Origin: an uncultured Candidatus Saccharibacteria bacterium | GTDB taxonomy: Bacteria > Patescibacteriota > Minisyncoccia > Portnoybacterales > UBA2143 | Assembly: GCA_964548405.1 (NCBI GenBank) | Contig: CAZJPW010000002.1 | Span: 17-64,016 of the forward strand | Direction: 5' to 3' | DNA length: 64,000 bases | In this document: positions 1 through 64,000 of the stretch, piece after piece | Layout: each line of letters starts with the position of its first letter | Position numbering within the stretch: position 1 is the stretch's first letter | Notes under the pieces: generated by a model | The model's input: only the letters and a program-made list of their open reading frames with translations | Database searches by the model: none | Told to the model about the DNA's origin: nothing | Translations under genes and position numbers: made by a program

Positions 1-109
1 AAGCATAGCATACCCTGATAAATTTGTCAAGGATTTTTGACCATTCTCATTAAAAAACAAAAAACATCCATTTGGTGCTTTTAATACTTATAAACCATTT
101 TATTTAAAA

Positions 110-1411
110 CTATTCAAAATACTGCTGTTGAAAATTGTTAGCTAGCTTAATTACGTAATTAGTCACTGAATGATAAATCCACTTTTTGTAACGACTGCCG
201 CCTAAATACTTAGCATAAGCGGTTCGTTCCCCTATTTCTGTTCTTTGATCAGCTCCACCTTGAGATAATTTAATAGCCGCAGCCATAAAGGCATCTTTGT
301 GCGACCAAGGGCTAGGCGGATTGTTTCCTGTTAAAGCAGCCACCTGATCTCTGTAAGCCATCCAGGTAGTAGGCATGAATTGAGCTACACCCATGGCTCC
401 GCCACAACCATACCAAGGTTCAGCTGAAACAGGCTGAGTATTAGGATCTAATCCCAATTCTTTAGTAATTTGCAAAAATGCAGCTTTTTCCTTATTAGCC
501 CTAGTAATGTATCCTAAACTGCGATAACACTGATACATGTCTTTTTGATAAGTACCTGTACCAACATTTAATCCTAAGCGAGATTCTGCTTCTAAGACAC
601 CTAAGAGATAGGCTGGTCTAACCCCTGTCTTAGTTGCAGCAAAAATAGCATGTTCAACCGCTTCATTTAAAGTTAAGTTATACCTCTCAAGTAAAGAAAG
701 CTGTTCTTTGATATATGCGATATCACTTTCCGCCCCTTGAATTAATTGTTGGTAACGTTGTTCTTCTCCTTTAGTTTTATCCAATAAATCCTCTTTTTGC
801 CATTGTTTTCCTTCAACACCTCTTTTCTGGACTAGTTGGAAAGACTTTAATCGATTCTGTTCTTCGCGCTCAGATTCTAATTCATCCTTCTGTCCCTGTA
901 ATTCATTCTTAATTACTTGAATAGCCGCTAAAATACTCTGAATCTGTTCTTGAACAGTTTCCAAAGCATTAAGCTCGTCAAAAAAGTCAGAAAACTTATT
1001 ATTCTTTAAAATTACTTCCAAAAGACTTTCTTGATCATACCGGGCCATAGTTCTAAGATATTCTCCTAAAAGATCTTTTTTCTCGTTAACCCTGCTTTCT
1101 AAGTCATAAATCTGTGAATCTATTCCTTGTATATTTAAAGTACTCTTTTGAATCATTAAATCAACCTGGCCTATCTCTGCTCTAATTTGGTTAATTTGAC
1201 CTTCTAAGATATCGATATCATTCTCAAGAGTTTTAGCTTTCTGCTGATTCTGATTAATATTATTCTGATGCTGATTGATTTCCTGTTCTTTCTGTTTAAT
1301 CTGATTTTCTAAATCTTGTTTCAAATCATCAATACTAGCTGCCTGAATAAGAAAAGGCATTGCTAACGCTAGCAGTAAAAAAACGAAAATTGGATTATTT
1401 TTTTTAAACAT
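110..1411 (-). CDS. Secreted coiled-coil protein with C-terminal lytic transglycosylase (SLT-like) domain
   Basis: N-terminal signal peptide (MFKKNNPIFVFLLLALAMPFLIQA). A long Q/E/K-rich coiled-coil region follows. The C-terminus carries SLT-like motifs (LEAESRLG; GAMGVAQFMPTTW). Confidence 0.6.
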   Translation of the reverse strand: MFKKNNPIFVFLLLALAMPFLIQAASIDDLKQDLENQIKQKEQEINQHQNNINQNQQKAKTLENDIDILEGQINQIRAEIGQVDLMIQKSTLNIQGIDSQIYDLESRVNEKKDLLGEYLRTMARYDQESLLEVILKNNKFSDFFDELNALETVQEQIQSILAAIQVIKNELQGQKDELESEREEQNRLKSFQLVQKRGVEGKQWQKEDLLDKTKGEEQRYQQLIQGAESDIAYIKEQLSLLERYNLTLNEAVEHAIFAATKTGVRPAYLLGVLEAESRLGLNVGTGTYQKDMYQCYRSLGYITRANKEKAAFLQITKELGLDPNTQPVSAEPWYGCGGAMGVAQFMPTTWMAYRDQVAALTGNNPPSPWSHKDAFMAAAIKLSQGGADQRTEIGERTAYAKYLGGSRYKKWIYHSVTNYVIKLANNFQQQYFE

Positions 1412-2121
1412 TATTCCTCCTTAGGCGTTTCCTCTTTAGAACCTTCAGCTGGTTCTACATCTTCAACTTTAACCTCCTCCTCGTCTTTGCCTTTTTCTTC
1501 AACTTCAACGTCTTCTACGCCCTCAACTGGCGCTTCTTCTAATGCTTCTAACTCCTCTTCACTTCGAGGCGGAGTTACTGAAGCAATAACCTCTTCTGAA
1601 TCAACTGTTAATTTAACAGTATCTGGAATTTTAAGATCTTTAATATATATGTTGTCATCAAAAGTTTCCAAAACAGAAATATCAACTTCAATTTCATGAA
1701 TCAAATCCTGAGGCAAAGCTTCAATTTCAACTGATTGAATACTCTTAACCAAAACACCGCCTTCGGTCTTAACAGCCTCAGATTCCCCAACAAAAACCAA
1801 AGGTACTTCCACCTTAATAGCTTTATCCATTTTAATCTGTTTGAAATCAACATGAACAAAACGATCAGTCACTGGATCTCTGGTTAAATCATGGATTAAA
1901 ACCACTCTTTCTTTTTCAGTTTCTCCATCTTTAATCTTTAATTTAATCAAAGTGCTTTCTCCAGCTTCCTTATATGCCTTTTCAAAAATATTATAATCAA
2001 CTGATAAATTTAAATTCTTAACACCCTGGCCATATAAAACAGCCGGAATAAAACCTTTTTCCCGGACTTTGCTTGCTTGACGGCCCAATTCAGACCGTAT
2101 TTTAACTAACAACTCTAACAT
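1411..2121 (-). CDS. rplY: 50S ribosomal protein L25 / general stress protein Ctc with acidic C-terminal tail
   Basis: N-terminus MLELLVKIRSELGRQASKVREKGFIPAVLYGQG is typical of L25/Ctc. About 50 aa of E/V-rich acidic tail. Confidence 0.8.
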   Translation of the reverse strand: MLELLVKIRSELGRQASKVREKGFIPAVLYGQGVKNLNLSVDYNIFEKAYKEAGESTLIKLKIKDGETEKERVVLIHDLTRDPVTDRFVHVDFKQIKMDKAIKVEVPLVFVGESEAVKTEGGVLVKSIQSVEIEALPQDLIHEIEVDISVLETFDDNIYIKDLKIPDTVKLTVDSEEVIASVTPPRSEEELEALEEAPVEGVEDVEVEEKGKDEEEVKVEDVEPAEGSKEETPKEE

Positions 2122-2168
2122 AGACTTATCTTAACTAAAAAAGACCCCAAGGTCAAGAAAATAGAGAG

Positions 2169-2188
2169 GCCGCATGCAAGCATGCGGC
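2169..2188 (-). terminator. Perfect palindrome GCCGCATGC-AAG-CATGCGGC downstream of the 2215..2523 gene; hairpin, U-tract only moderate
   Basis: A 9-bp perfect stem was read directly. It sits between the 3' end of the 2215..2523 gene and the rplY start. The minus-strand downstream sequence is CTCTCTATTTTCTTG. Confidence 0.45.
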
Positions 2189-2214
2189 TTTCCCTCCAAC
2201 ATTTTATTTCAGGC

Positions 2215-2523
2215 CTATCCCAAGTTTGTCATTTCCTTCCGGAAATTGGCTACGGCGCGCCTCAGCTCGGGTCCAACCCAGCCGCCTACCTCGAGCTTAG
2301 GATTATACCCCGCATTCTTAAAGATCATAATCATCAGATCAACCCCATCACGATTTTTTCCATTGGGGGTCCCAAGAAGATTATCTAACCCTCTTTCACC
2401 CTCCCCGCCAAAAATATCGTCAGCATTAATAGCTGGGTTGAATCCACCGGCCTTAAGAGCTAATAGAACTAAATTAGCCTTTTCCACAGATGTCAGATTT
2501 GCTTTCAGACTGGCCATATTCAC
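2215..2523 (-). CDS. Hypothetical small Gly-rich protein (102 aa)
   Basis: Near-consensus RBS AGGAGGTG five nt upstream of the ATG on the minus strand. A terminator hairpin lies downstream. No recognisable family. Confidence 0.5.
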   Translation of the reverse strand: MNMASLKANLTSVEKANLVLLALKAGGFNPAINADDIFGGEGERGLDNLLGTPNGKNRDGVDLMIMIFKNAGYNPKLEVGGWVGPELRRAVANFRKEMTNLG

Positions 2524-2594
2524 CTCCTGTAAAGAACGTTGAGTGTTATAGGTTTAAACCACATTTAAACTTAATAAAAATACTACTCCTTTAT

Positions 2595-2795
2595 TCATTT
2601 TTCGTCAACCTTAATAGCCTCAACAGCACAGATATCAACTGCTTCTTTAGCGCATTGATCATCAGTTTCTCCTTGATCAGTCCCAGTATCTTTAACAATT
2701 GCCTTATTCTCGTCATTCAAATCAAAAAGGTCCGGGCAGATAGCCGAACAACTTCCACAACCAATACAATCTTCTTGATTAATCTTTATTTTCAT
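2595..2795 (-). CDS. Small 4Fe-4S ferredoxin
   Basis: CIGCGSCSAICP plus a second Cys pair (CAKEAVDIC). The 67-aa start is taken at the internal ATG (MKIKINQ...). The track ORF extends to 2825 using a TTG start. Confidence 0.65.
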   Translation of the reverse strand: MKIKINQEDCIGCGSCSAICPDLFDLNDENKAIVKDTGTDQGETDDQCAKEAVDICAVEAIKVDEK

Positions 2796-3636
2796 AACCA
2801 AACAGCTTAATTTTCTCCTCGACAACCTTTTGGACCGCTTCCACTACCGGTGGCATTATCTTATAGGGAGTAACCTTTTTAGGATCATCTTCCAATGATT
2901 TCTTTAAGGCACCTGTGTAGGCTACCCTCAAACTAGTATTAACATTGATTTTAACAATACCCAATTCAATAGCTTTCTCAATATCTTCTTGAGGTGTACC
3001 AGAACTGCCATGAAGCACTAAATTAACATTATCACCCACTGTTTTACTAATTTCTTCCAGTCTATCCAGAAACAAATGAGGATTCTGACCTGATTTAGAA
3101 ATACCATGAATATTACCAATAGCAATAGCTAAACTATCTAGGCCGGTTTGTTCAATAAACTCCTTGGCCTGATTGGCATCAGTTAAATCTTCAGATTTAA
3201 TTTCTATTGCTTCATGAATAGTTGAACCGCCTCTTAAATATCCTAATTCCCCCTCAACATTACTAATTCCTTTTTCTTTGGCTAATTCCACTACCTGCCT
3301 AGTAACTTTAACATTCTCTTCAAAGTCTAGAGCAGAACCGTCAAAATGGACTGAATCATATCCCGCCTCAATCGCTTGTTCAATGATTTCTAAAGATTTA
3401 CCATGATCCATATGTAAAATCAAATCTAAACCCGTCTCTTCCTTATACACATCAATTAACGATCTTAATTGTTTTTTACCGATAAAATCGCTTTCACCCT
3501 GAGAAGTAGAAATTAGAACTGGGCTTTTTAAATTCTGGGCTGCTAAAACTATAGCTTTAAGCTGTTCTAAATTAGAAACATTAAAAGCTCCTATGGCATA
3601 CTTATTCTCTTTTGCTTTTTTAAAAATGTCTAACAT
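2779..3636 (-). CDS. fba: Class II fructose-bisphosphate aldolase
   Basis: Motifs AIGAFNV, LHMDHGKS and VLHGSSG are typical of class II FBA/tagatose-bisphosphate aldolase. Confidence 0.85.
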   Translation of the reverse strand: MLDIFKKAKENKYAIGAFNVSNLEQLKAIVLAAQNLKSPVLISTSQGESDFIGKKQLRSLIDVYKEETGLDLILHMDHGKSLEIIEQAIEAGYDSVHFDGSALDFEENVKVTRQVVELAKEKGISNVEGELGYLRGGSTIHEAIEIKSEDLTDANQAKEFIEQTGLDSLAIAIGNIHGISKSGQNPHLFLDRLEEISKTVGDNVNLVLHGSSGTPQEDIEKAIELGIVKINVNTSLRVAYTGALKKSLEDDPKKVTPYKIMPPVVEAVQKVVEEKIKLFGYENKD

Positions 3637-3637
3637 G

Positions 3638-4888
3638 TTATAAAGTTACGTATCCCTTGTCTAAATTCTCCATCATTACCTTATCTAACACATCTTCTCC
3701 CATATATTCACTAAATACCTTATTCCATAAAGCCTCTTGTTGATGATAGAGATATTTTGATTCAAACCCGATTTGCTGCAATAAGGAAATCCCATTATCA
3801 AATAAATCAAAGCTGATTAAAGTTTCTGAACCATCAGATGAGAAATACTCACCAGTTACATCCATACCTCCCCAGAAATCCAAACTTAATTCAGGAAAAC
3901 GCTTGGCTAACTTTTGAATCGCCTTAGCTCCTCTAGTATAATGCCAAGCTTCTGGATTTATGTGCGCTTCGGCTAATCTCGGATCTTTTTTATCTTTCTT
4001 AGCTAAATATGAAGGAATTATCCTCCAACTCATTTTATCATGATTAGGTAAAGACATACCACTAGCTTCAACTTTCAAAGCTTCAATCATTTTCTTAGCA
4101 AAACCCTTATCCTGACTATATGTTTTAAAAAGACGCGAATGCCAATCAACTTCATAGACATAGTGAAGAGTCATAAAAAAAAGATAGACGATTTCTCCCG
4201 GAAACTGTTCAGCTATAGGGATAATAAAGACCAGACCTAATTCTTTTAAATGACTCATGTGATGGAGTTTCTTGCCTAAAAACTTTTGACCAATGCCCAT
4301 CCACTTTTCCGGCAAAACCATTACTTTAATCTTTCTTTTTTCAAAATCATCAGTTTTCAAATCTCTATAAGGCTTAAAAAATACATCATTCATCCATCTA
4401 TTGTCTTCAATAAATCTTAAAGCAGCGAATAACTCAAAGATATCTTCTTTTTCTAACATTTTTTCCAAATCATTACCATAGCCCAAACTGGCCATAATCC
4501 GCTTAGGTGGATTTAAACGGAATAACTCTCTAGCTTTTTCCTCTTTAAGATAAAATCCTTCCAAATCACCAGCTAATTCTTTAGTTGCATTAATCAAGCT
4601 GCGACAGCCGGCGGCCGTTGAAAGATCTGGCTTGTAAAACTTTTTTAAAAGTGCTTCGTCTGTTTCTTTAGTCTTGTTAATTAAGCCTTTAAACACTTCT
4701 TCAGCAGTTGAATCCGCTTTTAAGCCCATTTCTTTTAACTTCTCTCCAACTCTTTTATGATTCTCTTGAACTATCTTATCAATTACTCCTTTCTGACCGC
4801 TAATTTTTTCCATTTTCTTTTCCAATTCAGCCACAACCTCTGGAGTACTCCTTAGTAATTTGGCTAATTTTTTAATCTGATCTCTCAT
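3638..4888 (-). CDS. Hypothetical protein (416 aa) embedded in the sugar-phosphate operon
   Basis: A long ORF that overlaps pfkB by 4 nt and is tightly coupled to fba. I recognise no family motif. Confidence 0.5.
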   Translation of the reverse strand: MRDQIKKLAKLLRSTPEVVAELEKKMEKISGQKGVIDKIVQENHKRVGEKLKEMGLKADSTAEEVFKGLINKTKETDEALLKKFYKPDLSTAAGCRSLINATKELAGDLEGFYLKEEKARELFRLNPPKRIMASLGYGNDLEKMLEKEDIFELFAALRFIEDNRWMNDVFFKPYRDLKTDDFEKRKIKVMVLPEKWMGIGQKFLGKKLHHMSHLKELGLVFIIPIAEQFPGEIVYLFFMTLHYVYEVDWHSRLFKTYSQDKGFAKKMIEALKVEASGMSLPNHDKMSWRIIPSYLAKKDKKDPRLAEAHINPEAWHYTRGAKAIQKLAKRFPELSLDFWGGMDVTGEYFSSDGSETLISFDLFDNGISLLQQIGFESKYLYHQQEALWNKVFSEYMGEDVLDKVMMENLDKGYVTL

Positions 4889-5874
4889 ATCTTCTCTTTC
4901 TTAACCTCCACTTTCTGCCAAGGACCCCATTGGCCCTTTTTCAATAAACCATTGGCGGCCCCCATTTTCTGCAAAACAGAAGTTGCATTAGCGGTAGCTA
5001 ATTGAATCGCATGGACAATATCTTCTTTTTCCATATATCCAGCCAAAAAAGCAGAAGTAAAGGCATCACCTGACCCTGTCCGATCAACCAAGTCTGATTC
5101 AGGAATACCAGCTGAATAACGATACTTTTTATCAGAAACAATTACTCCTTTAGGGCCTTTGGTTATAACAACAATACCATTGACCCACTCTTCAAGTTTT
5201 TTAAGCATTTCATCCTGATGTTCAAAATCTACCTGAGTTAATCTAGCTGCTTCTTCCTGATTAACAATTAAAATATTAATTTTATCCAATAAATTACGAG
5301 TTCTTTCTAATCCTTCACCTAACTGGCTCTGACCGACTGGACTAGCTAATATCTTAATCTTATTCTCAACTGCAAAATCAACTAATTTATCTAAAACCTT
5401 ATAGGCCTGGCCTGATAAAGAACCAGCGTAAATCCACTTGGCATCAATCTTACCAAAAGGAATGTCTTGATCAGTCATCTGATGACAAGCGCCTAATTTT
5501 TTTAAAATACTCCGACCAATTTCAGGTATCGAAAGAATCACTGAAAAGGCAGTTGGATAATTGTCCGTTTCTATTAATAGGTCAGGAGAAACTCCTTGAG
5601 CAGATAATTCATCTCTAACTGTTTTTCCAAACAAATCCTTACCGATTAAGCCAAGATAAGCAACTTTTAATTCCTGACGGGCAAAAGTTACAGCTGCATT
5701 AGTCCCACAACCACCCATCGCAAAATATGTATCCTTGATCTTCATTTTAGACCCTAAAGGAATACCCAAACCTTTCTTGGTAATAAACCGGTCGCTTTCA
5801 ATCACTTGAAAATCAGGACTACTCATAAAAATATCCTGAGTGGCTGAACCTAATGTAATTACATCATACTTCAT
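4885..5874 (-). CDS. PfkB-family carbohydrate/sugar-phosphate kinase (ribokinase-like)
   Basis: PfkB signatures: GGCGTNAAV near the N-terminus and GSGDAFTSAFLAGY near the C-terminus. Confidence 0.8.
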   Translation of the reverse strand: MKYDVITLGSATQDIFMSSPDFQVIESDRFITKKGLGIPLGSKMKIKDTYFAMGGCGTNAAVTFARQELKVAYLGLIGKDLFGKTVRDELSAQGVSPDLLIETDNYPTAFSVILSIPEIGRSILKKLGACHQMTDQDIPFGKIDAKWIYAGSLSGQAYKVLDKLVDFAVENKIKILASPVGQSQLGEGLERTRNLLDKINILIVNQEEAARLTQVDFEHQDEMLKKLEEWVNGIVVITKGPKGVIVSDKKYRYSAGIPESDLVDRTGSGDAFTSAFLAGYMEKEDIVHAIQLATANATSVLQKMGAANGLLKKGQWGPWQKVEVKKEKI

Positions 5875-5875
5875 A

Positions 5876-6856
5876 CTATTTTCTTCTAATTACTCTTTTA
5901 ACTGCTTTTTTAATATCTTCAGAAGTTAAACCAAACTTTTTCATTAACTCATCTTGTTGGCCTGACTCGCCAAACCTATCCTGGACCGCCACCATTTCCA
6001 TAGGCACGGGGCAGTTTTTACCTAAAACTTCAGCTACGGCGCTTCCTAAGCCACCCATCATCTGATGGTCTTCACCCGTAACAATCGCCCCAGTCTGCTC
6101 AGCTGCTTCAATAATCTTTTCTTGATCAATTGGTTTAATACTAGGATTATTAATTACTCGAACATCAATTCCTTCCTCAGATAACTCTTCAGCCGCTAAT
6201 AGGGCTTCATAAACGATTGGGCCACAGGCAATTACAGAAACATCCTTGCCTTTACGGAAAACCTGGGCTTCCCCTATTTTAAAAGGCGTTTCATTTGTTG
6301 TAAATACCGGTGTCGCCTCCCGGGCAAAACGAAGATAAACCGGGCCTTCCATTCGGCCGGCTGCAATAGTCGCCTTCTGCGTTTCAACACTATCACAAGG
6401 CGCTAAAACAGTCATATTAGGCAAACAACGAGTAATAGCGATATCTTCTAACCCTTGATGAGTTGCTCCATCTGGTCCAACTGAGATTCCAGCATGAGCG
6501 CCAGTAAACTTAACATTAGCCTTGTTATATGCCACAGAAATCCTAATTTGATCCCAGTTGCGTCCCGGACAAAATACAGAATAAGTTGAGGCAAAAGGAA
6601 TTTTACCAACTAAAGACAAACCAACCGCAATACCCATCATATTTTGTTCAGCAATACCAATTTGAATGAATCTTTCTGGAAATTCATCCTTAAACCAATT
6701 ACATCTGGTTGAACCAGTCAAATCTGCCCCTAAAACAACGATATTTTCATTTTTCTTACCTAACTCAACCAAACCATGACCATAACCGTCCCGGGTTGGC
6801 TTTTGTTCTAATTTATCTCTTTGGTATAGGTTTTTTACTAAATTCATATTATTCAC
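5876..6856 (-). CDS. Transketolase, C-terminal (pyrimidine-binding) subunit
   Basis: FIQIGIAEQNMMGIAVGLSL and GPDGATHQGLEDIA motifs. Split transketolase arrangement with the upstream N-terminal subunit. Confidence 0.85.
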   Translation of the reverse strand: MNNMNLVKNLYQRDKLEQKPTRDGYGHGLVELGKKNENIVVLGADLTGSTRCNWFKDEFPERFIQIGIAEQNMMGIAVGLSLVGKIPFASTYSVFCPGRNWDQIRISVAYNKANVKFTGAHAGISVGPDGATHQGLEDIAITRCLPNMTVLAPCDSVETQKATIAAGRMEGPVYLRFAREATPVFTTNETPFKIGEAQVFRKGKDVSVIACGPIVYEALLAAEELSEEGIDVRVINNPSIKPIDQEKIIEAAEQTGAIVTGEDHQMMGGLGSAVAEVLGKNCPVPMEMVAVQDRFGESGQQDELMKKFGLTSEDIKKAVKRVIRRK

Positions 6857-7697
6857 TTTCGCTTTTAATTTTTCCTCCTAGAGTCCTTAAACAATCAAGC
6901 GCTTTCTTGGCTTCTTGATCGCAAGGCGCCTTGCCATGCCAAGAATACTTCCATTCCATAAAATCAACCCCTTTGCCAGGAATAGTATGAGCAATAATCA
7001 AGCTCGGCTTTTCAAAAATAGTCTTTGACTTATTACAAGCATCAATAATTTCTTTAATATTATGTCCATCCACATCCAGCACATGCCAGCCAAAAGCTTC
7101 ATATTTCTCCCTGATTGGCTCTAAAGGCATAACATCTTCAGTATATCCATCAATCTGAATATTATTCCTATCCATAATCTGAGTAATATTAAACAACTTA
7201 TTCTTGCCAGCAAACATGGCTGCTTCCCACATTTGACCCTCATCATGCTCTCCATCAGAAGTCAAAGCCCAGACCCAGTTCTTTTTTTGATCCATTTGTT
7301 GAAAAGAATAGGCCATGCCACAAGCAATGGATAACCCTTGCCCCAAGGAACCGCCTGAAGTTTCAATTCCAGGCAAATCAAGACGATTAGGATGACCTTG
7401 TAAACGAGTACCTAATTTTCTTAAAGTTTTCAATTCTTTAATTGGAAAATATCCGGCATGAGCCATAGTTGCATACCAAACTGGACAAATATGAGCATTG
7501 GAAAGAATAATTCTATCTCTTTCTTCCCAATCCAGTTTCTTAGCGTTGTACTTAACCACATCACCAAAATACAAAGCGGTAAAAACATCAACCATACCCA
7601 AAGACCCAGCTGAATGGCCTGATTTAGCTTCAGTCAGCATTTCAATAATATCTTCCCTAATAGCATTAGCTTTTTTATCTAGTTCTTTTATATCCAT
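6849..7697 (-). CDS. Transketolase, N-terminal (TPP-binding) subunit
   Basis: SGHSAGSLGMVDVFTALYF and GDGEHDEG(Q) TPP-binding motif. Overlaps the C-terminal subunit gene by 8 nt. Confidence 0.85.
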   Translation of the reverse strand: MDIKELDKKANAIREDIIEMLTEAKSGHSAGSLGMVDVFTALYFGDVVKYNAKKLDWEERDRIILSNAHICPVWYATMAHAGYFPIKELKTLRKLGTRLQGHPNRLDLPGIETSGGSLGQGLSIACGMAYSFQQMDQKKNWVWALTSDGEHDEGQMWEAAMFAGKNKLFNITQIMDRNNIQIDGYTEDVMPLEPIREKYEAFGWHVLDVDGHNIKEIIDACNKSKTIFEKPSLIIAHTIPGKGVDFMEWKYSWHGKAPCDQEAKKALDCLRTLGGKIKSESE

Positions 7698-7701
7698 AAT
7701 C

Positions 7702-8331
7702 TTATCTTAATTTCAATTTATTAATTGTTTCTTCAATATTTTCACTTTTAAAAATAGCTGAACCGCTAACCAAAAGATTAGCTCCAGCTTGGATAACCTC
7801 AGGCCCAGTTTTTAAATTAACTCCACCATCTACTTGTATATTAATATCGCTATAGTTACCTCTTAATTGCTTAACTTTATCCAAAGTTTCTTCTAGTAAT
7901 TCTTGCTGGCCAAAACCCGGTTTAACTGTCATTACCAGAACTAGATCCAAATCCTCAATAAACTGATCTATTACTTCAATAGAGGTTTCTGGATTAATGG
8001 CCATTCCTACTTCCAACCCAGCTTCTTTAATTTTTTCTATTATCTCTTGATGCTTATCTGTAGCTTCGTAATGGAAAATGACTCTTTTAATATTTGAATT
8101 AATCCAATTATCAATTACTTCTTCCGGCTTATTCACCATCAAATGAACTTCTAATTTTAAATTGGTTTCCAAACCTTTTAAATCGTCTGGATTATTCCAT
8201 GTCTTATTATCTACAAAAACCCCATCCATTACATCCAACTGAACCCAATCAACATAGGATTCAATCTTTTTAATCTTTTCTTTTATTTCCTCAAAATCTT
8301 TAACAAGAATAGTAGGAATAACTTGAATCAT
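7702..8331 (-). CDS. rpe: Ribulose-phosphate 3-epimerase
   Basis: N-terminus IPTILVKDF...LDVMDGVFV and MTVKPGFGQQ motif. Confidence 0.85.
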   Translation of the reverse strand: MIQVIPTILVKDFEEIKEKIKKIESYVDWVQLDVMDGVFVDNKTWNNPDDLKGLETNLKLEVHLMVNKPEEVIDNWINSNIKRVIFHYEATDKHQEIIEKIKEAGLEVGMAINPETSIEVIDQFIEDLDLVLVMTVKPGFGQQELLEETLDKVKQLRGNYSDINIQVDGGVNLKTGPEVIQAGANLLVSGSAIFKSENIEETINKLKLR

Positions 8332-8765
8332 TTTTCCATCTCCTCTATTTTACCCAATCTGCGCACATGTCTCTCATCACCAGTAAACTCAGTTTCTAAA
8401 AAAACACGAACAATTTTCTTGGCTGTTTCTGTATCTAAAACCTTACCAGCTAAACAAATAATATTAGCATTATTATGCTCCCGAGAAGATAAAGCAGTAA
8501 ATTCATTCCAGGCATTAACCGCTCGTATTCCCTTAACCTTGTTAGCCGCAACACACATACCAGAACCAGTAGCACAAATTAAAATACCCAAGCCGTCTGT
8601 GGCAACCACCTTATTAGCCACTGCCGAAGCATAATCAGGAAAATCATCTATTGGTTCTAAATCATTAGCTCCCATATCCTCATATTTATACCCCAACTCT
8701 TCAAGATATTTCTTGAGCTCTTGTTTAAGATGAAAACCTGCATGATCAGCTCCTAAATAAATCAT
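8328..8765 (-). CDS. rpiB: Ribose-5-phosphate isomerase B
   Basis: MIYLGADHAGFHLK...ICATGSGM motif of the RpiB/LacAB family. Overlaps rpe by 4 nt. Confidence 0.85.
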   Translation of the reverse strand: MIYLGADHAGFHLKQELKKYLEELGYKYEDMGANDLEPIDDFPDYASAVANKVVATDGLGILICATGSGMCVAANKVKGIRAVNAWNEFTALSSREHNNANIICLAGKVLDTETAKKIVRVFLETEFTGDERHVRRLGKIEEMEK

Positions 8766-9733
8766 AATTTATCTCCGATAAACTGGGCCATTTCTGCTAG
8801 ACGGCAGGCATAGCCCCATTCATTATCATACCAAGCAACTATTTTAATTAAATCATCACTCTGTTCGGTTAATAGGGAATCAAAAATAGCTGAATAAGGA
8901 GAACCAACAATATCTGAAGAAACAATTGGATTAGTCACATACTTAAGAATATCTTTATATTCTTCTTGGCTGGCTTTTTCCATAATCTGGTTAATCTGAT
9001 CTGGCGAGGGTTTTTTCTTTAAATCATAAACAGCATAAATAACTGAACCAACCCTTACTGGAATTCTCATAGCCATAGCATGTAATTTGCCTTTTAACTC
9101 AGGGATAACTTCTGTGGTTGCCTTATCGGAGCCGCTGGTTGTTGGAATAATATTATCAAGAACTGAACGAGCTCTTCTTAAATCTTTATGAGGTGAATCC
9201 AAAACCTTCTGATTATTAGTGGCCGCATGAGCCGTAACCATAAAACCGCGTTCAACCTCAAAATTATTATGCAAAATCTTGGTTACTGGCACATAACAAT
9301 TAGTGGTACAAGAACCCATTGAAACGATGTTGTCCTTGTTGGGATTGTATTTATCCTCATTGCCACCCAGTACATATGTGGGAATATCTGAACCTTTACA
9401 AGGCGCAGAAACAATCACTTTTTTAGCTCCAGCTGATAAATGTTTTTTAGCTCCAGCTGAATCAGCAAAAAAACCAGTACACTCTAAAACAATATCTATG
9501 CCTAAATCTTTCCAAGGAAGATTAAGAGGATCTTTTTCTGCTAAAATTTGAGCCTTAATCGGCTGCTCATAAATTCCATAAACCGAATCATGTTTTAAAA
9601 GATGAGCTAAAGTTTTAGGATCAGCTAAATCGTTAACAGCCACAACTTCTAAATCCTTATGGCTATCTAAAATTCGTTTAAAAGCCGACCGGCCAATACG
9701 ACCAAAACCATTAATAGCGATTTTAATACTCAT
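8762..9733 (-). CDS. gap: Glyceraldehyde-3-phosphate dehydrogenase
   Basis: INGFGRIGR Rossmann motif and SCTTNC active-site motif. Confidence 0.9.
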   Translation of the reverse strand: MSIKIAINGFGRIGRSAFKRILDSHKDLEVVAVNDLADPKTLAHLLKHDSVYGIYEQPIKAQILAEKDPLNLPWKDLGIDIVLECTGFFADSAGAKKHLSAGAKKVIVSAPCKGSDIPTYVLGGNEDKYNPNKDNIVSMGSCTTNCYVPVTKILHNNFEVERGFMVTAHAATNNQKVLDSPHKDLRRARSVLDNIIPTTSGSDKATTEVIPELKGKLHAMAMRIPVRVGSVIYAVYDLKKKPSPDQINQIMEKASQEEYKDILKYVTNPIVSSDIVGSPYSAIFDSLLTEQSDDLIKIVAWYDNEWGYACRLAEMAQFIGDKL

Positions 9734-9737
9734 AAAA

Positions 9738-9992
9738 CTATTCCTTAATATCTAATAATTGATTAATCTTTGGCTTATCAAAGCCAATAATAATCTGACC
9801 ATCTATATCTGTCACGGGCACGCCCATTTGACCTGATTTATCAATCATTTCCTTAGATGCTTCTTGGTTCTCTCCTACGTCAATATCTTCGTATTTAACG
9901 CCTTTTTCGTCCAAATATGCTTTTAAGGTAACGCAATAAGGACAGGTTTTGGTGGAAAAAACGCGAACTTGATGCTTTTTTTCTTGAGTCAT
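9738..9992 (-). CDS. Glutaredoxin/NrdH-like redoxin
   Basis: 84 aa with a CPYC active site and a thioredoxin-fold length. Overlaps trxB by 4 nt. Confidence 0.7.
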   Translation of the reverse strand: MTQEKKHQVRVFSTKTCPYCVTLKAYLDEKGVKYEDIDVGENQEASKEMIDKSGQMGVPVTDIDGQIIIGFDKPKINQLLDIKE

Positions 9993-10906
9993 ATTTCTAA
10001 ATTTTTTAGGTAATCATAAGCGTTTAAGGCTGCCTTGGCTCCCTCTCCAGCGGCAATAACAACTTGCTTATGAGATACATCTGTCACATCGCCGGCCGCA
10101 AATATATTGGGCTGAGATGTCTGATTTTTCGAATCGACTTTTATTTCCCCCTGTTCATTTAATTTTACCACATCTTTAACAAAAGAGGAATTAGCTAAAG
10201 AACCAATCGCTAAGAAAATACCTTGAACTGGCAATTCTTTGTTTTTTCCTTTAGTACCATTGCTGTAAACCAAACCACTAACAAACTTATCGCCTTTTAC
10301 CTCAACAACCTTGGCACTAGTCACCACCTCTATTTTATCAATTTTCCCAATCTTTTCCTGGAGAAACTCATCAGCCTGTAATTGCGGAGTAGTTTCCAAG
10401 ATATATATTTTGGAGGCATATTCAGCTAATTCTAAAGCAGTACCTAAACCAGCATTGGCTCCACCAATCACAGCCACTGCCCTATTTCGGAATAAAGGCG
10501 CGTCGCAAGTAGCGCAGTGACTAACGCCCTTACCAAAAAACTCTTCTTCGCCCGGTACGCCCAGCCTACGGGCAACCCGGCCGGTGGTTATAAGAGCGGT
10601 TTTAGTTTGATATCTCTGGTCATTTACCTTAATTTCCAATTCTGAATCATTTATCACTTTAACTTCTTCAACTTTTAGATTCTCTTTAATCTCAATCTCA
10701 TTTTTCTTTAAATGCTCTGTAAATTTATTAACCAAGTCCATCCCTGTAATATTAGCAAAGCCCGGATAATTCTGAATTAAAGGAGCATAACTCATTTGCC
10801 CACCCCAGTCTTTAGTAATTAAAAGCGCCTTTAACTTTTTCCTAGCTACGTAAATACCGGCACTAACAGAAGCCGGTCCTCCACCAACGATTATTAAATC
10901 ATACAT
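9989..10906 (-). CDS. trxB: Thioredoxin-disulfide reductase
   Basis: IVGGGPA FAD motif, CATCD redox-active disulfide and a second GGANAG NADPH motif. Confidence 0.85.
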   Translation of the reverse strand: MYDLIIVGGGPASVSAGIYVARKKLKALLITKDWGGQMSYAPLIQNYPGFANITGMDLVNKFTEHLKKNEIEIKENLKVEEVKVINDSELEIKVNDQRYQTKTALITTGRVARRLGVPGEEEFFGKGVSHCATCDAPLFRNRAVAVIGGANAGLGTALELAEYASKIYILETTPQLQADEFLQEKIGKIDKIEVVTSAKVVEVKGDKFVSGLVYSNGTKGKNKELPVQGIFLAIGSLANSSFVKDVVKLNEQGEIKVDSKNQTSQPNIFAAGDVTDVSHKQVVIAAGEGAKAALNAYDYLKNLEI

Positions 10907-10913
10907 AGTTTTA

Positions 10914-11672
10914 TTATATATTAGCTAATTGAATACTTTCCAAGGTATATTTTCTTAAATTGGATATCTGCCAATCAGTTAAGACCTCACAGGCAAAACC
11001 CCAATGCATTGAAATCCAATCATCTATCTCAGGTTTTTTAATAAATCCCTCATCCCCAATCTTATAACCCACCTTCTGTAAAACCGGCTGGCCTAAAGAT
11101 AGCTTATCTCCATCAGAAACCAAAGGATGATATTCCACTTCTAAAGATGATTTCTTAGTTTTTTTAACCTGGCCCCAGCCAATCCGACATAAATCCATAG
11201 CATTCAAAGTTTGAATTGAATCAATATTATCAGCTTGCTTCCAAACACTTAAAACATGAAAATTATGATGAGCCCTGGCCCCTAAAGTAATTTTCTCTTT
11301 AATCCTATTAATGATTGGTTTAGATAATTTCTTTTTAATCTGAGATTTATCAACTAAATGATTATACAATCCTGACTTAGTAATATTTTCTAAAAGAGAA
11401 TTACCAATCCAATAGGCCTCAACCACCTTTTCGCTAAAAGGATCCTTAATTTGATTATGATGAGCAATCATCTTTAAATACGGATAAAGCGTTTGAAATT
11501 CTTCTAGAATCTGAATCATGCCCTGATCTGCCTTCTGATTCCGACAATAATCAAAAAGATCTTGGTTTTTATCGGGACCGCAAAAAGTCAAATGATTAGG
11601 CATAAAAGCATATCGCCCGCATTGAATAATACCTTTAAAATCGAATTGTGGCAACTGATTTGTTTTTAACAT
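10914..11672 (-). CDS. Hypothetical protein
   Basis: ORF with no recognised motif. The 5' end overlaps the upstream DMT gene by 38 nt, so the true start is probably an internal Met (MPNHL...). Confidence 0.4.
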   Translation of the reverse strand: MLKTNQLPQFDFKGIIQCGRYAFMPNHLTFCGPDKNQDLFDYCRNQKADQGMIQILEEFQTLYPYLKMIAHHNQIKDPFSEKVVEAYWIGNSLLENITKSGLYNHLVDKSQIKKKLSKPIINRIKEKITLGARAHHNFHVLSVWKQADNIDSIQTLNAMDLCRIGWGQVKKTKKSSLEVEYHPLVSDGDKLSLGQPVLQKVGYKIGDEGFIKKPEIDDWISMHWGFACEVLTDWQISNLRKYTLESIQLANI

Positions 11673-12519
11673 AAACTACAGCCAGTAAAGCCAATATTAT
11701 ACCAAAAAATTGATTAACTAGTAAAGCTTGATTCAAAAACATCCATGATAAAAAGGTGGTTATAGGAGTGGCTAATAACAAAACCACAGCCGCTTCGGAA
11801 ACCTTGACATATTTCAAACCCAGATACCATGTAGAAACATAGCCGAAAAGTAAAACTGAAGTTATCATCACCCAACCGAGCTGGCCTAAACTTAAAGAAC
11901 CAATTAACCCCATCTGACCGGTTATTAGCAAAAACAAAAGAATAAAGATAGAACCAAAGAACATTCTTCCCCAGATAACAATCCGGGCAGGTAAATCATT
12001 CAATAGATATTTACTTAAGACATTTTCCCCGGCCCAGAACAGAGTCGCTATTAGAATTAAAAAATCGCCTAAACCAAAACTATGAGGAATTATTTTTAAC
12101 AAAAGAATATTACTTAAAAGTAGAATTAATCCGGCTATCAGGAAATTCTTGCTGATCTTTTCTTTTAAAAAAACAATCGCTAAGAGAGCGATATATATGA
12201 ACATGGTCTTATGAATAAAAGCAGCCTGCAGACCACTAGTTATAGAAAGTCCTTTGAAAAAAAGTAAAAATGGAACAGAACCGCCAATCAATCCAATTCC
12301 TAAAAGCAAAAACCATTGCTTTTTTCTTAAAGTTTTTAAAACCTTCCAATCTTTCATCATTAACAGCCAACTAACTATTAATAGGGCGACAATAACATTT
12401 TTCAAACCTGTGAAAATATATGGATTAATCACAGCCACTCCAAACTTATTAATAAATACAGACAAACCTGAAATAAAGGCTGTTGATAAGATTAATAAGA
12501 ATCCTTTGTTTTTATTCAT
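11635..12519 (-). CDS. EamA/DMT-family membrane transporter
   Basis: About 10 predicted hydrophobic helices in two 5-TM halves, typical of drug/metabolite transporter proteins. Confidence 0.65.
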   Translation of the reverse strand: MNKNKGFLLILSTAFISGLSVFINKFGVAVINPYIFTGLKNVIVALLIVSWLLMMKDWKVLKTLRKKQWFLLLGIGLIGGSVPFLLFFKGLSITSGLQAAFIHKTMFIYIALLAIVFLKEKISKNFLIAGLILLLSNILLLKIIPHSFGLGDFLILIATLFWAGENVLSKYLLNDLPARIVIWGRMFFGSIFILLFLLITGQMGLIGSLSLGQLGWVMITSVLLFGYVSTWYLGLKYVKVSEAAVVLLLATPITTFLSWMFLNQALLVNQFFGIILALLAVVYVKNKSVATIRF

Positions 12520-12542
12520 AAATAATATATACTTAAATTAAT

Positions 12543-12773
12543 ATGTGTTTAGCAACTCCATCAAAAGTTATTAAAATAGAAAAAGATGAAGCTATTGTCC
12601 AATCAGGTCATCACCAGCATCGGGTTAATTTAGATTTAATCAAAGATGTTAAAATTGGAGATTATCTGCTTATCCACAACGAAATGGCTTTGAATAAAAT
12701 GCCTCAAACTGAAGCCAAGAAAATCCTTAAAATGATTAATGACCATTCTACGACTAATGTACTGAACAAGTAA
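12543..12773 (+). CDS. hypC: Hydrogenase maturation factor HypC/HybG
   Basis: Starts MCLATPSKV (the HypC N-terminal Cys signature MC[LI][AG][IV]P). 76 aa. Convergent with the hydrogenase large subunit. Confidence 0.85.
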   Translation: MCLATPSKVIKIEKDEAIVQSGHHQHRVNLDLIKDVKIGDYLLIHNEMALNKMPQTEAKKILKMINDHSTTNVLNK

Positions 12774-13962
12774 TGCAGGGATCATAGGCCCTAACTAACA
12801 TTGTAATTAGCCGTTCCAATTCTTTCTGGGAACGGTTTTTTGTTTGTTCTAATAAAGCTTGGGAACTCTTTTCAATTGAAGTTAAATTCTGAACTGTTGG
12901 AGTGATAATATTAGCCTCTTTAATAATACTATTTTTATCTAATAAAACCTCATGATAAAGTCCGCCTCGAGGCGCTTCTATAAATCCAATACCCTTTAAA
13001 GACGCATTACTTTTGGGTTTAACAGCTTTTGCTTTTAAATCCACCATTAACAGCTTTTTAATAAGCTCTCTGGCCTGCTCATGATAAATACCTATTTCAA
13101 TGGCCTGAGCCAAATTATTATGAAAGGGATTTTCAAAATCAACCTTGTATTTTTCTTCGTCATAATTCCTATGAACAGCCAACCGAGCCAAAGACCCAAC
13201 TAACATTTCTTGTCCTCGATATTTGCCAAACTTAGCTGTAGAATATTCTCTTAATTCTTCATCTATGGTTTCTTTGTAATTATTAGCTGATGATTCTTTA
13301 CGGCCTTTAATATTTTTAGAAGAAACAGCTATAATTTTATCTCCGTACAAAGCCACTAATTGCAAATCAACCTTTAATTTAGGAAATTCTATACCAGCTA
13401 CTAAATCAATTGTATCTTGGGCAGCTTTTTTAGTTTTTTCTAATTTCTTAAGTAATTTTTCTAAATTCTTCCTAGTAGGAACCTTATGAAATCCGCCAAT
13501 TCTAGTCTTGGTCGGATGAACAATCCTGCCGCCCACAATTCTAACAATTTCATCAGAAACTTCCTTTATAGATAAAGCTTTTTTAAAGACTTCTGGATTT
13601 TTCTCAGCCAGTTCTGTACCCCGATCAATCCCTAAATAGTCAGGTAGAGATAAAAAGAAAAGATGTAAAGCATGCGATTGAAGCATTTGACCGCAACTCA
13701 TTAAATCACGCAACAAAACCGTAGTTGGACTTACTTTAATATCATAGGCATTTTCAACAGCTCTTAAAGAAGCTAAATTATGGGCCGTCGGACAAACTCC
13801 GCAAATACGAGGCGTAATCCAATGCATTTCTTCAGCTGTCCGGCCGACTAACAAACCTTCGAAAAGCCGTTCGCCCTCATGAACGTTAAGTTTGACCTGG
13901 CCTTTTCTCCAGTCAATATCCAAACTCCCATGCCCTTCAATTTTAGCTATAAAATTATTCAT
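12754..13962 (-). CDS. [NiFe] hydrogenase large (alpha) subunit, group-3b-like
   Basis: N-terminal RICGVCPTAH and C-terminal DPCITCSVH Ni-Fe ligand motifs. Last gene of a beta-gamma-delta-alpha operon. Confidence 0.9.
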   Translation of the reverse strand: MNNFIAKIEGHGSLDIDWRKGQVKLNVHEGERLFEGLLVGRTAEEMHWITPRICGVCPTAHNLASLRAVENAYDIKVSPTTVLLRDLMSCGQMLQSHALHLFFLSLPDYLGIDRGTELAEKNPEVFKKALSIKEVSDEIVRIVGGRIVHPTKTRIGGFHKVPTRKNLEKLLKKLEKTKKAAQDTIDLVAGIEFPKLKVDLQLVALYGDKIIAVSSKNIKGRKESSANNYKETIDEELREYSTAKFGKYRGQEMLVGSLARLAVHRNYDEEKYKVDFENPFHNNLAQAIEIGIYHEQARELIKKLLMVDLKAKAVKPKSNASLKGIGFIEAPRGGLYHEVLLDKNSIIKEANIITPTVQNLTSIEKSSQALLEQTKNRSQKELERLITMLVRAYDPCITCSVH

Positions 13963-14687
13963 TTTACTTTATTTAAAAACATACTAAAATATCTATCAAT
14001 TTCTTTTTTATCTGTAATCTTATTAAGAATTTTTAAAAGATTTTTAACTTCAGCTTCTTCCCTATTACCAAAACAACCATAACAAGGTGAACCACTACTA
14101 ATACAAATAGCTTGACATCCGCCCTGGGTGATCGGGCCCAAGCAGGGTTTTTCATCTAAAAGTCTACAATCATTCCCAGCCTGCTTACATTCAAAACAAA
14201 CAGAATAACCGCGATATTTCGGTGTTTTACCGGCTAACAACTCCTCTAGAATTCTAACCAGTTCACCGCCATTAATAGGACAGCCATGGATTAAAAAATC
14301 AACTTTCACATAAGCGGACAAAGGCAAAGCATCAATTCCTCTTGGCTTATACTTTTTACCGTAAATCTTCTTGTACCACTTCTTTCTTTGATCCTTATCC
14401 ATAATTGCAGGAATACCACCTAAACAAGCACAAGCCCCTAAACTAATCAGTACTCCGGATTCTTCTCTTAATTTCTTTAACATTTCAACTTCATGTTTAG
14501 TAATAGGTGTTCCTTCGATAATAGTAACATCATAAGGACCAGGCTTATTATCCTCCTGGCCTAACCGCCAATTAACAATATCCACCCTTTTTTCCAAAAC
14601 TAAAAGCTTCTCTTTTAAAGAAACTAATTCTACTTCACATCCTTCACAATCTGTAAATTCAAATATGGCTACTTTTGGTTTAGGCAT
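13959..14687 (-). CDS. [NiFe] hydrogenase small (delta) subunit
   Basis: CEGCEVE proximal-cluster motif and additional Cys clusters (GCPINGG, CQAICISSGSPCYGC). Position is immediately upstream of the large subunit. Confidence 0.8.
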   Translation of the reverse strand: MPKPKVAIFEFTDCEGCEVELVSLKEKLLVLEKRVDIVNWRLGQEDNKPGPYDVTIIEGTPITKHEVEMLKKLREESGVLISLGACACLGGIPAIMDKDQRKKWYKKIYGKKYKPRGIDALPLSAYVKVDFLIHGCPINGGELVRILEELLAGKTPKYRGYSVCFECKQAGNDCRLLDEKPCLGPITQGGCQAICISSGSPCYGCFGNREEAEVKNLLKILNKITDKKEIDRYFSMFLNKVK

Positions 14688-14690
14688 AAA

Positions 14691-15515
14691 TTAATCCCAA
14701 CTTTTATCTATCTGATCAAAATGGAAAACAGGCCCATCCTGACACACATACTTATCGCCCACGGTGCAATGCTGGCATTTACCAACCCCGCACTGCATCC
14801 TTCTCTCCATATTAACAAAAATCCTGCGATCAGAAATTCCCAAAGGCCTTAAAATCCTTTCTAAAGCATCCATCATTGGACCAGGACCACACATAGCTGA
14901 AACCGCATCCAACGGATCAATCTTAATGTCGCTGATTATGGCGGAAACCATCCCTACATGACCTTTCCATTCTTTATCCGGCTTATCCACAGTAAGCATA
15001 ACTTTAATATGTTTCCCCCATTTTTTTAAACTATCTTTCATTAATAAATCCTTGGGTGTTCGGGCTCCGTAAACCAAGTATGTTCGGCCAAACTTCCTCC
15101 TATATTCAAGAATATATTCTATCAAAGCAGCAATAGGAGGAATTCCGCAACCACCGGTCACCATAACAATGTCTTTGCCAGCCATAAAATCCACAGGAAA
15201 ACCATTGCCATAAGGACCACGCATGAATATCTGATTGCCTGCTTTTAATTGATGCATAGCTTTAGTTAAACAGCCAGCCCTCCTAACTACAATATCAATA
15301 TATTTAGTTTCAAAAGGAGAAGAAGCAATGCCAAAAGGCGCTTCTCCATAACCAAAATGACTAACTAGAATAAACTGTCCAGGGCTAAAGACAGTCCCTT
15401 GACTATTAACAAAAAAATTACCTTTTTCCTTTTGTAATCTAAAAAGCTTAACATTGCTTGAATGTTCCTCTACTTTGACGATATTCACCTTAAATGGCTT
15501 ATATATATTCTTCAT
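14691..15515 (-). CDS. Hydrogenase gamma subunit (FAD/NAD(P)-binding oxidoreductase with C-terminal 2Fe-2S)
   Basis: Ferredoxin-NADP-reductase-like fold signatures and a C-terminal CGVGKCQHC...C cluster. Confidence 0.8.
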   Translation of the reverse strand: MKNIYKPFKVNIVKVEEHSSNVKLFRLQKEKGNFFVNSQGTVFSPGQFILVSHFGYGEAPFGIASSPFETKYIDIVVRRAGCLTKAMHQLKAGNQIFMRGPYGNGFPVDFMAGKDIVMVTGGCGIPPIAALIEYILEYRRKFGRTYLVYGARTPKDLLMKDSLKKWGKHIKVMLTVDKPDKEWKGHVGMVSAIISDIKIDPLDAVSAMCGPGPMMDALERILRPLGISDRRIFVNMERRMQCGVGKCQHCTVGDKYVCQDGPVFHFDQIDKSWD

Positions 15516-16429
15516 TGTTTTTTGTAATCTTTGACTATTTCTTTTAAAACATCACCGATCTTAATGCCAGCCGGGCAATGTTTGCCGCAATTACCGCAAG
15601 CCACGCATTGGGATTTGCCAAATTCTCTGTAAGCCCTAACAAACTTATGATAATACCAATTATAGTATCTTTCCTTGATTGTTTTATGGAAATCATGCCC
15701 GCCAGCTACTTGGGCAAACCTAGGCAGAGTACAAGCATCCCATTGACGACAACGAATACATTTAGCATCATCTAAAGTAACCCTATCATCAACTGAAAAA
15801 CAGTGGCATAAAGGACAAACATAAGTACAAATACCGCAGCCCAAGCACCTTCCAGCCAACTCATCCCAAATCTTGTGATGTTTCTTCCATGACCATTCCA
15901 CAGCTTCAGCCAGTAATTCTGGATCTAAAAGCATATTCTTAAAAGAATTATGTTTTGGCGGATAATCTATAACTCCGGGCTTTAAAACTTTTTTAAAAAA
16001 CTTATTCTTAACTAATCTCCTGCCCCTATTATTCAATATCCAAGTCCGATATTCCTTCTGATTAATTTTTTCTAAAACAATATCTCCGCCCTTAGGAACT
16101 TTAAACGACTTATCAATAATCCCGATTAAAATAGACTTATCCCTTTTCTGCCAATAAAAGAAATCCTTATTAGGCTTTTCCATTATCTCATCCAGCTGGG
16201 TCATCGCTTCTAATTCACTTAAATGACCGATGATTAATAGAAGATCCTCTGACTTATCAATAGTCTTTAATTTTTCAGTTTTTTTATCGAAATTAAAAAG
16301 ACCCTCCTTGGGTGGAAAAAAATATTGCTTAGGGGGCAAAGTATTTTTACGCGTATCAATCACTTTAAAATCTTTCTTCAACTCTGACAGCCAATCTTTA
16401 ATCTGATCTTTTTTAATGATTAATTCCAT
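15512..16429 (-). CDS. Hydrogenase beta subunit (4Fe-4S cluster protein)
   Basis: Multiple CxxCxxC(x)nCP motifs (CLGCGICTYVCPLC, CVACGNCGKHCP). First gene of the hydBGDA-like operon. Confidence 0.8.
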   Translation of the reverse strand: MELIIKKDQIKDWLSELKKDFKVIDTRKNTLPPKQYFFPPKEGLFNFDKKTEKLKTIDKSEDLLLIIGHLSELEAMTQLDEIMEKPNKDFFYWQKRDKSILIGIIDKSFKVPKGGDIVLEKINQKEYRTWILNNRGRRLVKNKFFKKVLKPGVIDYPPKHNSFKNMLLDPELLAEAVEWSWKKHHKIWDELAGRCLGCGICTYVCPLCHCFSVDDRVTLDDAKCIRCRQWDACTLPRFAQVAGGHDFHKTIKERYYNWYYHKFVRAYREFGKSQCVACGNCGKHCPAGIKIGDVLKEIVKDYKKQ

Positions 16430-16465
16430 AGATATATTTTAACATAAATTCTAAAAAACGAAAAT

Positions 16466-16497
16466 CCTAGCCGATTCCTCCTTTCTTAACGGCTAGG
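16466..16497 (-). terminator. Intrinsic terminator (CCTAGCCG...CGGCTAGG hairpin plus U-tract) after gene 16499..16963
   Basis: An 8-bp GC-rich stem was read directly. On the minus strand it is followed by ATTTTCGTTTTTT. Confidence 0.6.
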
Positions 16498-16498
16498 A

Positions 16499-16963
16499 TC
16501 AAATATATTTATCTATTTTTTGAGATATTTGCTGTATTAATTCAAAACAGCGATATTTTTTAAGTACAACCACAACTGGAATTTTAGTATTCATCGCAAT
16601 CTTCCTATTACCAAAACCTGGTATCTCTGCTGTGAAAGTTATTCCTTCAAATACGCCTGATTTGGATAACTCTCTAGTTAACTCTTCATGTTTTCGCGCT
16701 CTCACTTCAGAACTTTTTACTTGAAGTGGAATATTCCGACCTCTTTTCATGATAATAAAATCAATGCCTCGCTTATCAAAAGATGTCCCTGTAGTGCGAA
16801 CAAAATTAGAAATCTCACCCGCTTTCTTCATCACTCCAAGAGCTTTTTCAACCTTATCTTCTGATCTTATCCCTCTAGCAAGACTTGCCAATAATCCCCT
16901 TTCACTACCAATCGCATTTATCTCCATAAGACAAACCTCCTTGTCTATGTTGTTAAAAAACAA
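16499..16963 (-). CDS. Hypothetical protein
   Basis: ORF of 154 aa (or 143 aa from the MEINAIG start). No recognised motif. A terminator lies downstream. Confidence 0.45.
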   Translation of the reverse strand: MFFNNIDKEVCLMEINAIGSERGLLASLARGIRSEDKVEKALGVMKKAGEISNFVRTTGTSFDKRGIDFIIMKRGRNIPLQVKSSEVRARKHEELTRELSKSGVFEGITFTAEIPGFGNRKIAMNTKIPVVVVLKKYRCFELIQQISQKIDKYI

Positions 16964-16974
16964 AAACCGGAGAA

Positions 16975-17646
16975 TTATTCCCCGGTAGTTTGTTCCAAAG
17001 CTTTCTCAATTGCCTGTTCGAAAACGACAACGGGTTGATTGCCCACTATTTCCTGTCCATCTATGAAAAATGTTGGTGTACCGCTCACTCCGGCTTCGCT
17101 AGCAGAATCAAACCATTCTTTTACTCTGTCTTCGTATTTTTTAGAATCATAACATACTTCAAAATTATCCTTATTCAAACCAATTTGGAGAGCCATGGCT
17201 TTTACGTCATCAGCTGATTGAAGCTCTTGGACATGCTCAAAAAAGTAATCGCTCATCTCTGAAAACTTATCCTCTTCCTGAGCACAAAGTATGGCTAAAC
17301 CTATTTCAGGCGGTGAAACGAATCTCGAAATCAACTTAACTTTGCCTGTTTTAATATATTTTTCCATCAATGGAGGCAAAGTATCTCTATGAAAATTAAC
17401 ACAATGACCGCAAAAATGACTAGAATATTCTACCATTGTTACGGCTGCTTCAGGATTACCTATAACATGATCCCCAACAGTCTGCTTTGAAACAATGGCA
17501 GATTTTGAAGATTCATCCTCTTGAGTAGTCCCCAGAATAGAAGAAATTTGTTTATCTGTTTGATCTTGGTTACGATTAGCATGCCAGACAATCCCTCCTA
17601 CAAGTGCCAAAGCAAGAAATCCTAAAATGTATGTTTTTTTATTCAT
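16975..17646 (-). CDS. DsbA-like thiol:disulfide oxidoreductase, membrane-anchored
   Basis: N-terminal hydrophobic anchor and a CGHC thioredoxin-fold active site. Confidence 0.7.
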   Translation of the reverse strand: MNKKTYILGFLALALVGGIVWHANRNQDQTDKQISSILGTTQEDESSKSAIVSKQTVGDHVIGNPEAAVTMVEYSSHFCGHCVNFHRDTLPPLMEKYIKTGKVKLISRFVSPPEIGLAILCAQEEDKFSEMSDYFFEHVQELQSADDVKAMALQIGLNKDNFEVCYDSKKYEDRVKEWFDSASEAGVSGTPTFFIDGQEIVGNQPVVVFEQAIEKALEQTTGE

Positions 17647-17653
17647 ATTCTTA

Positions 17654-18559
17654 TTATATCGCTTTTTCTTTTATGAGTAAAGTTTTTTTAACTTGACTGC
17701 CTTCGGCAAAGCCGCCAATTTGGCCATCTGAACGAATTACCCGATGGCAAGGCACCCAAGAATTAGTATTTTTATTTAAGACATTACCCACAGCCCGAAA
17801 AGCCTTAGGATGATTAATCTTTTCCGCTACTTGCTTATAAGTCATTACCTGGCCTCTGGGAATCTTAGATACAGCATAATACACTTTATCTGTAAAAGGC
17901 AAGGTTTTAAACACAGGCCGAAAGCTTTTACGATGAATTTTTAAAGGGCCAAGTTCTCTTAATCTTTTTAAATGAAGTTTAGTGCCATAACCCTTATGCA
18001 GAGCAAATTCATATCCTGGATATTTGCAATCAAGCTTTTCCATTAATCTATCTCTAGAAACCTTAGCCATAATTGAAGCCAAGGCGATTAAAAGAATTTT
18101 ACTGTCTCCACCAATTATTGCCTGTTGATCAATTTTAACCATAGGTAACTCTTGATGCCCATCTAAAAACAAAAAACCAGGCTTCTGGTTTAATTTATTT
18201 AAACATCTTTGCCAAGCCAGTTGCGTAGCTTGTAAGATATTAATCTTGTCAATTACTTGAGGGCTAACAAAACTGACTTTCCACTCTAAACCCGGCTCCT
18301 GATCAACTATCTTAAACACCTCTTCTCTTTGCCTATGTGAAAGCTGTTTAGAATCTTTAATCTTAAGCTTAGTCAAAGATTTAGGAATTTGACTAGGAAT
18401 AACAACCACGGCAGCAGCCACCGGACCGGCTAACGGACCTCGTCCCACTTCATCAATCCCAGCCACTATCTTGTATCCCTGCCTGAATATTTGTTTTTCT
18501 AATCTAGAAAAAGCCATAAAATATAAAGGAGTCCAAACCCTCCTGGACTCCTTTTTCAA
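17654..18559 (-). CDS. rnhB: Fusion protein: RNase HII domain plus C-terminal methylated-DNA-protein-cysteine methyltransferase (Ogt/MGMT) DNA-binding domain
   Basis: N-terminal part has GIDEVGRGPLAGPV (RNase HII). C-terminal ~90 aa has the PCHRVI active-site motif and the helix-turn-helix region of the MGMT family. Confidence 0.75.
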   Translation of the reverse strand: MKKESRRVWTPLYFMAFSRLEKQIFRQGYKIVAGIDEVGRGPLAGPVAAAVVVIPSQIPKSLTKLKIKDSKQLSHRQREEVFKIVDQEPGLEWKVSFVSPQVIDKINILQATQLAWQRCLNKLNQKPGFLFLDGHQELPMVKIDQQAIIGGDSKILLIALASIMAKVSRDRLMEKLDCKYPGYEFALHKGYGTKLHLKRLRELGPLKIHRKSFRPVFKTLPFTDKVYYAVSKIPRGQVMTYKQVAEKINHPKAFRAVGNVLNKNTNSWVPCHRVIRSDGQIGGFAEGSQVKKTLLIKEKAI

Positions 18560-18577
18560 TACGTTTTGACAACAAAC

Positions 18578-19537
18578 TTATTTCACTGGATTAGGCGGAG
18601 TCTCGCCAGCCAAAACAGCAATGACATTACTGGCCGCCATCTGAGACATCTTATTCCTCGTACCTTCGGTGCCTGAAGCTGTATGCGGTGTTAAAATGAC
18701 ATTATCTAGATCAACTAAGCCAGGCATTAACTCGGGCTCCTTTTCAAACACATCCAGGGCTGCCCCGGCAATCTTTTTCTCCTTTAAAACTTCAACTAGA
18801 GCTGCTTCATCAACTATGGGACCGCGGGAAGTATTTACCAAATATGCCGTAGGTTTCATCATTCCTAGCTTTTCAGCATTAATCAAGTGTTTAGTTTCTT
18901 CTGTCAAAGCAGTATGCATAGTAATGTAGTCTGCTTCCTTCATTAAATCATCTAATTCTTTGTATTGGGCATCCAGTTTCTGAGCGATTTCATCATTCTT
19001 CTTAATATCATAATAGATGACTTTCATGCCAAATCCCTTATGTAATCTTTCAGCTACGGCAAAGCCAATCCGACCTAAACCAATAACCCCTAATGTTCTA
19101 CCAATAATATCTCCGCCTAATAGTAATTTAGGACCCCAAGCCTTGTATTTGCCGGCCCGGGTATATTTATCTGATTCAACAATTCTTCGGGCAATAGATA
19201 ATAATAAGGCAGCTGCATGATCAGCTACTGTATCAGTTAACACGCCTGGCGTATTAGTCACTATGACATTCCTTTTTTTAGCTTCCTCAACGTCAATATT
19301 ATTATACCCGACCGCATAATTAGCCACTACTTGCAGCTGATCGCCAGCTGACTCCATTACCTGGCCATCAATCTTTTCAGTCAAAACTGAAAGAATAGCA
19401 TCAACTCCCTTAACTTTTTCCAATAGTTCTTCACGAGAGATGCTTCCTTCCGGGCCAATTTCAATCTGATGGCCTTTTTCTTTTAATAACTCAATTCCGA
19501 TTTCCGGAATCTGTCGTGTCACAAATACCTTGGACAT
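18578..19537 (-). CDS. D-isomer-specific 2-hydroxyacid dehydrogenase (glyoxylate/hydroxypyruvate reductase or PGDH-like)
   Basis: NAD-binding GVIGLGRIG and conserved catalytic region (TPHTASGT). Confidence 0.8.
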   Translation of the reverse strand: MSKVFVTRQIPEIGIELLKEKGHQIEIGPEGSISREELLEKVKGVDAILSVLTEKIDGQVMESAGDQLQVVANYAVGYNNIDVEEAKKRNVIVTNTPGVLTDTVADHAAALLLSIARRIVESDKYTRAGKYKAWGPKLLLGGDIIGRTLGVIGLGRIGFAVAERLHKGFGMKVIYYDIKKNDEIAQKLDAQYKELDDLMKEADYITMHTALTEETKHLINAEKLGMMKPTAYLVNTSRGPIVDEAALVEVLKEKKIAGAALDVFEKEPELMPGLVDLDNVILTPHTASGTEGTRNKMSQMAASNVIAVLAGETPPNPVK

Positions 19538-19554
19538 ATTTTTTCCTTTCTTAA

Positions 19555-21183
19555 TTATTTTCCTTTATCGTTTTTAAATATTGGTATCTTAAACCAAAAT
19601 TCACTTCCTTTATTCTCACCTTTGCTTTTAACGCCGATCTGGCCATGGTGGGTTTCAATAATTAGACGAGCGATATAGAGACCCAAGCCAACACCTTCAG
19701 TCCAAATCCGAGCCACTTTTTTCCCCCGGATAAATTTATCAAAAAGATGTTTTATACCCCCACGCTCAATACCAATACCTGTATCCTTAACTGAAAATAC
19801 TGCCTTATCACCAACTTTCTTTAAAAATATCTCTATTTTCCCTTTGGCCGTATACTTAATAGCGTTATCAATTAGATTAATAACAACTTGGCGGATTTTT
19901 TCTTCATCAGCCCTAACAAATATTTCTTTTGCTTTAGGCAAATGATAAACAAATTTAAGCTTTTTCTTGTAAGCCTGTAATTCTAATTCTTCAACAGAAC
20001 TTTCAACAAGCTTAATTAAAGAAATTTTAGAGAATTCAAATTTCATTTTACCGCCTTCCATATGGGAAAGATCGAGTAAATGATCAACTAATTTAATTAA
20101 TCTTTCATTACTTTCCAAACTTTTTTCCAGCTTATCCTTTGCTTGATCAGAAACTGACCCGTAAAATCCTTCTAAAATCATAGAGATAAATCCTTTAATA
20201 ATGGATAAAGGAGTCCTTAATTGGTGAGAAGCAATAGAAATAAATTCTGATTTGGCTTTGTCCAGTTTTTGAAGTTCAACATTAGCTCTTTTCAGACTCC
20301 GAGCCATCCTAGTAATCTTTTCACGCGAACTAACTTCATTAATAACACCTCGAATAAGCAAAATACTAAATATGGCCACAATGACAAATATCCCCAACTT
20401 TAAGATTAGTTCTAACCGTGAATCAGCAATTAGAGCATCAACTAGAACAGCAACTGAGATAAAAATGCTGAAAATTTCAGTTGTAATTACCTTAATATTA
20501 AATAAGTGATGCTTAAAAATGGCATACGAAATGGATATGACGAAAATAGTGGTCAGGACTGGACCCAGCCAATAGAAACTAAAATTGCCAGTAAACGGTA
20601 AAATAATATCAAATAGGAGGCCGCAAGTAATAGAAAAAATGGTTCCTAAACCAATATAGATTAACTGTCTTTCTTTTAACTTATCTTTAACAGATCCAAA
20701 ACTTTTAATTAGATAATAGTATCCCAGGAATGCCCCCAGGATAATATAAATTCCATAAACATAATAAAAATCGCCAAAGTTAACTATTTTCTCACCATTT
20801 AAGAATTCAACACCATCAATAACCTTATCTGTAAAAATAATATAAAAGAGCGAAATAAGAAAAAGAACAAACATCCCAGAGATAAGCTTCAGATTCTTTT
20901 TTAAATCAAAACTGATAAAACCATTAGAAAAATAAATAAAGCCTGTTATGACAACCGCCCCGGCAATATAAAGCGTCTTGGTCGCTATAATAACAATCAA
21001 TGGATTATCAACATTCATAAACACCAACATAGCCAAAATCCACAAAGTCGCTCCATAAGAAGTAATGGATAAAAAAGTACTGCTGATAACGCGACTCCTA
21101 ATCAACAATAGAGTCGATAAAATACCAGTAGTTAAGAAAGATATACCTAAAAGGGCATTGATGACTGGTAATTGAACAAACAT
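19555..21183 (-). CDS. Sensor histidine kinase with multi-TM N-terminal sensor domain
   Basis: About 8 hydrophobic helices N-terminally, H-box SHQLRTPLSIIKGF and HATPase_c G-boxes (DTGIGI, GLGL). No response regulator adjacent. Confidence 0.75.
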   Translation of the reverse strand: MFVQLPVINALLGISFLTTGILSTLLLIRSRVISSTFLSITSYGATLWILAMLVFMNVDNPLIVIIATKTLYIAGAVVITGFIYFSNGFISFDLKKNLKLISGMFVLFLISLFYIIFTDKVIDGVEFLNGEKIVNFGDFYYVYGIYIILGAFLGYYYLIKSFGSVKDKLKERQLIYIGLGTIFSITCGLLFDIILPFTGNFSFYWLGPVLTTIFVISISYAIFKHHLFNIKVITTEIFSIFISVAVLVDALIADSRLELILKLGIFVIVAIFSILLIRGVINEVSSREKITRMARSLKRANVELQKLDKAKSEFISIASHQLRTPLSIIKGFISMILEGFYGSVSDQAKDKLEKSLESNERLIKLVDHLLDLSHMEGGKMKFEFSKISLIKLVESSVEELELQAYKKKLKFVYHLPKAKEIFVRADEEKIRQVVINLIDNAIKYTAKGKIEIFLKKVGDKAVFSVKDTGIGIERGGIKHLFDKFIRGKKVARIWTEGVGLGLYIARLIIETHHGQIGVKSKGENKGSEFWFKIPIFKNDKGK

Positions 21184-22289
21184 TAAGAAAAAATATTATT
21201 TAGAACTTTTTGTCTTTTTTTAAATTCTTCTTTTGAAATTTCAACTTTCCTTAAAACAACTTTACCTGTGGGAATTGTCGGAAAGTTAAACCACCATGAT
21301 TCATTATCAACAAACAAAGAAACATACTCAAATCCGTAATAAGCATCCTTATCCTTGTCATAATCAACTACTAAGGATGATGTGTAAAATGTCGGCGTTG
21401 GATCCCTCCATCCCCATAAAGTCGCTAAAACCAAAGGCTTGGTCATATTATTCCAGGCCATGACATTAAAGGCGGCAACATTCCTATTACCAATAAACCA
21501 GGGCCATCTTTCATCTAATTCGATAAAGGGCCTGTGGATATCAAGAATTGCTAAAACTCCATTTAATTTTAACACACCAAGCTGTTCTTTCATAGATTCC
21601 AATTGAGAATCAACTCCCCCGATGCCGAACATGATCGTCACACAATCAAAAGTATTTTTTGAAAAATGCTTTAAACCTTTTTCACCGCTTGTCTTGGTTA
21701 AATTCCTGGCATCACCCTTAACAAATTCTATCTCTCTAATGTTTTTTGCTAAAAGGCCATCTTTTTTAATCCTAGGCAGAATAACCCGCTTTGCCTGATT
21801 GAGCATTCCCTGGTTATAGTCAAGGCCAACTGCGCTAACTTTAACATTACATAATTGAAACATCCTAAACATTTCCTCTAAAGATAACCCGATGCCCGTG
21901 CCTACATCTAAAAGCCTGATTTTCTCTTTTTTCTTCTTATTAACATAGATATAATTTACCACTTCTAAACCAATTTGCCTGCGCCACCAAGTGTCCCTAA
22001 AATTAGTTGTCAGATGATGTTTTCGTTCATAGGTTTCAGCCTCACGAGTATAGATATTTTCTACTTCTTTATGGTCAGGATCACCCTGATATTTCCTATA
22101 CAAAGATCCAAAAATGCCTAAGCGCCACTTTAAGGCTATTTTAATAAATACGTGCAGTAAAATCTTGTAATAAAGATACCAAAAAATACCCACCTTTACC
22201 GAAACACTTTTAAAAACATAATCAGGGAGATAATCAGATTGGCATTCTGATGGCAGGATAGAATCTAATTTTAATTCACGTTTTTTCAT
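21183..22289 (-). CDS. Class I SAM-dependent methyltransferase
   Basis: Motif I LLDVGTGIGL and acidic post-I loop. A long C-terminal extension of unknown function. Confidence 0.6.
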   Translation of the reverse strand: MKKRELKLDSILPSECQSDYLPDYVFKSVSVKVGIFWYLYYKILLHVFIKIALKWRLGIFGSLYRKYQGDPDHKEVENIYTREAETYERKHHLTTNFRDTWWRRQIGLEVVNYIYVNKKKKEKIRLLDVGTGIGLSLEEMFRMFQLCNVKVSAVGLDYNQGMLNQAKRVILPRIKKDGLLAKNIREIEFVKGDARNLTKTSGEKGLKHFSKNTFDCVTIMFGIGGVDSQLESMKEQLGVLKLNGVLAILDIHRPFIELDERWPWFIGNRNVAAFNVMAWNNMTKPLVLATLWGWRDPTPTFYTSSLVVDYDKDKDAYYGFEYVSLFVDNESWWFNFPTIPTGKVVLRKVEISKEEFKKRQKVLNNIFS

Positions 22290-23403
22290 TTTTTTGTTTT
22301 AACCTAGCGATAAAATCTTTAGCGATATTTTGAAGAAAATCAGAAGGAAAATTAAATTGATTAACTATATCCTGCCCTAATAATTCCTTAGTATTCTTCA
22401 TATCATATATATTATATTCTATCATATAATATTTATAATGATAAAACCTCTTAGCCAGTCCTCTAAACGACTTTAATAAAACGCTAATCGACTTAATTAA
22501 ACAAAAGTACAAACGCACCATCCACCTGGGACTCCTAATGGTCGGTATCTTTATTTCCAAAGCCCCAAATGTTTGCTCTGTTACATCCTTCATAGAAAAA
22601 GGCAATGGATTGGTAATATGAAATGTTCTATTTAAGGCCTTGGGATTGGGTATAATTTTCAACATCCATCTTATAGCAATATTAATCGGCATCAGATTCA
22701 AAAACGCAGTTCTAGAATAAAAATAAGGTATAAATATTTTCGTCGGGCCATCTTTAAGTTTTTGTCTTAATCTATACAATGAATAGACTACGGAATAATA
22801 GCCAAAAAAGCTTAATGTTTTTCGTCCTGTTTCTATTAGAATACTTGGCCTGAAAATAATAAACTGGTTACCTCTTTCTCCCCACTTCCTGATAACCTTT
22901 TCTGCTTCAAATTTACTCTCTTCATAAGGATTATTAAACTTATTCGGCTTTATTAACTCATCTTCAAACACAACACCCGGCCTTTGCCCGTGGACATAAG
23001 CAGTGCTAGTGTAATAGACTGGACTCTTTATCTCTTCAGAAAAGGATAAAATATTTTTTAAAATATCAACATTATCAGTGAAAACAGCCTCTCTGTCTCT
23101 TTCCCTAAAGCTCAAATTGGCTGCTAAATGCCAAATACCATCTACCTCATTTAAAAGCTGAGCTACAATATCTTTAGGAAGCCCTAAGCTTTCTTCCAAT
23201 AAATTAACTTCAAATATACCTACTTGCTCAAAAGAAATATCAGGCTCTATAGATCTTAAAACTTCCTTAATCCTTTCTTTGAAAACTTTGCCATCCTTTG
23301 ATCTTCCTAAAAAAATAACCTTATCTCCACGCCCAATAAGCTCTATTGAAAGCAATGAGCCCAAAAATCCAGTTCCTCCTGTAAGCAAATATGTTTTACT
23401 CAT
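22276..23403 (-). CDS. NAD(P)-dependent thioester/fatty-acyl reductase-like SDR (NAD_binding_4 type)
   Basis: TGGTGFLGS Rossmann motif and YEESK catalytic Tyr-Lys. Overall resemblance to R-domain/fatty acyl-CoA reductases. Confidence 0.6.
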   Translation of the reverse strand: MSKTYLLTGGTGFLGSLLSIELIGRGDKVIFLGRSKDGKVFKERIKEVLRSIEPDISFEQVGIFEVNLLEESLGLPKDIVAQLLNEVDGIWHLAANLSFRERDREAVFTDNVDILKNILSFSEEIKSPVYYTSTAYVHGQRPGVVFEDELIKPNKFNNPYEESKFEAEKVIRKWGERGNQFIIFRPSILIETGRKTLSFFGYYSVVYSLYRLRQKLKDGPTKIFIPYFYSRTAFLNLMPINIAIRWMLKIIPNPKALNRTFHITNPLPFSMKDVTEQTFGALEIKIPTIRSPRWMVRLYFCLIKSISVLLKSFRGLAKRFYHYKYYMIEYNIYDMKNTKELLGQDIVNQFNFPSDFLQNIAKDFIARLKQKNEKT

Positions 23404-24056
23404 TTGATTAGTTCACTAATAGCCAGCATTACCTTATCAACTCCCTGCTCCAAAGAAACATCACCCAATGAATAGATAGGCTGGCCAATGTGAATAATCA
23501 CCTTTCTGGTTCGAAAAAGAGTTTTAAACGACAAAATTCCAAAAGTTCCCTCAACGTAAACCGGCACAATTGGCGCTTTTGTTTGCTGATGTAAATATGC
23601 AACTCCGCGCTTACCTTGCTGAAGATTTCCATCTTTTGTCCTTCCACCCTCAGGATAAATCCAAATATGCCCCTTATCATTTAGCGAAGCTATCGCTTCT
23701 TTTAAAACTATATTCAAAGCATTACCTGTCTTTATTCGCACTTTAATTGAACCATTCATTAAAACATACAAAGCAACTAACAAATACCTCCATTTAAAAT
23801 ACCTATCTAATACTAAAAACCTAATAGGGAAAAATCTTTCAGGATAAAAATCACCCTGATAACGGGGCATGGCTGATGCGCAAATGGGCCCGTCTATATA
23901 GCTAGCGTGATTAGAAGCAAAAATAATTGGCTGATTCTCAAGCCCTTTTAGATTTTCCTGACCATGAATCCGATAACTAACGAAAAACCTCAAAATTGAA
24001 TAAACAGGCCAATAAGTAATCGCCTGAAAGATTTTTGCGATTTTAACAATAGACAT
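23400..24056 (-). CDS. PlsC-family lysophospholipid acyltransferase
   Basis: NHASYID (HX4D) motif, and PEGGR block later. Confidence 0.7.
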   Translation of the reverse strand: MSIVKIAKIFQAITYWPVYSILRFFVSYRIHGQENLKGLENQPIIFASNHASYIDGPICASAMPRYQGDFYPERFFPIRFLVLDRYFKWRYLLVALYVLMNGSIKVRIKTGNALNIVLKEAIASLNDKGHIWIYPEGGRTKDGNLQQGKRGVAYLHQQTKAPIVPVYVEGTFGILSFKTLFRTRKVIIHIGQPIYSLGDVSLEQGVDKVMLAISELIK

Positions 24057-24072
24057 ACTGATTAAAAATCAA

Positions 24073-24102
24073 AAAACGGGTTACCCAAAAGAGTCCCGTT
24101 TT
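24073..24102. terminator. Hairpin AAAACGGG...CCCGTTTT with flanking A/T tracts (bidirectional terminator-like) between ABC exporter and plsC
   Basis: An 8-bp stem was read directly. Minus-strand reading gives hairpin plus TTTTTTGATTTTT. It lies about 17 nt upstream of the plsC ATG. Confidence 0.45.
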
Positions 24103-24253
24103 AAAATTAAACTCGGTTTTCATTATCCTTGCCCTCCTTCCTCTTCCTATATCTATGTCTGTACTTCATAGTTTTATAATCTTTATTCTATTTTAAAATA
24201 TTATCCTGATTTTAACAAGAGAACATGTGAATTAAAAACCAACTTATCCCTAA

Positions 24254-25993
24254 CTATTTAATTATAGTCGCCTGTAACTTATTAAGCTTCCTATAAACCC
24301 CACCCTTATTAATCAATTCCTGGTGATCACCTTCTTCAATAATTCGTCCTTTTTCCAAAACTAATATCAAATCAGCTTTTTGAATAGTACTTAAACGATG
24401 AGCAATAACAAAAGTGGTTCTGCCTTTGATTAACTGAGCTAAAGCATCCTGAACTAATTTCTCGGTAGCTGAATCCAAGCTGGAAGTGGCTTCATCAAGA
24501 ATCAAAATACGAGGATTTCTTAAAATAGCCCGGGCAATAGCCACCCTTTGTTTCTGGCCTGTTGAAAGTTTAATCCCTCTTTCACCCACCAATTGCTCAT
24601 ATTTCTTATCAAACTTCTGAACAAATTCATGAACATGAGCTGCCTTGGCCGCTTTAACAATATCTTCATCAGTCGCCTTCTGTCTTCCATATTTAAGATT
24701 ATTCTTAATGCTGTCGTTAAATAAGGTAACTTCTTGAGGCACAATAGCTATCTGCTTTCTTAATGACTCTAAATTAACCTCAGCAATATCCTGATTATCA
24801 ATTAAAACCTTACCTTGTTTGGGAAGGTAATAGCGAGAAACCAAATCAATCAAGGTTGTTTTACCTACCCCACTCTCACCAACCAAAGCAACCATCTGGC
24901 CCGGCTTAACCTTAAAATTAATATCTCTCAATACATTCTTATTCTTCTGATAGCCAAAACTAATGTTATCAAATTCAACCTCGCCTCTAATACTCTTAAA
25001 TTCCTTCTTATTATTCTGATACGGTTCAGGTTTAACATTAAGAAGTTTTTGAGCCCGCTCAATAGCAGTTAATCCAGTTCTGATTGCCCTGTAATCGTTA
25101 CCTAACATTCCAAAAGGAGCATAAACTAAACTGACATATCCGATAAACATAACTAATTGACCTGATGTAATAATTCCCCTCCCTAAAAAGTAAATAGCTA
25201 TAGCAAAAATTACTACAAAACCTATACTAAATATAGTTTCCTGCCAAGCATTAAGATCTCTCCAGGCATCTAAAAATATCCTATACTGTTTGGCAGCTTT
25301 AACTCTGAAATTTCTACTTGTTTTTTCTTTTTCTTTTTGTTCGTTAGTAAAAGATTTTACCGTTTGAATATTAAGAATTGAATCATAGAGATCTCCATGC
25401 GAATCTTCGTAAACTTTATTCATTTTTTTCTGTGCTTTAATAATCGGCTTCGTTTTCCAGATAGTAATTAGAGAATAAACAAGTAAAATAAATAAAAGTA
25501 ACAAAGCCAAACGCCATTCTACAAAACCCATAATTGTTAGAGCAATTATTACTGTTAAAAATTTTGGGCCGAAATAAAAAACAACTCCACCGATGATTCT
25601 TTCAAAATAATCAGCTCCCCGAGAAGCTCTTTGAATAATTTCTCCCATTTTTCTATTCTTATGAAAAGTTAAAGGAAGATTTAAAAGATGATTAATGATT
25701 TTTAAACGGAAATCATTTTCAACATCTATTGCTAAATGAAAACCACGATTATCAGCCATTCTTATAAACCAACCACTGATTAAAGATAGAATTAACCAAA
25801 ACAGAAGAATTCCGATGATTAGTTGCAAGGTGCCAGATTCTGAAACAGCAATATCAACTAACCGCCCATAAAGATATGGAATAACGGCCGCAATAAAAGA
25901 GCCCAGAAGGGCAATCAGGGCTATAAAATAGACTTTGGCTTTGTATTTCTTTAAATACTGCCAAATAACTTTAGAATCTTGAAATATTTTCAT
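24254..25993 (-). CDS. ABC transporter, fused permease/ATPase (MsbA-like exporter)
   Basis: 6-TM N-terminal half, Walker A GESGVGKTT, signature LSTGQKQRVAIARA, Walker B ILILDEATS. Confidence 0.85.
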   Translation of the reverse strand: MKIFQDSKVIWQYLKKYKAKVYFIALIALLGSFIAAVIPYLYGRLVDIAVSESGTLQLIIGILLFWLILSLISGWFIRMADNRGFHLAIDVENDFRLKIINHLLNLPLTFHKNRKMGEIIQRASRGADYFERIIGGVVFYFGPKFLTVIIALTIMGFVEWRLALLLLFILLVYSLITIWKTKPIIKAQKKMNKVYEDSHGDLYDSILNIQTVKSFTNEQKEKEKTSRNFRVKAAKQYRIFLDAWRDLNAWQETIFSIGFVVIFAIAIYFLGRGIITSGQLVMFIGYVSLVYAPFGMLGNDYRAIRTGLTAIERAQKLLNVKPEPYQNNKKEFKSIRGEVEFDNISFGYQKNKNVLRDINFKVKPGQMVALVGESGVGKTTLIDLVSRYYLPKQGKVLIDNQDIAEVNLESLRKQIAIVPQEVTLFNDSIKNNLKYGRQKATDEDIVKAAKAAHVHEFVQKFDKKYEQLVGERGIKLSTGQKQRVAIARAILRNPRILILDEATSSLDSATEKLVQDALAQLIKGRTTFVIAHRLSTIQKADLILVLEKGRIIEEGDHQELINKGGVYRKLNKLQATIIK

Positions 25994-26052
25994 AGTGTCC
26001 GTAGTGTTTACACTATAACATATCTACCAAATTAAGACAAACACACCCACAT

Positions 26053-27189
26053 CTATATTATCTTACCTTGTTTAATTCTCTGTCTAATCTCTTCCATAAA
26101 CCTATAGATAAACCAAAGATTATGATAAGTAGCCAACCGAGCAGCCAACATTTCCTTAGCTTTAAAAAGATGATGAATATACGATCGGGTATAATTCTTA
26201 CAAGTATAACACTGACATCCTTTAATAATCGGCTTTTTATCTGTTTTAAAACCTGATTTAAAAATATTCATTTCCCCTGAATCAGTTAAAAAAGTTCCAT
26301 GCCGAGCCAAACGGGTCGGAGCAACACAATCAAATAAATCAATACCCTGTTTGATTGCCCCTTTAAGATCATCTAAATAACCAATACCCAATAAATGCCT
26401 AGGTTTGTCATCTGGCAAATAAGGAATAATCCAATTCAAGGCATTGTTCATTTCTTGCTTGCCAAAGGAACCACCAATACCAAAACCCTCAAAAGGCAAC
26501 TGACCGATAAACTTAGCGCTAGCTTCCCTTAAATCTTTAAATAGACCACCCTGAACAACACCAAATAAAGCCTGATCTTTTCTTTTCTTAGCTTTTAAGC
26601 AACGTTCAGCCCACCTATGGGTTCTATCCATAGATTTCTTAGTATATTGATAATCATCTAAAGGAGATGTACATTCATCAAAAGCCAAGATAATATCAGC
26701 TCCTAAATATTCTTGAATCTTAATAGAAACTTCTGGAGTAAAACGATGTTTAGAACCGTCCAAATGCGAAGTAAAATCAACCCCATCATAATCTACTTTA
26801 CTTAACTTACCCACTCGCTGACTTTTCTCATCAACATCAATATCAGATTTAACTAACTTACCAATACCAGTTCCTAAAGCAGCTCCTAAACTAAAAACTT
26901 GAAAACCTCCGCTATCCGTGGTTATCACACCAGGCCAATTCATGAATTTATGAAGCCCACCCATTTTTTTAATAATCTTATGTCCAGGCTGTAAATATAA
27001 ATGGTATGTATTAGCTAAAATAGCTTCAAAGCCAATTTGATTAATATCTTCCGGAGTCAAGCTTTTAACTGTTGCTTTGGTAGCCACAGGAAAAAAAGCA
27101 GGCGTATGAATATCCCCATGGGGAGTTTTAATTAACCCTAAACGGGCTTTAGATTTTGAATGCTTTTTAAGAACTTTAAAAAAAGCCAT
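26053..27189 (-). CDS. tgt: Queuine tRNA-ribosyltransferase
   Basis: Typical Tgt N-terminus (TPHGDIHTPAFFPVAT) and zinc site CQCYTC...H. Confidence 0.9.
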   Translation of the reverse strand: MAFFKVLKKHSKSKARLGLIKTPHGDIHTPAFFPVATKATVKSLTPEDINQIGFEAILANTYHLYLQPGHKIIKKMGGLHKFMNWPGVITTDSGGFQVFSLGAALGTGIGKLVKSDIDVDEKSQRVGKLSKVDYDGVDFTSHLDGSKHRFTPEVSIKIQEYLGADIILAFDECTSPLDDYQYTKKSMDRTHRWAERCLKAKKRKDQALFGVVQGGLFKDLREASAKFIGQLPFEGFGIGGSFGKQEMNNALNWIIPYLPDDKPRHLLGIGYLDDLKGAIKQGIDLFDCVAPTRLARHGTFLTDSGEMNIFKSGFKTDKKPIIKGCQCYTCKNYTRSYIHHLFKAKEMLAARLATYHNLWFIYRFMEEIRQRIKQGKII

Positions 27190-27213
27190 AATTTCATTGT
27201 ATTTTTCTACTTA

Positions 27214-27248
27214 TTTGATATAATACCATAAAGGTCTTATAAATATAA
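27214..27248 (+). promoter_or_regulatory. Candidate sigma70-like promoter (TTGATA-N17-TATAAA/TATAAT) for the 27266 gene
   Basis: Hexamers read directly. Followed by RBS AAGGAGGG about 8 nt before the ATG. Confidence 0.35.
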
Positions 27249-27265
27249 TAAGGAGGGTTAAAATT

Positions 27266-27499
27266 ATGGGATTTGAAGAAATAAAAATTACTCCAGGAGG
27301 CGATCCAGAACAAAAGAAAACCGACCAATTAGCTCAAGAAGGTATAGAGAAACGCGGAGATATACCAGCTGGCGATATGGACAGCATCAATCAGCCAGAT
27401 CCAGAACAAGTTGAAAAAGCCGAACAAGGACTAAAAGAAGTACTGGAAGGCGTAAAAAAAATGGAAGACAACGGAGTTATCGTAGATATTGAAAAATAG
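27266..27499 (+). CDS. Hypothetical small acidic protein (77 aa)
   Basis: Strong RBS AGGAGGG and an acidic composition. One of very few plus-strand genes. Confidence 0.5.
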   Translation: MGFEEIKITPGGDPEQKKTDQLAQEGIEKRGDIPAGDMDSINQPDPEQVEKAEQGLKEVLEGVKKMEDNGVIVDIEK

Positions 27500-27501
27500 A
27501 C

Positions 27502-27954
27502 TTACCTTCTGAATTGATTTAAATAATAGCCGGCTACACCAAAAGCCACCGCTACATTTAAAGATTCTTTACTCCCTAACATGGGCAGACTAATTGTATG
27601 GTCTGTCCTTTTCAATACAGAATCAGAAACGCCCTTAACTTCATTGCCAATCACTAAAGCCAAAGGAAATCTTGGCTTAAACTGAGCATAGTTAATGCTC
27701 TTTTTTGTTTGTTCCAAAGAAACAATACAAACACCTTGTTTTTTTAATTTATCAATTATACGCCAAGTATGCCAATGATGTTCCCAAACAACATTTTTTT
27801 CAGCGCCCAAAGCAGTCTTAGAAATTTTATGATGAGGAGGACAACCACAAATTCCACCTAAAAAAACCTTATCCACAGCCAAAGCATCAGCTGTTCTAAA
27901 AATTGAACCGATGTTTTCCAAACTACGAATATTATCACAAACTAAATAAAACAT
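27502..27954 (-). CDS. SpoU/TrmH-family RNA 2'-O-methyltransferase
   Basis: SPOUT motifs: ENIGSIFRTADA, and the C-terminal LGSKESLNVAVA knot region. Confidence 0.75.
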   Translation of the reverse strand: MFYLVCDNIRSLENIGSIFRTADALAVDKVFLGGICGCPPHHKISKTALGAEKNVVWEHHWHTWRIIDKLKKQGVCIVSLEQTKKSINYAQFKPRFPLALVIGNEVKGVSDSVLKRTDHTISLPMLGSKESLNVAVAFGVAGYYLNQFRR

Positions 27955-28005
27955 ATATTTAAAGTTTAAAGGACCATTAACATTGCTGTCAACAGTCCTT
28001 TAATT

Positions 28006-28386
28006 TTACGGGTCAGGGTGCGACTTAATGAGATGCAACCCGGCACCTCTCCAAGCAGACCGTTTCCTCTGAATAATCCGAACCGGTCTTCTGTCTACCA
28101 GGGGAGTATATTCTCCGGAATAGGCCTGGATAAATCCAGCATCCTCATCTACCGGTATTCGCGCCTCTTTTAATACAGTAACAAAGAGACAGGCGAAATA
28201 TCTGGTTCTTTCTTTCCTTTCGCCTTTTGAGGAAGCCGGCCCCAACTTCTCCTGAAATTTCTGAAAAATTTTATAAAAAGAGCCGGCTGGATGATTAGGA
28301 TCATAACTCAATCCTTTTTTTCTTGGTTTCGTAGTCCTTAGAACAGCTTCCCGAAATTCACCCTCGAATTTTTCCCATTCTTTCAT
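28006..28386 (-). CDS. Hypothetical protein, compositionally atypical (GC-rich)
   Basis: 126-aa ORF with local GC about 45-50% against about 33% background. It has its own consensus promoter and RBS AGGAGG 9 nt upstream. No recognised motif. Confidence 0.5.
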   Translation of the reverse strand: MKEWEKFEGEFREAVLRTTKPRKKGLSYDPNHPAGSFYKIFQKFQEKLGPASSKGERKERTRYFACLFVTVLKEARIPVDEDAGFIQAYSGEYTPLVDRRPVRIIQRKRSAWRGAGLHLIKSHPDP

Positions 28387-28481
28387 TTAAGATTCCTCCT
28401 AAATAAGAATTAACTGTAAAAAATTATTTTAAAAAACTTACTTATATATAAACTCTAATTTCTTAGAGATTGTTTTCTAAT

Positions 28482-28510
28482 ATGATAACAGAAAAATAAC
28501 TATTTGTCAA
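28482..28510 (-). promoter_or_regulatory. Near-consensus sigma70 promoter TTGACA-N17-TATCAT driving gene 28006..28386
   Basis: On the minus strand: TTGACAAATAGTTATTTTTCTGTTATCAT, about 95 nt upstream of the ATG. The -35 element abuts the upstream terminator hairpin. Confidence 0.5.
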
Positions 28511-28548
28511 CCCCGTTAGAAATAAATTAGAGAAAATTTCTAACGGGG
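28511..28548 (-). terminator. 13-bp perfect inverted repeat CCCCGTTAGAAAT...ATTTCTAACGGGG, terminator for the GH gene and partially overlapping the -35 of the downstream promoter
   Basis: Perfect 13-bp arms with a 12-nt loop were read directly. T-rich sequence follows on the minus strand. Confidence 0.55.
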
Positions 28549-28554
28549 TCAATA

Positions 28555-29544
28555 CTAAAACAACTTTTGAGCCTCACGCCAAATAGAACTATTACCATGT
28601 TTTTCCCTAAGCCAGTACCACCATTCTGCGCCCCAAAGATAAGCTTCATCAAAACCAGTTTTGTAAGTATAGTCAATTATCCCATTAAACTTTCTTAAGA
28701 CCATTGTTTTAACTTGTTCTTCTAAAGGCGTTTCATAAGGCATCTTATGATTCCATGGTTCAGCCTGTAATTCAATGATTATTGTTCTTTCTATGCCAGT
28801 CAGCCATTTAACCAACTGAGCTCTTTTGTAATAAAACACGGGCGGAATAGGATACTGAACATGTCTATTTAAAGCATCGCTCCAGACAATCCGGTAAAGG
28901 GTCGTCCCAAAAACATCTGCCCTTCTAGCCGGCCGAGTCCAACTGCTTAATTCTCCACTAGCTGTTAATAAGACTGGCCGATCATCTAATTCCCTAACTA
29001 AATCGATTTCTTGCTGTAAAAAATCTTTATCTAATTTAGGACATTCACCAAAACCCATTAAAAATGGCTCATTTTCCACCTGCCACATCTCAATAGCTTG
29101 ATTATCTTTGTAACGTTCAACCGTTTGAGATATGACGACTAACAACTCTTCATGGTATTCTGAATTATCCAATTCCCTGGCCCAATCAGGAATATGGCAT
29201 TCAGGCCAGCGAGGCACTTTCTGCCCAACCACTAAAATTATTTCTACTCCTCTCTTGGCTGCTTCTTGAACCTGCCAATCTAAATCTTCAAAAGAATATT
29301 CATCCTTGGCCGGCTCAACCTTCTGCCAATATGCAACTAAACGCAGCTTTTTAACATTTAATTCATCTAAAATAGCAATATATGTTTCTTGCCAATCCAA
29401 TCCCATTTGTTCAGCGAAATACTGAGAAAAAGTAACGCCAAAATCAATCTTTTCAGCAACTGGAGCCGTACCAGTAAACATATATACAAAAAAGCCCCCC
29501 AAGAGAATAATCAAACCAATGATTGTATAAAGAATATATTTCAT
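28555..29544 (-). CDS. Membrane-anchored clan GH-A glycoside hydrolase (GH5-like)
   Basis: N-terminal TM anchor. WQVENEPF (NEP catalytic acid/base motif of the GH5 clan) and (beta/alpha)8-like spacing. Confidence 0.6.
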   Translation of the reverse strand: MKYILYTIIGLIILLGGFFVYMFTGTAPVAEKIDFGVTFSQYFAEQMGLDWQETYIAILDELNVKKLRLVAYWQKVEPAKDEYSFEDLDWQVQEAAKRGVEIILVVGQKVPRWPECHIPDWARELDNSEYHEELLVVISQTVERYKDNQAIEMWQVENEPFLMGFGECPKLDKDFLQQEIDLVRELDDRPVLLTASGELSSWTRPARRADVFGTTLYRIVWSDALNRHVQYPIPPVFYYKRAQLVKWLTGIERTIIIELQAEPWNHKMPYETPLEEQVKTMVLRKFNGIIDYTYKTGFDEAYLWGAEWWYWLREKHGNSSIWREAQKLF

Positions 29545-29546
29545 AT

Positions 29547-30461
29547 TTAAAAAGCTAAAATTCCTAAACCTAGAATAATAAATGCAATTGACACAACTTT
29601 TTGTAAAATTGCGCTTTGATTAACCTGCTCTTTAATAATCCGAGGAAACTTCTTAGACAGAAACAAAGCCACCACTAAAAGAAAAATATACTGGACCCCC
29701 TGTAAGGCATTAACTAAAGTAACACTACCTAAAAAAATTGCATAGTTGAGTAAAATGAAAGACAAACCAGACAACCCCTTATTAACCACCGCCAATCCGC
29801 CTGTCCTTAATTTAACCTTACTTGAAGTCTTCATAATAGCCCGGCGGCTAATCGGGAAAATAAATAGAAAGATAGCTCCGACAACTCCGCCCAAACGAAT
29901 CCAAATAAAGCCATTAATAAAAGGTTGATAAGAATAAATATATTTAGTTAAAACATATGATCCAGTAAAAAACAAAGCAGCCACTATAGCCAAAGGCAAT
30001 CTCTTAACCAAAGGTGTTTTAACTAAGCCAGAAACCAGCCTGATCTGTTTTCTAGGCCAGGCCATAATTACTCCACCAAGAACAAGCAAACAAAAAGCAA
30101 TCATCTGATTAAGCGCTAACCGCTCGCCTAAAAAGAAATATGTCAGAATAAAGGTAAAAAGAGGAACTAATCCTCCAATAACCGGAGTAATCCTAGAAAC
30201 TTCGCCTAATTGGACTGATTTATAAAAGAAGAAGATAGCCAGAACAAAAGCATTACCAGCTACAAAACTAACTATCATTTGATCTATTGGTAAAACACTA
30301 AAACCAAAAGGAAACAACAGAATAGCTAAACCGCCAAGAAGACCCACATAAAAAGCATAAGCAGCCGGCTTAAGACGAGTATGTGAAAATAAATACTTGT
30401 CTACTATAAAAACCAGGGCAAAAATAAAATGAGCAATAATTGCAATTAAAAGCCAACTCAT
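29547..30461 (-). CDS. Polytopic membrane protein, DMT/EamA-like transporter
   Basis: About 10 hydrophobic helices with a two-repeat arrangement. Sits between the two glycosidase genes. Confidence 0.55.
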   Translation of the reverse strand: MSWLLIAIIAHFIFALVFIVDKYLFSHTRLKPAAYAFYVGLLGGLAILLFPFGFSVLPIDQMIVSFVAGNAFVLAIFFFYKSVQLGEVSRITPVIGGLVPLFTFILTYFFLGERLALNQMIAFCLLVLGGVIMAWPRKQIRLVSGLVKTPLVKRLPLAIVAALFFTGSYVLTKYIYSYQPFINGFIWIRLGGVVGAIFLFIFPISRRAIMKTSSKVKLRTGGLAVVNKGLSGLSFILLNYAIFLGSVTLVNALQGVQYIFLLVVALFLSKKFPRIIKEQVNQSAILQKVVSIAFIILGLGILAF

Positions 30462-31654
30462 AATCTATTCTCCTTACAAATTTTAGCGTATTCAAAAGCA
30501 CTAGGCCTAATCTTACGCTTAAATGTTTTAAAATCTATTTCAACCAAACCAAACTTAGGCCAATACCCCTTATCCCATTCAAAAAAATCAGTCAAACCCC
30601 AATAAATATATCCTCTAACATCCACTCTTTCCTCTATTGCCTTATGAATCCAAGTTAAATGATCCCTGATAAACTTAATTCTTTTTTCATCATCCCTATC
30701 CGCTATACCGTTTTCTGTAATATAGATAGGTTTGTTGTATTTTTTTAAATCTTTTAAAACATGGTATATGCCTTCTGGATATATTTCCCAACCCATATCA
30801 GTAACAGATTCATTTCTATTCTTCGGCAGCCGATGGTGAAAATAATAATTAAGACCGATAAAATCTTGATACTTCCTAATCTTTCTTAAAAAATGATTAT
30901 TCCAGAAAAAATTAGCCAGAGGGAAACTCTCAAAATAGACATTATGCTTAGCAATTCCCACCTGGCAGCCCAGATCAACTAACTTTAATGACGCATAAGC
31001 CAATTTATGAGCTTTAGCCAAATTATTAATAACCTTTAAATACTTAAAAATCCCTTTTTTCTGAGGAGGCCAAACACCTCTAAAAAACGAATTGAAAGAA
31101 TATATATTAGGTTCATTAATAGTTATCCAAAAATTAACATAATCAAATAAATTCTCGCCTATTATCTTAACATAACGGTCAAAATATTTTGGGAATTCAG
31201 GACAAAGTGAACCGTCTTTTTTAGCCAGCCAATTAGGCAGAGGCCAATGGTATAAAGTAACAAAAGGTTCTAATCCTCTTTTTCTCAAAGCAGCCAAAAC
31301 TTTTCTGTAATGCTCAATTTCCTTTTGATCTATTTTACCTTCCTTAGGTTCAATCCTAGACCACTCAATGGAAAGACGATGGGCATTATGATTCAACTTC
31401 TTAGCAATATCAAAATCCTCTTCAAAACGATGGTAATGATCGCAAGCCCGGCCAGAGATATAGTTCCGGGACTGAGACATTTCTGGAAATTGTTCCTGCT
31501 GCCATTCTTGCCAACGATTCCTAGCCTGACTGGCTAAATCTTGAGCATTACCTTTTTCCCATTCTGACCAATCATTAACATTCCCACCTTCCACTTGATG
31601 GGCTGAAGTACCTGCTCCCCAATAAAATTTTTTTGGAAACCTCATTTCTGACAT
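30458..31654 (-). CDS. Glycoside hydrolase family 1 beta-glucosidase
   Basis: N-terminal GH1 signature FPKKFYWGAGTSAHQVEGG, catalytic NEP (acid/base) and ITENG (nucleophile). Confidence 0.85.
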   Translation of the reverse strand: MSEMRFPKKFYWGAGTSAHQVEGGNVNDWSEWEKGNAQDLASQARNRWQEWQQEQFPEMSQSRNYISGRACDHYHRFEEDFDIAKKLNHNAHRLSIEWSRIEPKEGKIDQKEIEHYRKVLAALRKRGLEPFVTLYHWPLPNWLAKKDGSLCPEFPKYFDRYVKIIGENLFDYVNFWITINEPNIYSFNSFFRGVWPPQKKGIFKYLKVINNLAKAHKLAYASLKLVDLGCQVGIAKHNVYFESFPLANFFWNNHFLRKIRKYQDFIGLNYYFHHRLPKNRNESVTDMGWEIYPEGIYHVLKDLKKYNKPIYITENGIADRDDEKRIKFIRDHLTWIHKAIEERVDVRGYIYWGLTDFFEWDKGYWPKFGLVEIDFKTFKRKIRPSAFEYAKICKENRL

Positions 31655-32457
31655 TTAGAACAAAAGTGAGCCGAACGGCTACCCATTTTAATTCTTTTAA
31701 CTTTAGACTTACATTTAAAACACGGTTTGTTTTCGCGTTGATAAACTTTAATTAAAGGCACGAAATTGCCTTTTTGACCGTTAGCATCAAAGTAATCCCT
31801 ATTAGAGCTGCCTTTTTTCTTAATGGCTAAAGTTAAAACTCTTTTAATTTCTAAATAGATTCTTTTAACTTCAATCGGCTTCAATGTTTCAACTTTTCTC
31901 AAAGGCAGAACTTTGGCATAAAATAGGATTTCATCAGAGTAAATATTACCTATCCCAGCAATAAATTTAGGATCCATTAATAAAAGCTTAATTTTACTCT
32001 TTTTTCTCTTATTCAATAACTCTTTAAATAGTTTTAAAGTAAATTCTTTACTTAAGGGCTCAGGTCCAAATTTTTCTTTTTCAAAAAAATCATTTAATTC
32101 TTCTTTAGGAGTCACTTTAACAAAACCAAACTGGCGCAAATCATTATGAATTAAACAGCTTCCATCAATGAAATAATAAATTAAGTGAGTGTGCTTATTG
32201 GCTTGGCCATTAAAGATCAATTGGCCGGTTAATTTCAAGTGAATGATTAAATAATAGTTATTAGATAATTCAATTACCAATAACTTAGCCCTCCGTTCAA
32301 TGTTTTTAATTTTAGTTCCAGTAACTAATTTCTTGAATTTCTCCAAAGGATACTTAATAAACTTTTTCAACCGAACTTCTACTTTCTTAATCTTCTTACC
32401 TCTAATCCTTAGATTTAACTGTCTTTTAATTGTTTCTACCTCGGGTAATTCAGGCAT
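31642..32457 (-). CDS. fpg: Formamidopyrimidine-DNA glycosylase (Fpg/Nei family)
   Basis: N-terminal MPELPEVE (catalytic Pro2/Glu3) and a C-terminal zinc finger CFKC...CSKC. Confidence 0.8.
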   Translation of the reverse strand: MPELPEVETIKRQLNLRIRGKKIKKVEVRLKKFIKYPLEKFKKLVTGTKIKNIERRAKLLVIELSNNYYLIIHLKLTGQLIFNGQANKHTHLIYYFIDGSCLIHNDLRQFGFVKVTPKEELNDFFEKEKFGPEPLSKEFTLKLFKELLNKRKKSKIKLLLMDPKFIAGIGNIYSDEILFYAKVLPLRKVETLKPIEVKRIYLEIKRVLTLAIKKKGSSNRDYFDANGQKGNFVPLIKVYQRENKPCFKCKSKVKRIKMGSRSAHFCSKCQK

Positions 32458-32459
32458 AA

Positions 32460-33512
32460 TTATCTAGGTGGTTCTTCGTATTGAGTGCTGACCAAAACAT
32501 CCTCCAAGGCATCGATATCTTCTAAAACTATACCTGTACCCCTTACCACAGCTGTTAAAGGATCTTCAACTAATTTCACAGGCATTTCAGTCTGTTCAGT
32601 TACTAATTGGTCCAAACCACGCAGTAAACCTCCACCCCCTACTAAAAAGATACCTCGCTGCATAATATCAGCCACTAATTCAGGCGGAGTTTCTTCAATT
32701 GTCCCTTTAATCGAATTGATCAAAGCCTTAACTGATCGATTTAAAGCCTTACGAATTTGAGAATCATCAACTGTCACCTCTTTAGGTAGGCCAGTAACAA
32801 TATCACGTCCACGCATAGTTGTCTCTATCTTATCATTTAAAGGGTAAGCTGAACCTACAGCTAATTTAATATCTTCAGCTGTTTTCTCACCCAAAAGAAG
32901 ATTAAATTCCTCCCTAGCATAATGAATAATATCTTCATTAAGTCTATCACCAGCAACACGCAAGCTTTTAGACACAACAATGCCGCCTAAAGAAATAATG
33001 GCCACTTCAGTGGTTCCTCCACCAATATCGACAATCATATTACCAGCTGCTTCTTGAACCGGCATTCTAATACCTATAGCCGCAGCCATAGGTTCTTCAA
33101 TTAAATATACTTCCCGAGCCCCAGCACTCCTAGTAGCGTCTTCTACTGCTCTTTTTTCCACCTCAGTCACTCCTGACGGAATACCGACCACTACTCGAGG
33201 TCGAGGCAGAATAGAAAAACTTTCTCGATGAACCTTATCGATAAAAAACTTAAGCATTTGCTCAGTTACCTCAAAATCAGAAACAACACCAGCCACCAAA
33301 GGACGAGAAGCCACAATATGAGCCGGAGTCCGACCAACCATTTTCTTAGCTTCTTGACCAATAGCCAAAATCTGACCTGTTTTCTGATTAATAGCCACCA
33401 CAGACGGCTCATTAATAACAATACCCCTCCCTTTAACATAGACTAAAGTATTTGCTGTACCCAAATCTATGCCAATATCTTTAGAAAAAACACCAAACAG
33501 CTTATTAAGCAT
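32460..33512 (-). CDS. mreB: Rod-shape-determining actin homologue MreB
   Basis: DIGIDLGTANTLVYV phosphate-1 motif and conserved MreB blocks (DIGGGTTE, GGG...LL). Confidence 0.9.
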   Translation of the reverse strand: MLNKLFGVFSKDIGIDLGTANTLVYVKGRGIVINEPSVVAINQKTGQILAIGQEAKKMVGRTPAHIVASRPLVAGVVSDFEVTEQMLKFFIDKVHRESFSILPRPRVVVGIPSGVTEVEKRAVEDATRSAGAREVYLIEEPMAAAIGIRMPVQEAAGNMIVDIGGGTTEVAIISLGGIVVSKSLRVAGDRLNEDIIHYAREEFNLLLGEKTAEDIKLAVGSAYPLNDKIETTMRGRDIVTGLPKEVTVDDSQIRKALNRSVKALINSIKGTIEETPPELVADIMQRGIFLVGGGGLLRGLDQLVTEQTEMPVKLVEDPLTAVVRGTGIVLEDIDALEDVLVSTQYEEPPR

Positions 33513-33518
33513 AAAAAA

Positions 33519-34973
33519 TTAATACGCCTTAGCGAAAATAACTCTTTGATTCGACTCTCCTCCACAAAAAATACACTTCCCTTTTTCTTTTTTCTGATCA
33601 AAAGGAATACAACGAATAGTTGCCTTTGTTTCTTCTTTAATCTTAGCCTCACACTTCTCGTTATTACACCAATAAGCTTCAATAAATCCACCTTTACCTT
33701 TAATTATCTTCTTAAATTCATCCCAATCATTAACCCTATAAGTATTTTCTTTTTGAAACTTCTTGGCCTTATTAAACATTTTATCTTGAATATCATATAA
33801 TACTTTATTAATAAATTTTACATTTATCTTTTCTTCATCCATTACAGCCTTATTATCCGTATCTCTTCTAATAACAAGAATATTCTTATCTTTAACTTCA
33901 GCTGGACCTATTTCTAATCTAATTGGAACACCTTTCTTCTCCCATTCAAAAAACTTAGGACCTGGACGCATATCTCTCTTATCCACTTTAACTCTAATAT
34001 CTTTATTAATCTTATTCGCTATTTCATCAGCTTTCCCTATAACTTGATCCTTCTCTTCATCTGAATTCCAAATAGGAATAATTACAACTTGAGTCGGCGC
34101 TATTTCAGGAGGCAAAACTAAACCCTGATCATCACTATGAGCCATAATCAGAGCGCCGATGATTCGAGTACTTAATCCCCAACTGGTCTGCCAAGGAGTG
34201 TGTTTTTTCTCATCTTTGCCCAAAAACTCAATATTAAAAGCCTTAGCAAAACTTTGACCAAGCATATGGGAAGTTCCTGACTGCAAAGCTTTCTTGTCCT
34301 GCATCATTGCTTCAATAGTATAAGTACGATCAGCCCCAGCAAACCTTTCTGATTCAGATTTAATCCCAGAAATCACTGGAATAGCTAAATATCTTTCTAC
34401 TAAATTCTGATAAACATCTAACATTTGTTTAGTTCTCTTTTCGGCCCCCTTTTCAGTCTCATGAACTGTATGCCCCTCTTGCCATAAGAATTCTGTAGTC
34501 CTTAAAAATAAACGAGGACGCATTTCCCAACGGACTATATTAGCCCATTGATTAATCAATAAAGGTAAATCGCGATAGGAATTAATCCATTTTGAAAAGG
34601 CATCATACATGATTGTTTCTGAAGTCGGCCGGACAACTAATGGTTCATCTAGTTTTTTACCCCCTGCATGAGTAACCACTGCGCATTCCGGTGAAAATCC
34701 CTCTACATGTTCAGCTTCTTTAGATAAAAAACTCTGCGGGATAAAAAGAGGAAAATATGCATTTTCTACCCCAGTCTCCTTTATCTTTCCATCTAAAACT
34801 TTTTGGATATTTTCCCAAATAGCGTAACCATAAGGCTTAATTATCATACAGCCTTTGACTGACGAATGTTCAGCCAGGTCAGCCGCTGAAATCACATCCA
34901 AATACCATTGTGAATAATCTTTTTCACGACTGGTAATCTTTTTTTCTTTAAATTTTTCTTCTTTGTTTTTCAT
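33519..34973 (-). CDS. proS: Prolyl-tRNA synthetase, archaeal/eukaryote-like class II form
   Basis: Class II motifs, no bacterial insertion domain, and a C-terminal zinc-binding extension (CxxC...CxxC, ends ...VIFAKAY). The start is chosen at the internal ATG (MKNKEEKF); the track ORF begins 20 codons earlier. Confidence 0.8.
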   Translation of the reverse strand: MKNKEEKFKEKKITSREKDYSQWYLDVISAADLAEHSSVKGCMIIKPYGYAIWENIQKVLDGKIKETGVENAYFPLFIPQSFLSKEAEHVEGFSPECAVVTHAGGKKLDEPLVVRPTSETIMYDAFSKWINSYRDLPLLINQWANIVRWEMRPRLFLRTTEFLWQEGHTVHETEKGAEKRTKQMLDVYQNLVERYLAIPVISGIKSESERFAGADRTYTIEAMMQDKKALQSGTSHMLGQSFAKAFNIEFLGKDEKKHTPWQTSWGLSTRIIGALIMAHSDDQGLVLPPEIAPTQVVIIPIWNSDEEKDQVIGKADEIANKINKDIRVKVDKRDMRPGPKFFEWEKKGVPIRLEIGPAEVKDKNILVIRRDTDNKAVMDEEKINVKFINKVLYDIQDKMFNKAKKFQKENTYRVNDWDEFKKIIKGKGGFIEAYWCNNEKCEAKIKEETKATIRCIPFDQKKEKGKCIFCGGESNQRVIFAKAY

Positions 34974-35223
34974 ATACATTAATCTTATCATAAAAAAAAT
35001 AGAGGAGCAATATATATAAAGACTCCGGTCCAACGATGGCCCGGAGTCGATTTCGTAGCGTTTCTAAGATTACAGTTTTCCTGCAATTTCTTCTTCAATC
35101 GCCTTCACTGTCGGTTCAATATTTTTAAGACAGTGTTGACTGAAGGGAGTTATATTGACACTCCCTCCTGTGCCCCCATCTTTACGACGGAACCCACGAA
35201 CATGGGTTAAAGAATTAAAAAAA

Positions 35224-35245
35224 GAATAACACCTATACGTTATTC
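35224..35245 (-). terminator. Intrinsic terminator after rseP (GAATAAC...GTTATTC stem plus U7)
   Basis: On the minus strand: GAATAACGTATAGGTGTTATTC followed by TTTTTTTAATTC. It lies 29 nt after the rseP stop. Confidence 0.65.
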
Positions 35246-35273
35246 TGTCAAATACATCCAGAGTAAATACTGC

Positions 35274-36356
35274 TTAAAATATCCTTACAATATCACGCCA
35301 AGTGACGGCGATCATTAATAGAATTAAGATAACAAAACCAGTCGCATGAGCAATACCTTCAATTTTTTGACTAACAGGCGAACCTTTAAATTTTTCAATA
35401 CCCAAGAAAAGCAATCGGCCGCCATCTAAAGCAGGAAACGGCAAAGCATTAATAATAGCTAGGTTAATATTTAAAATGGCAGTGAATTGGAGGATATATA
35501 TAAAGCCTAATCTAGTGGCTTGACCAGCCAAGTCATAAATACCAACTGGCCCCGCTATTTCCAGAGTTAATCTCCCTGTAGTTGCAAGCTGCCAAAGAAT
35601 TGATGCCAAAGCGACTGTAATAAACCAAGTCAACCTAACCGTATCAATAATTCCTTCAATAAAAGCTTTGTACCAAGGAAGTGAAACAACAGCTGTTCTA
35701 GCCAAAGCTAATCCTAGAGGACCTTCGTCTTCAGAATGATAAATCCTAGGCACCATTTCTTTTTCCAAAACTTGACCACCTCTTTCAATAACTACTGTAA
35801 TCTTATCTCCCTTATGTTGATCAGTAAACTCCTGAACCTGACTAACTTTTGTAATTTGTAATTTGTAATCTGTAGTTTGTAATTCCTTAATAGTATCACC
35901 CATCTTAATATCCGCTTCTTCAGCTGGTGAGTCAAAATCAACCTGGACAATCTGTATCTTTGCGTTTTCTGCAATCTCATCGTCTTCAATAATATTAGGC
36001 AATCCAATCCAATGGCCTATTCCTAAAAGAAAAGCGGATAAAATAAGGTTCATAGTCACCCCAGCTATAATAATCTTAGCCCGGGTGCTAATCGGCTTAT
36101 TGTAAAAAGCCCGACCCTTATCAAGATCATCTTTCTTTTGACCGTCTTCGCCATGAATTTTGACGAAACCACCCAAAGGAAAAAGATTTAAAGAATAGAT
36201 TGTCTCGCCCCGCTTGATTTTAACAATCCGAGGAGGAAAACCAAAACCAAACTCATCAACCCTAACACCAGCCCTTTTAGCCGTAATAAAATGACCAAGT
36301 TCATGAACTAAAACAATCAAACCAAGAATTAAAATAAATACAATTACAGTTAGCAT
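35274..36356 (-). CDS. rseP: RIP zinc metalloprotease RseP (site-2 protease) with PDZ domain
   Basis: HELGHF (HExxH) in the first TM region, a PDZ-like central part and a C-terminal LDGG motif. Confidence 0.85.
   Translation of the reverse strand: MLTVIVFILILGLIVLVHELGHFITAKRAGVRVDEFGFGFPPRIVKIKRGETIYSLNLFPLGGFVKIHGEDGQKKDDLDKGRAFYNKPISTRAKIIIAGVTMNLILSAFLLGIGHWIGLPNIIEDDEIAENAKIQIVQVDFDSPAEEADIKMGDTIKELQTTDYKLQITKVSQVQEFTDQHKGDKITVVIERGGQVLEKEMVPRIYHSEDEGPLGLALARTAVVSLPWYKAFIEGIIDTVRLTWFITVALASILWQLATTGRLTLEIAGPVGIYDLAGQATRLGFIYILQFTAILNINLAIINALPFPALDGGRLLFLGIEKFKGSPVSQKIEGIAHATGFVILILLMIAVTWRDIVRIF
35848..35882. repeat. Heptanucleotide microsatellite (TTTGTAA)x5, one copy degenerate, inside the rseP PDZ-coding region
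   Basis: Read directly: tttgtaa tttgtaa tttgtaa tctgtag tttgtaa. The unit length is not a multiple of 3. Confidence 0.7.
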
Positions 36357-36357
36357 A

Positions 36358-36915
36358 TTAGACAGTCATTATTTCCTCTTCTTTCTTCTTTCTCATATCC
36401 TCTACCTTCTTATTATACTCATCAATTATCTTCTGCAATTCGTCCTTAGCCTTGAATTTATCATCTTCGCTAATTTCCTTAGCTTGTTCTAAAGATTGAA
36501 TTTCCCGCCAAACATCTTCTCGGTTGCGCCTAATACTAATCCGACATTCCTCCACTTTTTCTTGTAAAATTTTAGCTATTTCCTTCCTTCTTTCCTCGCT
36601 TAAAGGAGGGATTGTTAAACGGATAACATCATCATCCACAATCGGACTTAATTTAAGGTTTGAATTCCTGACAGCTGACTCAATTTTCTTAATAATTTCC
36701 TTGTCCCAGGGCCGAATTACAATAACCCTTGGTTCTGGAGTTTGAATAGCAGCCAAATCCTTCAAAGGCATCTTTTGTTCATATGCTTCCACTTCCAAAT
36801 TTTCCAATAAACTTGGTGTGGCTCGGCCGACTTGTAAACCAGTTAATTCATTCTTAAGATACTCGACTGTCTTATCTAATTGAGGTTTAATTTTATTAAT
36901 AATTTCTTTGTACAT
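36358..36915 (-). CDS. frr: Ribosome recycling factor
   Basis: 185 aa with typical RRF N-terminus and conserved blocks (PEPRVIVIRPWD, RNREDV). Confidence 0.9.
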   Translation of the reverse strand: MYKEIINKIKPQLDKTVEYLKNELTGLQVGRATPSLLENLEVEAYEQKMPLKDLAAIQTPEPRVIVIRPWDKEIIKKIESAVRNSNLKLSPIVDDDVIRLTIPPLSEERRKEIAKILQEKVEECRISIRRNREDVWREIQSLEQAKEISEDDKFKAKDELQKIIDEYNKKVEDMRKKKEEEIMTV

Positions 36916-36917
36916 AT

Positions 36918-37967
36918 TTATTGATGCATCCCTACAAAGACCACTCCTAATTTATGAGGATTAACAACTATCGTTTTAATATTACGGTCACTCTCTAATT
37001 CATGGACTGTCCAATTAACTCCTTGATCCAAGCTACGATACAGTATTGACCCGGCACCATAATAGAGGTGATCTGTATTTTGCGATTCAACAGCCAAACT
37101 TAAAACAGGTTTTGATTCCGGAGGCATGATAATAGCTACTTCTTGCCAAGTTTGACCGCTATTCTTTGAAGTTAATAACCCGTATTCAGATCCGGCATAA
37201 AGAATACTTGGTCTTTGTGAATCAATTATTAAATTCTCTACCCTTTCAGCCTGACTAAATCCTTCTAATGCTTTTTTAAATGACCGCCAATTTTTTCCCT
37301 TATCACCACTTCTGTAAATACCCTCTTCAAAAGTACTAACGTACACCTGTCGGGTATTCTTAGGATTAATGGCAATATCGGAAATAACGTCATCAAACCA
37401 TTTCATTATCTCCCAAGACTTACCATAATCAATACTCTTTAAAAAACCTCCTTGAGCTGTACCTATATATACTATAGAAGAATCATAACTATCAATCGCT
37501 ACGGCAAAAACCGCATATTTTTCCTCAGAAACTACGTAAACTTCTTCCCATGACCCTCCTCCATCCTGACTCCGGAAAACCCTACCTTTCTTATCCTGAT
37601 AAGTACCAATATATACTCGATTAGAATCCTTGGGATCAACCGCAATATCATAAACATTAGCCCGATTAGAAAGTATTCCATTTTGATCCTCTAGCTTATA
37701 CCAATGTTCTCCTTGGCAACAACTTTTGTAAATACCGTTAACTCGCGTACCAGCATAAAGAATATCCGAATTACTAGGATCAATCACCATACTTAAAATA
37801 TCTAAAGAAGCTAAAGAAACTTCATCTTTAACCGTTAGCTGTTCCCAAACTTCACCCATATCACTAGATTTATAAATTCCGCCATCCTTAGTTATCCTAT
37901 TGCAATCAAAAGGGAAAATCGCCAAAAAAGCAAATACCGGAATAACGACTAAAAATGATTTTCTCAT
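36918..37967 (-). CDS. Secreted BNR/Asp-box-repeat beta-propeller protein
   Basis: Signal peptide. Repeated SxDxGxTW-like Asp-box motifs (SSDMGEVW, SQDGGGSW, SIDYGKSW, SGDKGKNW, SKNSGQTW, SLDQGVNW). Confidence 0.55.
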   Translation of the reverse strand: MRKSFLVVIPVFAFLAIFPFDCNRITKDGGIYKSSDMGEVWEQLTVKDEVSLASLDILSMVIDPSNSDILYAGTRVNGIYKSCCQGEHWYKLEDQNGILSNRANVYDIAVDPKDSNRVYIGTYQDKKGRVFRSQDGGGSWEEVYVVSEEKYAVFAVAIDSYDSSIVYIGTAQGGFLKSIDYGKSWEIMKWFDDVISDIAINPKNTRQVYVSTFEEGIYRSGDKGKNWRSFKKALEGFSQAERVENLIIDSQRPSILYAGSEYGLLTSKNSGQTWQEVAIIMPPESKPVLSLAVESQNTDHLYYGAGSILYRSLDQGVNWTVHELESDRNIKTIVVNPHKLGVVFVGMHQ

Positions 37968-38878
37968 ATTTCTAACATTAAAACCTCCAAAGCCAACCGA
38001 GCATTAATACTTGGGTTGGTCAAAAGCCAATCTGTTCTTTTAATTGTTTTAATAATCTTTTTTAACTTTAGTAAAGAATAACAACCCTTATACTTAACTG
38101 TTTCCGGATAAAGAATTAAATCAGAACAATCATTAGCCAAGAGAAGTAAATCCCTGAACCAAAAAAGCCAATAATCTAGAATTTGCCGAGACATTGGCAA
38201 ATCCTTGGACATTTCTTCAACATATTGATAACGTTCACTTAAATTAGCTTTTAATATCTTTTCTAATTGATTAATTACCTTATCCTGTTCCTTTAAAAGT
38301 TCTGGATTTTCTAAATAATTAATGGCTAGGCCCGGACGGCCATTAGCCAAACGGATAATTTGATCTTTAGCTTTAGAAAGCACTTTTTTAATTTCTTGAC
38401 TCGGTACAGGCAAAAAATTAACTGTCTGACAACGAGAAACAATGGTCGATAAAAGCATTCTTGGATTAGCTGTCACTAGAATAAGGATTGCTTGTCCACT
38501 TGGCTCTTCTAATACTTTCAAAAGACAATTAGCTGCTTGATTAGTCATTCTATCAGCTCCATCAATCAAAACCACCTTGTAATCCGCAGAATATGGAAAC
38601 AAACTCATTTGATGCTGGATTTCTCTAGCTTGCTTAATACCTATTTCAAGTTCTTTCTTAACTCCCTTATCTGTCTCTATAACTTCCGGTTTAATAATTA
38701 AAACATCTGGATGAACCGCCCTGTCTATTTCTTTGCCAACTAGCATTCTAATAAATTCCAAAGCCACGGTTTGTTTACCTAAATGAGCCGGACCAGTAAA
38801 TAAATATGCATGAGCCAAACGTTGCTTTTCAACGCTTTTCTTCAAAAAACCTAAAACCCGCTGATGTCCAATAATCAT
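37964..38878 (-). CDS. holB: DNA polymerase III delta-prime subunit
   Basis: AAA+ clamp-loader N-terminus (HAYLFTGPAHLGK) with a degenerate, non-catalytic Walker A typical of delta-prime. SRC-like motif (VSRCQ). Confidence 0.7.
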   Translation of the reverse strand: MIIGHQRVLGFLKKSVEKQRLAHAYLFTGPAHLGKQTVALEFIRMLVGKEIDRAVHPDVLIIKPEVIETDKGVKKELEIGIKQAREIQHQMSLFPYSADYKVVLIDGADRMTNQAANCLLKVLEEPSGQAILILVTANPRMLLSTIVSRCQTVNFLPVPSQEIKKVLSKAKDQIIRLANGRPGLAINYLENPELLKEQDKVINQLEKILKANLSERYQYVEEMSKDLPMSRQILDYWLFWFRDLLLLANDCSDLILYPETVKYKGCYSLLKLKKIIKTIKRTDWLLTNPSINARLALEVLMLEI

Positions 38879-38904
38879 ACATTAATTTTATCATAATCCC
38901 TATC

Positions 38905-40017
38905 TTATCGCAATTTTCTTTGCTCTAGTATACTTATGACAAATTCTTTTATTGATCTCTCAAATCTATCTTGAGAAAACTTTTCAGCCCTTTTTCTAAT
39001 CAAAAGAGGACTATAATTATTTAAATTAATCAAAATGCGGCGAACTCCTTCAGCTAAAGATTCGGGCACTGCTTCGTCAAAAAATTCACCTGTAATTCCT
39101 TCTAAGACAGTTTCTATGGCCCCACCTCTACGATAGGCCAAGACTGGCTTTCCAAAACCCATGGCTTCGACTGGGGCAATACCAAAATCATCTTCGCCTG
39201 GAAAAAGAAAACCTATACAATTCTTAAAATATTTTTTAACACTTTGATCAGATCGCCAACCTAAAAACTTAATATTATCATGAGCCATTCTCTTTAATCT
39301 TTTCTTATCCGGACCTTCACCAATAATAATTAAAGGCAACCTCAACTTATTAAAAGCATTAACAGCCAAATCTATTCTTTTGTAAGGAGTCAATTGCGAG
39401 ACAATTAGGAAATACCCATCATTAGTCTGACTTAATTCTCCAAGATTATCTAATATCACGGGAGGATAGATAACTTCCGCTGCCCGGCCATAGAACTTAT
39501 TAACCCTTCCAGCTGTAGCCTTAGAGTTAGCGATAAAATGATCTACTCGGCTAGCGGCCGATTTATCCCACATTCTAACATAATGCATCATTACTCTAAT
39601 GGCTAAATTAGTTAAATGTCCTTTTCTTTGTTGTTCAATATATGAAGTATAGGCATCCCAACCAAAGCGCATTGGACTATGACAGTAACAGATATGAACG
39701 GCCTGAGGTCGAGTAATAACGCCTTTGACAAAACTATTAGAAGAAGAAATTACTAAGTCAAACTCACGCAAATCAAAAGTTTCCGGAGCCATAGGAATAA
39801 AAGGCAAAAGATACTTTTGGCGTTTGCGCCAAAACTTTGGAAAACCTTGCAAAAAAGAAGTATTAACCTTAACGCCCTCAAAATATTGACCCATTTTTTT
39901 CTGATCGTAAAGTAAAGTAAAAACCTCAGATTTAGGAAAAATTTTCCTTAAATTTAAAAAGACCCTCTCGGCCCCTCCAAAACGAATTAAATAATCGTGA
40001 ATTAAAGCTACTTTCAT
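38905..40017 (-). CDS. Glycosyltransferase family 4
   Basis: N-terminal GGAERV motif and a C-terminal GT-B E-x7-E-like region (PGEDDFGIAPVEAM). Confidence 0.75.
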   Translation of the reverse strand: MKVALIHDYLIRFGGAERVFLNLRKIFPKSEVFTLLYDQKKMGQYFEGVKVNTSFLQGFPKFWRKRQKYLLPFIPMAPETFDLREFDLVISSSNSFVKGVITRPQAVHICYCHSPMRFGWDAYTSYIEQQRKGHLTNLAIRVMMHYVRMWDKSAASRVDHFIANSKATAGRVNKFYGRAAEVIYPPVILDNLGELSQTNDGYFLIVSQLTPYKRIDLAVNAFNKLRLPLIIIGEGPDKKRLKRMAHDNIKFLGWRSDQSVKKYFKNCIGFLFPGEDDFGIAPVEAMGFGKPVLAYRRGGAIETVLEGITGEFFDEAVPESLAEGVRRILINLNNYSPLLIRKRAEKFSQDRFERSIKEFVISILEQRKLR

Positions 40018-41042
40018 GAATCAGTTAAAACTCTTAAAGTCTCTTGAGCACACTTCTTCCAAGAAAATCTCTTGGCATTCTCGTATCCCTCATTAACCAA
40101 TCTCTCTTTAAAATCCCTGTCTTCAATGATCTGATACATTCTATCGCAGATTTCTTCGATATTCTCAGGTTTTACCAATATTGCTCCCTGACCAGCTACT
40201 TCCGGCATTGAAGAAACATTAGAAGTTATCACCGGACAACCAGATACCTGAGCTTCCAGGATATGCATTCCAAAACCTTCATAAAAAGTCGGAAAAACAA
40301 ACATATCTGCATTCTTTAATAACTGCCACTTTTCTTTTTCTGAAACATACCCCTTTAGAATAATATCTTTACTAAAATTTATCTTATCATATTGATAACC
40401 TTTTAATCCAGCTAAAACCAGCTTATGCGGTACCTGGTATCTTTTTTTAAGTAATTCAAAGGCTCTAATTAATCCATGGATATTCTTTTTTGTCTCTAAA
40501 CGTCCAATGTATAGGATATATGGGTAACCCTTATCTTTATTTCCATTAACTTTTCTAGAAAGTATTCCATCTGGAATACCCACTCCATGATGGACTACCT
40601 GTATCTTTTCCGGATCACCATTATACAATTCAATCAAATCTTTTTTAGTATTCTCAGAAATAGCGATAACCTTACTGGCATTTCTTAAAGCATATTTAGT
40701 ACTCCAGCGTAAATAAGCTAGATGTTTTTTAGGATACATCTGAGGATAATATTCATATTCCAAACCATGAATAGTAACAACAGAATTTCTAGGATGAACT
40801 AAAGGCAAAACATGAACTGGGATAAATAGGACATCAGGTTTATTAAAAATCATTTCCGCAGACAATCTTACCTGAGTCCACATGGGCAGAGACCACTTTA
40901 AATTTTTATTGGAGTATAAAATAAAACGATGCTTTTGCGCTCCCTCCAGCATCGCTAAGTGTTTAATTAATTGATAGGTGTATTCCTCTACGCCTGTACG
41001 CGGCTTAATAAAAGCAGCCACAGCATTAATCCCTATAACCAT
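40014..41042 (-). CDS. Glycosyltransferase family 4
   Basis: C-terminal EGFGMHILEAQVSGCPVITS GT4 motif. Overlaps the downstream GT by 4 nt. Confidence 0.75.
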   Translation of the reverse strand: MVIGINAVAAFIKPRTGVEEYTYQLIKHLAMLEGAQKHRFILYSNKNLKWSLPMWTQVRLSAEMIFNKPDVLFIPVHVLPLVHPRNSVVTIHGLEYEYYPQMYPKKHLAYLRWSTKYALRNASKVIAISENTKKDLIELYNGDPEKIQVVHHGVGIPDGILSRKVNGNKDKGYPYILYIGRLETKKNIHGLIRAFELLKKRYQVPHKLVLAGLKGYQYDKINFSKDIILKGYVSEKEKWQLLKNADMFVFPTFYEGFGMHILEAQVSGCPVITSNVSSMPEVAGQGAILVKPENIEEICDRMYQIIEDRDFKERLVNEGYENAKRFSWKKCAQETLRVLTDS

Positions 41043-41043
41043 A

Positions 41044-42051
41044 CTACTTTTTACTCATTATACTTCGTTTATAAACTTCTAAATTATCCAAAGCCGTACC
41101 GGCACCCTTAGCCACACAAAGCAAGGGATCTTTGGCAATTCGACAATTAACACCAGTTGCCTCAGTAATCAAATTATCTAAATTTTTAAGCAAAGCGCCA
41201 CCTCCGCTCAAAACCATACCATGATCCATAATATCAGCAATTAATTCTGGCAATGTTCCTTGAAGTACATTTTTAACCGATTTAATAATCTCTCTTAATT
41301 GTTCTGAAATCGCTTCAGTGATTTCGTTACCCCTAACTTCAATAGTCTTGGGTAAACCGCCAATTAAATCCCGACCCTGGATTTCCATGACCGGTTCTTC
41401 CTCTTGGGGTAAAGCGCTGCCAATCTCTATTTTAATCTTTTCGGCGGTCCTTTCACCAACAGCTAAATTATGTTTCTTTCTAATATGTTCACTAATCGCC
41501 TGATCCAATTTATCTCCACCTACCCTTACTGAATCACAAGAAACTACCCCACCCAAAGAAATCACAGCCATTTCTGAAGTTCCTCCACCAATATCAATAA
41601 TCATCTGACCAGTTGGCTGATTAATTTTCAAACCAGCTCCAATAGCTGCTAAAACAGGCTCTTTAACTACATAAGCATTCTTGGCGCCAGCTTTAACTGT
41701 GGCCTCAATTACTGCTCTTCTTTCAGTTGAAGTAATCCCAGCTGGCACTGAAACCATGACATCTGGTCGAAAGATACGCCAACTGCCCAAAACTTTTCCG
41801 ATAAAATATCGAAGTAATGCCTCAGTTACCCGATAATCAGCAATAACACCATCTTTCATGGGTCGATAAACCGTAATGATTTCTGGAGCCCTGCCTAGCA
41901 TTTCTTTAGCCGGATTACCCACCGCTAAAATACGGTTATCCTCATCAGAAACCGCTACCACAGTTGGTTCATTAATAACTACACCCTTTTTGGGTAGATG
42001 AACCAAAGTATTAGCTGTACCTAAATCAATTCCTATTTTTCTAGCTAACAT
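41044..42051 (-). CDS. Second MreB-like actin homologue (Mbl/MreB paralogue)
   Basis: KIGIDLGTANTLVHL, DIGGGTSE. About 50% identical by eye to the mreB at 32460. Confidence 0.85.
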   Translation of the reverse strand: MLARKIGIDLGTANTLVHLPKKGVVINEPTVVAVSDEDNRILAVGNPAKEMLGRAPEIITVYRPMKDGVIADYRVTEALLRYFIGKVLGSWRIFRPDVMVSVPAGITSTERRAVIEATVKAGAKNAYVVKEPVLAAIGAGLKINQPTGQMIIDIGGGTSEMAVISLGGVVSCDSVRVGGDKLDQAISEHIRKKHNLAVGERTAEKIKIEIGSALPQEEEPVMEIQGRDLIGGLPKTIEVRGNEITEAISEQLREIIKSVKNVLQGTLPELIADIMDHGMVLSGGGALLKNLDNLITEATGVNCRIAKDPLLCVAKGAGTALDNLEVYKRSIMSKK

Positions 42052-43307
42052 ATTTCCATCCTTTTAATATTCGCTCCTATTTTCTTTAATCGTTCTTCAA
42101 TATGTTCGTAACCCCTGTCTATTTGATAAATGTTTTCAATGACTGATTCTCCTTTTGCTATTAAAGCAGCAATAACCAAGGCGATACCTGCCCTAATATC
42201 AGGACTAGTCAAACGACGACCATACAGTTTAGTCGGACCCTGGATAATAACCCGATGAGGATCAGCCATGATAATTTTAGCGCCCATCTGATTAAGTATA
42301 TCAGTATAAAAGAGACGACCTTCAAAGATTGTTTCGTGAATTAAAGATAAACCTTTAGCTTGAGTCATTAAAACCGCAAAAGGAGCTTGTAAATCAGTTG
42401 GAAAACCAGGATACTCATGAGTTTTTAAATCAACTGCCTTTAATCTAGAGCTCTGCTTAACTTTAACAAAATCTTTACCAATCTCCAAATTAGCTCCAGC
42501 TTTATTCAAAAGAGACCAAAGAACCTCTAAATGACTAGGATTCATATTAGTAACCTTAATCGGACTATTACTAGCCACTCCCAAAGCAACAAAACTACCT
42601 GCTTCTAATCTATCTGGAATAATCTGGCATTTCCCACCACCCAAAGAATTAACTCCCTCAATCTCTATAAACGGAGTTCCGGCTCCTTTAATCTTAGCCC
42701 CTAATTTATTTAAAAAGTCGACCAAACTATAAATCTCTGGCTCGCAAGCTGTATTAATTAACTTTGTTTTTCCTTTAGCTAAAACAGCTGTTAAAATCAT
42801 TGCTTCAGTTGCTGTAACGCTAATCTTAGGAAAAACAAATTTAGTTCCTTTTAATTGCTTAGTTGATAAATGATACCCCTCTTTACTCTCTTTGACTTTA
42901 GCTCCAAAAGCTTCAAAGCCACTTATAAAAATATCGCGTGGACGTTGGCCAATAACACAACCCCCTGATTGACAAAGAGTAGCTTCTCCACATCGAGCCA
43001 ATAAAGGACCAATCATTAGAATAGATCCTTTTAAACGACTGGCAATATCCGGATTTAGCTTAGTCGTATTGATATTCCTAGCCCTTAATTGATAAATTCC
43101 TTTGGAATCACTTTTAATTTTAACTCCGATTTCCTTTAATAGTTCAATTAAACGAAAAATATCCTCAATTTGAGGAACATTAGAGATGGTCCATTGCTTA
43201 TCTGTTAATAAACAAGCAGCCAAAACCTTCAAAGCCGCGTTTTTAGCTCCGTTAACCTTTATTTCCCCCTTAAGCTTCTTCTGGCCTTTAACTATGAATT
43301 TCTCCAT
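42045..43307 (-). CDS. murA: UDP-N-acetylglucosamine 1-carboxyvinyltransferase
   Basis: EPT-fold motifs (KVNGAKNAALK, active-site Cys in QSGGCVIGQRP). The start is set at the internal ATG (MEKFIVKG); the track ORF begins 15 codons earlier. Confidence 0.85.
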   Translation of the reverse strand: MEKFIVKGQKKLKGEIKVNGAKNAALKVLAACLLTDKQWTISNVPQIEDIFRLIELLKEIGVKIKSDSKGIYQLRARNINTTKLNPDIASRLKGSILMIGPLLARCGEATLCQSGGCVIGQRPRDIFISGFEAFGAKVKESKEGYHLSTKQLKGTKFVFPKISVTATEAMILTAVLAKGKTKLINTACEPEIYSLVDFLNKLGAKIKGAGTPFIEIEGVNSLGGGKCQIIPDRLEAGSFVALGVASNSPIKVTNMNPSHLEVLWSLLNKAGANLEIGKDFVKVKQSSRLKAVDLKTHEYPGFPTDLQAPFAVLMTQAKGLSLIHETIFEGRLFYTDILNQMGAKIIMADPHRVIIQGPTKLYGRRLTSPDIRAGIALVIAALIAKGESVIENIYQIDRGYEHIEERLKKIGANIKRMEIC

Positions 43308-43399
43308 ACACATATATCCTATCTCATTAAGCCATAATTGACAAGTTGACATATTGAATAGAATAAGTATATGCTGATATTAGAAATAAGGAATGAAAC

Positions 43400-44374
43400 A
43401 TGACTCGTCGAACACGTCAAATCATACTTTTAGCAACAACTCTTTTTTTTATTCTAGCCACCCCAGCCACTTTACTTTATGCTTGGGGCTATAGTTTTGA
43501 TTGGCAAACTAAAAAACCAGTTCTTACGGGCGGTCTCTATCTTAAATCAATTCCTAAAAAAGCCGAAGTATACATTAATGATAAACCCCAAAAAGAAACA
43601 ACTCCGACATTTATTAAACGGTTATTGCCTAAAGAATATCAAATCAGAGTAACCAAACAAGGTTACCATTCTTGGCAAAAGACTTTAAAAGTTGAATCAA
43701 AAATAGTAACAGAATCAAAGAATATTCTACTTATCCCCCTTAGTCCGGAAATCGAAACGGTTAGCCAAGACTTGGCGCTTAATTTTTCCTTAGAAGATTT
43801 TATTCAGGAAGAATCAACCAATATCTTCTATATCCAAAAACCAAGCTATATCCTTTATAAAACAGATCAAGACAATTCATTCCAAGAGCAAATTAGCTTA
43901 ACTCCTCTACCCAGCAATCATCAATACGAAATATTTTCCTCGGCCAATGAACAGATTGTTGTCTTAGACAAAAAAAACCAGCTTTATCTATTTAATCAAG
44001 GAACAAAAAACTTTGAATTAATAAGTCAAAATGTCCAAAGTCTCCAATTTTCCTATAACAACAAAAGACTACTTTACTTTACCCCCTCTGAAATCTGGAT
44101 ATACCATTTAGAAAGATCGGGTAAAATAGCGGATAATAAGGAGTTAATTACTAGATTAAGCCAGAAAATTAAGCAAGCCATTTGGCACAAAACCAATGAA
44201 CACATCATTTTTTCAGTCGGAGAAAATATTAAAATAATTGAATTAGATAATCGAAGCGATAGAAATATTGTTAATTTAATCAAATTAGAAGTTAAAAAAA
44301 TGGCCTACGGCCAAAAAGACGAAAAACTTTATTTAATAAAAGAAAATGAACTACTGGCCATTACCCTGGATTAA
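43400..44374 (+). CDS. Membrane-anchored PEGA-domain protein
   Basis: N-terminal TM segment and a PEGA-like beta-sandwich motif (KAEVYINDK...KEYQIRVTKQGY). The rest has no recognised motif. Confidence 0.55.
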   Translation: MTRRTRQIILLATTLFFILATPATLLYAWGYSFDWQTKKPVLTGGLYLKSIPKKAEVYINDKPQKETTPTFIKRLLPKEYQIRVTKQGYHSWQKTLKVESKIVTESKNILLIPLSPEIETVSQDLALNFSLEDFIQEESTNIFYIQKPSYILYKTDQDNSFQEQISLTPLPSNHQYEIFSSANEQIVVLDKKNQLYLFNQGTKNFELISQNVQSLQFSYNNKRLLYFTPSEIWIYHLERSGKIADNKELITRLSQKIKQAIWHKTNEHIIFSVGENIKIIELDNRSDRNIVNLIKLEVKKMAYGQKDEKLYLIKENELLAITLD

Positions 44375-44378
44375 AAAA

Positions 44379-44399
44379 ATCCCCACCAGATGCGGGGAT
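44379..44399. terminator. Bidirectional intrinsic terminator (A6-ATCCCC...GGGGAT-T5) between convergent PEGA gene and rpsI
   Basis: A 6-bp GC stem flanked by an A-tract and a T-tract was read directly. Confidence 0.65.
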
Positions 44400-44404
44400 T
44401 TTTC

Positions 44405-44881
44405 TTATCTCTTCTTCCACTGTGTAGCCTTTCTCGCCTTCTTGAGACCAGGCTTTTTTCTTTCTTTCTTTCTCGAATCACGAGTAAGAAAACCTGATCT
44501 TTTCAGTTTTTTGGAAAAATCAGGATTAAATTTAACCAAGGCTCGAGATAAGCCATGGCGAGCTGCTTCAGCTTGTCCTTTAATACCGCCGCCTTTAATC
44601 TTAATAGTCGCTTCAAAACGATTGATTGACTTCATTTTCTTAAGCGGACTGAGTAATATTTCCCTTAAATCAAAAGTTGTAAAGAAATCAGCATAATCTT
44701 TATCATTGACTGTAACCTTGCCTTTTTCATTTTCAAAAGGCTTGCAAGTAAAAAGCCTGACTCTGGCAGTTGACGTCTTTCTCCGGCCAACCGCTTCATA
44801 GTATTGCCTTTTTATTTCTTTGGCTGAAGTCTTTTTAACCACTTTCTTCTTGGCCTTGGTTGTTTTTTTCTTTTCTGGCAT
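44405..44881 (-). CDS. rpsI: 30S ribosomal protein S9
   Basis: S9 core (GGGIKGQAEA, SRALV) and C-terminal ...KKR. The N-terminus has a Lys-rich extension. Confidence 0.9.
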   Translation of the reverse strand: MPEKKKTTKAKKKVVKKTSAKEIKRQYYEAVGRRKTSTARVRLFTCKPFENEKGKVTVNDKDYADFFTTFDLREILLSPLKKMKSINRFEATIKIKGGGIKGQAEAARHGLSRALVKFNPDFSKKLKRSGFLTRDSRKKERKKPGLKKARKATQWKKR

Positions 44882-44882
44882 A

Positions 44883-45245
44883 TTATTTATCTATCTCTTC
44901 TTTGTATAGTTTTAGCTTTTTAATAACCTTATCTCTTAATTTATTCTTAGGTAACATTCCGTAAACTGCTTTTTTGACCACTTCCCGAGAGTCTTTTTCC
45001 ATAGCTTTTTTAAAAGGAATTTCTTTAATTCCACCCGGATAACCAGAATGATGATAATACATTTTCTGATCTTCTTTTCGTCCGGTTAATCTAACTTTAT
45101 TAGTATTATAAACAATTACTTGATCACCCATATCCATATGAGGCATAAATTCAGGCTTGTTTTTGCCACGCAATAAATTAGCCACCTCAACAGCCATTCT
45201 CCCTAAAACTTTGTTTTTTGCATCAATCTTATGTGTCATGTTCAC
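44883..45245 (-). CDS. rplM: 50S ribosomal protein L13
   Basis: VLGRMAVEVANLLRGK and later conserved blocks. Confidence 0.9.
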   Translation of the reverse strand: MNMTHKIDAKNKVLGRMAVEVANLLRGKNKPEFMPHMDMGDQVIVYNTNKVRLTGRKEDQKMYYHHSGYPGGIKEIPFKKAMEKDSREVVKKAVYGMLPKNKLRDKVIKKLKLYKEEIDK

Positions 45246-45250
45246 TATGT

Positions 45251-45601
45251 TTACTTAACTAATTCAATAATAGCCATTTTGGCGCTATCTGTTTTGCGCG
45301 GACCCAATTTAGTAATCCTAGTATATCCGCCTGGCCTGGCTTGGTAACGAGGCCCTATTTCCGCAATCATCTTTTTTAATATCTTAGCTGGAAGGTATCT
45401 TGCTAAATATCTAGTATTAGCTAAATTATTGGTCCTGCTTTTAGTAATCAACTTTTCCACAAAAGGACGAACTTCCTTAGCTTTGGCTTCAGTAGTAGTA
45501 ACCTTTTCTTTTAATAGTAAGTTAGCGGCCAAGATTTTCAAAAGAGCCTTCCGCTGATCCTTATTACGACCAAATTTTCTTAATTTATTACCGTGCTTCA
45601 T
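45251..45601 (-). CDS. rplQ: 50S ribosomal protein L17
   Basis: MKHGNKLRKFGRNKDQRKAL... typical L17 N-terminus. Confidence 0.9.
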   Translation of the reverse strand: MKHGNKLRKFGRNKDQRKALLKILAANLLLKEKVTTTEAKAKEVRPFVEKLITKSRTNNLANTRYLARYLPAKILKKMIAEIGPRYQARPGGYTRITKLGPRKTDSAKMAIIELVK

Positions 45602-45615
45602 TATTTCAAAGTTAT

Positions 45616-46575
45616 TTATTTGAGAGTTAAACCTAGTTTGCCAAGAGATCTTTTAATTTCAAGGATACCCTTATCTCCCATGCCATCAATCTTTTCTAAG
45701 TCCGCTATACTCTTTTTAATCAGACTAGCCACTGTCTTTATTCCAACTGCCTGGAGAACGGTCGTCGTCCTGGAAGAAATCTTAAAGTCTTCTATCTTAA
45801 TCTTAGTAGGATCATCTTTTAAATCTTTTGTCTTAGTAGACTTCTTTTCTTCTTTTTTCTCTTTTACCTTAGTTGTTGCCTTTTTAGTTTTCTTATCCGC
45901 TAATTGAGTAAAAACGCTATAATTATCAACTAATATCTGAGCTGCTTTAAGAAAAGCGTCTTTAGGAGCAATCGTTCCGTCAGTTTCAATCTTAAAGGTC
46001 ATTTTATCATAATCTGTTCTTTCGCCCACCCTCATATTTTCTATAGAATAAGTCACCTTGCGAACAGGACTGAAAATAGCATCTATGGCAATCTTACCAA
46101 TCTCTATTTTCCCTTTCTTGCGTTCTTCAATCGGCGAATATCCTAAGCCTGGCTCAACTTCAATCTCTATCTCTAATTCTGCTTTTTTATCAGTCAAAGT
46201 TGCAATGTGAGCATCCTTATTAACAACCTCTAATTCAGAGGTCGTTTTAATATCTCCGGCCTTAACTTCCTTTTCACCTTTAACCTTTAACATTACTTTA
46301 AAAGATTCTTGACGATGCAGCTTAAACCTAACCTGCTTAAGATTGAGGATTATTTGAACTACATCTTCCATTATATGAGGAATAGTTGAAAACTCATGTT
46401 GAGCTCCTTTTATCTTTATTCCAGTAATGGCTGCACCGGGTAAAGAAGACAAAAGAACACGACGAAGAGAGCTGCCTAAAGTATTTCCATACCCCGGATA
46501 ACAAGCTCCAATCTCAAAGATGCCCTTATTCCCTTTTTCTTCGATAATTTTTGGTTTATTTGGTAAAGTAATCAT
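45616..46575 (-). CDS. rpoA: DNA-directed RNA polymerase alpha subunit
   Basis: alpha-NTD blocks and a C-terminal alpha-CTD helix-hairpin-helix (ISSRTTTVLQAVGIKTVASL), preceded by a Lys-rich linker. Confidence 0.9.
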   Translation of the reverse strand: MITLPNKPKIIEEKGNKGIFEIGACYPGYGNTLGSSLRRVLLSSLPGAAITGIKIKGAQHEFSTIPHIMEDVVQIILNLKQVRFKLHRQESFKVMLKVKGEKEVKAGDIKTTSELEVVNKDAHIATLTDKKAELEIEIEVEPGLGYSPIEERKKGKIEIGKIAIDAIFSPVRKVTYSIENMRVGERTDYDKMTFKIETDGTIAPKDAFLKAAQILVDNYSVFTQLADKKTKKATTKVKEKKEEKKSTKTKDLKDDPTKIKIEDFKISSRTTTVLQAVGIKTVASLIKKSIADLEKIDGMGDKGILEIKRSLGKLGLTLK

Positions 46576-46592
46576 ATTTTTAATATTATTGT

Positions 46593-47216
46593 TTATTTAC
46601 TATAGAATTCAATAATCATGCTTAATTCGCCGATTTTACCCATATCTTCCATGGTGGGCTGACTTTTGACTTTACCTTCGATCTTTTGCTTATCCAAAAC
46701 TAACCATTTGGGCGCTTCATATTTTTTAATAATTGTTTTAAGATCTTTGAAAAGAATCTTTTTCTTACTTGCTTCCCTTATTTTAACAAGATCATCCTTT
46801 TTAACCTGATAAGAAGCAATATTAACTTTCCGGCCGTTAACCAAAATATGACCATGACTGACTATCTGTCTGGCTAAGCTTCTTGAAACAGCCCAACCCA
46901 ACCGAAAAACAACATTATCCAATCTACTTTCCAGCTTTTGAGCAAAAAGTTCTTCTTTATTTCCTTTTTGTCCGGCAATTTCCTTGAAATATTTCTTAAA
47001 CTGCTGTTCTGATATACTATAGGCATTACGAACCTTTTGTTTTTCAGTCAGCTGCAAGCCATATTCCGAAGCCCTTCTTCTAAAAGACTTGCCGTGGACT
47101 CCAGGCGGATAAGGCCTTCGAATCATAGCACACTTCTGACCAAAGCAACGATCCCCTTTAAGAAAAAGTTTTTGTCCGGCCCTTCTGCATTTTTTACATT
47201 TAGCGTCGATAATCAT
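46593..47216 (-). CDS. rpsD: 30S ribosomal protein S4
   Basis: N-terminal zinc-ribbon-like CKKCRR...C and the S4 domain. Confidence 0.9.
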   Translation of the reverse strand: MIIDAKCKKCRRAGQKLFLKGDRCFGQKCAMIRRPYPPGVHGKSFRRRASEYGLQLTEKQKVRNAYSISEQQFKKYFKEIAGQKGNKEELFAQKLESRLDNVVFRLGWAVSRSLARQIVSHGHILVNGRKVNIASYQVKKDDLVKIREASKKKILFKDLKTIIKKYEAPKWLVLDKQKIEGKVKSQPTMEDMGKIGELSMIIEFYSK

Positions 47217-47221
47217 ATATA

Positions 47222-47689
47222 TTAGACTCTCCTTGGTTTACGTGAACGGCAGCCATTATGCGGTACCGGAGTAACATCTTTAATAGAAATAATTTCCAAA
47301 CCATGATTAACCAAAGCTCTGATAGCTGCATCCCGACCACTGCCAACACCTCTAACAAAAACCGATATTTCTTTAAGGCCATAGCTGCTCATTTTTTCAA
47401 CCAAAGTTTCAACTACGCGCGAGGCGGCAAACGGAGTAGCTTTCTTAGGACCCTTAAACCCGACTGAACCAGCACTAGACCAAGCCACTACATTACCTTG
47501 TAAATCGGTAATAGTGATGAGGGTATTATTGTACGAAGATTGAATATATACTTTGGCATGTTCAAGCCGGCCAATTTTTTTCTTTCCTTTTGACCCCTTA
47601 GATTGAGCTTTGCGTTCGCTTTCTTCCCTTTCTTCTGCTTCTTTTAAAAGCTCTTCTTGTGTTTTTTTAATTATTTTTTTCTTACCCAT
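47222..47689 (-). CDS. rpsK: 30S ribosomal protein S11 with Lys/Glu-rich N-terminal extension
   Basis: Core HAKVYIQSSYNNTLITITD...; the start is taken at MGKKKIIKK. The same frame stays open upstream into rpsM. Confidence 0.85.
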   Translation of the reverse strand: MGKKKIIKKTQEELLKEAEEREESERKAQSKGSKGKKKIGRLEHAKVYIQSSYNNTLITITDLQGNVVAWSSAGSVGFKGPKKATPFAASRVVETLVEKMSSYGLKEISVFVRGVGSGRDAAIRALVNHGLEIISIKDVTPVPHNGCRSRKPRRV

Positions 47690-47696
47690 AATTATA

Positions 47697-48086
47697 TTAT
47701 GTTTTTTCAGCTGCTTTCTTTCTTCCGCTACCCATAGTCTTACGAACATTACCTCGAATGGTCCGAGTATTAGTTTTTGTTTGTTGGCCTCTAACTGGCA
47801 AACCTTTAATATGGCGAATACCGCGGTAAGAACCAATATCTTTTAACCGTTTAATATTCATCATTTTTTCCTGTCTTAATTCACCCTCGACCCGATATTC
47901 CTTTTCTACTATCTCTCTTAAAGCGTTTACTTCTTTACTTGATAGTTTGTTAGTCCTGATATTGGGATCTATTTTAGCTTTAGCCAAAATACGCTGACTC
48001 AAAGTTTGCCCTATGCCATAAACATAGGTTAAAGCGATCTCTATTCTTTTATTATCTGGAATATTAACACCAGCTATTCTAGCCAT
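47697..48086 (-). CDS. rpsM: 30S ribosomal protein S13
   Basis: [26 protein letters not shown]. Confidence 0.9.
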
Positions 48087-48100
48087 AGTTTGTATTAAAA

Positions 48101-48217
48101 TTAACCCTGCCTTTGCTTATGTCTTGGATTTTTCTTACAAATAACATAAACCCGACCTTTCCGTCGGACTATTTTACAATCTGCGCACATTTTTTTAACA
48201 GAAGCACGTACTTTCAT
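48101..48217 (-). CDS. rpmJ: 50S ribosomal protein L36
   Basis: Translated by hand from the minus strand: [38 protein letters not shown] (38 aa, Cx2Cx12Cx4H-type). It is missing from the track because it is under 60 aa. Confidence 0.85.
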
Positions 48218-48220
48218 AAT

Positions 48221-48445
48221 TTACTTTCCTCGATAAGTGATCCTTCCTTTAGTATTATCATAAGGACTCATTTCAACCTTAACTTGATCGCCGACCAAAA
48301 CACGAATATGATGCAAACGCATCTTTCCCGAAAGCTTAGCTAATACTTCACTCTGATCATCCAACTTTACCTTAAACATTAGGCTAGGCAAAGCCTCAAT
48401 AACCACCCCTTCCTGGGTAATTTTTTTTTCTTTGAGTTTAATCAC
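48221..48445 (-). CDS. infA: Translation initiation factor IF-1
   Basis: 74 aa with an S1-like OB fold; [17 protein letters not shown]... Confidence 0.9.
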
Positions 48446-48492
48446 TTTTGTATATTACTGATATACTAAACAAAAGTTCCAGTTTAGTCAAG

Positions 48493-50388
48493 CTATATCT
48501 CAATATTTATCCTAATCTTATTCTCTTGTTTTGGCATCTTATTAACCCAGAATGGCCAAAAACTTACCCTGGCTTTCTCGATCTCTGATTGGTTAGCTAA
48601 ATACCTCCTTACTTCCACTTCATCCTGACCAGCCAAATTTTCCTTTAAAGATTGTATATCTATTTTAAAAGCAACATTCTCTTCAATAGTTAAAGAAAAA
48701 GAAGCTTCGCCTTTTTCCCAGTCTATTACTGGAGTCTGCCAACTAATCTTTTGTGTTTCATTAATCGGAGTCTTATCATCAGAAATTTTTGAAATTAGAT
48801 TTAAATCAACTAAATTTTTCAGATCTTCTTCTTTGAAAAGCAAAGCCTTCATAGTTACCTTTATATCCATATTAAATTTATCCGCCTGATCACCTTCTTT
48901 AACACTGATTTCTATCTTAACTACTTCTTCTTTTAATCCATCTTCGACTATCCTTAAATCAGTAGGAATCTGATCTTCCAAGGCCTGTTTGACTTCCTGC
49001 TTCAACTCATCAATTAAAGCAGTTTCTGCCTTTTCTAAATCATCAGACAAAACAACCTTAGCTTTACCAACAAAGCCGCCACTCATTGAATCATTAGTCT
49101 TGCCGTAAAAACCGGCAAACTTAGGTGAACCCTTAAATCCGGGTATAGTGAAATTGTCTGGATCAATATTGTAATCTTCGCCCGGCTGATCAGCCACTAT
49201 CTCTATTTCTAAACTACTAGCAATAATCTTACCTTCAGATATTTTAGCTCCCGGCACAGTCACACTCTGAGGTATCCTAAATATCTTACCATTAGAAGAT
49301 TCAAAGCGCGTTCTGGCTAACAAAGTCTGTTTTTCAGAACTATATTCATTATAAATGGTAATCTTACCCCGGGCTCTTTGATTAATATCTTCTTCACCAG
49401 TAGTATTAAATTCTCTACTCTTTGTCTTAGTTACCTCAACTTCTTGAAGAGGAATTTCATTTAAGGATTCATCGATCTGAGAAACATCTTCAGAACCAAT
49501 CACCGATAGATCAAAGTTAACTACCTCAGTTTTGGGCGTAAGAGTAACTTCGGCATTAGGCAAAACCAAGTACCCCACCAAACCTGCCATAACTATGGCT
49601 ACAACGATAAAAATAGTGAATAGCTTAGACCATTTTAGACTACCCTTCTTTTCTGTTTCCGTAAAAACCCTTGTTTCTGGTATTTTTTCCACTTGGACTG
49701 GCCGAAGAGGCTGAACTGGAACTGGTTTTGGCTGCTGATCCGGAATACTCTTAACTGGAGATCGACGGAAAAATCCAGGTTTTTCCTCGCCTGGACGCGT
49801 AACTATGTCAGCCATTCTTTTTTGATTTTGAGTTGATGTTTTCTTAACTTCAGACACTATCCCAGAAACAGGCTTTTTCCTCCAAGAAGTCAACACAGCA
49901 AAAGGACTTTTAGTTTTGGCAGCCTTTTTTTCCACTAATTCATCAACTAAAAGATCTATCATATTTTCCTTGGATTGAACTGGCTCTATCTTTTCTTCAG
50001 AATTTTCATCTACTTCTACAGGATCCTTTACTGGTTCGTCTGGTTGAAGCTCCGGTGAAGCGGATTGGTTTTCTTCTATCTCTTCCTGTTCTTCAACTAT
50101 TTCATCTTGGACTGTATCCTGGACTAATTCCACTGGCAAATCTCTTTCTTTTCGAACGGCAAAGCCTATTCTCTCAGCCATTTCAGCGCCCAAGTCATCT
50201 GAAACAATAAGGGTAACTGCCTTATTCAAAATATCTGCTTCGCGCTTAAGCAGCTTTAGATTAATCGAACTTTGCCAAATCTGAGCACCGGAAGGCACCA
50301 CCAAATTAATTTCTTCATCTTCCGATTGAATAAGACGATCAACTACAGAAATAATTTCCTCATTTGGTTCTAAGTATATATTTTTCAT
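48493..50388 (-). CDS. Hypothetical bitopic membrane protein (631 aa) downstream of the ftsA-like gene
   Basis: Acidic N-terminal cytoplasmic region, a Pro-rich linker (KPVPVQPLRPVQ), one TM helix (LFTIFIVVAIVMAGLVGYLVL) and a roughly 350-aa extracytoplasmic domain. No recognised motif. Confidence 0.5.
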   Translation of the reverse strand: MKNIYLEPNEEIISVVDRLIQSEDEEINLVVPSGAQIWQSSINLKLLKREADILNKAVTLIVSDDLGAEMAERIGFAVRKERDLPVELVQDTVQDEIVEEQEEIEENQSASPELQPDEPVKDPVEVDENSEEKIEPVQSKENMIDLLVDELVEKKAAKTKSPFAVLTSWRKKPVSGIVSEVKKTSTQNQKRMADIVTRPGEEKPGFFRRSPVKSIPDQQPKPVPVQPLRPVQVEKIPETRVFTETEKKGSLKWSKLFTIFIVVAIVMAGLVGYLVLPNAEVTLTPKTEVVNFDLSVIGSEDVSQIDESLNEIPLQEVEVTKTKSREFNTTGEEDINQRARGKITIYNEYSSEKQTLLARTRFESSNGKIFRIPQSVTVPGAKISEGKIIASSLEIEIVADQPGEDYNIDPDNFTIPGFKGSPKFAGFYGKTNDSMSGGFVGKAKVVLSDDLEKAETALIDELKQEVKQALEDQIPTDLRIVEDGLKEEVVKIEISVKEGDQADKFNMDIKVTMKALLFKEEDLKNLVDLNLISKISDDKTPINETQKISWQTPVIDWEKGEASFSLTIEENVAFKIDIQSLKENLAGQDEVEVRRYLANQSEIEKARVSFWPFWVNKMPKQENKIRINIEI

Positions 50389-50392
50389 AAAA

Positions 50393-51673
50393 TTACCTCA
50401 TTATTTTCAATACCCGTCTTAAGACAGGCGGCAAAACTTTATCTTCATCAGTCATTATTTCCAAAGCTAGACTAGCTAGAGCCATAGGAGTAATGTATTC
50501 AGGCCCTTCTAGGCTATTAGTCTTGTCAATAATATTATTAATATCCTTAGCTTGGATAAAATCGATTTGGGGCGGTTGGCTAAAAGGAAACTTTTCCAGC
50601 CAACGGTTTTGAACCTTTTCTCTTTTTAAAATATTTTTAATTCCAGGAAGCAAACTACCACCTCCGCATAGCAATACTACCGGAGGAAAATACTCTGCCT
50701 GGTCAAACTCTTCCAAGACCAATTCTATTCCACTCAGCCAAAGCCTTAAATCATTTTTTAAAGCATCTCTAATCCTCCATTGAACACTCTGACTTAATGA
50801 ATTCTGACTATGTCTCATCTTTATCTTTTCAGCTTCAGACAAATCGAGATTAAGCATCTTGCCCAGCCGTTTAGTAAAAGTCTGTCCGGCTAAAGCAAAA
50901 CTTTTAATGCCTTCTACTCTGTTCTGACGAACTAAAGCAATATCAGTTGTACCTCCGCCCATATCTATAAAGATTGCACCAGCTGTAGGATTAAAACAGG
51001 ATGTCTTAGTTAAAGCATATGGTTCAGCCGCAATAGAAAGTAAATCCAAATCCAATTTAGCAGCAATATTTTCCACAGCTCGCAAATGAACTAAGGGCGC
51101 ATAAACATTAAAAATGCCTAAAAAAATCTCTTTGCCCTGGAATCCTAAAGGATTAGTCACCTGATAACCATCAATTCGGATATCGGTTAATAAGGCGTTA
51201 ATTGGTTTAATTTCAATTTCTGGACAACAGGTTTCGTGGCCTAATTGGCGCCGGGTCCGATCAAAAGCTTTCCATTGAACTCTCTGGATTACATTCTGCA
51301 GTTCAGCTGAATCAATTGGCTCTTCAGGATTATCCCTTGGACAGACAAAATTAGTAGTTACTCCTTTAATGAATTCCCCGGCAATGCCTATAATCGCTTT
51401 TTTGGGCTTAACCCGAGCCATCTGATTAGCCTGTTCAATTGCTTTCCGGCAAGTTAGAGTTACTCCATCAATGTCAGCTACAGCCCCAGCCAGCATACTA
51501 CCAGACAACTGCCTTTGACGCCCAAATCCAATAACAGCCCCCTGATCTTTAATCTCTCCTCGTTCAGATATTCCCCTTTCCAGCCTAAAAATCAAAGCTT
51601 TAACAAACTCTGTTCCTATATCAATAACTAACAAATATTTTTTGGGCTTTGTCTTTCTAGAAAACAACCGCAT
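50393..51673 (-). CDS. ftsA: FtsA-like actin-family ATPase (FtsA/PilM family)
   Basis: LLVIDIGTEFVKALIF phosphate-1, DMGGGTTDIAL phosphate-2 and a C-terminal amphipathic tail. Confidence 0.7.
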   Translation of the reverse strand: MRLFSRKTKPKKYLLVIDIGTEFVKALIFRLERGISERGEIKDQGAVIGFGRQRQLSGSMLAGAVADIDGVTLTCRKAIEQANQMARVKPKKAIIGIAGEFIKGVTTNFVCPRDNPEEPIDSAELQNVIQRVQWKAFDRTRRQLGHETCCPEIEIKPINALLTDIRIDGYQVTNPLGFQGKEIFLGIFNVYAPLVHLRAVENIAAKLDLDLLSIAAEPYALTKTSCFNPTAGAIFIDMGGGTTDIALVRQNRVEGIKSFALAGQTFTKRLGKMLNLDLSEAEKIKMRHSQNSLSQSVQWRIRDALKNDLRLWLSGIELVLEEFDQAEYFPPVVLLCGGGSLLPGIKNILKREKVQNRWLEKFPFSQPPQIDFIQAKDINNIIDKTNSLEGPEYITPMALASLALEIMTDEDKVLPPVLRRVLKIMR

Positions 51674-51700
51674 TACCTATATTCTACACCAAAACTTATC

Positions 51701-53548
51701 TTATTCCAATACTGCTTTGATTCTTCTAACTCCAGCCGAGCTGGATTGCTCCTTGGTAATCTTAAAATGACCCAATTGGCCAGTTCGTTCAACATGAGGA
51801 CCAGCACAAATCTCTTTTGAAAAATCTTCTATAGTATATATTTTTACTTTTTCTCCATACTTTGATTCAAAAGTTCCCATAGCGCCTTGTTCTTTAGCTT
51901 GATCTAAAGTCATTTCATCACAAGAAACAGTTAAATCTTTTTCAATTGCATCATTTACTAATTTTTCTACTTCTTGCTTTTGTTCGTCTGTTAGTTTTTC
52001 TGAATGAGAAAAATCAAATCTCAATCTCTGAGCTGTAATATTACTGCCTCTTTGAATGACTTGATCGCCTAAAACTTTTCTTAAAGCAGCCAGTAATAAA
52101 TGAGCGGCCGTATGAAGTTTTTTAGTTTCCTCTCCAGTATCAGCCAATCCACTCTTGAATTTGCCTTGAGTAGCAGTTCTAGAAAGATCCTGGTGTTTTT
52201 TGAGTTCTTCTTGAAATCCTTCTTCATCAACTTTTATTCCATTTTCTTCGGCTAATTCTTTAGTCATCTCAATGGGAAAACCATAGGTCTGGTATAAATC
52301 AAAGGCTTCCTTGCCGCTAATTATAGGACCAAATACTGGAGTTTTTGCACCTGGAGAACTTTGTGGTATTATTAACTTATTTTGGATAATTCTTTCCCCT
52401 TTTTTCAAGGTCTTCTTAAACTTAGCTTCTTCCTGATCAAAATTATCCAAGACAAAATCCCGATTCCTTTCTAATTCATTATATACATCTTTAAAATCAT
52501 TAATTACAACTTGAGCTACTTGTTTAGTCCATAAATCATCTTTGATTTCTAATTGCCGCCCGTATCTAATAGCCCTCCTAATTAATCTGCGAACCACATA
52601 CCCCTGATCAAGATTAGAAGGAGCTATTCCCTTATCATCACTCATAATAAAAGTAGCAGCCTTAATATGGTCAGCGATAATTCGAAAAACCTTTCTAGTA
52701 TCAACCCAACATTGTTTTCCTTCCTCTATATATTCACTATCAAATTTATCTCCATACTCTAAGTTAGACAATTCTTCAATTTTTTTAATAATATTTATAA
52801 ATAATTCTGTTCTATAATCATCATATGTTTTATTCATAACAGCCAAAACTCTTTCTAAACCAACTCCCGTATCAACATTCTTCTGACTTAACGGTTCAAA
52901 AGTTCCATCTGTCTTCTTATTATACTCCATAAAAACGTTATTCCAGATTTCCATCCAACGATCATCTTCTGGATCAAACTTCTCTGGAGCTGGAGTATCA
53001 TCCTTAGTCCAATAAAATATTTCGGTATCTGGACCACAAGGTCCTGTTTGTCCGGCTGGTCCCCACCAATTCTCTACTTTAGGCAATGGGACAATTTTCT
53101 TATCTGGGACGCCAACACTCTTCCAAACATCAATTGATTCCTGATCTAAAGGTGCATCTTGATCCCCCTCAAAAACAGAAACAGCAACTCTCTGCTTATC
53201 TAAACCAAGCCATTCTGAAGAGGTTAAAAATTCCCAGCTCCATTCGATTACTTGTTTTTTAAAGTAATCGCCTAAAGACCAATTCCCTAATTGTTCAAAA
53301 AAAGTATGATGAGTCGTATCACCCACTTCATTAATATCTACAGTCCGAATACATTTCTGAATATCGACTAGACGATTTCCTTGAGGATGTTTTTCACCCA
53401 TTAAATACGGCACCAAGGGATGCATGCCAGCAGAAATAAACAAAGTGGTTGGATCATTTTCAGGAATCAAAGAAGCGCTGGGAATAACAGCGTGGTCTTT
53501 AGACTTAAAAAAATCTAAATATTTTTGTCGTAGTTCTTTTGATGTCAT
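51701..53548 (-). CDS. alaS: Alanyl-tRNA synthetase, short form (catalytic plus editing domains, no C-Ala domain)
   Basis: Class II AlaRS N-terminal blocks (FISAGMHP, FFEQLGNWSLGDYFK) and editing-domain HxxxH (HTAAHLL) plus a C-terminal Cys/His site. 615 aa. Confidence 0.85.
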   Translation of the reverse strand: MTSKELRQKYLDFFKSKDHAVIPSASLIPENDPTTLFISAGMHPLVPYLMGEKHPQGNRLVDIQKCIRTVDINEVGDTTHHTFFEQLGNWSLGDYFKKQVIEWSWEFLTSSEWLGLDKQRVAVSVFEGDQDAPLDQESIDVWKSVGVPDKKIVPLPKVENWWGPAGQTGPCGPDTEIFYWTKDDTPAPEKFDPEDDRWMEIWNNVFMEYNKKTDGTFEPLSQKNVDTGVGLERVLAVMNKTYDDYRTELFINIIKKIEELSNLEYGDKFDSEYIEEGKQCWVDTRKVFRIIADHIKAATFIMSDDKGIAPSNLDQGYVVRRLIRRAIRYGRQLEIKDDLWTKQVAQVVINDFKDVYNELERNRDFVLDNFDQEEAKFKKTLKKGERIIQNKLIIPQSSPGAKTPVFGPIISGKEAFDLYQTYGFPIEMTKELAEENGIKVDEEGFQEELKKHQDLSRTATQGKFKSGLADTGEETKKLHTAAHLLLAALRKVLGDQVIQRGSNITAQRLRFDFSHSEKLTDEQKQEVEKLVNDAIEKDLTVSCDEMTLDQAKEQGAMGTFESKYGEKVKIYTIEDFSKEICAGPHVERTGQLGHFKITKEQSSSAGVRRIKAVLE

Positions 53549-53549
53549 A

Positions 53550-55256
53550 TTACTCTACTTCCTTGTTATAGCACTTCTGACAGTATACTATTTCTTTTCG
53601 CTCTGGGGAATAGGTTGTTTGGAATTTAACATTACATCCTTTGTTCATACACTGCCTTTGCCACAACCTCAAAGGATTTCTAAATCTAGACCTTTCTTTT
53701 CTTCTGCAATACATACAAGTTCTAGGCAAGGGTAAATTATGTTTTTTGTAAAAATCTAATTCTCTGGACACAATTTGAAAAACACCTGAACCGTCACAAT
53801 CACTCCCATTCTGACATCTAATTACTTGTTTTAAAATACTTTTATCTACATCATTAATATGATCTGGTAGTTTTTCTGATTTAATTGTTGCTTTGTATTC
53901 TGGCTTAGGCCGATCATACCAAGTATATCCTTTAGCTAAAGCCTGTTTTTTAGTCAAAGGAAAATATACCTGAGCTGGCGTATCATGATAACTAAAGCGG
54001 GACATTTCAAGAGGGAAAAAATCTCCATACTGATAAACTCTTTTCTTTTTATCAATGTATGGCATATCGTTCATTTGCTGCTTAATCTTCTTAATCATTT
54101 CTTTGTATTCTTGTTTGGAATATTGTTTATTAAAAATACAGTATTCTTTATGACGCAAACCAATACAGCCAAATATGTCATGGCAGTTATAGCATTCTAT
54201 GGAATAGGCAGTATCATAGCAATTATCTAAATTGCCTGAACAAACAAGATTACGACAACTAGTAGTAAAATCCGCTTCGTAAAGCAATTCTGATTTTGTT
54301 CCTCCAGCATTAACATCATAACTATCTTTAATATTCAACCCAGACATATGGATAAATTTACAATCTTCTGCTCCTTGATAAACACCAAAACATCTATAGC
54401 AGTTTTTACTTCCGTTAACATAGTCTCCAATAATACCAACTGATTTAATTATCTTAGCCCAAGGTTTGGGAAATTTTAAATTAAATCTCTCAAACTTCCT
54501 TATTAACTTCTGTACTGTCTCATAGCTTCCCAAATCATATTTCTTGATTTCCTTTAAATATTCTGCTTTGGAATATGCTTCGTTAAAGATGTGATACTTC
54601 TTGTTTCCCAAATTAACGCAGCCGAAACAGCTTTGGCAGTTACGGCAATCGTACAAAAAAGACGAATCCATACAATTATTACAAAAAGCGCTGAAAAACA
54701 AACGATAGGAATTATCACAATCAAAACACTCATAGATCCGTTCTCCTCCAATAATCATAGTTGAATCCATGGAATCTTTAGTCATGCCAGGACCATGAAG
54801 ATACAAACAGCTTTCTGAAGCAATTCCACCATGAGACATATAGCAGTTTTTGCTTTGAATTAAGTTAGTACAATACTCACAATCAACCGAATTAATCAAT
54901 CTTAAGTTATGCCAAGGAACTTGCTTCATTAACCGATTAAACTGTTCAAAGAATGTTTTCTTAAAATCATACTCCTTTCCATAATCCATTGGATCCCACT
55001 TATCTGACCACCAGATCTTTTGATCATAAACCTTGTATGATGTTTTAGGGTTATAGCCGCTGATCAATTCCTTGCCAGTAAAATCACATTTATCTTTGTA
55101 TAATCTATCAATACTCCTAACAGCCAATCTTCTAATTAAACGACACTCCGGACACCAGGTTGGTTCTGGTACATCTATCTTTTTATAAAATTCAAAATCT
55201 TCTGGTTCTATCACAAACTTAGATTTACAATTTTGGCAAGTTTCAGTTTTTTTCAT
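53550..55256 (-). CDS. Cysteine-rich bookend zinc-ribbon paralogue 1 (568 aa)
   Basis: N-terminal CQNCKSKFVIEPEDFEFYKKIDVPEPTWCPECR and a homologous C-terminal module. Internal CxxCxxCxxC and duplicated LFGC..KKYxIFNKxYSKxEY units. The member of the tandem family nearest alaS. Confidence 0.6.
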   Translation of the reverse strand: MKKTETCQNCKSKFVIEPEDFEFYKKIDVPEPTWCPECRLIRRLAVRSIDRLYKDKCDFTGKELISGYNPKTSYKVYDQKIWWSDKWDPMDYGKEYDFKKTFFEQFNRLMKQVPWHNLRLINSVDCEYCTNLIQSKNCYMSHGGIASESCLYLHGPGMTKDSMDSTMIIGGERIYECFDCDNSYRLFFSAFCNNCMDSSFLYDCRNCQSCFGCVNLGNKKYHIFNEAYSKAEYLKEIKKYDLGSYETVQKLIRKFERFNLKFPKPWAKIIKSVGIIGDYVNGSKNCYRCFGVYQGAEDCKFIHMSGLNIKDSYDVNAGGTKSELLYEADFTTSCRNLVCSGNLDNCYDTAYSIECYNCHDIFGCIGLRHKEYCIFNKQYSKQEYKEMIKKIKQQMNDMPYIDKKKRVYQYGDFFPLEMSRFSYHDTPAQVYFPLTKKQALAKGYTWYDRPKPEYKATIKSEKLPDHINDVDKSILKQVIRCQNGSDCDGSGVFQIVSRELDFYKKHNLPLPRTCMYCRRKERSRFRNPLRLWQRQCMNKGCNVKFQTTYSPERKEIVYCQKCYNKEVE

Positions 55257-56602
55257 TTGTTTTTAATAAAGAATTTTGAAATAATACTTCCAATTATTAA
55301 CCCAGCTAAAGTAGAAACCAAAGCATAACCAACAACCAATGGAGTAAATGAACCAGTTACTGAAACTACAATAAAAACGATTAGACCTAAGGCATATCCT
55401 AGAGTCAAAGCAAACCCAGAAATTCTTCTAAAAAGCCAAGTAGTAATTATTCCAACTCCTAAAACAATACCAATTGTTGCCCATAAATACGTTGAGACAA
55501 TGACACTTTTTAATAAATAACTGGCAATGGCAGCTAAAACAATAATCACGGCCATAGTAATCCTAAAATATTTAACGGTCTGCTCTTTACTAACCTTCTT
55601 ATTCCTTAAAACAAAATCCTGCAGAAAAACTGAGCTGCTTGTAAAAATATATGTATCGGTTGATGACATTACTGCCGAGAACATTAAAACTCCACCAATG
55701 CCTAAAAAGTAAACTGGTAATAGATGAATTAATCCTTTGATAAAAGCTATTTCAGGATCTGCCTCAGGCATATGTGTTTTAATGACTAAACCAATCAGAA
55801 TCATAATAAAAATCATCAAAGGATAAATTGTCATTGACATTAAGAATCCCCTCTTTAAAGTCTTCTTATTCTTTGTCGCATATATTCTCTGAAACATGGC
55901 TGGCTGGAAAAACGGAGTCAAAACCCCAAGAATGATAAACATAGGAATATTCCCTAATCCAGATGACCAAGGATCTAAATATTCCCTATCAACTTTCCAA
56001 ATACTAGTCAAACTAAACAACATTATTAACAACAAAACTAGAATAACAATATATTGAAAAAAATCTGTTTTTACAACTGCTTTAAAACCTCCTGCAATCA
56101 GATAAATAAAAACAACAGAAGTAATTAAAACAAGAGAAACATTAAAACTAAATCCCGTTATTTCAAACAAAGCTTTTGAACCAGCTGTTAATTGGACAAT
56201 TATTGAAAATGTTAATTTGAGCAAGGCTAATGTAGCAGCTAAATACCCCGCTGTCTTGCCATAATTTTTAAAAACATAGTCAGCCAAGGTATAGTATTGA
56301 TTTTTATCTGCTTCATCTTTCAAACGATTTTTAGCAAAAAGATAAAAAACCCAAAAACCAGCCACTGCTCCTAATAAATACCAAATAGCACCCATATCAT
56401 ACAAATATACAAAAGTAACCAAAACAAGCAAAAAACCACCATCCGCCTTACTAGCAGCAATAGTGGCAAAAGTAGACAAGGAACTAACTTTCCTATCACC
56501 CAAAAGAAAACCTTCAGCTGTTTGTTTACGTGAAGCCCAAAGGCCAATAACTATTGAAATAGCGAAGTAGGCTGAGATTAAAACTATTCCTAATGTTCCC
56601 AT
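55253..56602 (-). CDS. Polytopic (about 13-14 TM) transporter, sodium:solute-symporter-like
   Basis: Hydrophobicity pattern and loose SSF-like N-terminal region (GFLLGDRKVSSLSTFATIAASKADGG). Embedded between paralogues 1 and 2 with 4-nt overlaps. Confidence 0.5.
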   Translation of the reverse strand: MGTLGIVLISAYFAISIVIGLWASRKQTAEGFLLGDRKVSSLSTFATIAASKADGGFLLVLVTFVYLYDMGAIWYLLGAVAGFWVFYLFAKNRLKDEADKNQYYTLADYVFKNYGKTAGYLAATLALLKLTFSIIVQLTAGSKALFEITGFSFNVSLVLITSVVFIYLIAGGFKAVVKTDFFQYIVILVLLLIMLFSLTSIWKVDREYLDPWSSGLGNIPMFIILGVLTPFFQPAMFQRIYATKNKKTLKRGFLMSMTIYPLMIFIMILIGLVIKTHMPEADPEIAFIKGLIHLLPVYFLGIGGVLMFSAVMSSTDTYIFTSSSVFLQDFVLRNKKVSKEQTVKYFRITMAVIIVLAAIASYLLKSVIVSTYLWATIGIVLGVGIITTWLFRRISGFALTLGYALGLIVFIVVSVTGSFTPLVVGYALVSTLAGLIIGSIISKFFIKNK

Positions 56603-56606
56603 AAAT

Positions 56607-58340
56607 TTATTCTACTTCTTTATTATAACATTTTTCACAATAAACTACTTCTTTCCTATCTAGGGAATAGGTTGTTTGGAATTTGGTATTGCAACCTTTT
56701 TTCATACATTGACGTTCCCAAAGTTTAATCGTACTTCTTTGTTGAATCCTTTCCTGATGTCTACATTCTGGACACAGACGAGGCAAAGCTAAACCATATT
56801 TTTGATAAAACTTAAGCTCGTTAGGAATAATTTTAAAAACACCCGAACCAGCACAATCAGAATTCTGGCATTCAATTGTTTCTTTTAAAATACTTACATC
56901 TATATCTTTGATATAATCTGATAAATCTTTAGATTTAATAGTTGTCTCGTAATTTGACTTTTCTTCTCTATACCAATTATATCCTTGTTTTGAAGCCTGT
57001 TCCTTATTTAAAGGAAAATATCTTTGAACTATAGATTCGTTGTATCCAAAACGAGAAAGTTCAATCGGAAAATATTCTCCATACTTATATTCTCTTCCCT
57101 TTTTATCAAGATACGGCATTTGATCCATCTGCTTCTTAATCTTTCCCACTATTTCAAAATACTCCTCTTTTGAGTATTGCTTATTTAAAATACAATATTT
57201 CTTTTTTCTCAAAGAAACACAGCCAAACAAATCTGAAGAACCATGACAGCCTTCTGAATAAAATACATCTCTGCTTGTCCAAACAGCATTGTCAAAAAAC
57301 ATTCGATCGCATCTTTCAACAACACAAACTGATTCATAGGCTCGAGTCACAAAATACCCTGTATCATAGACATCATAAGAATCTTTAAGTCCCCAGCCAG
57401 TAATTAATACATATTTAGAATCTTCTGTCCCTTTATCTCCATTGAAGCAATATTGACAGTTTTTGGAATTAGCCATATCATCGCCAACCACATTAACTGC
57501 TTTTTCGATTCTGGCAAATTTGCGTGGAAATTTAATATGGAAATCCTTAAATCTTTTTTCAACATCCAAAATCGTCTTATGACTACCTAAATCATACTTT
57601 TCCATTTCCTTTTCATATTCTGTCTTGGAATATGCTTTGTTGAATATGTGATACTTTTTGTTTCTCAAATTAACACAACCAAAACAATCGTGGCAATTAC
57701 GACAATTATACAAAAAAGCTGAATTATGACATTCTAGGCAATCCCAACTAAAAAAGAGTTTATAGCATTTTGAACAACCAACACAAAAATAGCAAAGTTC
57801 ATCATTGACTGCCTTATACATATCCATACAATCCTTGTTTTCTCCAGACCAAGTTGTATAGGAACAATTTTCTGACATTCCGCCCAAGAATACTAAATAG
57901 CAGTCTTTGGTCTGAGTCATATCATGACAATAATCGCTATTCTCCGAATTAGTATTTAAAAGATTAACTACTGGCGTATCTTTCTGTAATTGATAAAACT
58001 GCTCAAAAAATGATTTGTTAGAATCATATTCTCTTCCATATTCCATAGGGTCCCAATTATCTGACCACCAGCATTTATTACAATAAACCTTAAATGGCTT
58101 ATCCGGAGAGTAAATCGTGACCATAGATTTACTACATAGATCACATTTTCTTTTGTATAGCTTTCTTTCATTCCAAGAAGCTAATCTTCGCTGCATGCGG
58201 CATTGAGGACAAAAGGTAGGCTCCGGCACATCTATCTTTTTATAGAATTTCTTATCTTCTGATTCAATATTAAATTCAATTTTACAGTTTTGACAGATTT
58301 TTGTTTTAAAATCCATTATTCTATCTCCTTTTGATAACAC
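56607..58340 (-). CDS. Cysteine-rich bookend zinc-ribbon paralogue 2 (577 aa)
   Basis: Same architecture and conserved termini as paralogue 1. The central region diverges. Confidence 0.6.
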   Translation of the reverse strand: MLSKGDRIMDFKTKICQNCKIEFNIESEDKKFYKKIDVPEPTFCPQCRMQRRLASWNERKLYKRKCDLCSKSMVTIYSPDKPFKVYCNKCWWSDNWDPMEYGREYDSNKSFFEQFYQLQKDTPVVNLLNTNSENSDYCHDMTQTKDCYLVFLGGMSENCSYTTWSGENKDCMDMYKAVNDELCYFCVGCSKCYKLFFSWDCLECHNSAFLYNCRNCHDCFGCVNLRNKKYHIFNKAYSKTEYEKEMEKYDLGSHKTILDVEKRFKDFHIKFPRKFARIEKAVNVVGDDMANSKNCQYCFNGDKGTEDSKYVLITGWGLKDSYDVYDTGYFVTRAYESVCVVERCDRMFFDNAVWTSRDVFYSEGCHGSSDLFGCVSLRKKKYCILNKQYSKEEYFEIVGKIKKQMDQMPYLDKKGREYKYGEYFPIELSRFGYNESIVQRYFPLNKEQASKQGYNWYREEKSNYETTIKSKDLSDYIKDIDVSILKETIECQNSDCAGSGVFKIIPNELKFYQKYGLALPRLCPECRHQERIQQRSTIKLWERQCMKKGCNTKFQTTYSLDRKEVVYCEKCYNKEVE

Positions 58341-60034
58341 TTCTCACAATATACAATTTCTTTTCTATCTGGGGAATAAGTTGTTTGGAATTTAGTATTA
58401 CAGCCTTTTTTCATACATTGTCTGTTGTATAATTTCATTGGATTTCTCAATTTAATTCTATCCTGATGCCTGCATTCATGACATAATCTTGGAATAGGAA
58501 TGCCTTGTTTTTTATAAAACTTATACTCTCCTGGAATTAATCTGAATACTTTAGTCCCCTGACAATCTTTATTTTCACATTCTACTACCTCTTTTAATAT
58601 TTTATCATCTACATCCTTAATATCATCTGGAATGTCTTGAGCTTTAATTGTCGCCTTATACTCTGCCTCCGACTTACCATACCAATTAAATCCTTGTTCC
58701 TTAGCTTTATCTTCAGAAAGAGGGAAATATTCATTAGCTATGGTTTCATTATATCCAAAAGGACTTAATTCAGCTGGGAAAAACTCTCCGTATTTATATA
58801 CCCTCCCTTTTTTATCAACATATGGCATCTCATCCATATGTTTTTTAATTTTAGGAACTAATTCTTCATATTCTTTTTTAGTATATTGCTTGTTTAAAAT
58901 ACAATATTTTTTATGACGCAATCCAACACAACCAAAAAGATGATGAGAATTATTTGAACCAATAGTATATTCCATATCATACAAATTAATCATATGATCT
59001 TTAACACTCTTAGGTATATTCAGCCAACAAAATTTAGTTTGATACCCTCCACTTTCTTCAAGTTCATAACAAAGTTCGCCACCAGCAATAGCTATGTCAT
59101 AACATTCTTTACTAGGCATAAAAAGAATCATTTGACAGTAAGAACAATCTTCTAAATCTCTATTAATGAACGAATTTTGAACATTTTTACAATTGTTTAA
59201 GTAGTCTCCAGATACATCAATGCTTTTTCGACTATGCATAAACTTATTTGGAAATTTCATTTGGAATTCTTTAGCTTTTTTTTCTAAAGCTAAAATACTT
59301 TTATATGAACCAAGATTAAATTCTTTTAATTTTTCTTCATATTCTTTCTTAGAATAGGCTTTATTAAATATATGGTATTTTTTATGCCTTAAATTAACAC
59401 AGCCAAAACAATTCTGGCAATTAACTAAATTCTTAGAAAACCAAACATTAGAACATTCGTGACAATCAGTTGAAAAAAATACTTGATAACATTTAGCGCA
59501 ATCAAATAGGTTATATGAAAGTTCCACATCATTTACTTTAACCAAATCGTAGCTATCTAAAGACCCCGTAGTATCAATCGCATAAGCCACATTTTCAGAC
59601 ATGCCCGTATTAAAAACTAAATAACAGTTTTTAATATGACCTGTATTATTAGTAAAAGGACTATTAACCGAATCTAATTCAAATTTATGAGGAAATCCGA
59701 CTTGATGCAATAATTCTTCAATTTGTTTAAGAAGTGGCTTATTAAAATCATATTCCTTTCCATATTTCATAGCATCCATTTTATCAGACCACCAATATTT
59801 TCCATCATAAACTTTAAAAGGAAACTTAGGTGAAATACAGGCAAAAACCTCCTTATCAAGCCCTTCTACTTTTCTCTTGTAAAGAATCCGGCCACTTCTA
59901 AAAGCCAGTCGCCTTTGACTACGACAGCCAGGACACCAAGTTGGCTCCGGCGCATCTATCTTATGATAAAAATCACTATCCTCCGGAAAGATAGTGAATT
60001 CTTCATGACAGCTTTGACACTTCTTTTTTTTCAT
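58316..60034 (-). CDS. Cysteine-rich bookend zinc-ribbon paralogue 3 (572 aa)
   Basis: Same architecture. Overlaps paralogue 2 by 25 nt. Confidence 0.6.
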   Translation of the reverse strand: MKKKKCQSCHEEFTIFPEDSDFYHKIDAPEPTWCPGCRSQRRLAFRSGRILYKRKVEGLDKEVFACISPKFPFKVYDGKYWWSDKMDAMKYGKEYDFNKPLLKQIEELLHQVGFPHKFELDSVNSPFTNNTGHIKNCYLVFNTGMSENVAYAIDTTGSLDSYDLVKVNDVELSYNLFDCAKCYQVFFSTDCHECSNVWFSKNLVNCQNCFGCVNLRHKKYHIFNKAYSKKEYEEKLKEFNLGSYKSILALEKKAKEFQMKFPNKFMHSRKSIDVSGDYLNNCKNVQNSFINRDLEDCSYCQMILFMPSKECYDIAIAGGELCYELEESGGYQTKFCWLNIPKSVKDHMINLYDMEYTIGSNNSHHLFGCVGLRHKKYCILNKQYTKKEYEELVPKIKKHMDEMPYVDKKGRVYKYGEFFPAELSPFGYNETIANEYFPLSEDKAKEQGFNWYGKSEAEYKATIKAQDIPDDIKDVDDKILKEVVECENKDCQGTKVFRLIPGEYKFYKKQGIPIPRLCHECRHQDRIKLRNPMKLYNRQCMKKGCNTKFQTTYSPDRKEIVYCEKCYQKEIE

Positions 60035-60039
60035 AAATA

Positions 60040-61458
60040 TTAAACTAATGGTTCAGGATCTTTATCTTCTTCTTTAGATTTTTCAACTTTACCAGTTTTT
60101 TTAACCATTTCCTCTTCTTCTAATTTCTTTTTAACTTCTGCCAAAGGAAGAGCATATTTTTCTCTGCTTTGCTTAATAATTTCATCTTTAAACGATTTAT
60201 GATTAGGTGATAAAACTTTTAAGGTTTCAGCAGAAAAAGGATCAAAAGTTTCTCCATCAATAGTCATTTTAATGTAAAATTCTTGAATACCTAAATTAAT
60301 CATATCTTCAGCTCCAAAAACAGGTGTCATTTCTACAGCCATTCTAGCAGCATCATCTCCGCCAATTCTAAAAGTAACCATTGTTCCAATATTTCCTAAA
60401 ACTGTAGCTAAAACTCTTTCTAATAACTGAGCAATATATTGATGAGCGACAGTAATACATAACCCATATTTCCTTGATTCAGCAAATAGGTTTTCAAAAG
60501 TAGTCGTAACTAAGTTTTGAAACTCATCTACATAAAGATAGAAATCTTCCCTATCTTGTTCAGGCATTGAAGCTCTAGCCATACCAGCTTGATAAAGTTT
60601 AGTAATAAACATAGAGCCAAAGAAACTACTATTCTCTTCACCCAACTTTCCTTTAGAAAGAGAAATTAAAAGAATTTTCTTCTGATTCATAATTTCTTCT
60701 AAATCAATCTTATTTTCCTTCTGTCCAAAAATATTTCTTAACAAAGGATTAGATAGAAACTGACTTAACTTATTAACTAAAGGAATAATAGCTTCAGTAT
60801 CAAACTTTTCTGACCAATCAGCAAATTCAACTGCCCAGAATCTCTTAACCATATCATCTTCAATATAGTCAATTACTTTTTGACGATAATTCCTATCTGT
60901 TAAAATTTGAATCATACCTCTCATAGTTGCCTCTGGGTAATCAAGTAAAGCCAAAGTAGTAAATCTAAAAACATGTTCTAAGCGTGGCGTCCAGTTAGCT
61001 CCAAATTGTTTTTGTAAAACTTCTAATAAGCCTTGGGTAACCTGATGTTTTAAATCAGGGTCAATATTTGATAAAGGATTAAAAGAAATTGGAAAATCTG
61101 TATCCGAAGGATCTATAACAATAACATCATTAATTCTTTCTTTAGGAATAAATTTTAAAACATCTTCGATGAAATCTCCATGAGGATCAATTAAACAAAC
61201 TCCATGGCCATAAGCAATATCTTGACGGATAATTAATTCCATTAATTTACTTTTACCAACTCCACTTTTACCAACCATATACAAGTGCCTTCTGCGATCT
61301 GCTCTTTTCATACCAAAAATGAACTTCTTTTCTTCCAAAGCAGCTTCGTAATTAGTTCTTCCAAAAAAAGAACACTCTTCAGGATTAACTTTGCCGTAAA
61401 CAGGTAATTCTGGAGGAGGAGGCGCATATTTAATTTTACGAATTGTTCCTCTAGCCAT
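60040..61458 (-). CDS. P-loop NTPase of the HerA/FtsK/VirD4-coupling-protein type (DUF87-like)
   Basis: Walker A MVGKSGVGKS, Walker B LYVDEFQN and a downstream VAHQYIAQL motif typical of TraD/VirD4/HerA ATPases. K/E-rich C-terminal tail. Confidence 0.6.
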   Translation of the reverse strand: MARGTIRKIKYAPPPPELPVYGKVNPEECSFFGRTNYEAALEEKKFIFGMKRADRRRHLYMVGKSGVGKSKLMELIIRQDIAYGHGVCLIDPHGDFIEDVLKFIPKERINDVIVIDPSDTDFPISFNPLSNIDPDLKHQVTQGLLEVLQKQFGANWTPRLEHVFRFTTLALLDYPEATMRGMIQILTDRNYRQKVIDYIEDDMVKRFWAVEFADWSEKFDTEAIIPLVNKLSQFLSNPLLRNIFGQKENKIDLEEIMNQKKILLISLSKGKLGEENSSFFGSMFITKLYQAGMARASMPEQDREDFYLYVDEFQNLVTTTFENLFAESRKYGLCITVAHQYIAQLLERVLATVLGNIGTMVTFRIGGDDAARMAVEMTPVFGAEDMINLGIQEFYIKMTIDGETFDPFSAETLKVLSPNHKSFKDEIIKQSREKYALPLAEVKKKLEEEEMVKKTGKVEKSKEEDKDPEPLV

Positions 61459-61515
61459 AACAAAAGGGCAGTAATATACTACCTTTATTATATCTAAAAA
61501 CTAAAAATTAATCAA

Positions 61516-63228
61516 TTACCCTATTTCTTTGTTATAGCACTTTTCGCAGTAAATAATTTCCTTTCTCTCTGGAGAATAGGTTGTTTGGAATTTAACATTA
61601 CAACCTTCTTTCATGCATTGACGCTCCCATAATTCAAGAGGATTTCTTTGCTTAATGCGCTCAGTATAACGACAATTAGGACATAATCTAGGTAAAGATA
61701 AGTCATTCTTTTTTAGAAAATCATATTCTTGAGGAATAATCCGATATACGCCCGAACCAATACAATGATCATTAGCGCATTTTATTACTTCCTTTAAAAT
61801 TGATTTATCAATACTATCTACATCATCCGGTAAATCTAAAGCATTAATAGTAGGGCGATACTCTGATTTTAAATTTTTATACCAATTATATCCCTTCTCT
61901 TCAATTTGTTTTTTTGTTAATGGAAAATATTCACCGGCTATAGTCTTGTTATAACTAAAAACAGAAAATTCTATTGGAAAGAATTCTCCATATTTATAAA
62001 TTCTTCCTTTTTTATCTTTATAAGGCATATCATTCATATGCTGTTTAATTTTTGGAATTAATTCCTCATATTCCTTCTTGGTATATTGTTTGTTTAAAAT
62101 ACAATGCTTTTTATGCTTTAATCCAATACAACCAAAAAGATTGGATGAACTAAAACAACTATCTGAATATTCTATATTGTAGACATTTTCTAAAATATTT
62201 ATCGAAAATTTAATTTTACTAAGATTAATCCCGGCCGTAACACTTTCGTAAATCAAATTCGCTTTGTCTCCTCCATCAAAAATATCATAGCTATCTTTTA
62301 ATTTCTTACCACCAGCCCAAATATACTTACAGTTTTCCGCGCCGCCCTCTAAAAGATAAAAGGAATAATGACAATTTTTGGAATCTTTAATATCATTACC
62401 AGAAACATTAATTGAATTGTATATACGTGCGTATCTCCGCGGAAAGCCTATCTTAAATTCTTCGAATTTACTTTTTACCTTTTCAAAATTAATATAACTA
62501 TTAAGCCCGTATTTCTCTAACTCTTTTTGATATTCTTTTTTAGAATAGGGCTTATTAAAAATATGATATTTTTTGTGTCTTAAGTTAACACAGCCAAAAC
62601 AATTCTGGCAATTCTTGCAGTCATACAAAAAAGCAGAATCAATGCAATAATCGGAATGCTGACTAAAATAGACATTATAATTTCTATCGCAAAAAATATT
62701 TTCGTAGCATTTTTCACTCTTAATCAGCCAAAAATTATCAAAACAATTTTTAGAATCCCCAACTACTGAATAAGCACAATTTTCAGAATTATTGCCGGTG
62801 CATAAATAACAGTCCTTACAATTGTACGCTCCGGCACAATAATCACAGTTAACCGAACTTTTATTGTAATTATGAGGCCTTGGTATAGCTAATCTTAATT
62901 CTTTAAATTGTTCAAAAAAAGATTTACTAAAATCATACTCCCTTCCATATTCCATAGGATCCCATTTATCCGACCACCAAATCTTTTGATCATAGACTTT
63001 ATAAGGGCTATCTGGATGATAAATAGAAATTATTTCCTTACCTGAGAAATCACATTTTCTTTTATAAAGTTCTAAAAGATTCCAATGAACCATCCGTCTT
63101 TGCATTCTACAATCAGGACAAAAAGTAGGTTCTGGCACATCTATTTTTTTATAAAACTCAAAATCTTCTGGTTCAATAACGAACTTTGATTTACAATTTT
63201 GACATTGTTTTGTTTTAGATTCATCCAT
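61516..63228 (-). CDS. Cysteine-rich bookend zinc-ribbon paralogue 4 (570 aa)
   Basis: Same architecture as paralogues 1-3. Confidence 0.6.
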   Translation of the reverse strand: MDESKTKQCQNCKSKFVIEPEDFEFYKKIDVPEPTFCPDCRMQRRMVHWNLLELYKRKCDFSGKEIISIYHPDSPYKVYDQKIWWSDKWDPMEYGREYDFSKSFFEQFKELRLAIPRPHNYNKSSVNCDYCAGAYNCKDCYLCTGNNSENCAYSVVGDSKNCFDNFWLIKSEKCYENIFCDRNYNVYFSQHSDYCIDSAFLYDCKNCQNCFGCVNLRHKKYHIFNKPYSKKEYQKELEKYGLNSYINFEKVKSKFEEFKIGFPRRYARIYNSINVSGNDIKDSKNCHYSFYLLEGGAENCKYIWAGGKKLKDSYDIFDGGDKANLIYESVTAGINLSKIKFSINILENVYNIEYSDSCFSSSNLFGCIGLKHKKHCILNKQYTKKEYEELIPKIKQHMNDMPYKDKKGRIYKYGEFFPIEFSVFSYNKTIAGEYFPLTKKQIEEKGYNWYKNLKSEYRPTINALDLPDDVDSIDKSILKEVIKCANDHCIGSGVYRIIPQEYDFLKKNDLSLPRLCPNCRYTERIKQRNPLELWERQCMKEGCNVKFQTTYSPERKEIIYCEKCYNKEIG

Positions 63229-63299
63229 ATATTGACTTGGATTTCTAATATGAAGTATAATATTGATAGTACTAAATTACAATGAGAGGGGGATATATC

Positions 63300-63458
63300 A
63301 TGGCACCGGAAAAAATACCTTACGAACTTCCAGCAATTGCTTTCACACTGGAAGACCTTCCATCTCAGACTGCTGCCTGGGGAGGTGGATCAATTTTTCT
63401 ACCTGAATCTGGCGGAGTCTCTCGACCCAAACTCAAAGACAAAACCATCGAAAAATAA
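63300..63458 (+). CDS. Candidate 52-aa micro-protein (MAPEKIPYELPAIAFTLEDLPSQTAAWGGGSIFLPESGGVSRPKLKDKTIEK), GC-rich, opposite strand
   Basis: Hand-translated. RBS GAGGGGG about 7 nt upstream of the ATG and an intrinsic terminator 20 nt downstream. Local GC about 47% against about 33%. Absent from the track because it is under 60 aa. Confidence 0.35.
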   Translation: MAPEKIPYELPAIAFTLEDLPSQTAAWGGGSIFLPESGGVSRPKLKDKTIEK

Positions 63459-63478
63459 TTCTCGATGAACTGTCGCTA

Positions 63479-63521
63479 CCGCTCTTGTGGATACTGAATT
63501 CGCACGAGCGGTATTTTTATT
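63479..63521 (+). terminator. Intrinsic terminator after the micro-ORF (CCGCTCTTGTG...CACGAGCGG hairpin plus TATTTTTATT)
   Basis: A stem of about 9 bp with one mismatch, read directly, followed by a T-tract. Confidence 0.5.
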
Positions 63522-63525
63522 CTCT

Positions 63526-64000
63526 TTATTCTACTTCTTTTTGATAACATTTTTCGCAATATATAATTTCTTTCCTATCTGGAGCATAGCTTGTTTGAAA
63601 TTTAACATCACAACCCTTTTTCATACATTGTCTTTCCCATAACTTTATTGGGTTTCTTTTACTTAATCTTTCTTTATATCGACAATCTGGACAAATTCTT
63701 GACAAAGGCAAATTCATTTTTTTGTAAAACCGATACTCTGACTCAATTATTCTAAAAACTCCAGAACTCTGACAAACACTACCTTCATTACCACACTCTA
63801 TAATCTCTTTCAAAATAGAACTATCTGTATCTTTGATATTATCTGGTAAATTCTCTACTTTAATAGTCGGCTTATGTTCTAATTTAGGACGATCAAGCCA
63901 AGTATATCCCTGTTCTAAAGCCTGCTCCTTTGTTAAAGGAAAGAATTCTTGATTAATAGTTTCGTTGTAGGCAAAAGGACTAAATTCAGCTGGATAAAAC
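63526..64000 (-). CDS. Cysteine-rich bookend zinc-ribbon paralogue 5 (3' part; gene runs off the window edge)
   Basis: The C-terminal module is highly similar to paralogues 1-4 (...CQKEVE). Hand translation shows the frame stays open from 63813 to 64000 (...YFPLTKEQALEQGYTWLDRPKLEHKPTIKVENLPDNIKDTDSSILKE...). The track start at 63813 is only an internal TTG. Confidence 0.6.
   Translation of the reverse strand, partial: FYPAEFSPFAYNETINQEFFPLTKEQALEQGYTWLDRPKLEHKPTIKVENLPDNIKDTDSSILKEIIECGNEGSVCQSSGVFRIIESEYRFYKKMNLPLSRICPDCRYKERLSKRNPIKLWERQCMKKGCDVKFQTSYAPDRKEIIYCEKCYQKEVE

Follow-up and report, generated by a model that had tools for sequence, protein, structure and literature searches.

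What is an ATPase of the coupling-protein type doing in the midst of a set of large Cys-rich paralogues in a patescibacterial chromosome? The question arises from a 64,000-nucleotide stretch of DNA, here called the window, in which one such ATPase gene has Cys-rich genes on both sides. An earlier note on this DNA raised, as speculation, a cargo-and-motor arrangement, in which the ATPase would recognize a basic C-terminus of the paralogues and translocate them. The features of the window on which our analysis turns are the following.

53550..55256, minus strand: Cys-rich paralogue 1, 568 aa, with the alanine-tRNA ligase gene next downstream
56607..58340, minus strand: Cys-rich paralogue 2, given as an ORF; 569 aa in another assembly
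58316..60034, minus strand: Cys-rich paralogue 3, 572 aa, starting 5 nt after the ATPase stop
60040..61458, minus strand: ATPase ORF, the "type 1" paralogue, 472 aa with an ATG start, a soluble TrwB/VirD4-type P-loop ATPase
60043..60150, minus strand: variable K/E-rich linker and then a conserved C-terminal peptide (EPEPLV-like)
60520..60537, minus strand: Walker B LYVDEF, residues 308-313, with D311 and E312 invariant in the ATPase alignment
61249..61272, minus strand: Walker A GKSGVGKS, residues 63-70, invariant in the ATPase alignment
61516..63228, minus strand: Cys-rich paralogue 4, 570 aa, upstream of the ATPase gene and separated from it by a 57-nt spacer
63526..64000, minus strand: 3' part of a fifth Cys-rich paralogue, cut by the window end, its frame open to base 64000

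Gene boundaries in the array call for some comment. Paralogue 2 likely begins in fact with the ATG at 58316; this codon shares bases with the upstream stop codon (TAATG), and AAGGAG precedes it. What appears as a 95-aa ORF at 63526-63813 is merely the C-terminus of the fifth paralogue; in L007, which holds the same contig, this paralogue is a 568-aa gene, and a sixth lies beyond it.

Profile comparisons support placement of the ATPase in the coupling-protein branch of the FtsK-HerA superfamily, as the earlier note had suggested. Pfam models matched above their curated cut-offs are TrwB_AAD_bind (PF10412; 43.4 bits, cut-off 20.5), DUF87 (34.1 against 23.2), T4SS-DNA_transf (PF02534; 30.3 against 20.1), and TraG-D_C (26.2 against 22). 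An hhalign comparison with TrwB returned a probability of 89.8% over 251 columns, covering TrwB residues 119-392, and TrwB was also matched in a search of the PDB. The hhalign and Pfam alignments pass through the TrwB region between Walker A and Walker B that holds the all-alpha domain, a correspondence seen at the level of sequence alignment only. Cut-offs of the NCBIfam TraD/T4CP models are not reached, the best being TIGR03743 with 54 bits against a required 366. The motifs read by eye in the earlier note, namely Walker A, Walker B, and a VAHQYIAQL box (residues 337-345), are all present in the 472-aa ORF. No hydrophobic segment was found in the protein, for which the maximum 19-residue Kyte-Doolittle mean is 1.28, in agreement with the note's description of a protein with no obvious transmembrane (TM) segment.

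Several other assignments were considered and rejected. A VirB4 identity for the ATPase domain is disfavored by an hhalign probability of 12% to TrwK, in which the P-loop aligned alone, and by VirB4-type NCBIfam matches with E-values of 1e-4 or worse, far under the cut-offs. FtsK proper, the example of a housekeeping family that the earlier note had said would undo its proposal, is set aside because neither PF01580 (FtsK_SpoIIIE) nor FtsK_gamma is matched at E <=0.01 and the TM segment is lacking. For HerA, whether of the HerA-NurA or the HerA defense kind, the generic DUF87 model alone is matched and the PDB HerA match has an E-value of 0.24; NurA, Sir2, or DUF4297 partners are absent from the gene lists of the loci examined. 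The PADLOC model for mad8 of the MADS system does match (E 4e-12), but the neighbors have no PADLOC matches at E <=0.001, no other mad genes are present, and the conserved neighbors, unlike the MADS set, are DUF8128, an HTH protein, and the Cys-rich proteins.

The ATPase is strikingly well conserved, with 70-93% identity between lineages of Patescibacteria. When the same loci are compared, the ATPase is 79-91% identical and alanine-tRNA ligase (AlaRS) 61-74%. The locus is surrounded by secDF, alaS, ftsA, and ribosomal genes. We count this conservation above that of AlaRS, together with the housekeeping surroundings, in favor of a housekeeping character for the ATPase. The charged K/E tail remarked on in the earlier note is borne out, with nine K/R and eleven D/E among the last 36 residues. 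The protein ends in DPEPLV, a conserved motif of the "type 1" paralogue; P[LIMV][VIML] forms the last residues of 118 of 120 orthologues, and close fused relatives show the same type of ending. This conserved C-terminal peptide is probably a docking motif.

A second protein accompanies the ATPase in most relatives. Of 39 well-flanked loci, 33 encode DUF8128 (Pfam PF26449) upstream of the ATPase, and in every case the two genes share a strand. The source contig ends inside the paralogue array, before the place of DUF8128, and L010, the closest complete relative (ATPase 91% identical), encodes it. Among distant relatives, fusions of DUF8128 to the ATPase account for 69 of the 150 best representatives. 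The same single-chain arrangement occurs in phages: phrog_5156 matches DUF8128 in its N-terminal part and the ATPase in its C-terminal part, and gp156 of Bacillus phage G consists of DUF8128 (hhalign 98.3%) followed by the ATPase. The phage protein, which adjoins gp155, a VirB4/TraG-type P-loop ATPase, differs in having only about 27% identity and no annotated Cys-rich family genes in the 9-kb stretch examined. Adjacency in relatives and fusion in many lineages and phages argue that DUF8128 and the ATPase make one functional unit. DUF8128 is a two-helix membrane protein with an N-terminal hydrophobic hairpin and a cytoplasmic domain. In Foldseek searches, the best PDB matches of its single predicted model were TrwK/VirB4 chains, with E-values of 6e-5 to 7e-4, probabilities of 0.99-1.00, and low TM-scores of 0.28-0.33, so the modeled fold may resemble that of VirB4; by sequence profile there is no similarity to TrwK (hhalign 0.4%). 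A full-text literature search for DUF8128 found no paper.

The Cys-rich paralogues have an elaborate architecture. From N- to C-terminus, paralogue 3 consists of a zinc module, two Cys-rich repeat modules that appear beta-helix-like, a conserved domain, and a double zinc module, and its AlphaFold2 model has a pLDDT of 82 and a pTM of 0.85. The conserved basic C-terminus that the earlier note described does exist (pI 9.2 over the last 92 aa), but in place of a loose charged stretch there are two paired zinc-finger modules, whose Cys pairs are invariant and which were modeled with pLDDT near 90. No signal peptide or disordered tail was found in the paralogues. Identity among them is 58-62% at the ends and 41% in the middle, and they fall into old orthologous groups whose rate of evolution is about as low as that of AlaRS. 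We found some 8000 homologues, and all those with a source name are labeled hypothetical. A member-wise Pfam scan of the family detected zf_Tbcl and zf_Tbcl_2 only. A PDB profile search gave no significant match, the best being a LIM domain (E 0.045); Foldseek matches of the model to the PDB all had E > 1, the weak ones being left-handed beta-helix enzymes; among viral models (BFVD), small zinc-ribbon proteins only resembled the fold; and NCBIfam, PADLOC, and PHROGs offered nothing useful.

Is the association between these two families more than local? From one to six Cys-rich genes lie beside the ATPase in 37 of the 39 species loci with enough flanking sequence, and each of the four distant loci that we examined, all with an ATPase fused to DUF8128, has the family or its modules. 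The placement of the ATPase among Cys-rich paralogues, on which the earlier note was built and whose absence from other genomes would have counted against it, thus recurs widely. The distant fused lineages have unrelated neighborhoods; in two of them (L171 and L177) the Cys-rich family is nevertheless present, and in the other two (L176 and L178) the modules are separate, as a double repeat protein of about 300 aa and a zf_Tbcl+zf_Tbcl_2 protein of about 100 aa. The zf_Tbcl_2 domain is, moreover, common to a second ATPase paralogue and the C-termini of the Cys-rich proteins. Viewed from the other side, only 9 of 25 long loci centered on a Cys-rich gene contain an ATPase, and lone copies were found among unrelated housekeeping genes; with copies so distant from ATPase genes, the family may have a role of its own as well. 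The translational coupling once proposed on both sides of the ATPase gene holds downstream, where the gap to the next paralogue is 5 nt, and fails upstream, where the 57-nt spacer holds a promoter-like match and a hairpin. The promoter scan of which this match is part did not exceed chance (63 found, 55.7 +/- 9 expected), and no operon boundary rests on it. Rfam and tRNA scans of the window gave no matches.

Additional neighbors are also conserved. The most persistent is a protein with sigma-region-4 (sigma70_r4) and HARE-HTH domains, which occurs also beside fused type 2 ATPases that have no Cys-rich genes. A further neighbor is either a small membrane HEPN-like protein or the second ATPase paralogue with its zinc finger; in the former an Rx4H motif is invariant, and the matches to HEPN are weak and below threshold. 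Here ftsA adjoins the locus, and in L174 its neighbor is the dcw cluster. We scanned 26 of the approximately 60 ORFs in the window, including all of at least 500 aa, and found no T4SS, pilus, relaxase, or mating-pair genes; nor did the gene lists of related loci contain a relaxase or T4SS mating-pair gene. The scanned ORFs are of a housekeeping or metabolic kind (AlaRS, FtsA-like, ribosomal proteins, RpoA, MurA, MreB, and glycosyltransferases, as well as a histidine kinase, an ABC transporter, ProRS, TGT, and a hydrogenase subunit).

Comparison with known systems shows partial likeness to several of them. The ATPase shares with VirD4, TrwB, and TraD the P-loop NTPase domain, in the aligned region from Walker A to Walker B, but its own chain lacks an N-terminal membrane domain; the hairpin is instead on the separate DUF8128, or within the single polypeptide of fused relatives, and no relaxase or mating-pair genes are nearby. 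Unlike plasmid coupling proteins, it is chromosomal, belongs to the core genome, and is far more conserved. The fused relatives resemble VirB4 (TrwK) in having an N-terminal membrane-associated domain and then an ATPase, whereas the ATPase domain itself is like that of a type IV coupling protein (T4CP) and not like that of VirB4. A coupling protein without a membrane domain, with a separate membrane partner, is described for TraJ and TraI of pIP501 (PMC7431656). The pairing of a soluble T4CP-type ATPase with a separately encoded membrane protein is common to both cases; DUF8128 and TraI are unrelated by name, however, and the pair described here lies outside any conjugative element.

Passages of the main text of one recent survey bear directly on the family. 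That text describes TrsD-like proteins, stand-alone and similar to the VirB4 N-terminus, as abundant in Patescibacteria, and it suggests exaptation for other functions of orphan T4CP homologues in this group (Quinonero-Coronel et al. 2025, PMC12102498). The ATPases described here are very probably the same proteins as these orphan VirD4-like homologues, which likewise number about two per genome, matching our type 1 and type 2, and are rarely near virB4 according to the same passages. The main text, so far as these passages represent it, is silent on DUF8128 as a partner, on the fusions, on the HTH and HEPN-like neighbors, and on the Cys-rich family.

We propose, giving it about even chances, that the ATPase, its DUF8128 anchor, and a dedicated Cys-rich partnership constitute one unit independent of T4SS, the links among the three being all genomic. 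In this proposal a coupling-protein-like ATPase specific to Patescibacteria and anchored in the membrane would act outside classical T4SS; the protein encoded here would be its soluble motor half and would sit as a hexamer on DUF8128 at the cytoplasmic face of the membrane. The Cys-rich proteins would be cytoplasmic partners or adaptors, docked by way of the double zinc-finger modules conserved at their ends, possibly on the C-terminal PEPLV peptide or the all-alpha domain of the ATPase, and the Cys-rich, beta-helix-like surface in the center would differ from one paralogue to the next. For the polymer moved or remodeled, nucleic acid is the leading candidate, given the sigma-region-4/HARE-HTH protein, the HEPN-like membrane protein, and the many zinc fingers that keep company with the ATPase; the HTH protein, for its part, may be no more than a transcription factor. 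An adaptor or subunit role for the paralogues is a tentative proposal that we hold at somewhat less than even confidence; since their fold has no informative PDB or BFVD match, the role is argued by exclusion. That they are exported cargo seems to us doubtful.

The first alternative is a machine that translocates or processes nucleic acid, serving either DNA or RNA uptake for nucleotide salvage or chromosome handling at division, in which the ATPase would pump while the HTH, HEPN-like, and zinc-finger proteins bind or process. DNA is the canonical substrate of the TrwB/FtsK ATPase family, and a Pfam model matched here is named for a DNA-binding domain. The persistent sigma-region-4/HARE-HTH protein, the HEPN-like neighbor with its Rx4H motif, and the basic zinc modules of the paralogues count in its favor, and the proximity to ftsA and dcw genes would suit a role at division. 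Extreme conservation and near-universal presence would fit essential salvage or segregation in organisms unable to make nucleotides, as passages of the survey describe them (PMC12102498). Yet nucleases, relaxases, recombinases, and channel proteins are missing from the conserved set, the matches to HEPN do not reach threshold, and such zinc fingers could equally bind proteins (as the weak LIM-like match would allow). As a specific account of the locus, this reading is one we regard as rather unlikely.

The second alternative retains the logic of the earlier note: a genuine T4CP would recognize the basic C-terminal module of the paralogues and feed them, as effectors, to a T4SS whose genes lie in another part of the genome, and the cell, an episymbiont, would in this way deliver them to its host. 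Beyond the T4CP-like character of the ATPase, the conservation of the paralogue ends relative to the more variable middle and the occurrence of copies both clustered at the ATPase and dispersed count for this reading. Effectors of Xanthomonas reportedly carry a conserved C-terminal domain (XVIPCD) bound by VirD4, a resemblance that favors this reading; each case presumably pairs an ATPase of the coupling type with a multi-copy family whose C-terminal module is conserved and whose copies lie both near the ATPase and dispersed. The Cys-rich copies differ, however, in being homologous over their whole length and in having no toxin/immunity pairs, and their module is a zinc finger that is found also at the N-terminus and as a separate small protein. 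T4SS substrates generally need to be unfolded, which counts against proteins with folded zinc-binding modules at both ends and neither a signal peptide nor a disordered tail. Slow-evolving orthologous groups are unlike effectors, and there are neither immunity-like neighbors nor any diversity of toxin domains. The zinc module stands alone in two lineages (L176 and L178), the second ATPase carries it as a fusion, and a module that exists as a separate protein is a misfit with a secretion signal, which needs attachment to its cargo. In Ca. Southlakia the T4CP homologue is not essential, while the T4SS is. The survey, in the passages considered, counts T4CP homologues in 2918 of 3035 Patescibacteria genomes (96%) and VirB4 in 2417 (~80%), with only 148 of 5713 T4CP homologues near virB4 (PMC12102498). 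The prevalence of VirB4 and the frequent separation of T4CP genes from virB4 leave room for a T4SS encoded elsewhere, but genomes with T4CP homologues outnumber those with VirB4 by about 500 (same source, same passages). Cargo-and-motor secretion is thus left unsupported by the scanned ORFs, with their lack of T4SS genes, and partly contradicted by the folded modules, and we consider it unlikely.

An anti-phage or abortive-infection system, with the ATPase, a HEPN effector, the HTH protein, and the paralogues as variable sensors, is suggested by the mad8 match, by weaker matches to HerA defense models, by the HEPN-like small protein, and by the HARE-HTH domain, which its Pfam description calls common in restriction contexts. 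We judge it very improbable, because further MADS components are missing, the locus is a fixed part of the core genome, found in most species examined, and an ATPase more conserved than a tRNA ligase, with slow-evolving paralogues, is atypical of defense islands. Mere inherited gene order, with the ATPase and Cys-rich family functionally unrelated, would accord with synteny of the whole region from secDF to the ribosomal operon across the clade and with the insertion of Cys-rich genes at many unrelated sites, but is scarcely credible when the association recurs in four distant lineages with different neighbors, orientation, and gene architecture, and when the ATPase paralogue and the Cys-rich family have a zinc-finger domain in common.

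The T4SS-independent unit of ATPase, DUF8128, and Cys-rich partners that we prefer can be extended to a bolder picture, which we offer as speculation and think improbable in full. A nearly universal translocation machine of Patescibacteria would consist of a split VirB4/VirD4-like ATPase, made of DUF8128 and motor and present in two paralogous versions, with the zinc-finger/beta-helix proteins serving as interchangeable substrate receptors or exported clients in the Parcubacteria/Paceibacteria-type lineages sampled; it would move nucleic acid or protein across the membrane and be central to the host-dependent lifestyle. The Cys-rich family itself has thousands of members and no Pfam model of its own, being recognized by its terminal zinc fingers only, and with at least six copies in this small genome it is a major uncharacterized component of these cells. 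The orphan ATPases of Patescibacteria, for which the passages considered from the published survey give no known role (PMC12102498), gain a set of candidate partners in DUF8128 and the HTH, HEPN-like, and Cys-rich proteins, and the question of what they do becomes one that interaction and localization experiments can test.

The ATPase gene and the Cys-rich genes that flank it in the window are laid out as follows.

60040..61458 (-), ATPase ORF, 472 aa, ATG start
ATPase residues 63-70, Walker A motif GKSGVGKS
ATPase residues 308-313, Walker B motif LYVDEF
ATPase residues 337-345, VAHQYIAQL box
53550-55256, flanking Cys-rich paralogue, about 570 aa
56607-58340, flanking Cys-rich paralogue, about 570 aa
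58316-60034 (-), flanking Cys-rich paralogue, about 570 aa (paralogue 3)
61516-63228, flanking Cys-rich paralogue, about 570 aa
63526-63813, short ORF, merely the C-terminus of a fifth full-length Cys-rich copy cut by the window end

The ORF is as the earlier note described it, with both Walker motifs, the VAHQYIAQL box, and no hydrophobic segment of the transmembrane type (Kyte-Doolittle 19-residue mean, maximum 1.28). Its C-terminal 36 residues include 11 Asp/Glu and 9 Lys/Arg. The claim that the gene is translationally coupled on both sides holds downstream, where 5 nt separate its stop codon from the start of the next paralogue, but not upstream, where a 57-nt spacer intervenes. At the junction after that downstream paralogue, stop and start codons overlap as TAATG, with AAGGAG ahead of them. 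Because the same contig in public assemblies stops two paralogues beyond, the array must comprise at least six copies in the genome. Inside the array lies a sodium:solute symporter family gene (55253-56602, minus strand; Pfam SSF, E 1.4e-28), which shares 4 nt with the start of the next paralogue and is missing from the equivalent position in related loci. The 297-nt spacer between two paralogues at 63229-63525 is richer in G+C (40.7%) than its surroundings (about 31%) and contains on the opposite strand a 58-aa ORF (63282-63458) called as a gene in public assemblies. As a minus-strand RNA this spacer folds somewhat better than shuffled sequences (z -2.68); it has no Rfam match, and no copy in the other loci compared.

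The ATPase scores above the curated Pfam cut-offs for TrwB_AAD_bind, DUF87, T4SS-DNA_transf, and TraG-D_C, and among solved structures only TrwB is related to it by sequence. When 12 orthologues were combined into a profile, 251 columns aligned with TrwB from an R388-like IncW plasmid (89.8% probability, E 1.8e-6), whereas the VirB4 homologue TrwK gave 12% and aligned at the P-loop only, so a VirB4-type ATPase was rejected. Scores to the NCBIfam TraD models fall far under their cut-offs. Pfam finds no FtsK_SpoIIIE domain, which rejects FtsK proper, and the domain assignment agrees with the coupling-protein kinship that the earlier note proposed. These matches make the protein a coupling-protein-like ATPase belonging to no curated equivalog. 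A PADLOC match to mad8 (E 4e-12) was accompanied by no further MADS gene, and MADS was rejected.

About 8000 ATPase homologues were scored. Among the matches listed, homologues are 470-500 aa long and 71-93% identical, and the names include Portnoy-, Giovannoni-, Kuenen-, and Jorgensenbacteria and other Patescibacteria; lineage statements here are based on named Parcubacteria-group records, as many third-party labels (e.g. "uncultured Candidatus Saccharibacteria") are unreliable. Within the same loci, identity is 79-91% for the ATPase against 61-74% for alanine-tRNA ligase, which ranks the ATPase with the most strongly constrained proteins that these genomes encode. Conservation outside the core includes an N-terminal APPPPELPVYG motif and, after a variable charged linker, an extreme C-terminus of P[LIMV][VIML] in 118 of 120 orthologues.

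Orthologue contexts and a map of 80 species-representative loci gave a same-strand order of SecD, SecF, an HTH protein (about 337 aa, sigma-70 region 4 plus HARE-HTH domain), a DUF8128 protein (about 460 aa), one of two alternatives, the ATPase, and then Cys-rich genes, numbering from one to six or more. The slot before the ATPase holds either a membrane protein of about 172 aa or a second ATPase paralogue (about 580 aa, 43% identical) with a zf_Tbcl_2 zinc finger at its C-terminus. All partner genes are co-oriented in 80 of 80 loci. Of the 39 loci in which 5 kb or more is available on both sides of the ATPase, 37 have a Cys-rich gene, 33 DUF8128, 30 the HTH protein, and 38 the small membrane protein or second ATPase. 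The window contig itself ends before the upstream region; the closest complete relative, L010, whose ATPase is 91% identical, has the full gene set. Elsewhere in the window, an FtsA-like gene (50393-51673) is followed by one (48493-50388, both minus strand) whose 631-aa product gives no more than a weak match to a GlxA beta-barrel, a pair kept downstream of alaS in related loci L004 and L007. Across window positions 1-64000, 58 of 60 ORFs of at least 120 aa lie on the minus strand, and the GC skew stays strongly negative along the whole stretch (-0.16 to -0.34), which fits a single replichore with extreme gene-strand bias.

The link between the ATPase and the Cys-rich family extends beyond this gene order. 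In distant lineages, where DUF8128 and the ATPase form one chain amid different neighbouring genes, two full-length Cys-rich genes still overlap the ATPase start in locus L171, and one lies directly downstream in L177. In L176 (9940-11141) and L178 (10343-11574), two genes, in convergent orientation, replace the Cys-rich protein, one encoding about 300 aa with two tandem Cys-rich repeat modules and the other a zf_Tbcl+zf_Tbcl_2 protein of about 100 aa. These are the separated parts of the Cys-rich protein, and they show the family to be modular. All four ATPases carry the type 1 C-terminal ending (DPEPLV-like) of the window protein; the association raised in the earlier note recurs both in the well-flanked loci and in these fused lineages. 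Fused loci L172 and L174, with long type 2 tails, have the HTH protein adjoining and no Cys-rich gene. Type 2 paralogues (P0376-P0406) have low-complexity C-terminal tails of 150-360 aa, in which a zf_Tbcl_2 finger is often embedded; the ending G-x-x-[VI]-x-F-[ED] recurs among them and suggests a second class of docking peptide. When the search begins from the Cys-rich paralogues, an ATPase is present in only 9 of 25 long metagenomic loci, and lone copies, always co-oriented, adjoin genes for rpoC, a class II tRNA ligase, a glycosyltransferase, and a PilB-type ATPase (pilB). The family thus occurs both in clusters and as copies scattered across housekeeping operons. One lone copy (L119:9986-11740) sits directly upstream of rpoC, after ORFs of 1060 and 138 aa.

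The Cys-rich family has about 8000 matches; among those listed, every source name is "hypothetical" and a Pfam family (zf_Tbcl) was precomputed for one only. Paralogue 3 gave a confident model (pLDDT 82, pTM 0.85). The family layout begins with a treble-clef zinc module and runs through two Cys-rich repeat modules, homologous to each other, and a conserved domain to a C-terminal pair, zf_Tbcl and zf_Tbcl_2, in which cysteine pairs are invariant. Searches of PDB and BFVD returned no informative relative by structure or sequence, the sole PDB fold matches, weak ones to the repeat modules, being left-handed beta-helix enzymes. Window paralogues are 58-62% identical at their ends versus 41% in the middle, and have neither signal peptide nor membrane segment. 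In a neighbour-joining tree they form orthologous groups common to related genomes, so the duplications are old and each copy has been maintained.

DUF8128 appears to be the other half of the ATPase. In phrog_5156 (824 positions), DUF8128 matches positions 78-219 and the ATPase 388-821, and in gp156 of Bacillus phage G (825 aa) the ATPase comes after DUF8128 (hhalign 98.3%, E 2e-14); the adjoining gp155 (L090) is a VirB4/TraG-type ATPase. The 'MsbA-like' annotation of gp156 in this jumbo phage's record looks mistaken. An exhaustive search of 1.84 billion representatives gave 21,858 clusters at E <= 0.001, and 69 of the best 150, at 32-61% identity (mostly 40-54%), carry both parts in a single chain. 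A hydrophobic hairpin and then a basic stretch at the DUF8128 N-terminus imply a cytoplasmic domain. The four best PDB matches to its AlphaFold model (pLDDT 82) are TrwK/VirB4 chains (E 6e-5 to 7e-4, probability 0.99-1.00, TM-scores low); sequence gives this match no support, and a VirB4-like fold is a lead from modeling. These genomic and predicted-structure links show that DUF8128 and the ATPase form one unit, both physically and in evolution. The split has a precedent in coupling proteins that lack a membrane domain, for instance TraJ, which pairs with TraI in pIP501 (PMC7431656). A literature search found no mention of DUF8128. The small membrane protein encoded between DUF8128 and the ATPase (L002:9481-9999 and equivalents, alignment A5) carries a C-terminal domain of about 110 aa in which an R-N-x-L-x-H (Rx4H) motif is invariant. 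Sub-threshold matches to HEPN_Swt1 (4 of 17 members, best E 0.0019) and Hypoth_Ymh make a weak HEPN assignment, and the protein may be a membrane-tethered HEPN domain.

Coupling-protein homologues are common in Patescibacteria. According to PMC12102498, 2918 of 3035 genomes together encode 5713 VirD4-like homologues, of which only 148 lie near virB4, and VirB4 is present in 2417 genomes; in Ca. Southlakia the T4SS is essential and the T4CP homologue dispensable, and the authors of that study suggest exaptation. The roughly two copies per genome match the type 1 and type 2 paralogues described here; DUF8128, the fusions, and the Cys-rich family do not come up in the main text of that paper.

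The evidence, genomic or from predicted structure at every link, shows a T4CP-like motor and, in gene arrangement, its dedicated partnership with the Cys-rich family. The earlier note raised, as speculation, the idea that the paralogues are cargo exported by this motor. We consider that unlikely: no T4SS or pilus component is present among the 26 window ORFs scanned, a set that takes in every ORF of at least 500 aa, and the paralogues lack signal peptides. An adaptor or subunit role is favored over exported cargo because both paralogue ends are folded zinc modules, the second motor paralogue contains the same finger type, the zinc module can stand alone as a small protein, the paralogues are slow to diverge, and the motor has no accompanying channel genes. 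The ATPase would form a hexamer that works as a motor on the membrane's inner face, and the zinc-finger proteins would dock with it. The company of HTH, HEPN-like, and zinc-finger proteins points to nucleic acid as the substrate, while proving nothing.

What the first reader, a model, noticed from the sequence alone, without database searches (positions are those of the whole stretch)
61516..63228. Bookend architecture: the same ~60-aa zinc-ribbon-like module at both N- and C-termini, plus CxxCxxCxxC and duplicated LFGC...KKYxIxNKxYSKxEY units
Within each paralogue the N-terminus (CQNCKSKFVIEPEDFEFYKKIDVPEPTFCPDCRMQRRMVHWNLLELYKRKC) and the C-terminal region (CANDHCIGSGVYRIIPQEYDFLKKNDLSLPRLCPNCRYTERIKQRNPLELWERQC) are recognisably the same module: CxxC - F.I.P.(D/E)F.F(Y/L)KK.D.P.P..CP.CR - R..RN.L.L(W/Y).R.C. 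That implies an internal duplication placed at the two ends. Between them is a CxxCxxCxxC cluster (YDCKNCQNCFGC in three of four complete copies; CxxCxxC in the fourth), which could ligate an Fe-S or zinc site. The conserved unit L/IFGC(V/I)xL(R/K)HKK(Y/H)xI(L/F)NKxY(S/T)KxEY occurs twice per protein. Each protein has about 30 or more Cys, with no signal peptide or TM segment, so it is probably cytoplasmic and metal-loaded. I do not recognise the fold.
Basis: seen in the sequence. Interest (0 to 1): 0.7.

Follow-up and report, generated by a model that had tools for sequence, protein, structure and literature searches.

The report
Zinc-finger-capped paralogue family beside VirD4-like ATPases
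The gene encodes one member of a large, unnamed, cysteine-rich protein family of ultra-small Patescibacteria that carries the same double zinc-finger module at both ends, sits in long rows of old gene copies, and lies next to orphan VirD4-like motor ATPases whose role in these bacteria is unknown.

Summary
In all four complete paralogues the first ~85 and last ~95 residues are the same module (BLASTP E 5e-12; shuffle z 11-17; profile-profile E 1.9e-25). The module is two consecutive treble-clef zinc fingers, marginal to Pfam zf_Tbcl and to zf_Tbcl_2 / CxxC-x17-CxxC. The repeated "FGC...NKxYSKxEY" unit is the end of a second, larger internal duplication: residues ~100-262 against ~262-412 (E 2.8e-37). 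These are Cys/Asn-rich, beta-rich repeats with only weak, solenoid-like fold matches. Across 223 homologues the finger cysteines are 85-100% conserved and the CxxCxxCxxC cluster 81-96%. Most other cysteines are 8-47% conserved.

The family is large (3,750 clusters at 50% identity), essentially confined to Patescibacteria, and absent from Pfam, NCBIfam, PDB, phage and plasmid collections. Genes form co-directional tandem arrays of old paralogues: at least 6 at this locus and at least 19 in another genome. They are linked in both directions to soluble VirD4/TraD-like ATPases, some of which carry the same finger.

Function is untested. My best reading is that these are zinc-structured cytoplasmic partners (adaptors or clients, probably binding nucleic acid) of that ATPase. 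Confidence is modest.

The parts
61516..63228 (-). The finding's gene: 570-aa family member (paralogue A)
   Evidence: ORF; identical protein P0001 occurs on public Patescibacteria-type contigs.
62929..63228 (-). N-terminal module (aa 1-100). Treble-clef finger 1 uses C9, C12, C37, C40, followed by an Arg-rich helix (R41, R45, R49). Finger 2 is degenerate (only C59), followed by the WWSDKWD motif.
   Evidence: Sub-threshold PF13451 (18.7 bits); 35 of 51 homologues hit PF13451. Cys conservation 0.99-1.00; second site 0.79/0.40/0.41/0.40. pLDDT 85-95.
62443..62931 (-). Central repeat 1 (aa ~100-262): Cys/Asn-rich beta-rich repeats with roughly 11-12 or 22-aa periodicity, capped by CxxCxxCxxC, a hairpin and a helix
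62590..62619 (-). CxxCxxCxxC cluster (C204, C207, C210, C213)
   Evidence: Conserved 0.81/0.87/0.96/0.86 in 223 homologues. The metal is unknown.
62530..62601 (-). First CFGCVNLRHKKYHIFNKPYSKKEY unit (aa 210-233)
   Evidence: Regex match in all four paralogues.
61993..62442 (-). Central repeat 2 (aa ~263-412), homologous to repeat 1. Conserved cysteines are C358, C367 and C376.
62068..62139 (-). Second LFGCIGLKHKKHCILNKQYTKKEY unit (aa 364-387)
61804..61992 (-). Conserved aromatic-rich connector (aa 413-475) with the YKYGEFFP...SxFxYNxT...YFPL motifs. It is among the best-conserved stretches of the family.
   Evidence: Conservation profile. It was chosen as the scan pattern.
61519..61803 (-). 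C-terminal module (aa 476-570). Finger 1 uses C484, C489, C516, C519, followed by an Arg stripe R520, R524, R528 on the helix. Finger 2 uses C538, C543, C561, C564 (x17 spacing).
   Evidence: Module-only AF2 model with pLDDT 90.8 shows two knuckle-hairpin-helix units. Cys conservation 0.85-0.99. Sub-threshold PF23477.
60040..61458 (-). Soluble VirD4/TraD/TrwB-like P-loop ATPase (472 aa, no N-terminal membrane domain), embedded in the array
   Evidence: PF10412 at 43.4 bits, plus DUF87, T4SS-DNA_transf and TraG-D_C. It belongs to neighbour cluster 0, found in 36 of 81 loci. Reverse test: 66 of 80 loci.
58316..60034 (-). Paralogue B (572 aa), 5 bp downstream of the ATPase
56607..58316 (-). Paralogue C. 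The true start is probably the ATG at 58316, which overlaps the upstream stop as TAATG, giving 569 aa. It keeps both N-terminal fingers.
53550..55256 (-). Paralogue D (568 aa)
63526..64000 (-). 3' part of paralogue E (568 aa in the full contig), cut by the end of the window. A sixth copy lies further upstream in contig L001.

Best explanation
SHOWN. The gene belongs to a very large family of ~570-aa soluble proteins that is essentially restricted to Patescibacteria. The architecture is: double treble-clef finger module, beta-rich Cys/Asn repeat 1, its duplicate repeat 2, an aromatic-rich connector, then the same double finger module again. The invariant cysteines sit in classical four-ligand finger geometry. 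The genes lie in co-directional, tightly packed tandem arrays of old paralogues within the core chromosome. They are linked in both directions to soluble VirD4/TraD-like ATPases, and the long forms of these ATPases carry a bona fide CxxC-x17-CxxC finger of the same type as the family's last finger.

INFERRED. The C-terminal module should hold two Zn2+ and the N-terminal module one Zn2+ (two in ~40% of members). The proteins are cytoplasmic, zinc-stabilised binding scaffolds that work with that ATPase as its adaptors or clients. The conserved terminal fingers, each presenting a conserved Arg stripe on one helix face (R41/R45/R49 and R520/R524/R528), would be the common handles that bind a polyanion (most likely DNA or RNA) and/or dock to the ATPase. 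The less conserved repeat surfaces would give each paralogue its own specificity. Most cysteines outside the fingers would be structural core residues, not redox or Fe-S ligands.
For: Duplications. Finger identity: PF13451 hit in 35 of 51 members, best E 6.9e-6; knuckle-hairpin-helix repeated twice in a pLDDT-90.8 model; the second Cys pair sits at the start of each helix.

Cys conservation: fingers 0.85-1.00, cluster 0.81-0.96, other cysteines 0.08-0.47. Arg stripe conservation: 0.97/0.90/0.72 and 1.00/0.91/0.66. No membrane segment or signal-like segment.

Family size and taxonomy: at least 7,727 hits; 3,750 clusters at 50% identity; the best 80 genome loci are nearly all labelled Patescibacteria, or are unclassified MAGs.

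Arrays: 59 of 86 loci have 2 or more copies, up to 12 in ~20 kb. The median gap between family genes is 8.5 bp. At least 19 copies lie in 34 kb of one contig. The paralogues are old: within-locus identity has a median of 39.5%, and 96% of members have their closest relative in another genome.

ATPase linkage: an ATPase is present in 36 of 81 family loci, rising to 22 of 30 loci with 4 or more copies. The median ATPase-to-family gap is 36 bp. In the reverse direction, 66 of 80 loci fetched with the ATPase carry a family gene, and in 63 of them it lies within ~1.2 kb.

Shared finger: the ATPase tail matches PF23477 at 48.7 bits and TIGR04272 at 49.8 bits. The family's C-module HMM hits only those ATPase tails among about 2,600 non-family ORFs.

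Literature: 5,713 VirD4-like homologues occur in Patescibacteria, only 148 near virB4, and the authors leave open exaptation to other functions (PMC12102498).
Against: There is no experimental or homology-based function for any part. Zinc binding, nucleic-acid binding and interaction with the ATPase are all untested. Gene linkage is strong but not universal: an ATPase was found in only 4 of 26 single-copy loci, some of which lie on short contigs. No fixed orthologue pairs with the ATPase. The finger HMM scores for this protein are below the curated cut-offs (18.7 < 24 bits; 14.9 < 27 bits). The central repeats are modelled at only pLDDT 63-69, so 'solenoid' is a weak call. The need for 6-19 long-retained paralogues is not explained by a simple adaptor model.
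Confidence: 0.4

Rival explanations
1. Exported effectors or surface proteins. The VirD4-like ATPase would act as a true type IV coupling protein that recruits these paralogues through their conserved termini and hands them to the Patescibacteria T4SS for delivery to or onto the host cell.
For: The ATPase is homologous to T4CPs, including the monoderm VirD4-like CD1115 family. According to PMC12102498, coupling-protein genes typically sit next to their substrate genes. Patescibacteria largely lack relaxases, so the T4SS substrate is unknown. Large paralogue sets and solenoid-like bodies are common in host-interaction proteins.
Against: The ATPase lacks an N-terminal membrane anchor: the Walker A motif sits at residues 21-71 in most copies. 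Only 148 of 5,713 such genes lie near virB4, and the homologue was not essential for epibiotic growth in the one strain tested. No VirB4 was found among the ten largest of the window's not-yet-annotated ORFs, the only ones scanned. The paralogues are ancient and conserved rather than fast-diversifying. Multi-zinc fingers are typical of intracellular proteins. There is no signal peptide.
Confidence: 0.2
2. Autonomous nucleic-acid-binding proteins (regulators, nucleoid or RNA organisers, or a defence sensor set). Their adjacency to the ATPase would reflect a shared substrate such as DNA, not a physical partnership.
For: Arg stripes on the finger helices. Net positive charge of the repeats, +4 and +8. 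JGI's own label for one homologue is 'Zn ribbon nucleic-acid-binding protein'. TrwB/FtsK/HerA-type ATPases are DNA translocases. The ATPase gives weak PADLOC hits to mad8 and HerA.
Against: The family has no PADLOC hit. There is no DNA-binding domain match. The family is absent from mobile elements. The shared finger type and operon-like spacing point towards a direct partnership instead.
Confidence: 0.2
3. One reading: a metal-loaded redox, Fe-S or metal-buffering protein in which the ~30 cysteines, including CxxCxxCxxC, are the functional ligands.
For: The CxxCxxCxxC cluster is conserved 81-96%. A CutA1 divalent-ion-tolerance gene sits next to family genes in 10 of 81 loci and is adjacent in 9 of them.
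Against: About a third of the cysteines are poorly conserved, 8-47%. The conserved ones form canonical structural zinc-finger quartets. The 2-2-2 spacing is not a standard Fe-S motif (my knowledge, not tested). Repeat 2 usually lacks the cluster (C361 at 0.32, C364 at 0.27). No Fe-S assembly or redox partners recur nearby.
Confidence: 0.1

Closest known systems
Pfam PF13451 zf_Tbcl ('probable treble clef domain', formerly a probable zinc-ribbon domain)
   Same: It shares CxxC - ~24 aa with F.(I/F)..E(D/Q).FY - CPxCR, with the second Cys pair at the start of a helix. 35 of 51 family members hit the model.
   Different: This protein scores below the gathering threshold (18.7 against 24 bits). 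Here the finger is fused to a second finger and used twice, at both ends of a 570-aa protein. PF13451 itself has no known function.
PF23477 zf_Tbcl_2 / NCBIfam TIGR04272 CxxC-x17-CxxC domain
   Same: The last finger (C538...C543-x17-C561xxC564, 'F.TTY.P.R.EI.YC..CY') has the x17 spacing and the aromatic/Pro pattern. The neighbouring long-form ATPases carry a true copy (48.7 and 49.8 bits).
   Different: The first Cys pair is Cx4C (or longer, with a Cys/His insertion in many homologues) instead of CxxC. The score is sub-threshold (14.9 bits; 16.0 bits for the N-terminal copy in paralogue C). The domain's function is unknown.
Type IV coupling proteins (VirD4/TraD/TrwB) and their substrates
   Same: The neighbour has the T4CP nucleotide-binding domain (PF10412, PF02534, PF12696). 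As with T4CP-relaxase pairs, the ATPase gene sits beside a specific partner gene family.
   Different: The ATPase has no membrane anchor, no virB4 or relaxase is nearby, and the partner is a zinc-finger/beta-repeat protein unrelated to relaxases or known effectors.
Beta-helix / beta-solenoid proteins (LpxA-type left-handed beta-helix, curli CsgA, insect antifreeze proteins)
   Different: All matches are below significance. The model confidence there is 63-69. The known examples are enzymes or extracellular proteins, with no zinc-finger caps.
LIM domains (two consecutive zinc fingers)
   Same: Eight ligands bind two zinc ions in one compact module. There is a weak sequence echo, 'W..C..C...YC..CY' (E 0.4-0.7).
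   Different: The match is not significant. The two fingers are separated by an 18-aa helix rather than 2 residues. LIM domains are eukaryotic.

Membership tests
PF13451 zf_Tbcl | HMM score at or above the gathering threshold (24 bits) | tested here: not met
   18.7 bits, E 0.0018 for this protein; 16-19 bits for its paralogues. 35 of 51 homologues match at E <= 1, best 6.9e-6. The family is therefore a fringe relative rather than a formal member.
PF13451 zf_Tbcl | Two Cys pairs, with the second pair at the N-terminus of a helix (treble-clef geometry) | tested here: met
   C9/C12 with C37/C40, helix 38-46; C484/C489 with C516/C519, helix 517-528. Cys conservation 0.85-1.00.
PF23477 zf_Tbcl_2 / TIGR04272 CxxC-x17-CxxC | CxxC-x17-CxxC ligand spacing | tested here: inconclusive
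   The C-terminal finger is C538-x4-C543-x17-C561-x2-C564: the x17 spacing and the second pair are met, but the first pair is Cx4C. Paralogue C's N-terminal finger has CDLC...CNKC.
PF23477 zf_Tbcl_2 / TIGR04272 CxxC-x17-CxxC | HMM score at or above the cut-off (27 bits Pfam, 36 bits NCBIfam) | tested here: not met
   14.9-16 bits (Pfam) and 13.1 bits (NCBIfam) for the family modules. 48.7 and 49.8 bits for the neighbouring ATPase tail.
Type IV coupling protein (for the neighbouring ATPase 60040-61458) | VirD4/TrwB-type nucleotide-binding domain | tested here: met
   PF10412 43.4 bits (GA 20.5), PF02534 30.3 bits, PF12696 26.2 bits. The long form matches NF045973 at E 1.9e-11.
Type IV coupling protein (for the neighbouring ATPase 60040-61458) | N-terminal transmembrane anchor | tested here: not met
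   Walker A sits at residues 21-71 in most of 58 copies. The median of the maximum hydropathy is 1.31.
Type IV coupling protein (for the neighbouring ATPase 60040-61458) | Encoded with a T4SS (virB4) or a relaxase | tested here: not met
   No VirB4-like or relaxase domain was found in the 27 window ORFs scanned with Pfam, which include the whole 42-64 kb stretch. About 40 smaller ORFs between 1 and 42 kb were not scanned. Literature: 148 of 5,713 lie near virB4.
Fe-S (ferredoxin-like) proteins | Canonical cluster motif such as CxxCxxCxxxCP, or a match to an Fe-S domain model | tested here: not met
   The spacing is CxxCxxCxxC. There is no Fe-S Pfam or NCBIfam hit at E <= 1 in the four paralogues or the 51 homologues. 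Metal content cannot be tested here.

The most novel reading that the evidence does not exclude
The orphan, soluble VirD4-like ATPases of Patescibacteria and these zinc-finger-capped paralogue arrays together form a previously undescribed two-component system. The ATPase would recognise the conserved terminal finger handles and either translocate the proteins (possibly with bound nucleic acid) through the relaxase-less Patescibacteria T4SS into host cells, or remodel them on DNA. The multi-paralogue set would be the long-sought cargo or adaptor repertoire of that secretion system.
Probability: 0.2. Interest if true: 0.85.

Novelty: new variant of a known kind. Interest (0 to 1): 0.6.

Why it matters
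Patescibacteria have tiny genomes, yet some devote 20-35 kb (6 to at least 19 genes) to this one unnamed family. Whatever it does is therefore probably important to their biology.

The linkage found here gives a concrete candidate partner for the thousands of 'orphan' VirD4-like ATPases. A 2025 survey could not connect these ATPases to the T4SS and suggested they may have been exapted (PMC12102498). That makes the open question of what these ATPases do, and what the relaxase-less Patescibacteria T4SS handles, directly testable with two recombinant proteins.

The work also defines a new domain architecture and an unmodelled ~150-aa repeat plus connector domain that current family databases do not cover.

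Tried and rejected
- **Sequence searches of PDB**, with the protein, a 51-sequence profile, the C-terminal module and the ATPase finger, gave nothing significant.
- **Family databases.** PADLOC gave no hit for the family. NCBIfam gave none.
- **Mobile elements.** Searches of phages, plasmids and IMG/VR found nothing, so the family is not a mobile-element gene.
- **A CCHC/CCHH zinc site in the repeat caps** (C204/C213/H218/H222 and C358/C367/H372/C376) was rejected, because positions 218 and 372 are mostly Asn in the family.
- **A fixed orthologue pairing** between the ATPase and one particular paralogue was not found.
- **Promoter-like sites** are no more frequent than in shuffles (55 against 51.9). 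Operon structure is therefore inferred from gene spacing only.
- **A protein search with a 44-aa consensus finger** returned just two hits. Its only use was to show NCBI's name for the domain.
- **Literature searches** for the family, using cysteine-rich / Patescibacteria, PF13451, and Parcubacteria zinc ribbon paralogs, found no description of it.
- **Whether the two ends contact each other** in the model could not be checked, because coordinates are not exposed.
Full report
**What is at the coordinates**

Region 61516-63228 is a complete 570-aa ORF on the - strand. It is one of four complete paralogues in the window:
- 53550-55256
- 56607-58340
- 58316-60034
- 61516-63228

These share 50-56% pairwise identity. 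A fifth copy has its 3' end at 63526-64000. The window ends inside that gene, so the '95-aa ORF' is not a gene of its own. The same locus on a public 87-kb contig shows a sixth copy further upstream.

The window has about 35% G+C, and nearly all its genes are on the - strand. The flanking genes are housekeeping: AlaRS, FtsA, ribosomal proteins, RpoA and MurA-like. Inside the array lie a sodium:solute symporter (55253-56602) and a 472-aa VirD4/TraD/TrwB-like ATPase (60040-61458).

**Checking the observation**

The N-terminal 100 aa and the C-terminal 103 aa align with BLASTP E 5e-12, at 32% identity over 71 aa. Against 1000 shuffles the local score has z = 11-17 in each of the four paralogues. 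Profiles built from 223 homologues give hhalign probability 99.7%, E 1.9e-25, over 82 columns.

- In the C-terminal copy the ligands are C484, C489, C516, C519 and then C538, C543, C561, C564.
- In the N-terminal copy they are C9, C12, C37, C40. The second site survives only as C59 in this protein.
- The second N-terminal site is complete (CDLC...CNKC) in paralogue 56607 and in about 40% of the family.

The unit xFGCxxLxxKxYxIxNKxYSKxEY occurs twice in every copy. It is the C-terminal cap of a much larger internal duplication: residues ~100-262 against ~262-412 (z = 19; hhalign E 2.8e-37 over 127 columns).

Cysteine counts are 29-37. No hydrophobic segment exists in any of the 223 members.

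**What the parts are**

Pfam gives only sub-threshold hits. PF13451 zf_Tbcl matches the first finger at 18.7 bits (GA 24), and PF23477 zf_Tbcl_2 matches the second at about 15 bits (GA 27). The PF13451 hit is consistent, however: 35 of 51 homologues match, best E 6.9e-6.

An AlphaFold model of the whole protein, built on a 51-sequence alignment, has mean pLDDT 81 and pTM 0.83. Both end modules score 77-95 and the cores of the two central repeats 63-69. A model of the C-terminal module alone has pLDDT 90.8. It shows the element knuckle, beta-hairpin, helix twice, with the second Cys pair in the first turn of each helix. That is the treble-clef arrangement.

Neither model has a significant solved relative:
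- Foldseek finds nothing.
- The only PDB hit of the family profile is the Cys-ladder beta-helix antifreeze protein of Tenebrio, at E 1.4.

The central repeats show a weak internal periodicity: a self-match at a 45-residue shift with E 1.5e-4, and (S)-(K/E)-(N/D)-(C)-(Y) motifs every ~11-12 residues. 'Solenoid-like' is therefore a reasonable but weak description.

**Which cysteines matter**

Conservation in 223 full-length homologues:

| Cysteines | Fraction conserved |
|---|---|
| C9, C12, C37, C40 | 0.99-1.00 |
| C484, C489, C516, C519 | 0.85-0.98 |
| C538, C543, C561, C564 | 0.99 |
| C204, C207, C210, C213 | 0.81, 0.87, 0.96, 0.86 |
| C358, C367, C376 | 0.74, 0.94, 0.84 |
| C140, C174, C195 | 0.65-0.80 |
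| The other 8 central-repeat cysteines | 0.08-0.47 |

So about 20 cysteines are functionally constrained, most of them in classical four-ligand sites. The rest look like a residue preference of the repeat core.

Each finger helix carries conserved arginines at i, i+4 and i+8: R41, R45, R49 at 0.97, 0.90, 0.72, and R520, R524, R528 at 1.00, 0.91, 0.66. That places them on one face of the helix. This is the kind of surface that binds a polyanion. That last step is inference.

The connector (aa 413-475, YKYGEFFP...YNET...YFPL) is among the best-conserved stretches and matches no known domain.

**The family**

The word-indexed search returned at least 7,727 proteins. The exhaustive search returned 3,750 clusters at 50% identity with E <= 1e-3, and 1,529 with E <= 1e-30. 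Almost all listed hits are 550-600 aa and unnamed.

The best 80 are nearly all labelled Patescibacteria or are unclassified MAGs. They include Nomura-, Lipton-, Staskawicz-, Giovannoni-, Jorgensen-, Sung-, Moran- and Harrisonbacteria and Paceibacterota. The exceptions are one 1.8-kb contig in a Gammaproteobacteria-labelled bin and, in the protein search, one hit labelled Actinobacteria. I take both to be binning noise.

No relatives occur in the phage, plasmid or IMG/VR collections. I found no paper describing the family.

**Genomic organisation**

I called ORFs in 86 loci and searched them with the family HMM. This found 284 family ORFs. Of the 86 loci, 59 have at least two copies within ~20 kb, and five have 8-12. 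One Patescibacteria contig (JALLOO010000001.1) has at least 19 copies in its first 34 kb.

Copies are co-directional. The median intergenic gap is 8.5 bp. In the window, one junction is a TAATG stop/start overlap preceded by AAGGAG.

The paralogues are old. Within-locus identity has a median of 39.5%, and 96% of members have their nearest relative in another genome. This is a long-retained multi-paralogue complement, not a recent or hypervariable expansion.

**The conserved neighbour**

I clustered all non-family ORFs. The dominant neighbour is the VirD4/TraD-like ATPase to which 60040-61458 belongs:
- There are 68 such genes in 36 of 81 non-redundant loci, and 66 of the 68 are co-directional with the family genes.
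- 38 of them are immediately adjacent to a family gene.
- The median ATPase-to-family gap is 36 bp.
- An ATPase is present in 22 of 30 loci with four or more family copies.

The reverse test used 80 metagenome loci fetched with the ATPase as the query. Of these, 66 contain a family gene, including 42 of the 48 loci of at least 9 kb. In 63 of the 66 the nearest family gene lies within ~1.2 kb. The adjacent paralogue is not one fixed orthologue.

Most of these ATPases have no N-terminal membrane domain. In 19 of 68, the longer forms carry a C-terminal finger of the type 'CSxCGKxTxVPFxPxxGRPVYCxxC'. This is a true PF23477/TIGR04272 CxxC-x17-CxxC domain, at 48.7 and 49.8 bits. Among about 2,600 non-family ORFs, the family's C-module HMM hits only these ATPase tails.

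[quoted passage not shown] It noted that the homologue was non-essential in the one strain tested. It left open that these ATPases have been exapted (PMC12102498).

Minor recurrent neighbours are CutA1 (10 loci, adjacent in 9), DnaJ and the dnaK operon, FtsA and AlaRS.

**Interpretation**

Firmly shown:
- the architecture (finger pair, repeat, repeat, connector, finger pair);
- both internal duplications;
- the conservation pattern of the cysteines;
- the taxonomic restriction;
- the tandem arrays;
- the two-way linkage with a soluble VirD4-like ATPase that shares a finger type.

Inferred:
- the fingers bind zinc (three sites in this protein, four in paralogue C, and possibly one more at CxxCxxCxxC);
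- the proteins are cytoplasmic;
- they act with the ATPase as adaptors or clients;
- the conserved Arg-striped fingers are common handles for nucleic acid and/or for the ATPase, while the more variable repeat bodies are the paralogue-specific parts.

I put this reading at about 0.4. The rivals are:
- T4SS-delivered effectors (0.2). This is attractive because coupling-protein genes usually sit beside their substrates and Patescibacteria lack relaxases. It is weakened by the missing membrane anchor, the distance from virB4, the age of the paralogues and the intracellular character of multi-zinc fingers.
- Autonomous nucleic-acid-binding proteins (0.2).
It is supported only by the conserved CxxCxxCxxC and the CutA1 neighbour.

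**Comparison with known families and novelty**

The end modules are fringe relatives of two catalogued zinc-finger domain families that themselves have no known function. They fail both curated thresholds, so I do not file the protein as a formal member of either.

The neighbouring ATPase passes the T4CP domain test. It fails the membrane-anchor criterion, and no T4SS or relaxase gene was found among the 27 window ORFs I scanned. About 40 smaller ORFs between 1 and 42 kb were not scanned.

The central repeats and the connector are not in Pfam, NCBIfam or the PDB. The whole is therefore a new architecture built partly from known kinds of modules, and a gene linkage that I found described nowhere. 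I rate it 'new variant of a known kind', with a 0.2 chance that it marks a new ATPase-coupled system.

I score interest at 0.6. This is a very abundant dark-matter family that occupies several percent of some of the smallest bacterial genomes, and it gives a concrete, testable partner for the orphan Patescibacteria coupling-protein homologues. No function is demonstrated.

Noticed in passing
window 58314-58340: The listed GTG start (58340) of paralogue 56607-58340 is probably wrong. An ATG at 58316-58314 overlaps the TAA stop of the upstream paralogue by one base (TAATG), with AAGGAG 9 nt upstream. That gives a 569-aa protein, as annotated on contig L002, and suggests translational coupling.
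   Followed up: yes
window 63526-64000; L001:1-3394: The 95-aa ORF is the tail of a full-length (568-aa) fifth paralogue cut by the window end. A sixth copy lies beyond it on the public contig.
   Followed up: yes
L020 and L005 (contig JALLOO010000001.1, positions 1-34324): A Patescibacteria genome (AH-259-L05) has at least 19 family genes in its first 34 kb, interrupted only by an AAA_14/DUF4143 ATPase gene.
   Followed up: partly
L013:12142-12447, L014:9661-9969 and 8 other loci: A 101-aa CutA1 (PF03091, E 6e-30) gene sits directly next to family genes in 9 of the 10 loci where it occurs, often between a family gene and the ATPase. This is a possible link to metals and remains unexplained.
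   Followed up: partly
homologues P0009-P0268 (C-terminal finger; reference position 540): 54% of family members have an extra Cys at reference position 540. Many also carry a ~20-aa Cys/His-rich insertion (CQCAGEKS...H.H...C) inside the last finger, which may be an additional metal site. The window's copies lack it.
   Followed up: no
window 60040-61458; L038:8249-9742: The short-form ATPases share a conserved N-terminal 'IKYAPPPPELP' motif and end in a conserved acidic 'EPEPL(V/I)' C-terminus. This could be a docking peptide.
   Followed up: no
window 55253-56602: A sodium:solute symporter (PF00474, E 1e-28) is inserted between paralogues. Its start overlaps the end of the upstream copy's neighbour by 4 bp, so it is probably co-transcribed with the array.
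   Followed up: no
L006:3040-8313: In one metagenome contig the hrcA-grpE-dnaK-dnaJ operon is flanked on both sides by family genes. DnaJ genes recur within 10 kb in 11 loci.
   Followed up: no
window 1-64000: Nearly every gene is on the - strand. The main exception is a PEGA-domain ORF at 43400-44374. GC skew is uniformly negative (-0.16 to -0.34) over the whole 64 kb.
   Followed up: no
window 12754-13962: A 402-aa ORF matches the NiFe-hydrogenase large subunit (PF00374, E 1e-39) in two stretches. It is shorter than the 508-position profile.
   Followed up: no
window 63229-63525: The 297-bp spacer between paralogues E and A holds a terminator-like hairpin with a T-run on the - strand (63468-63445) and a weak promoter-like site (63282-63254). 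So paralogue A may start a new transcription unit. Gene callers place a 58-aa ORF on the opposite strand here, which is probably spurious.
   Followed up: partly

Follow-up and report, generated by a model that had tools for sequence, protein, structure and literature searches.

The question raised by this locus is what is encoded in the spacer between paralogues 4 and 5 of an array of zinc-finger genes in an uncultured bacterium of the Patescibacteria (CPR). The remaining gaps of the array measure 2-57 nt, and the 297-nt spacer is the exception. An earlier note on this DNA had proposed that the spacer carries a GC-rich micro-gene, antisense to all its neighbours, whose product could be either a small protein or a structured RNA. 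As proposed, the micro-unit lies on the plus strand and both flanking paralogues lie on the minus strand. The features of the locus are collected in Table 1; positions are those of the window, by which we mean the whole stretch of 64,000 nt that was analysed.

Table 1. Features of the spacer between paralogues 4 and 5 and of its borders; functional assignments of the signals are predictions
Feature	Position	Strand	Description
Paralogue 4	61516-63228	-	570-aa Cys-rich protein with treble-clef zinc fingers; divergent neighbour of the micro-unit
Intergenic spacer	63229-63525		297 nt, between two co-oriented minus-strand paralogues
Sigma-70-type promoter	63232-63261	+	TTGACT (63232-63237), 18-nt spacer, TATAAT (63256-63261); 11/12 matches
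Weaker promoter-like site	63254-63282	-	TTGTAA-17-TATACT; 9/12 matches
Putative 5′ leader, about 32 nt	63268-63299	+	Holds SD-like GAGGGGG (63286-63292), 7 nt before the ATG
52-codon ORF and TAA	63300-63458	+	TAA at 63456-63458; preceded by GAGGGGG-N7
Terminator-like hairpin and T-run	63435-63468	-	Stem-loop 63468-63445, then TTTTGTCTTT; 10-bp stem with 3 G-C pairs, 4-nt loop
Intrinsic terminator	63477-63521	+	Hairpin 63477-63513 (8 + 7 bp, 5-nt loop), then TTTTTATT
Paralogue 5, 3′ part	63526-64000	-	Convergent neighbour of the micro-unit; runs off the window

Pfam annotation of ten neighbouring proteins revealed Cys-rich proteins with treble-clef zinc fingers at both ends, and further a TrwB/VirD4-like ATPase and a sodium:solute symporter. 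The AF2 model of paralogue 4 was confident (pTM 0.85), and Foldseek comparison with the PDB gave no match. The relatives of this protein number thousands, all of them, by record title, from Patescibacteria. Paralogue 5 is complete in the longer source contig L001 (10245-11951) and is 568 aa long. In a survey of Patescibacteria 5,713 VirD4-type coupling-protein homologues were counted in 2,918 genomes, only 148 of them near virB4 (PMC12102498). Because there is no virB4 among the annotated neighbours, the ATPase of the array fits the description of VirD4-type homologues in that survey (PMC12102498).

The spacer has the appearance of an ordinary convergent/divergent gene junction that encloses a small and independent unit on the plus strand. 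At the left border of this unit the predicted promoter conforms to the sigma-70-type definition (TTGACA/TATAAT, 16-18 nt apart), a consensus that may not be the one used by CPR sigma factors. Sites with 11 or more of the 12 matches number only three in 128 kb, that is, on both strands of the 64-kb window, and one of the other two precedes a gene with a strong SD. The near-consensus promoter had been absent from the earlier description of the spacer. With the usual 7-nt distance after the -10 box, transcription would start at about 63268.

At the right border the plus-strand hairpin and the T-run that follows it qualify, as a stable hairpin with a U-tract, for a predicted intrinsic (Rho-independent) terminator. 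The hairpin has a calculated dG of -20.9 kcal/mol (z -4.9), and no other hairpin plus T-run of the window is as strong, the rest being -15.4 kcal/mol or weaker. The combination is directional, with a T-run on the plus strand only and none after the hairpin on the minus strand, and it is present in a single copy within the window. A hairpin and T-tract 20 nt after the stop codon had been described before; the structure is there, but it starts 18 nt after the stop. The unit ends 5 nt before the stop codon of paralogue 5 and overlaps neither coding sequence. Because a near-consensus promoter is combined with the window's strongest terminator, we judge it credible that a self-contained transcription unit of about 250 nt runs on the plus strand from about 63268 to about 63520. 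The promoter, 39 nt 5′ of the ATG, and the very strong terminator after the stop both strengthen the earlier proposal of an independent opposite-strand unit.

The spacer also contains putative signals for its neighbours on the minus strand. The weaker promoter-like site is so placed that it could drive paralogue 4, and the terminator-like hairpin would be in position to end the transcription of paralogue 5. These elements interlock with those of the plus strand: the two -10 boxes overlap at 63254-63261, the stop codon of the micro-ORF sits within the loop of the minus-strand hairpin, and the body of the plus-strand unit is complementary to any minus-strand read-through from paralogue 5.

Such a spacer might be a non-functional remnant or a plain intergenic region, in which the plus-strand signals are fortuitous or are leftovers of a decayed foreign insertion, and in which the real content consists of minus-strand signals, the terminator of paralogue 5 and the promoter of paralogue 4. 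We consider this unlikely. AT-rich genomes do yield promoter-like hexamers, and at the level of 9 of 12 matches six sites were found in a 1.2-kb stretch against 4.3 expected. The rarity of the 11/12 promoter in the window speaks against chance, however, and it is correctly spaced and oriented relative to the SD, the ATG, the ORF and the strongest terminator, a joint arrangement that is hard to obtain fortuitously.

The interlocking of the signals on the two strands agrees with another interpretation, in which the product, about 250 nt long, is a non-coding small RNA that carries the ORF incidentally and acts in cis as an antisense RNA. It is a close rival of the reading that we prefer (see below), possible but on the whole doubtful. 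The same strong promoter and terminator support the transcript. In this model the promoter, which overlaps the -10 region of divergent paralogue 4 back to back, would compete with it, and expression of the small RNA would uncouple or dampen the downstream half of the array by transcriptional interference or duplex formation. With its overlapping -10 boxes and its complementarity to read-through, the geometry of the locus allows cis-antisense regulation.

Direct reading confirmed the GAGGGGG-N7-ATG arrangement and the 52-codon ORF without Cys that had been reported from the letters. A start codon with an RBS at a distance of 5-10 nt and an open frame are present, as would be expected of a small gene. 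Of all ATGs in the window, only 2.5% have an SD-like 5-mer in front of them. An SD-like motif precedes approximately 13 of the 59 large genes (about 22%), and because so few carry it, an SD is not required for genes here. The ORF takes up 159 of the roughly 210 nt between the presumed transcription start and the terminator. The longest-ORF version, which is also that of the gene callers, is 58 aa long and starts at 63282, with an in-frame ATG that lacks an SD.

The statistical indicators of coding gave a divided answer. We used dinucleotide shuffles of the spacer as the null for ORF length. An ATG ORF of at least 52 codons occurred with P 0.14, so that the length alone is not significant and could be explained by chance, as both the small-RNA and the remnant interpretations would have it. 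All three plus-strand frames of the spacer are fairly open. In the ORF, the GC content by codon position is 0.585/0.472/0.302, whereas the mean of the genes of the window is 0.43/0.33/0.26; the pattern has the order and the GC3 level of the window's genes, and the shuffle p for GC1-GC3 was 0.002. By codon log-odds the frame of the ORF was the best of the six (0.055 versus -0.08 to -0.49). The score lies between those of real genes (0.278 +/- 0.113) and of spurious ORFs (-0.112 +/- 0.169). About 12% of the spurious class scored as high as the micro-ORF, a figure that overstates the chance rate because the class includes several probable real small genes.

The choice between synonymous codons pointed in the opposite direction. 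The synonymous codon score of the ORF was -0.092, compared with 0.21 +/- 0.10 in 52-codon windows of real genes, of which 0.6% were as low. When the same peptide was encoded under genome usage, p was 0.0002. All five Leu codons are CTN, whereas the genome uses TTR for 71% of its leucines. The indicators thus conflict, with period-3 GC, SD and layout on one side and synonymous codon use and ORF length on the other. Synonymous codons that resemble the local base composition and not the usage of the genome are in keeping with a non-coding RNA. That interpretation must, on the other hand, treat the ideally spaced SD, an ORF that nearly fills the transcript and the period-3 GC as coincidences.

The product of the 52-codon ORF would be MAPEKIPYELPAIAFTLEDLPSQTAAWGGGSIFLPESGGVSRPKLKDKTIEK, a Pro/Gly/Ala-rich peptide with a GGG centre, in which the N-terminal half is acidic and the C-terminal tail basic. 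A tryptic peptide of this predicted product is IPYELPAIAFTLEDLPSQTAAWGGGSIFLPESGGVSR. AF2 predicted no secondary structure or fold for the peptide, and no helix (pTM 0.17); on this model the peptide is probably disordered. A type I toxin or membrane small protein was considered and rejected: the sequence offers no hydrophobic transmembrane segment, any hydrophobic stretch being shorter than 15 residues, and AF2 placed no helix in it.

The composition of the peptide bears a superficial likeness to a RiPP precursor of the lasso or double-glycine type, which would be processed by the products of neighbouring genes: the N-terminal half is acidic, the centre is GGG, and a Glu follows the Gly run after 8-9 residues. 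Among all the interpretations considered this is the one to which we give the least credence. According to Pfam there is no lasso cyclase, protease, radical-SAM enzyme, LanM or peptidase-ABC transporter among the ten neighbours, and the peptide matched no precursor family. The residues before the GG do not fit what we take to be the double-glycine leader consensus, nor is there a Thr at -2, which we assume for a lasso leader.

We searched widely for relatives of the peptide. A word-indexed protein search covering 5.8 billion clusters found nothing but the ORF itself (P0001), which NCBI, JGI, ENA and Logan record as a 58-aa 'hypothetical protein'. A complete HMMER search of 1.84 billion representatives returned only three unrelated giant repeat proteins; these matches are at chance level, because repeats inflate the E-values and the best single repeat scored 27 bits at the scale of the database. 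Altogether, about 15 billion proteins contained no relative of the peptide. For the ORF there was no match in Pfam, PHROGs, NCBIfam or PADLOC, and the other two plus-strand frames had no significant match in PHROGs and NCBIfam. The absence of any protein homologue and of a predicted fold would be natural for a small RNA with an incidental ORF. The proposal that the ORF encodes a protein therefore stands in part: SD, layout and codon-position GC fit it, whereas synonymous codon use and the lack of a homologue and of a predicted structure do not.

The search was extended to DNA. In 74 genome loci with paralogues, neither the spacer nor the peptide was matched by blastn, tblastn or nhmmer, and blastn and tblastx against five loci of the nearest relatives gave no match either; for all related loci together (79-85) no homologue of spacer or peptide was found. 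The TBLASTN comparison with related genomes that had been suggested for the peptide thus returned nothing from these loci. Phage and plasmid collections, a viral contig scan and two metagenome scans contained nothing similar. Six source contigs were identical to the window over up to 10.9 kb, without polymorphism. The samples of origin are JGI 3300009105, 3300009320, 3300009311 and 3300009314, ENA ERZ23499057 and run SRR8062331. Having no relative, the unit is an ordinary lineage-specific orphan.

No terminal inverted repeats, target duplications or second copy of the terminator were found in the window, and a mobile element was accordingly rejected.

Next to the peptide, the high GC content of the spacer had been put forward as a possible hallmark of a structured RNA. 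Between 63290 and 63521 the GC content is 0.448 and peaks at 0.47-0.48 in windows of 150-160 nt, compared with 0.353 in the window and about 0.335 in the array. The enrichment is therefore as described, but the figures given for it, 47% in a genome of about 33%, were slightly generous. The spacer is within the top 1% of 160-nt windows by GC, and at least 10 places inside ordinary genes are higher. Unconstrained intergenic DNA would be expected to be AT-rich, and the other gaps have a GC content of 0.23-0.36, with one exception of 0.41, which argues against a mere remnant.

Searches for RNA families were negative. Rfam 15 gave no match in the whole window at the gathering score, and in the covariance-model scan of the spacer and its borders (63150-63600) at E up to 10 only snoR77 and CrcZ appeared, both of them junk far below threshold. 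ARAGORN predicted no tRNA or tmRNA gene. The earlier statement that the spacer contains no tRNA, tmRNA, SRP or RNase P motifs was borne out by both tools. The same Rfam models detected tRNAs and a cobalamin riboswitch in related loci. GC-rich spacers were also looked for in relatives, as had been advised, and were rejected as a recurring feature of the arrays. Most of the GC-rich gaps there are tRNAs, which were detected by the same tools, and the few that remain unexplained are unrelated in sequence to the spacer. Because high GC is a working guide to RNA genes in the relatives, whose GC-richest gaps are mostly detectable tRNAs, the negative result for the spacer is meaningful. The same observation can be counted for the small RNA, the GC-rich gaps of the relatives being mostly RNA genes.

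A divergent member of a known RNA family (6S, SRP, RNase P, tmRNA or a riboswitch) that was missed by the models is nearly refuted by these results. Strong promoters and terminators are typical of abundant stable RNAs, and CPR RNAs can be divergent. The models, however, recognized other RNAs in related loci, Rfam and ARAGORN found none here, the related loci contain no homologue, and the folds showed no 6S-type helix closing the 5′ and 3′ ends.

Against shuffles the whole unit folded with a z of -3.9, and this value is due to the terminator hairpin. Without the terminator the body (63268-63472) had a z of -1.64, 10 of 200 shuffles folding as well, which means that it is no more stable than shuffled sequence. 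The reverse strand folds equally well, so that the strand cannot be told from the folding. The SD-like G-run pairs, in the MFE fold, with 63357-63367, a detail that suits a non-coding transcript. The suggestion that the elevated GC reflects a structured non-coding RNA thus gained no support from the Rfam scans, from the stability of the body or from comparison with ordinary genes, in which GC is equal or higher. The possibility that the RNA regulates the array in trans fared no better: in a duplex search, which is a crude method, the start regions of the paralogues were not among the best partners of the transcript.

We also compared the same position in the nearest relatives. The closest relatives of the neighbouring protein have 74%, 73% (partial), 69% and 68% identity, and contigs of three of them were examined: L081 (74%), L085 (73%) and L082 (68%). 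In L081 the gene follows its upstream neighbour after 35 nt and in L082 after 3 nt. In L085 two unrelated genes are found upstream, on the opposite strand, which encode a 138-aa protein and a 111-aa PBECR2 nuclease-like protein. Such a spacer is absent from the nearest relatives, and the unit is, as far as this comparison goes, an insertion specific to this lineage. Since L085 has a different, toxin-like cassette at the same place, this position of the array accepts opposite-strand insertions. The spacer itself had no tblastx similarity to the paralogues or to the L085 cassette, and an origin as a remnant of either was rejected.

Conservation in related genomes had been named as the measure of function; none was found, and measured in this way the proposed function fails. 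This is a weak test, because none of the relatives sampled exceeds 74% identity in the adjacent protein. The lack of conservation, the absence of the spacer from the nearest relatives and the cassette of L085, which demonstrates that the site takes insertions, would all be compatible with a non-functional remnant. Against that, no similarity to any known gene marks the spacer as a fragment of one.

We favour the reading that the product is a small mRNA, recently acquired or young, though we would put it at somewhat less than an even chance. It is preferred because it alone jointly explains the SD, the layout, the period-3 GC, the foreign codons, the orphan status and the relatives without a spacer. 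A recently acquired or young gene is most likely, rather than an old native one, because the synonymous codons are foreign to the host genome. On this reading, the insertion of a plus-strand unit between the two minus-strand paralogues would be confined to this lineage. Transcription by RNA polymerase would begin at about 63268 from the predicted promoter, and the transcript would consist of a 32-nt leader with the SD, the 52-codon ORF and an 18-nt trailer, ending at the intrinsic terminator. Translation from the ATG at 63300 would yield the 52-aa Pro/Gly/Ala-rich peptide. No biochemical function could be assigned to the peptide from the sequence. Nothing suggests an unusual mechanism.

The small mRNA would resemble the orphan sORFs of approximately 50 codons or fewer, lineage-specific and monocistronic units with their own promoter, an SD in a short leader and a Rho-independent terminator behind the short ORF. 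Among the characterised small proteins of bacteria, many possess a transmembrane or amphipathic helix, or Cys residues that bind metal. The peptide encoded here differs in having neither helix nor Cys and in being predicted to be unstructured, and the synonymous codons do not match those of its own genome.

Cis-antisense and divergent small RNAs of the excludon-like type share with the unit the position on the opposite strand in a co-oriented array, strong signals, a promoter that overlaps that of the neighbour and a body complementary to read-through. Unlike them, the unit overlaps neither coding sequence and has a well-placed SD and an ORF. Dual-function small RNAs, exemplified by SgrS/SgrT and RNAIII/hld, are similar in combining a short transcript and a translatable ORF with base-pairing potential, but no base-pairing target was found for the unit described here.

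A more far-reaching interpretation is that the unit is a strongly expressed, lineage-specific regulator of the CPR-specific zinc-finger array, acting either as a cis RNA or through a disordered peptide. We regard this as improbable, and no result of the analysis speaks for it in particular. As an RNA, it may compete with the promoter of paralogue 4 and pair with read-through transcripts, and the array would be split into two separately controlled halves. As a peptide, the disordered product with its basic tail may work with, or be handled by, the TrwB/VirD4-like ATPase.

As it stands, the finding matters little: it is another orphan small transcription unit from a CPR genome that was assembled from metagenomes. 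It illustrates cleanly how coding indicators may disagree, the signature that is expected of a recently acquired or young small gene, and it marks an insertion-accepting position in the zinc-finger paralogue arrays, which are widespread in Patescibacteria and uncharacterised. If it is true that the unit is abundantly expressed, it would provide a handle on the regulation of these arrays.

The array that surrounds the plus-strand micro-gene consists of at least six Cys-rich paralogues, each 560-577 aa long and with treble-clef zinc fingers at the N and the C terminus. The search for relatives of this family returned more than 6,700 proteins at E<=1e-100, and 100% of them came from Patescibacteria (taxon taken from the record title). 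The paralogue core is without a Pfam family and without a sequence relative in the PDB. The AF2 model of the paralogue is confident (pTM 0.85), and a Foldseek comparison of this model with the PDB gave no match.

In the window and in relatives a TrwB/VirD4-like (HerA/FtsK-type) ATPase is encoded inside or adjoining the paralogue arrays. A zf_Tbcl_2 domain occurs in some of these copies; one copy has DUF8128 next to it. No virB4 was seen among the annotated neighbours; according to a survey, the majority of patescibacterial VirD4 homologues sit away from virB4 (PMC12102498).

Coordinates of array members, ATPase genes and small ORFs (L001, longer source contig continuing the window; L053, L081 and L082, loci of relatives)
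Feature	Locus	Position	Strand	Remark
Paralogue	window	53550-55256		array member
Paralogue	window	56607-58340		array member
Paralogue	window	58316-60034		array member
Paralogue	window	61516-63228		array member
Paralogue, 3' part	window	63526-64000		array goes on in L001 10245-13636
TrwB/VirD4-like ATPase	window	60040-61458	-	
TrwB/VirD4-like ATPase	L081	4259-5965		
TrwB/VirD4-like ATPase	L082	1005-4170		
TrwB/VirD4-like ATPase	L053	8908-11658		
Small ORF in long gap	window	2595-2825	-	codon log-odds
Small ORF in long gap	window	9738-9992	-	codon log-odds
Small ORF in long gap	window	27266-27499	+	codon log-odds
Small ORF in long gap	window	45251-45601	-	codon log-odds
Small ORF in long gap	window	48221-48445	-	codon log-odds

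The HMMER search with the micro-peptide matched three repeat proteins (P0122, 2453 aa; P0123, 541 aa; P0124, 1928 aa). The centre of the micro-peptide, LEDLPSQTAAWGGGSIFLPESGGVSRPKL, resembles the repeat 'LP.L..W.GG.I.VP..G...LP.L' of one giant repeat protein, and shows weaker likeness to the two others. Compared with a single repeat the similarity is at chance level; summed over the repeats it gives an E-value of 1.7e-8. A relationship to the repeat proteins was rejected because every single-repeat match was at chance level, and the matches illustrate that whole-sequence E-values are inflated by repeats when the query is short.

Five small ORFs (74-116 aa) in other long gaps of the window have codon log-odds of 0.29-0.35, which is the range of real genes, whereas the value of the micro-ORF is far lower (0.055). 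By this codon statistic the five are probably genuine small genes. When starts were taken as longest-ORF starts, only approximately 13 of the 59 large ORFs of the window were preceded by an SD-like motif at a distance of 6-16 nt. Either initiation is mostly SD-independent, or the longest-ORF calls of many genes begin upstream of the real start codon.

The 240 nt gap 35034-35273, located upstream of a 504-aa gene (33519..35033, start called at TTG), is, at a GC content of 0.41, as GC-rich as the spacer of the micro-gene. It contains small hairpins, e.g. gggagtgtcaatataactccc on the minus strand, and short ORFs, all of <=36 aa. Rfam at gathering score gave no match in this gap, which could be a leader or a small RNA.

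A promoter-like TTGACA-17-TATCAT site (11/12) at 57453-57481 (+) lies within, and antisense to, the paralogue 56607..58340, and could be an antisense promoter or a chance occurrence. The third 11/12 promoter-like site of the window, 28482-28510 (-), is upstream of a 126-aa gene (28006-28386, -), which has a strong SD, ttaggaggaatcttaaATG, and is probably highly expressed.

GC-rich non-tRNA gaps also occur in four related loci: L009 (12342-12607), L024 (10886-11333), L053 (8598-8907) and L068 (810-1218); none of the four shares sequence similarity with the spacer in the window. The L009 gap reaches a GC content of 0.55 (locus, 0.32), had no Rfam match at E<=1, and its folding z-scores were only -1.1 and -2.1. 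The L024 gap contains an 87-aa ORF, and that of L053 is upstream of a 916-aa coupling-protein-like ATPase. L068, a locus of an unclassified MAG with a paralogue of 36% identity, carries a cobalamin riboswitch aptamer at 10819-10962 (+) (49.9 bits).

In L085, from a relative with 73% identity in the paralogue, the place that corresponds to that of the micro-gene is taken by two genes on the opposite strand (5070-5829, -); sequence similarity between this pair and the micro-gene was not found. These two genes look like a toxin-antitoxin cassette, because an uncharacterised 138-aa gene is paired with a 111-aa gene that has a weak PBECR2 nuclease-like match. This position of the array seems to be open to insertions.
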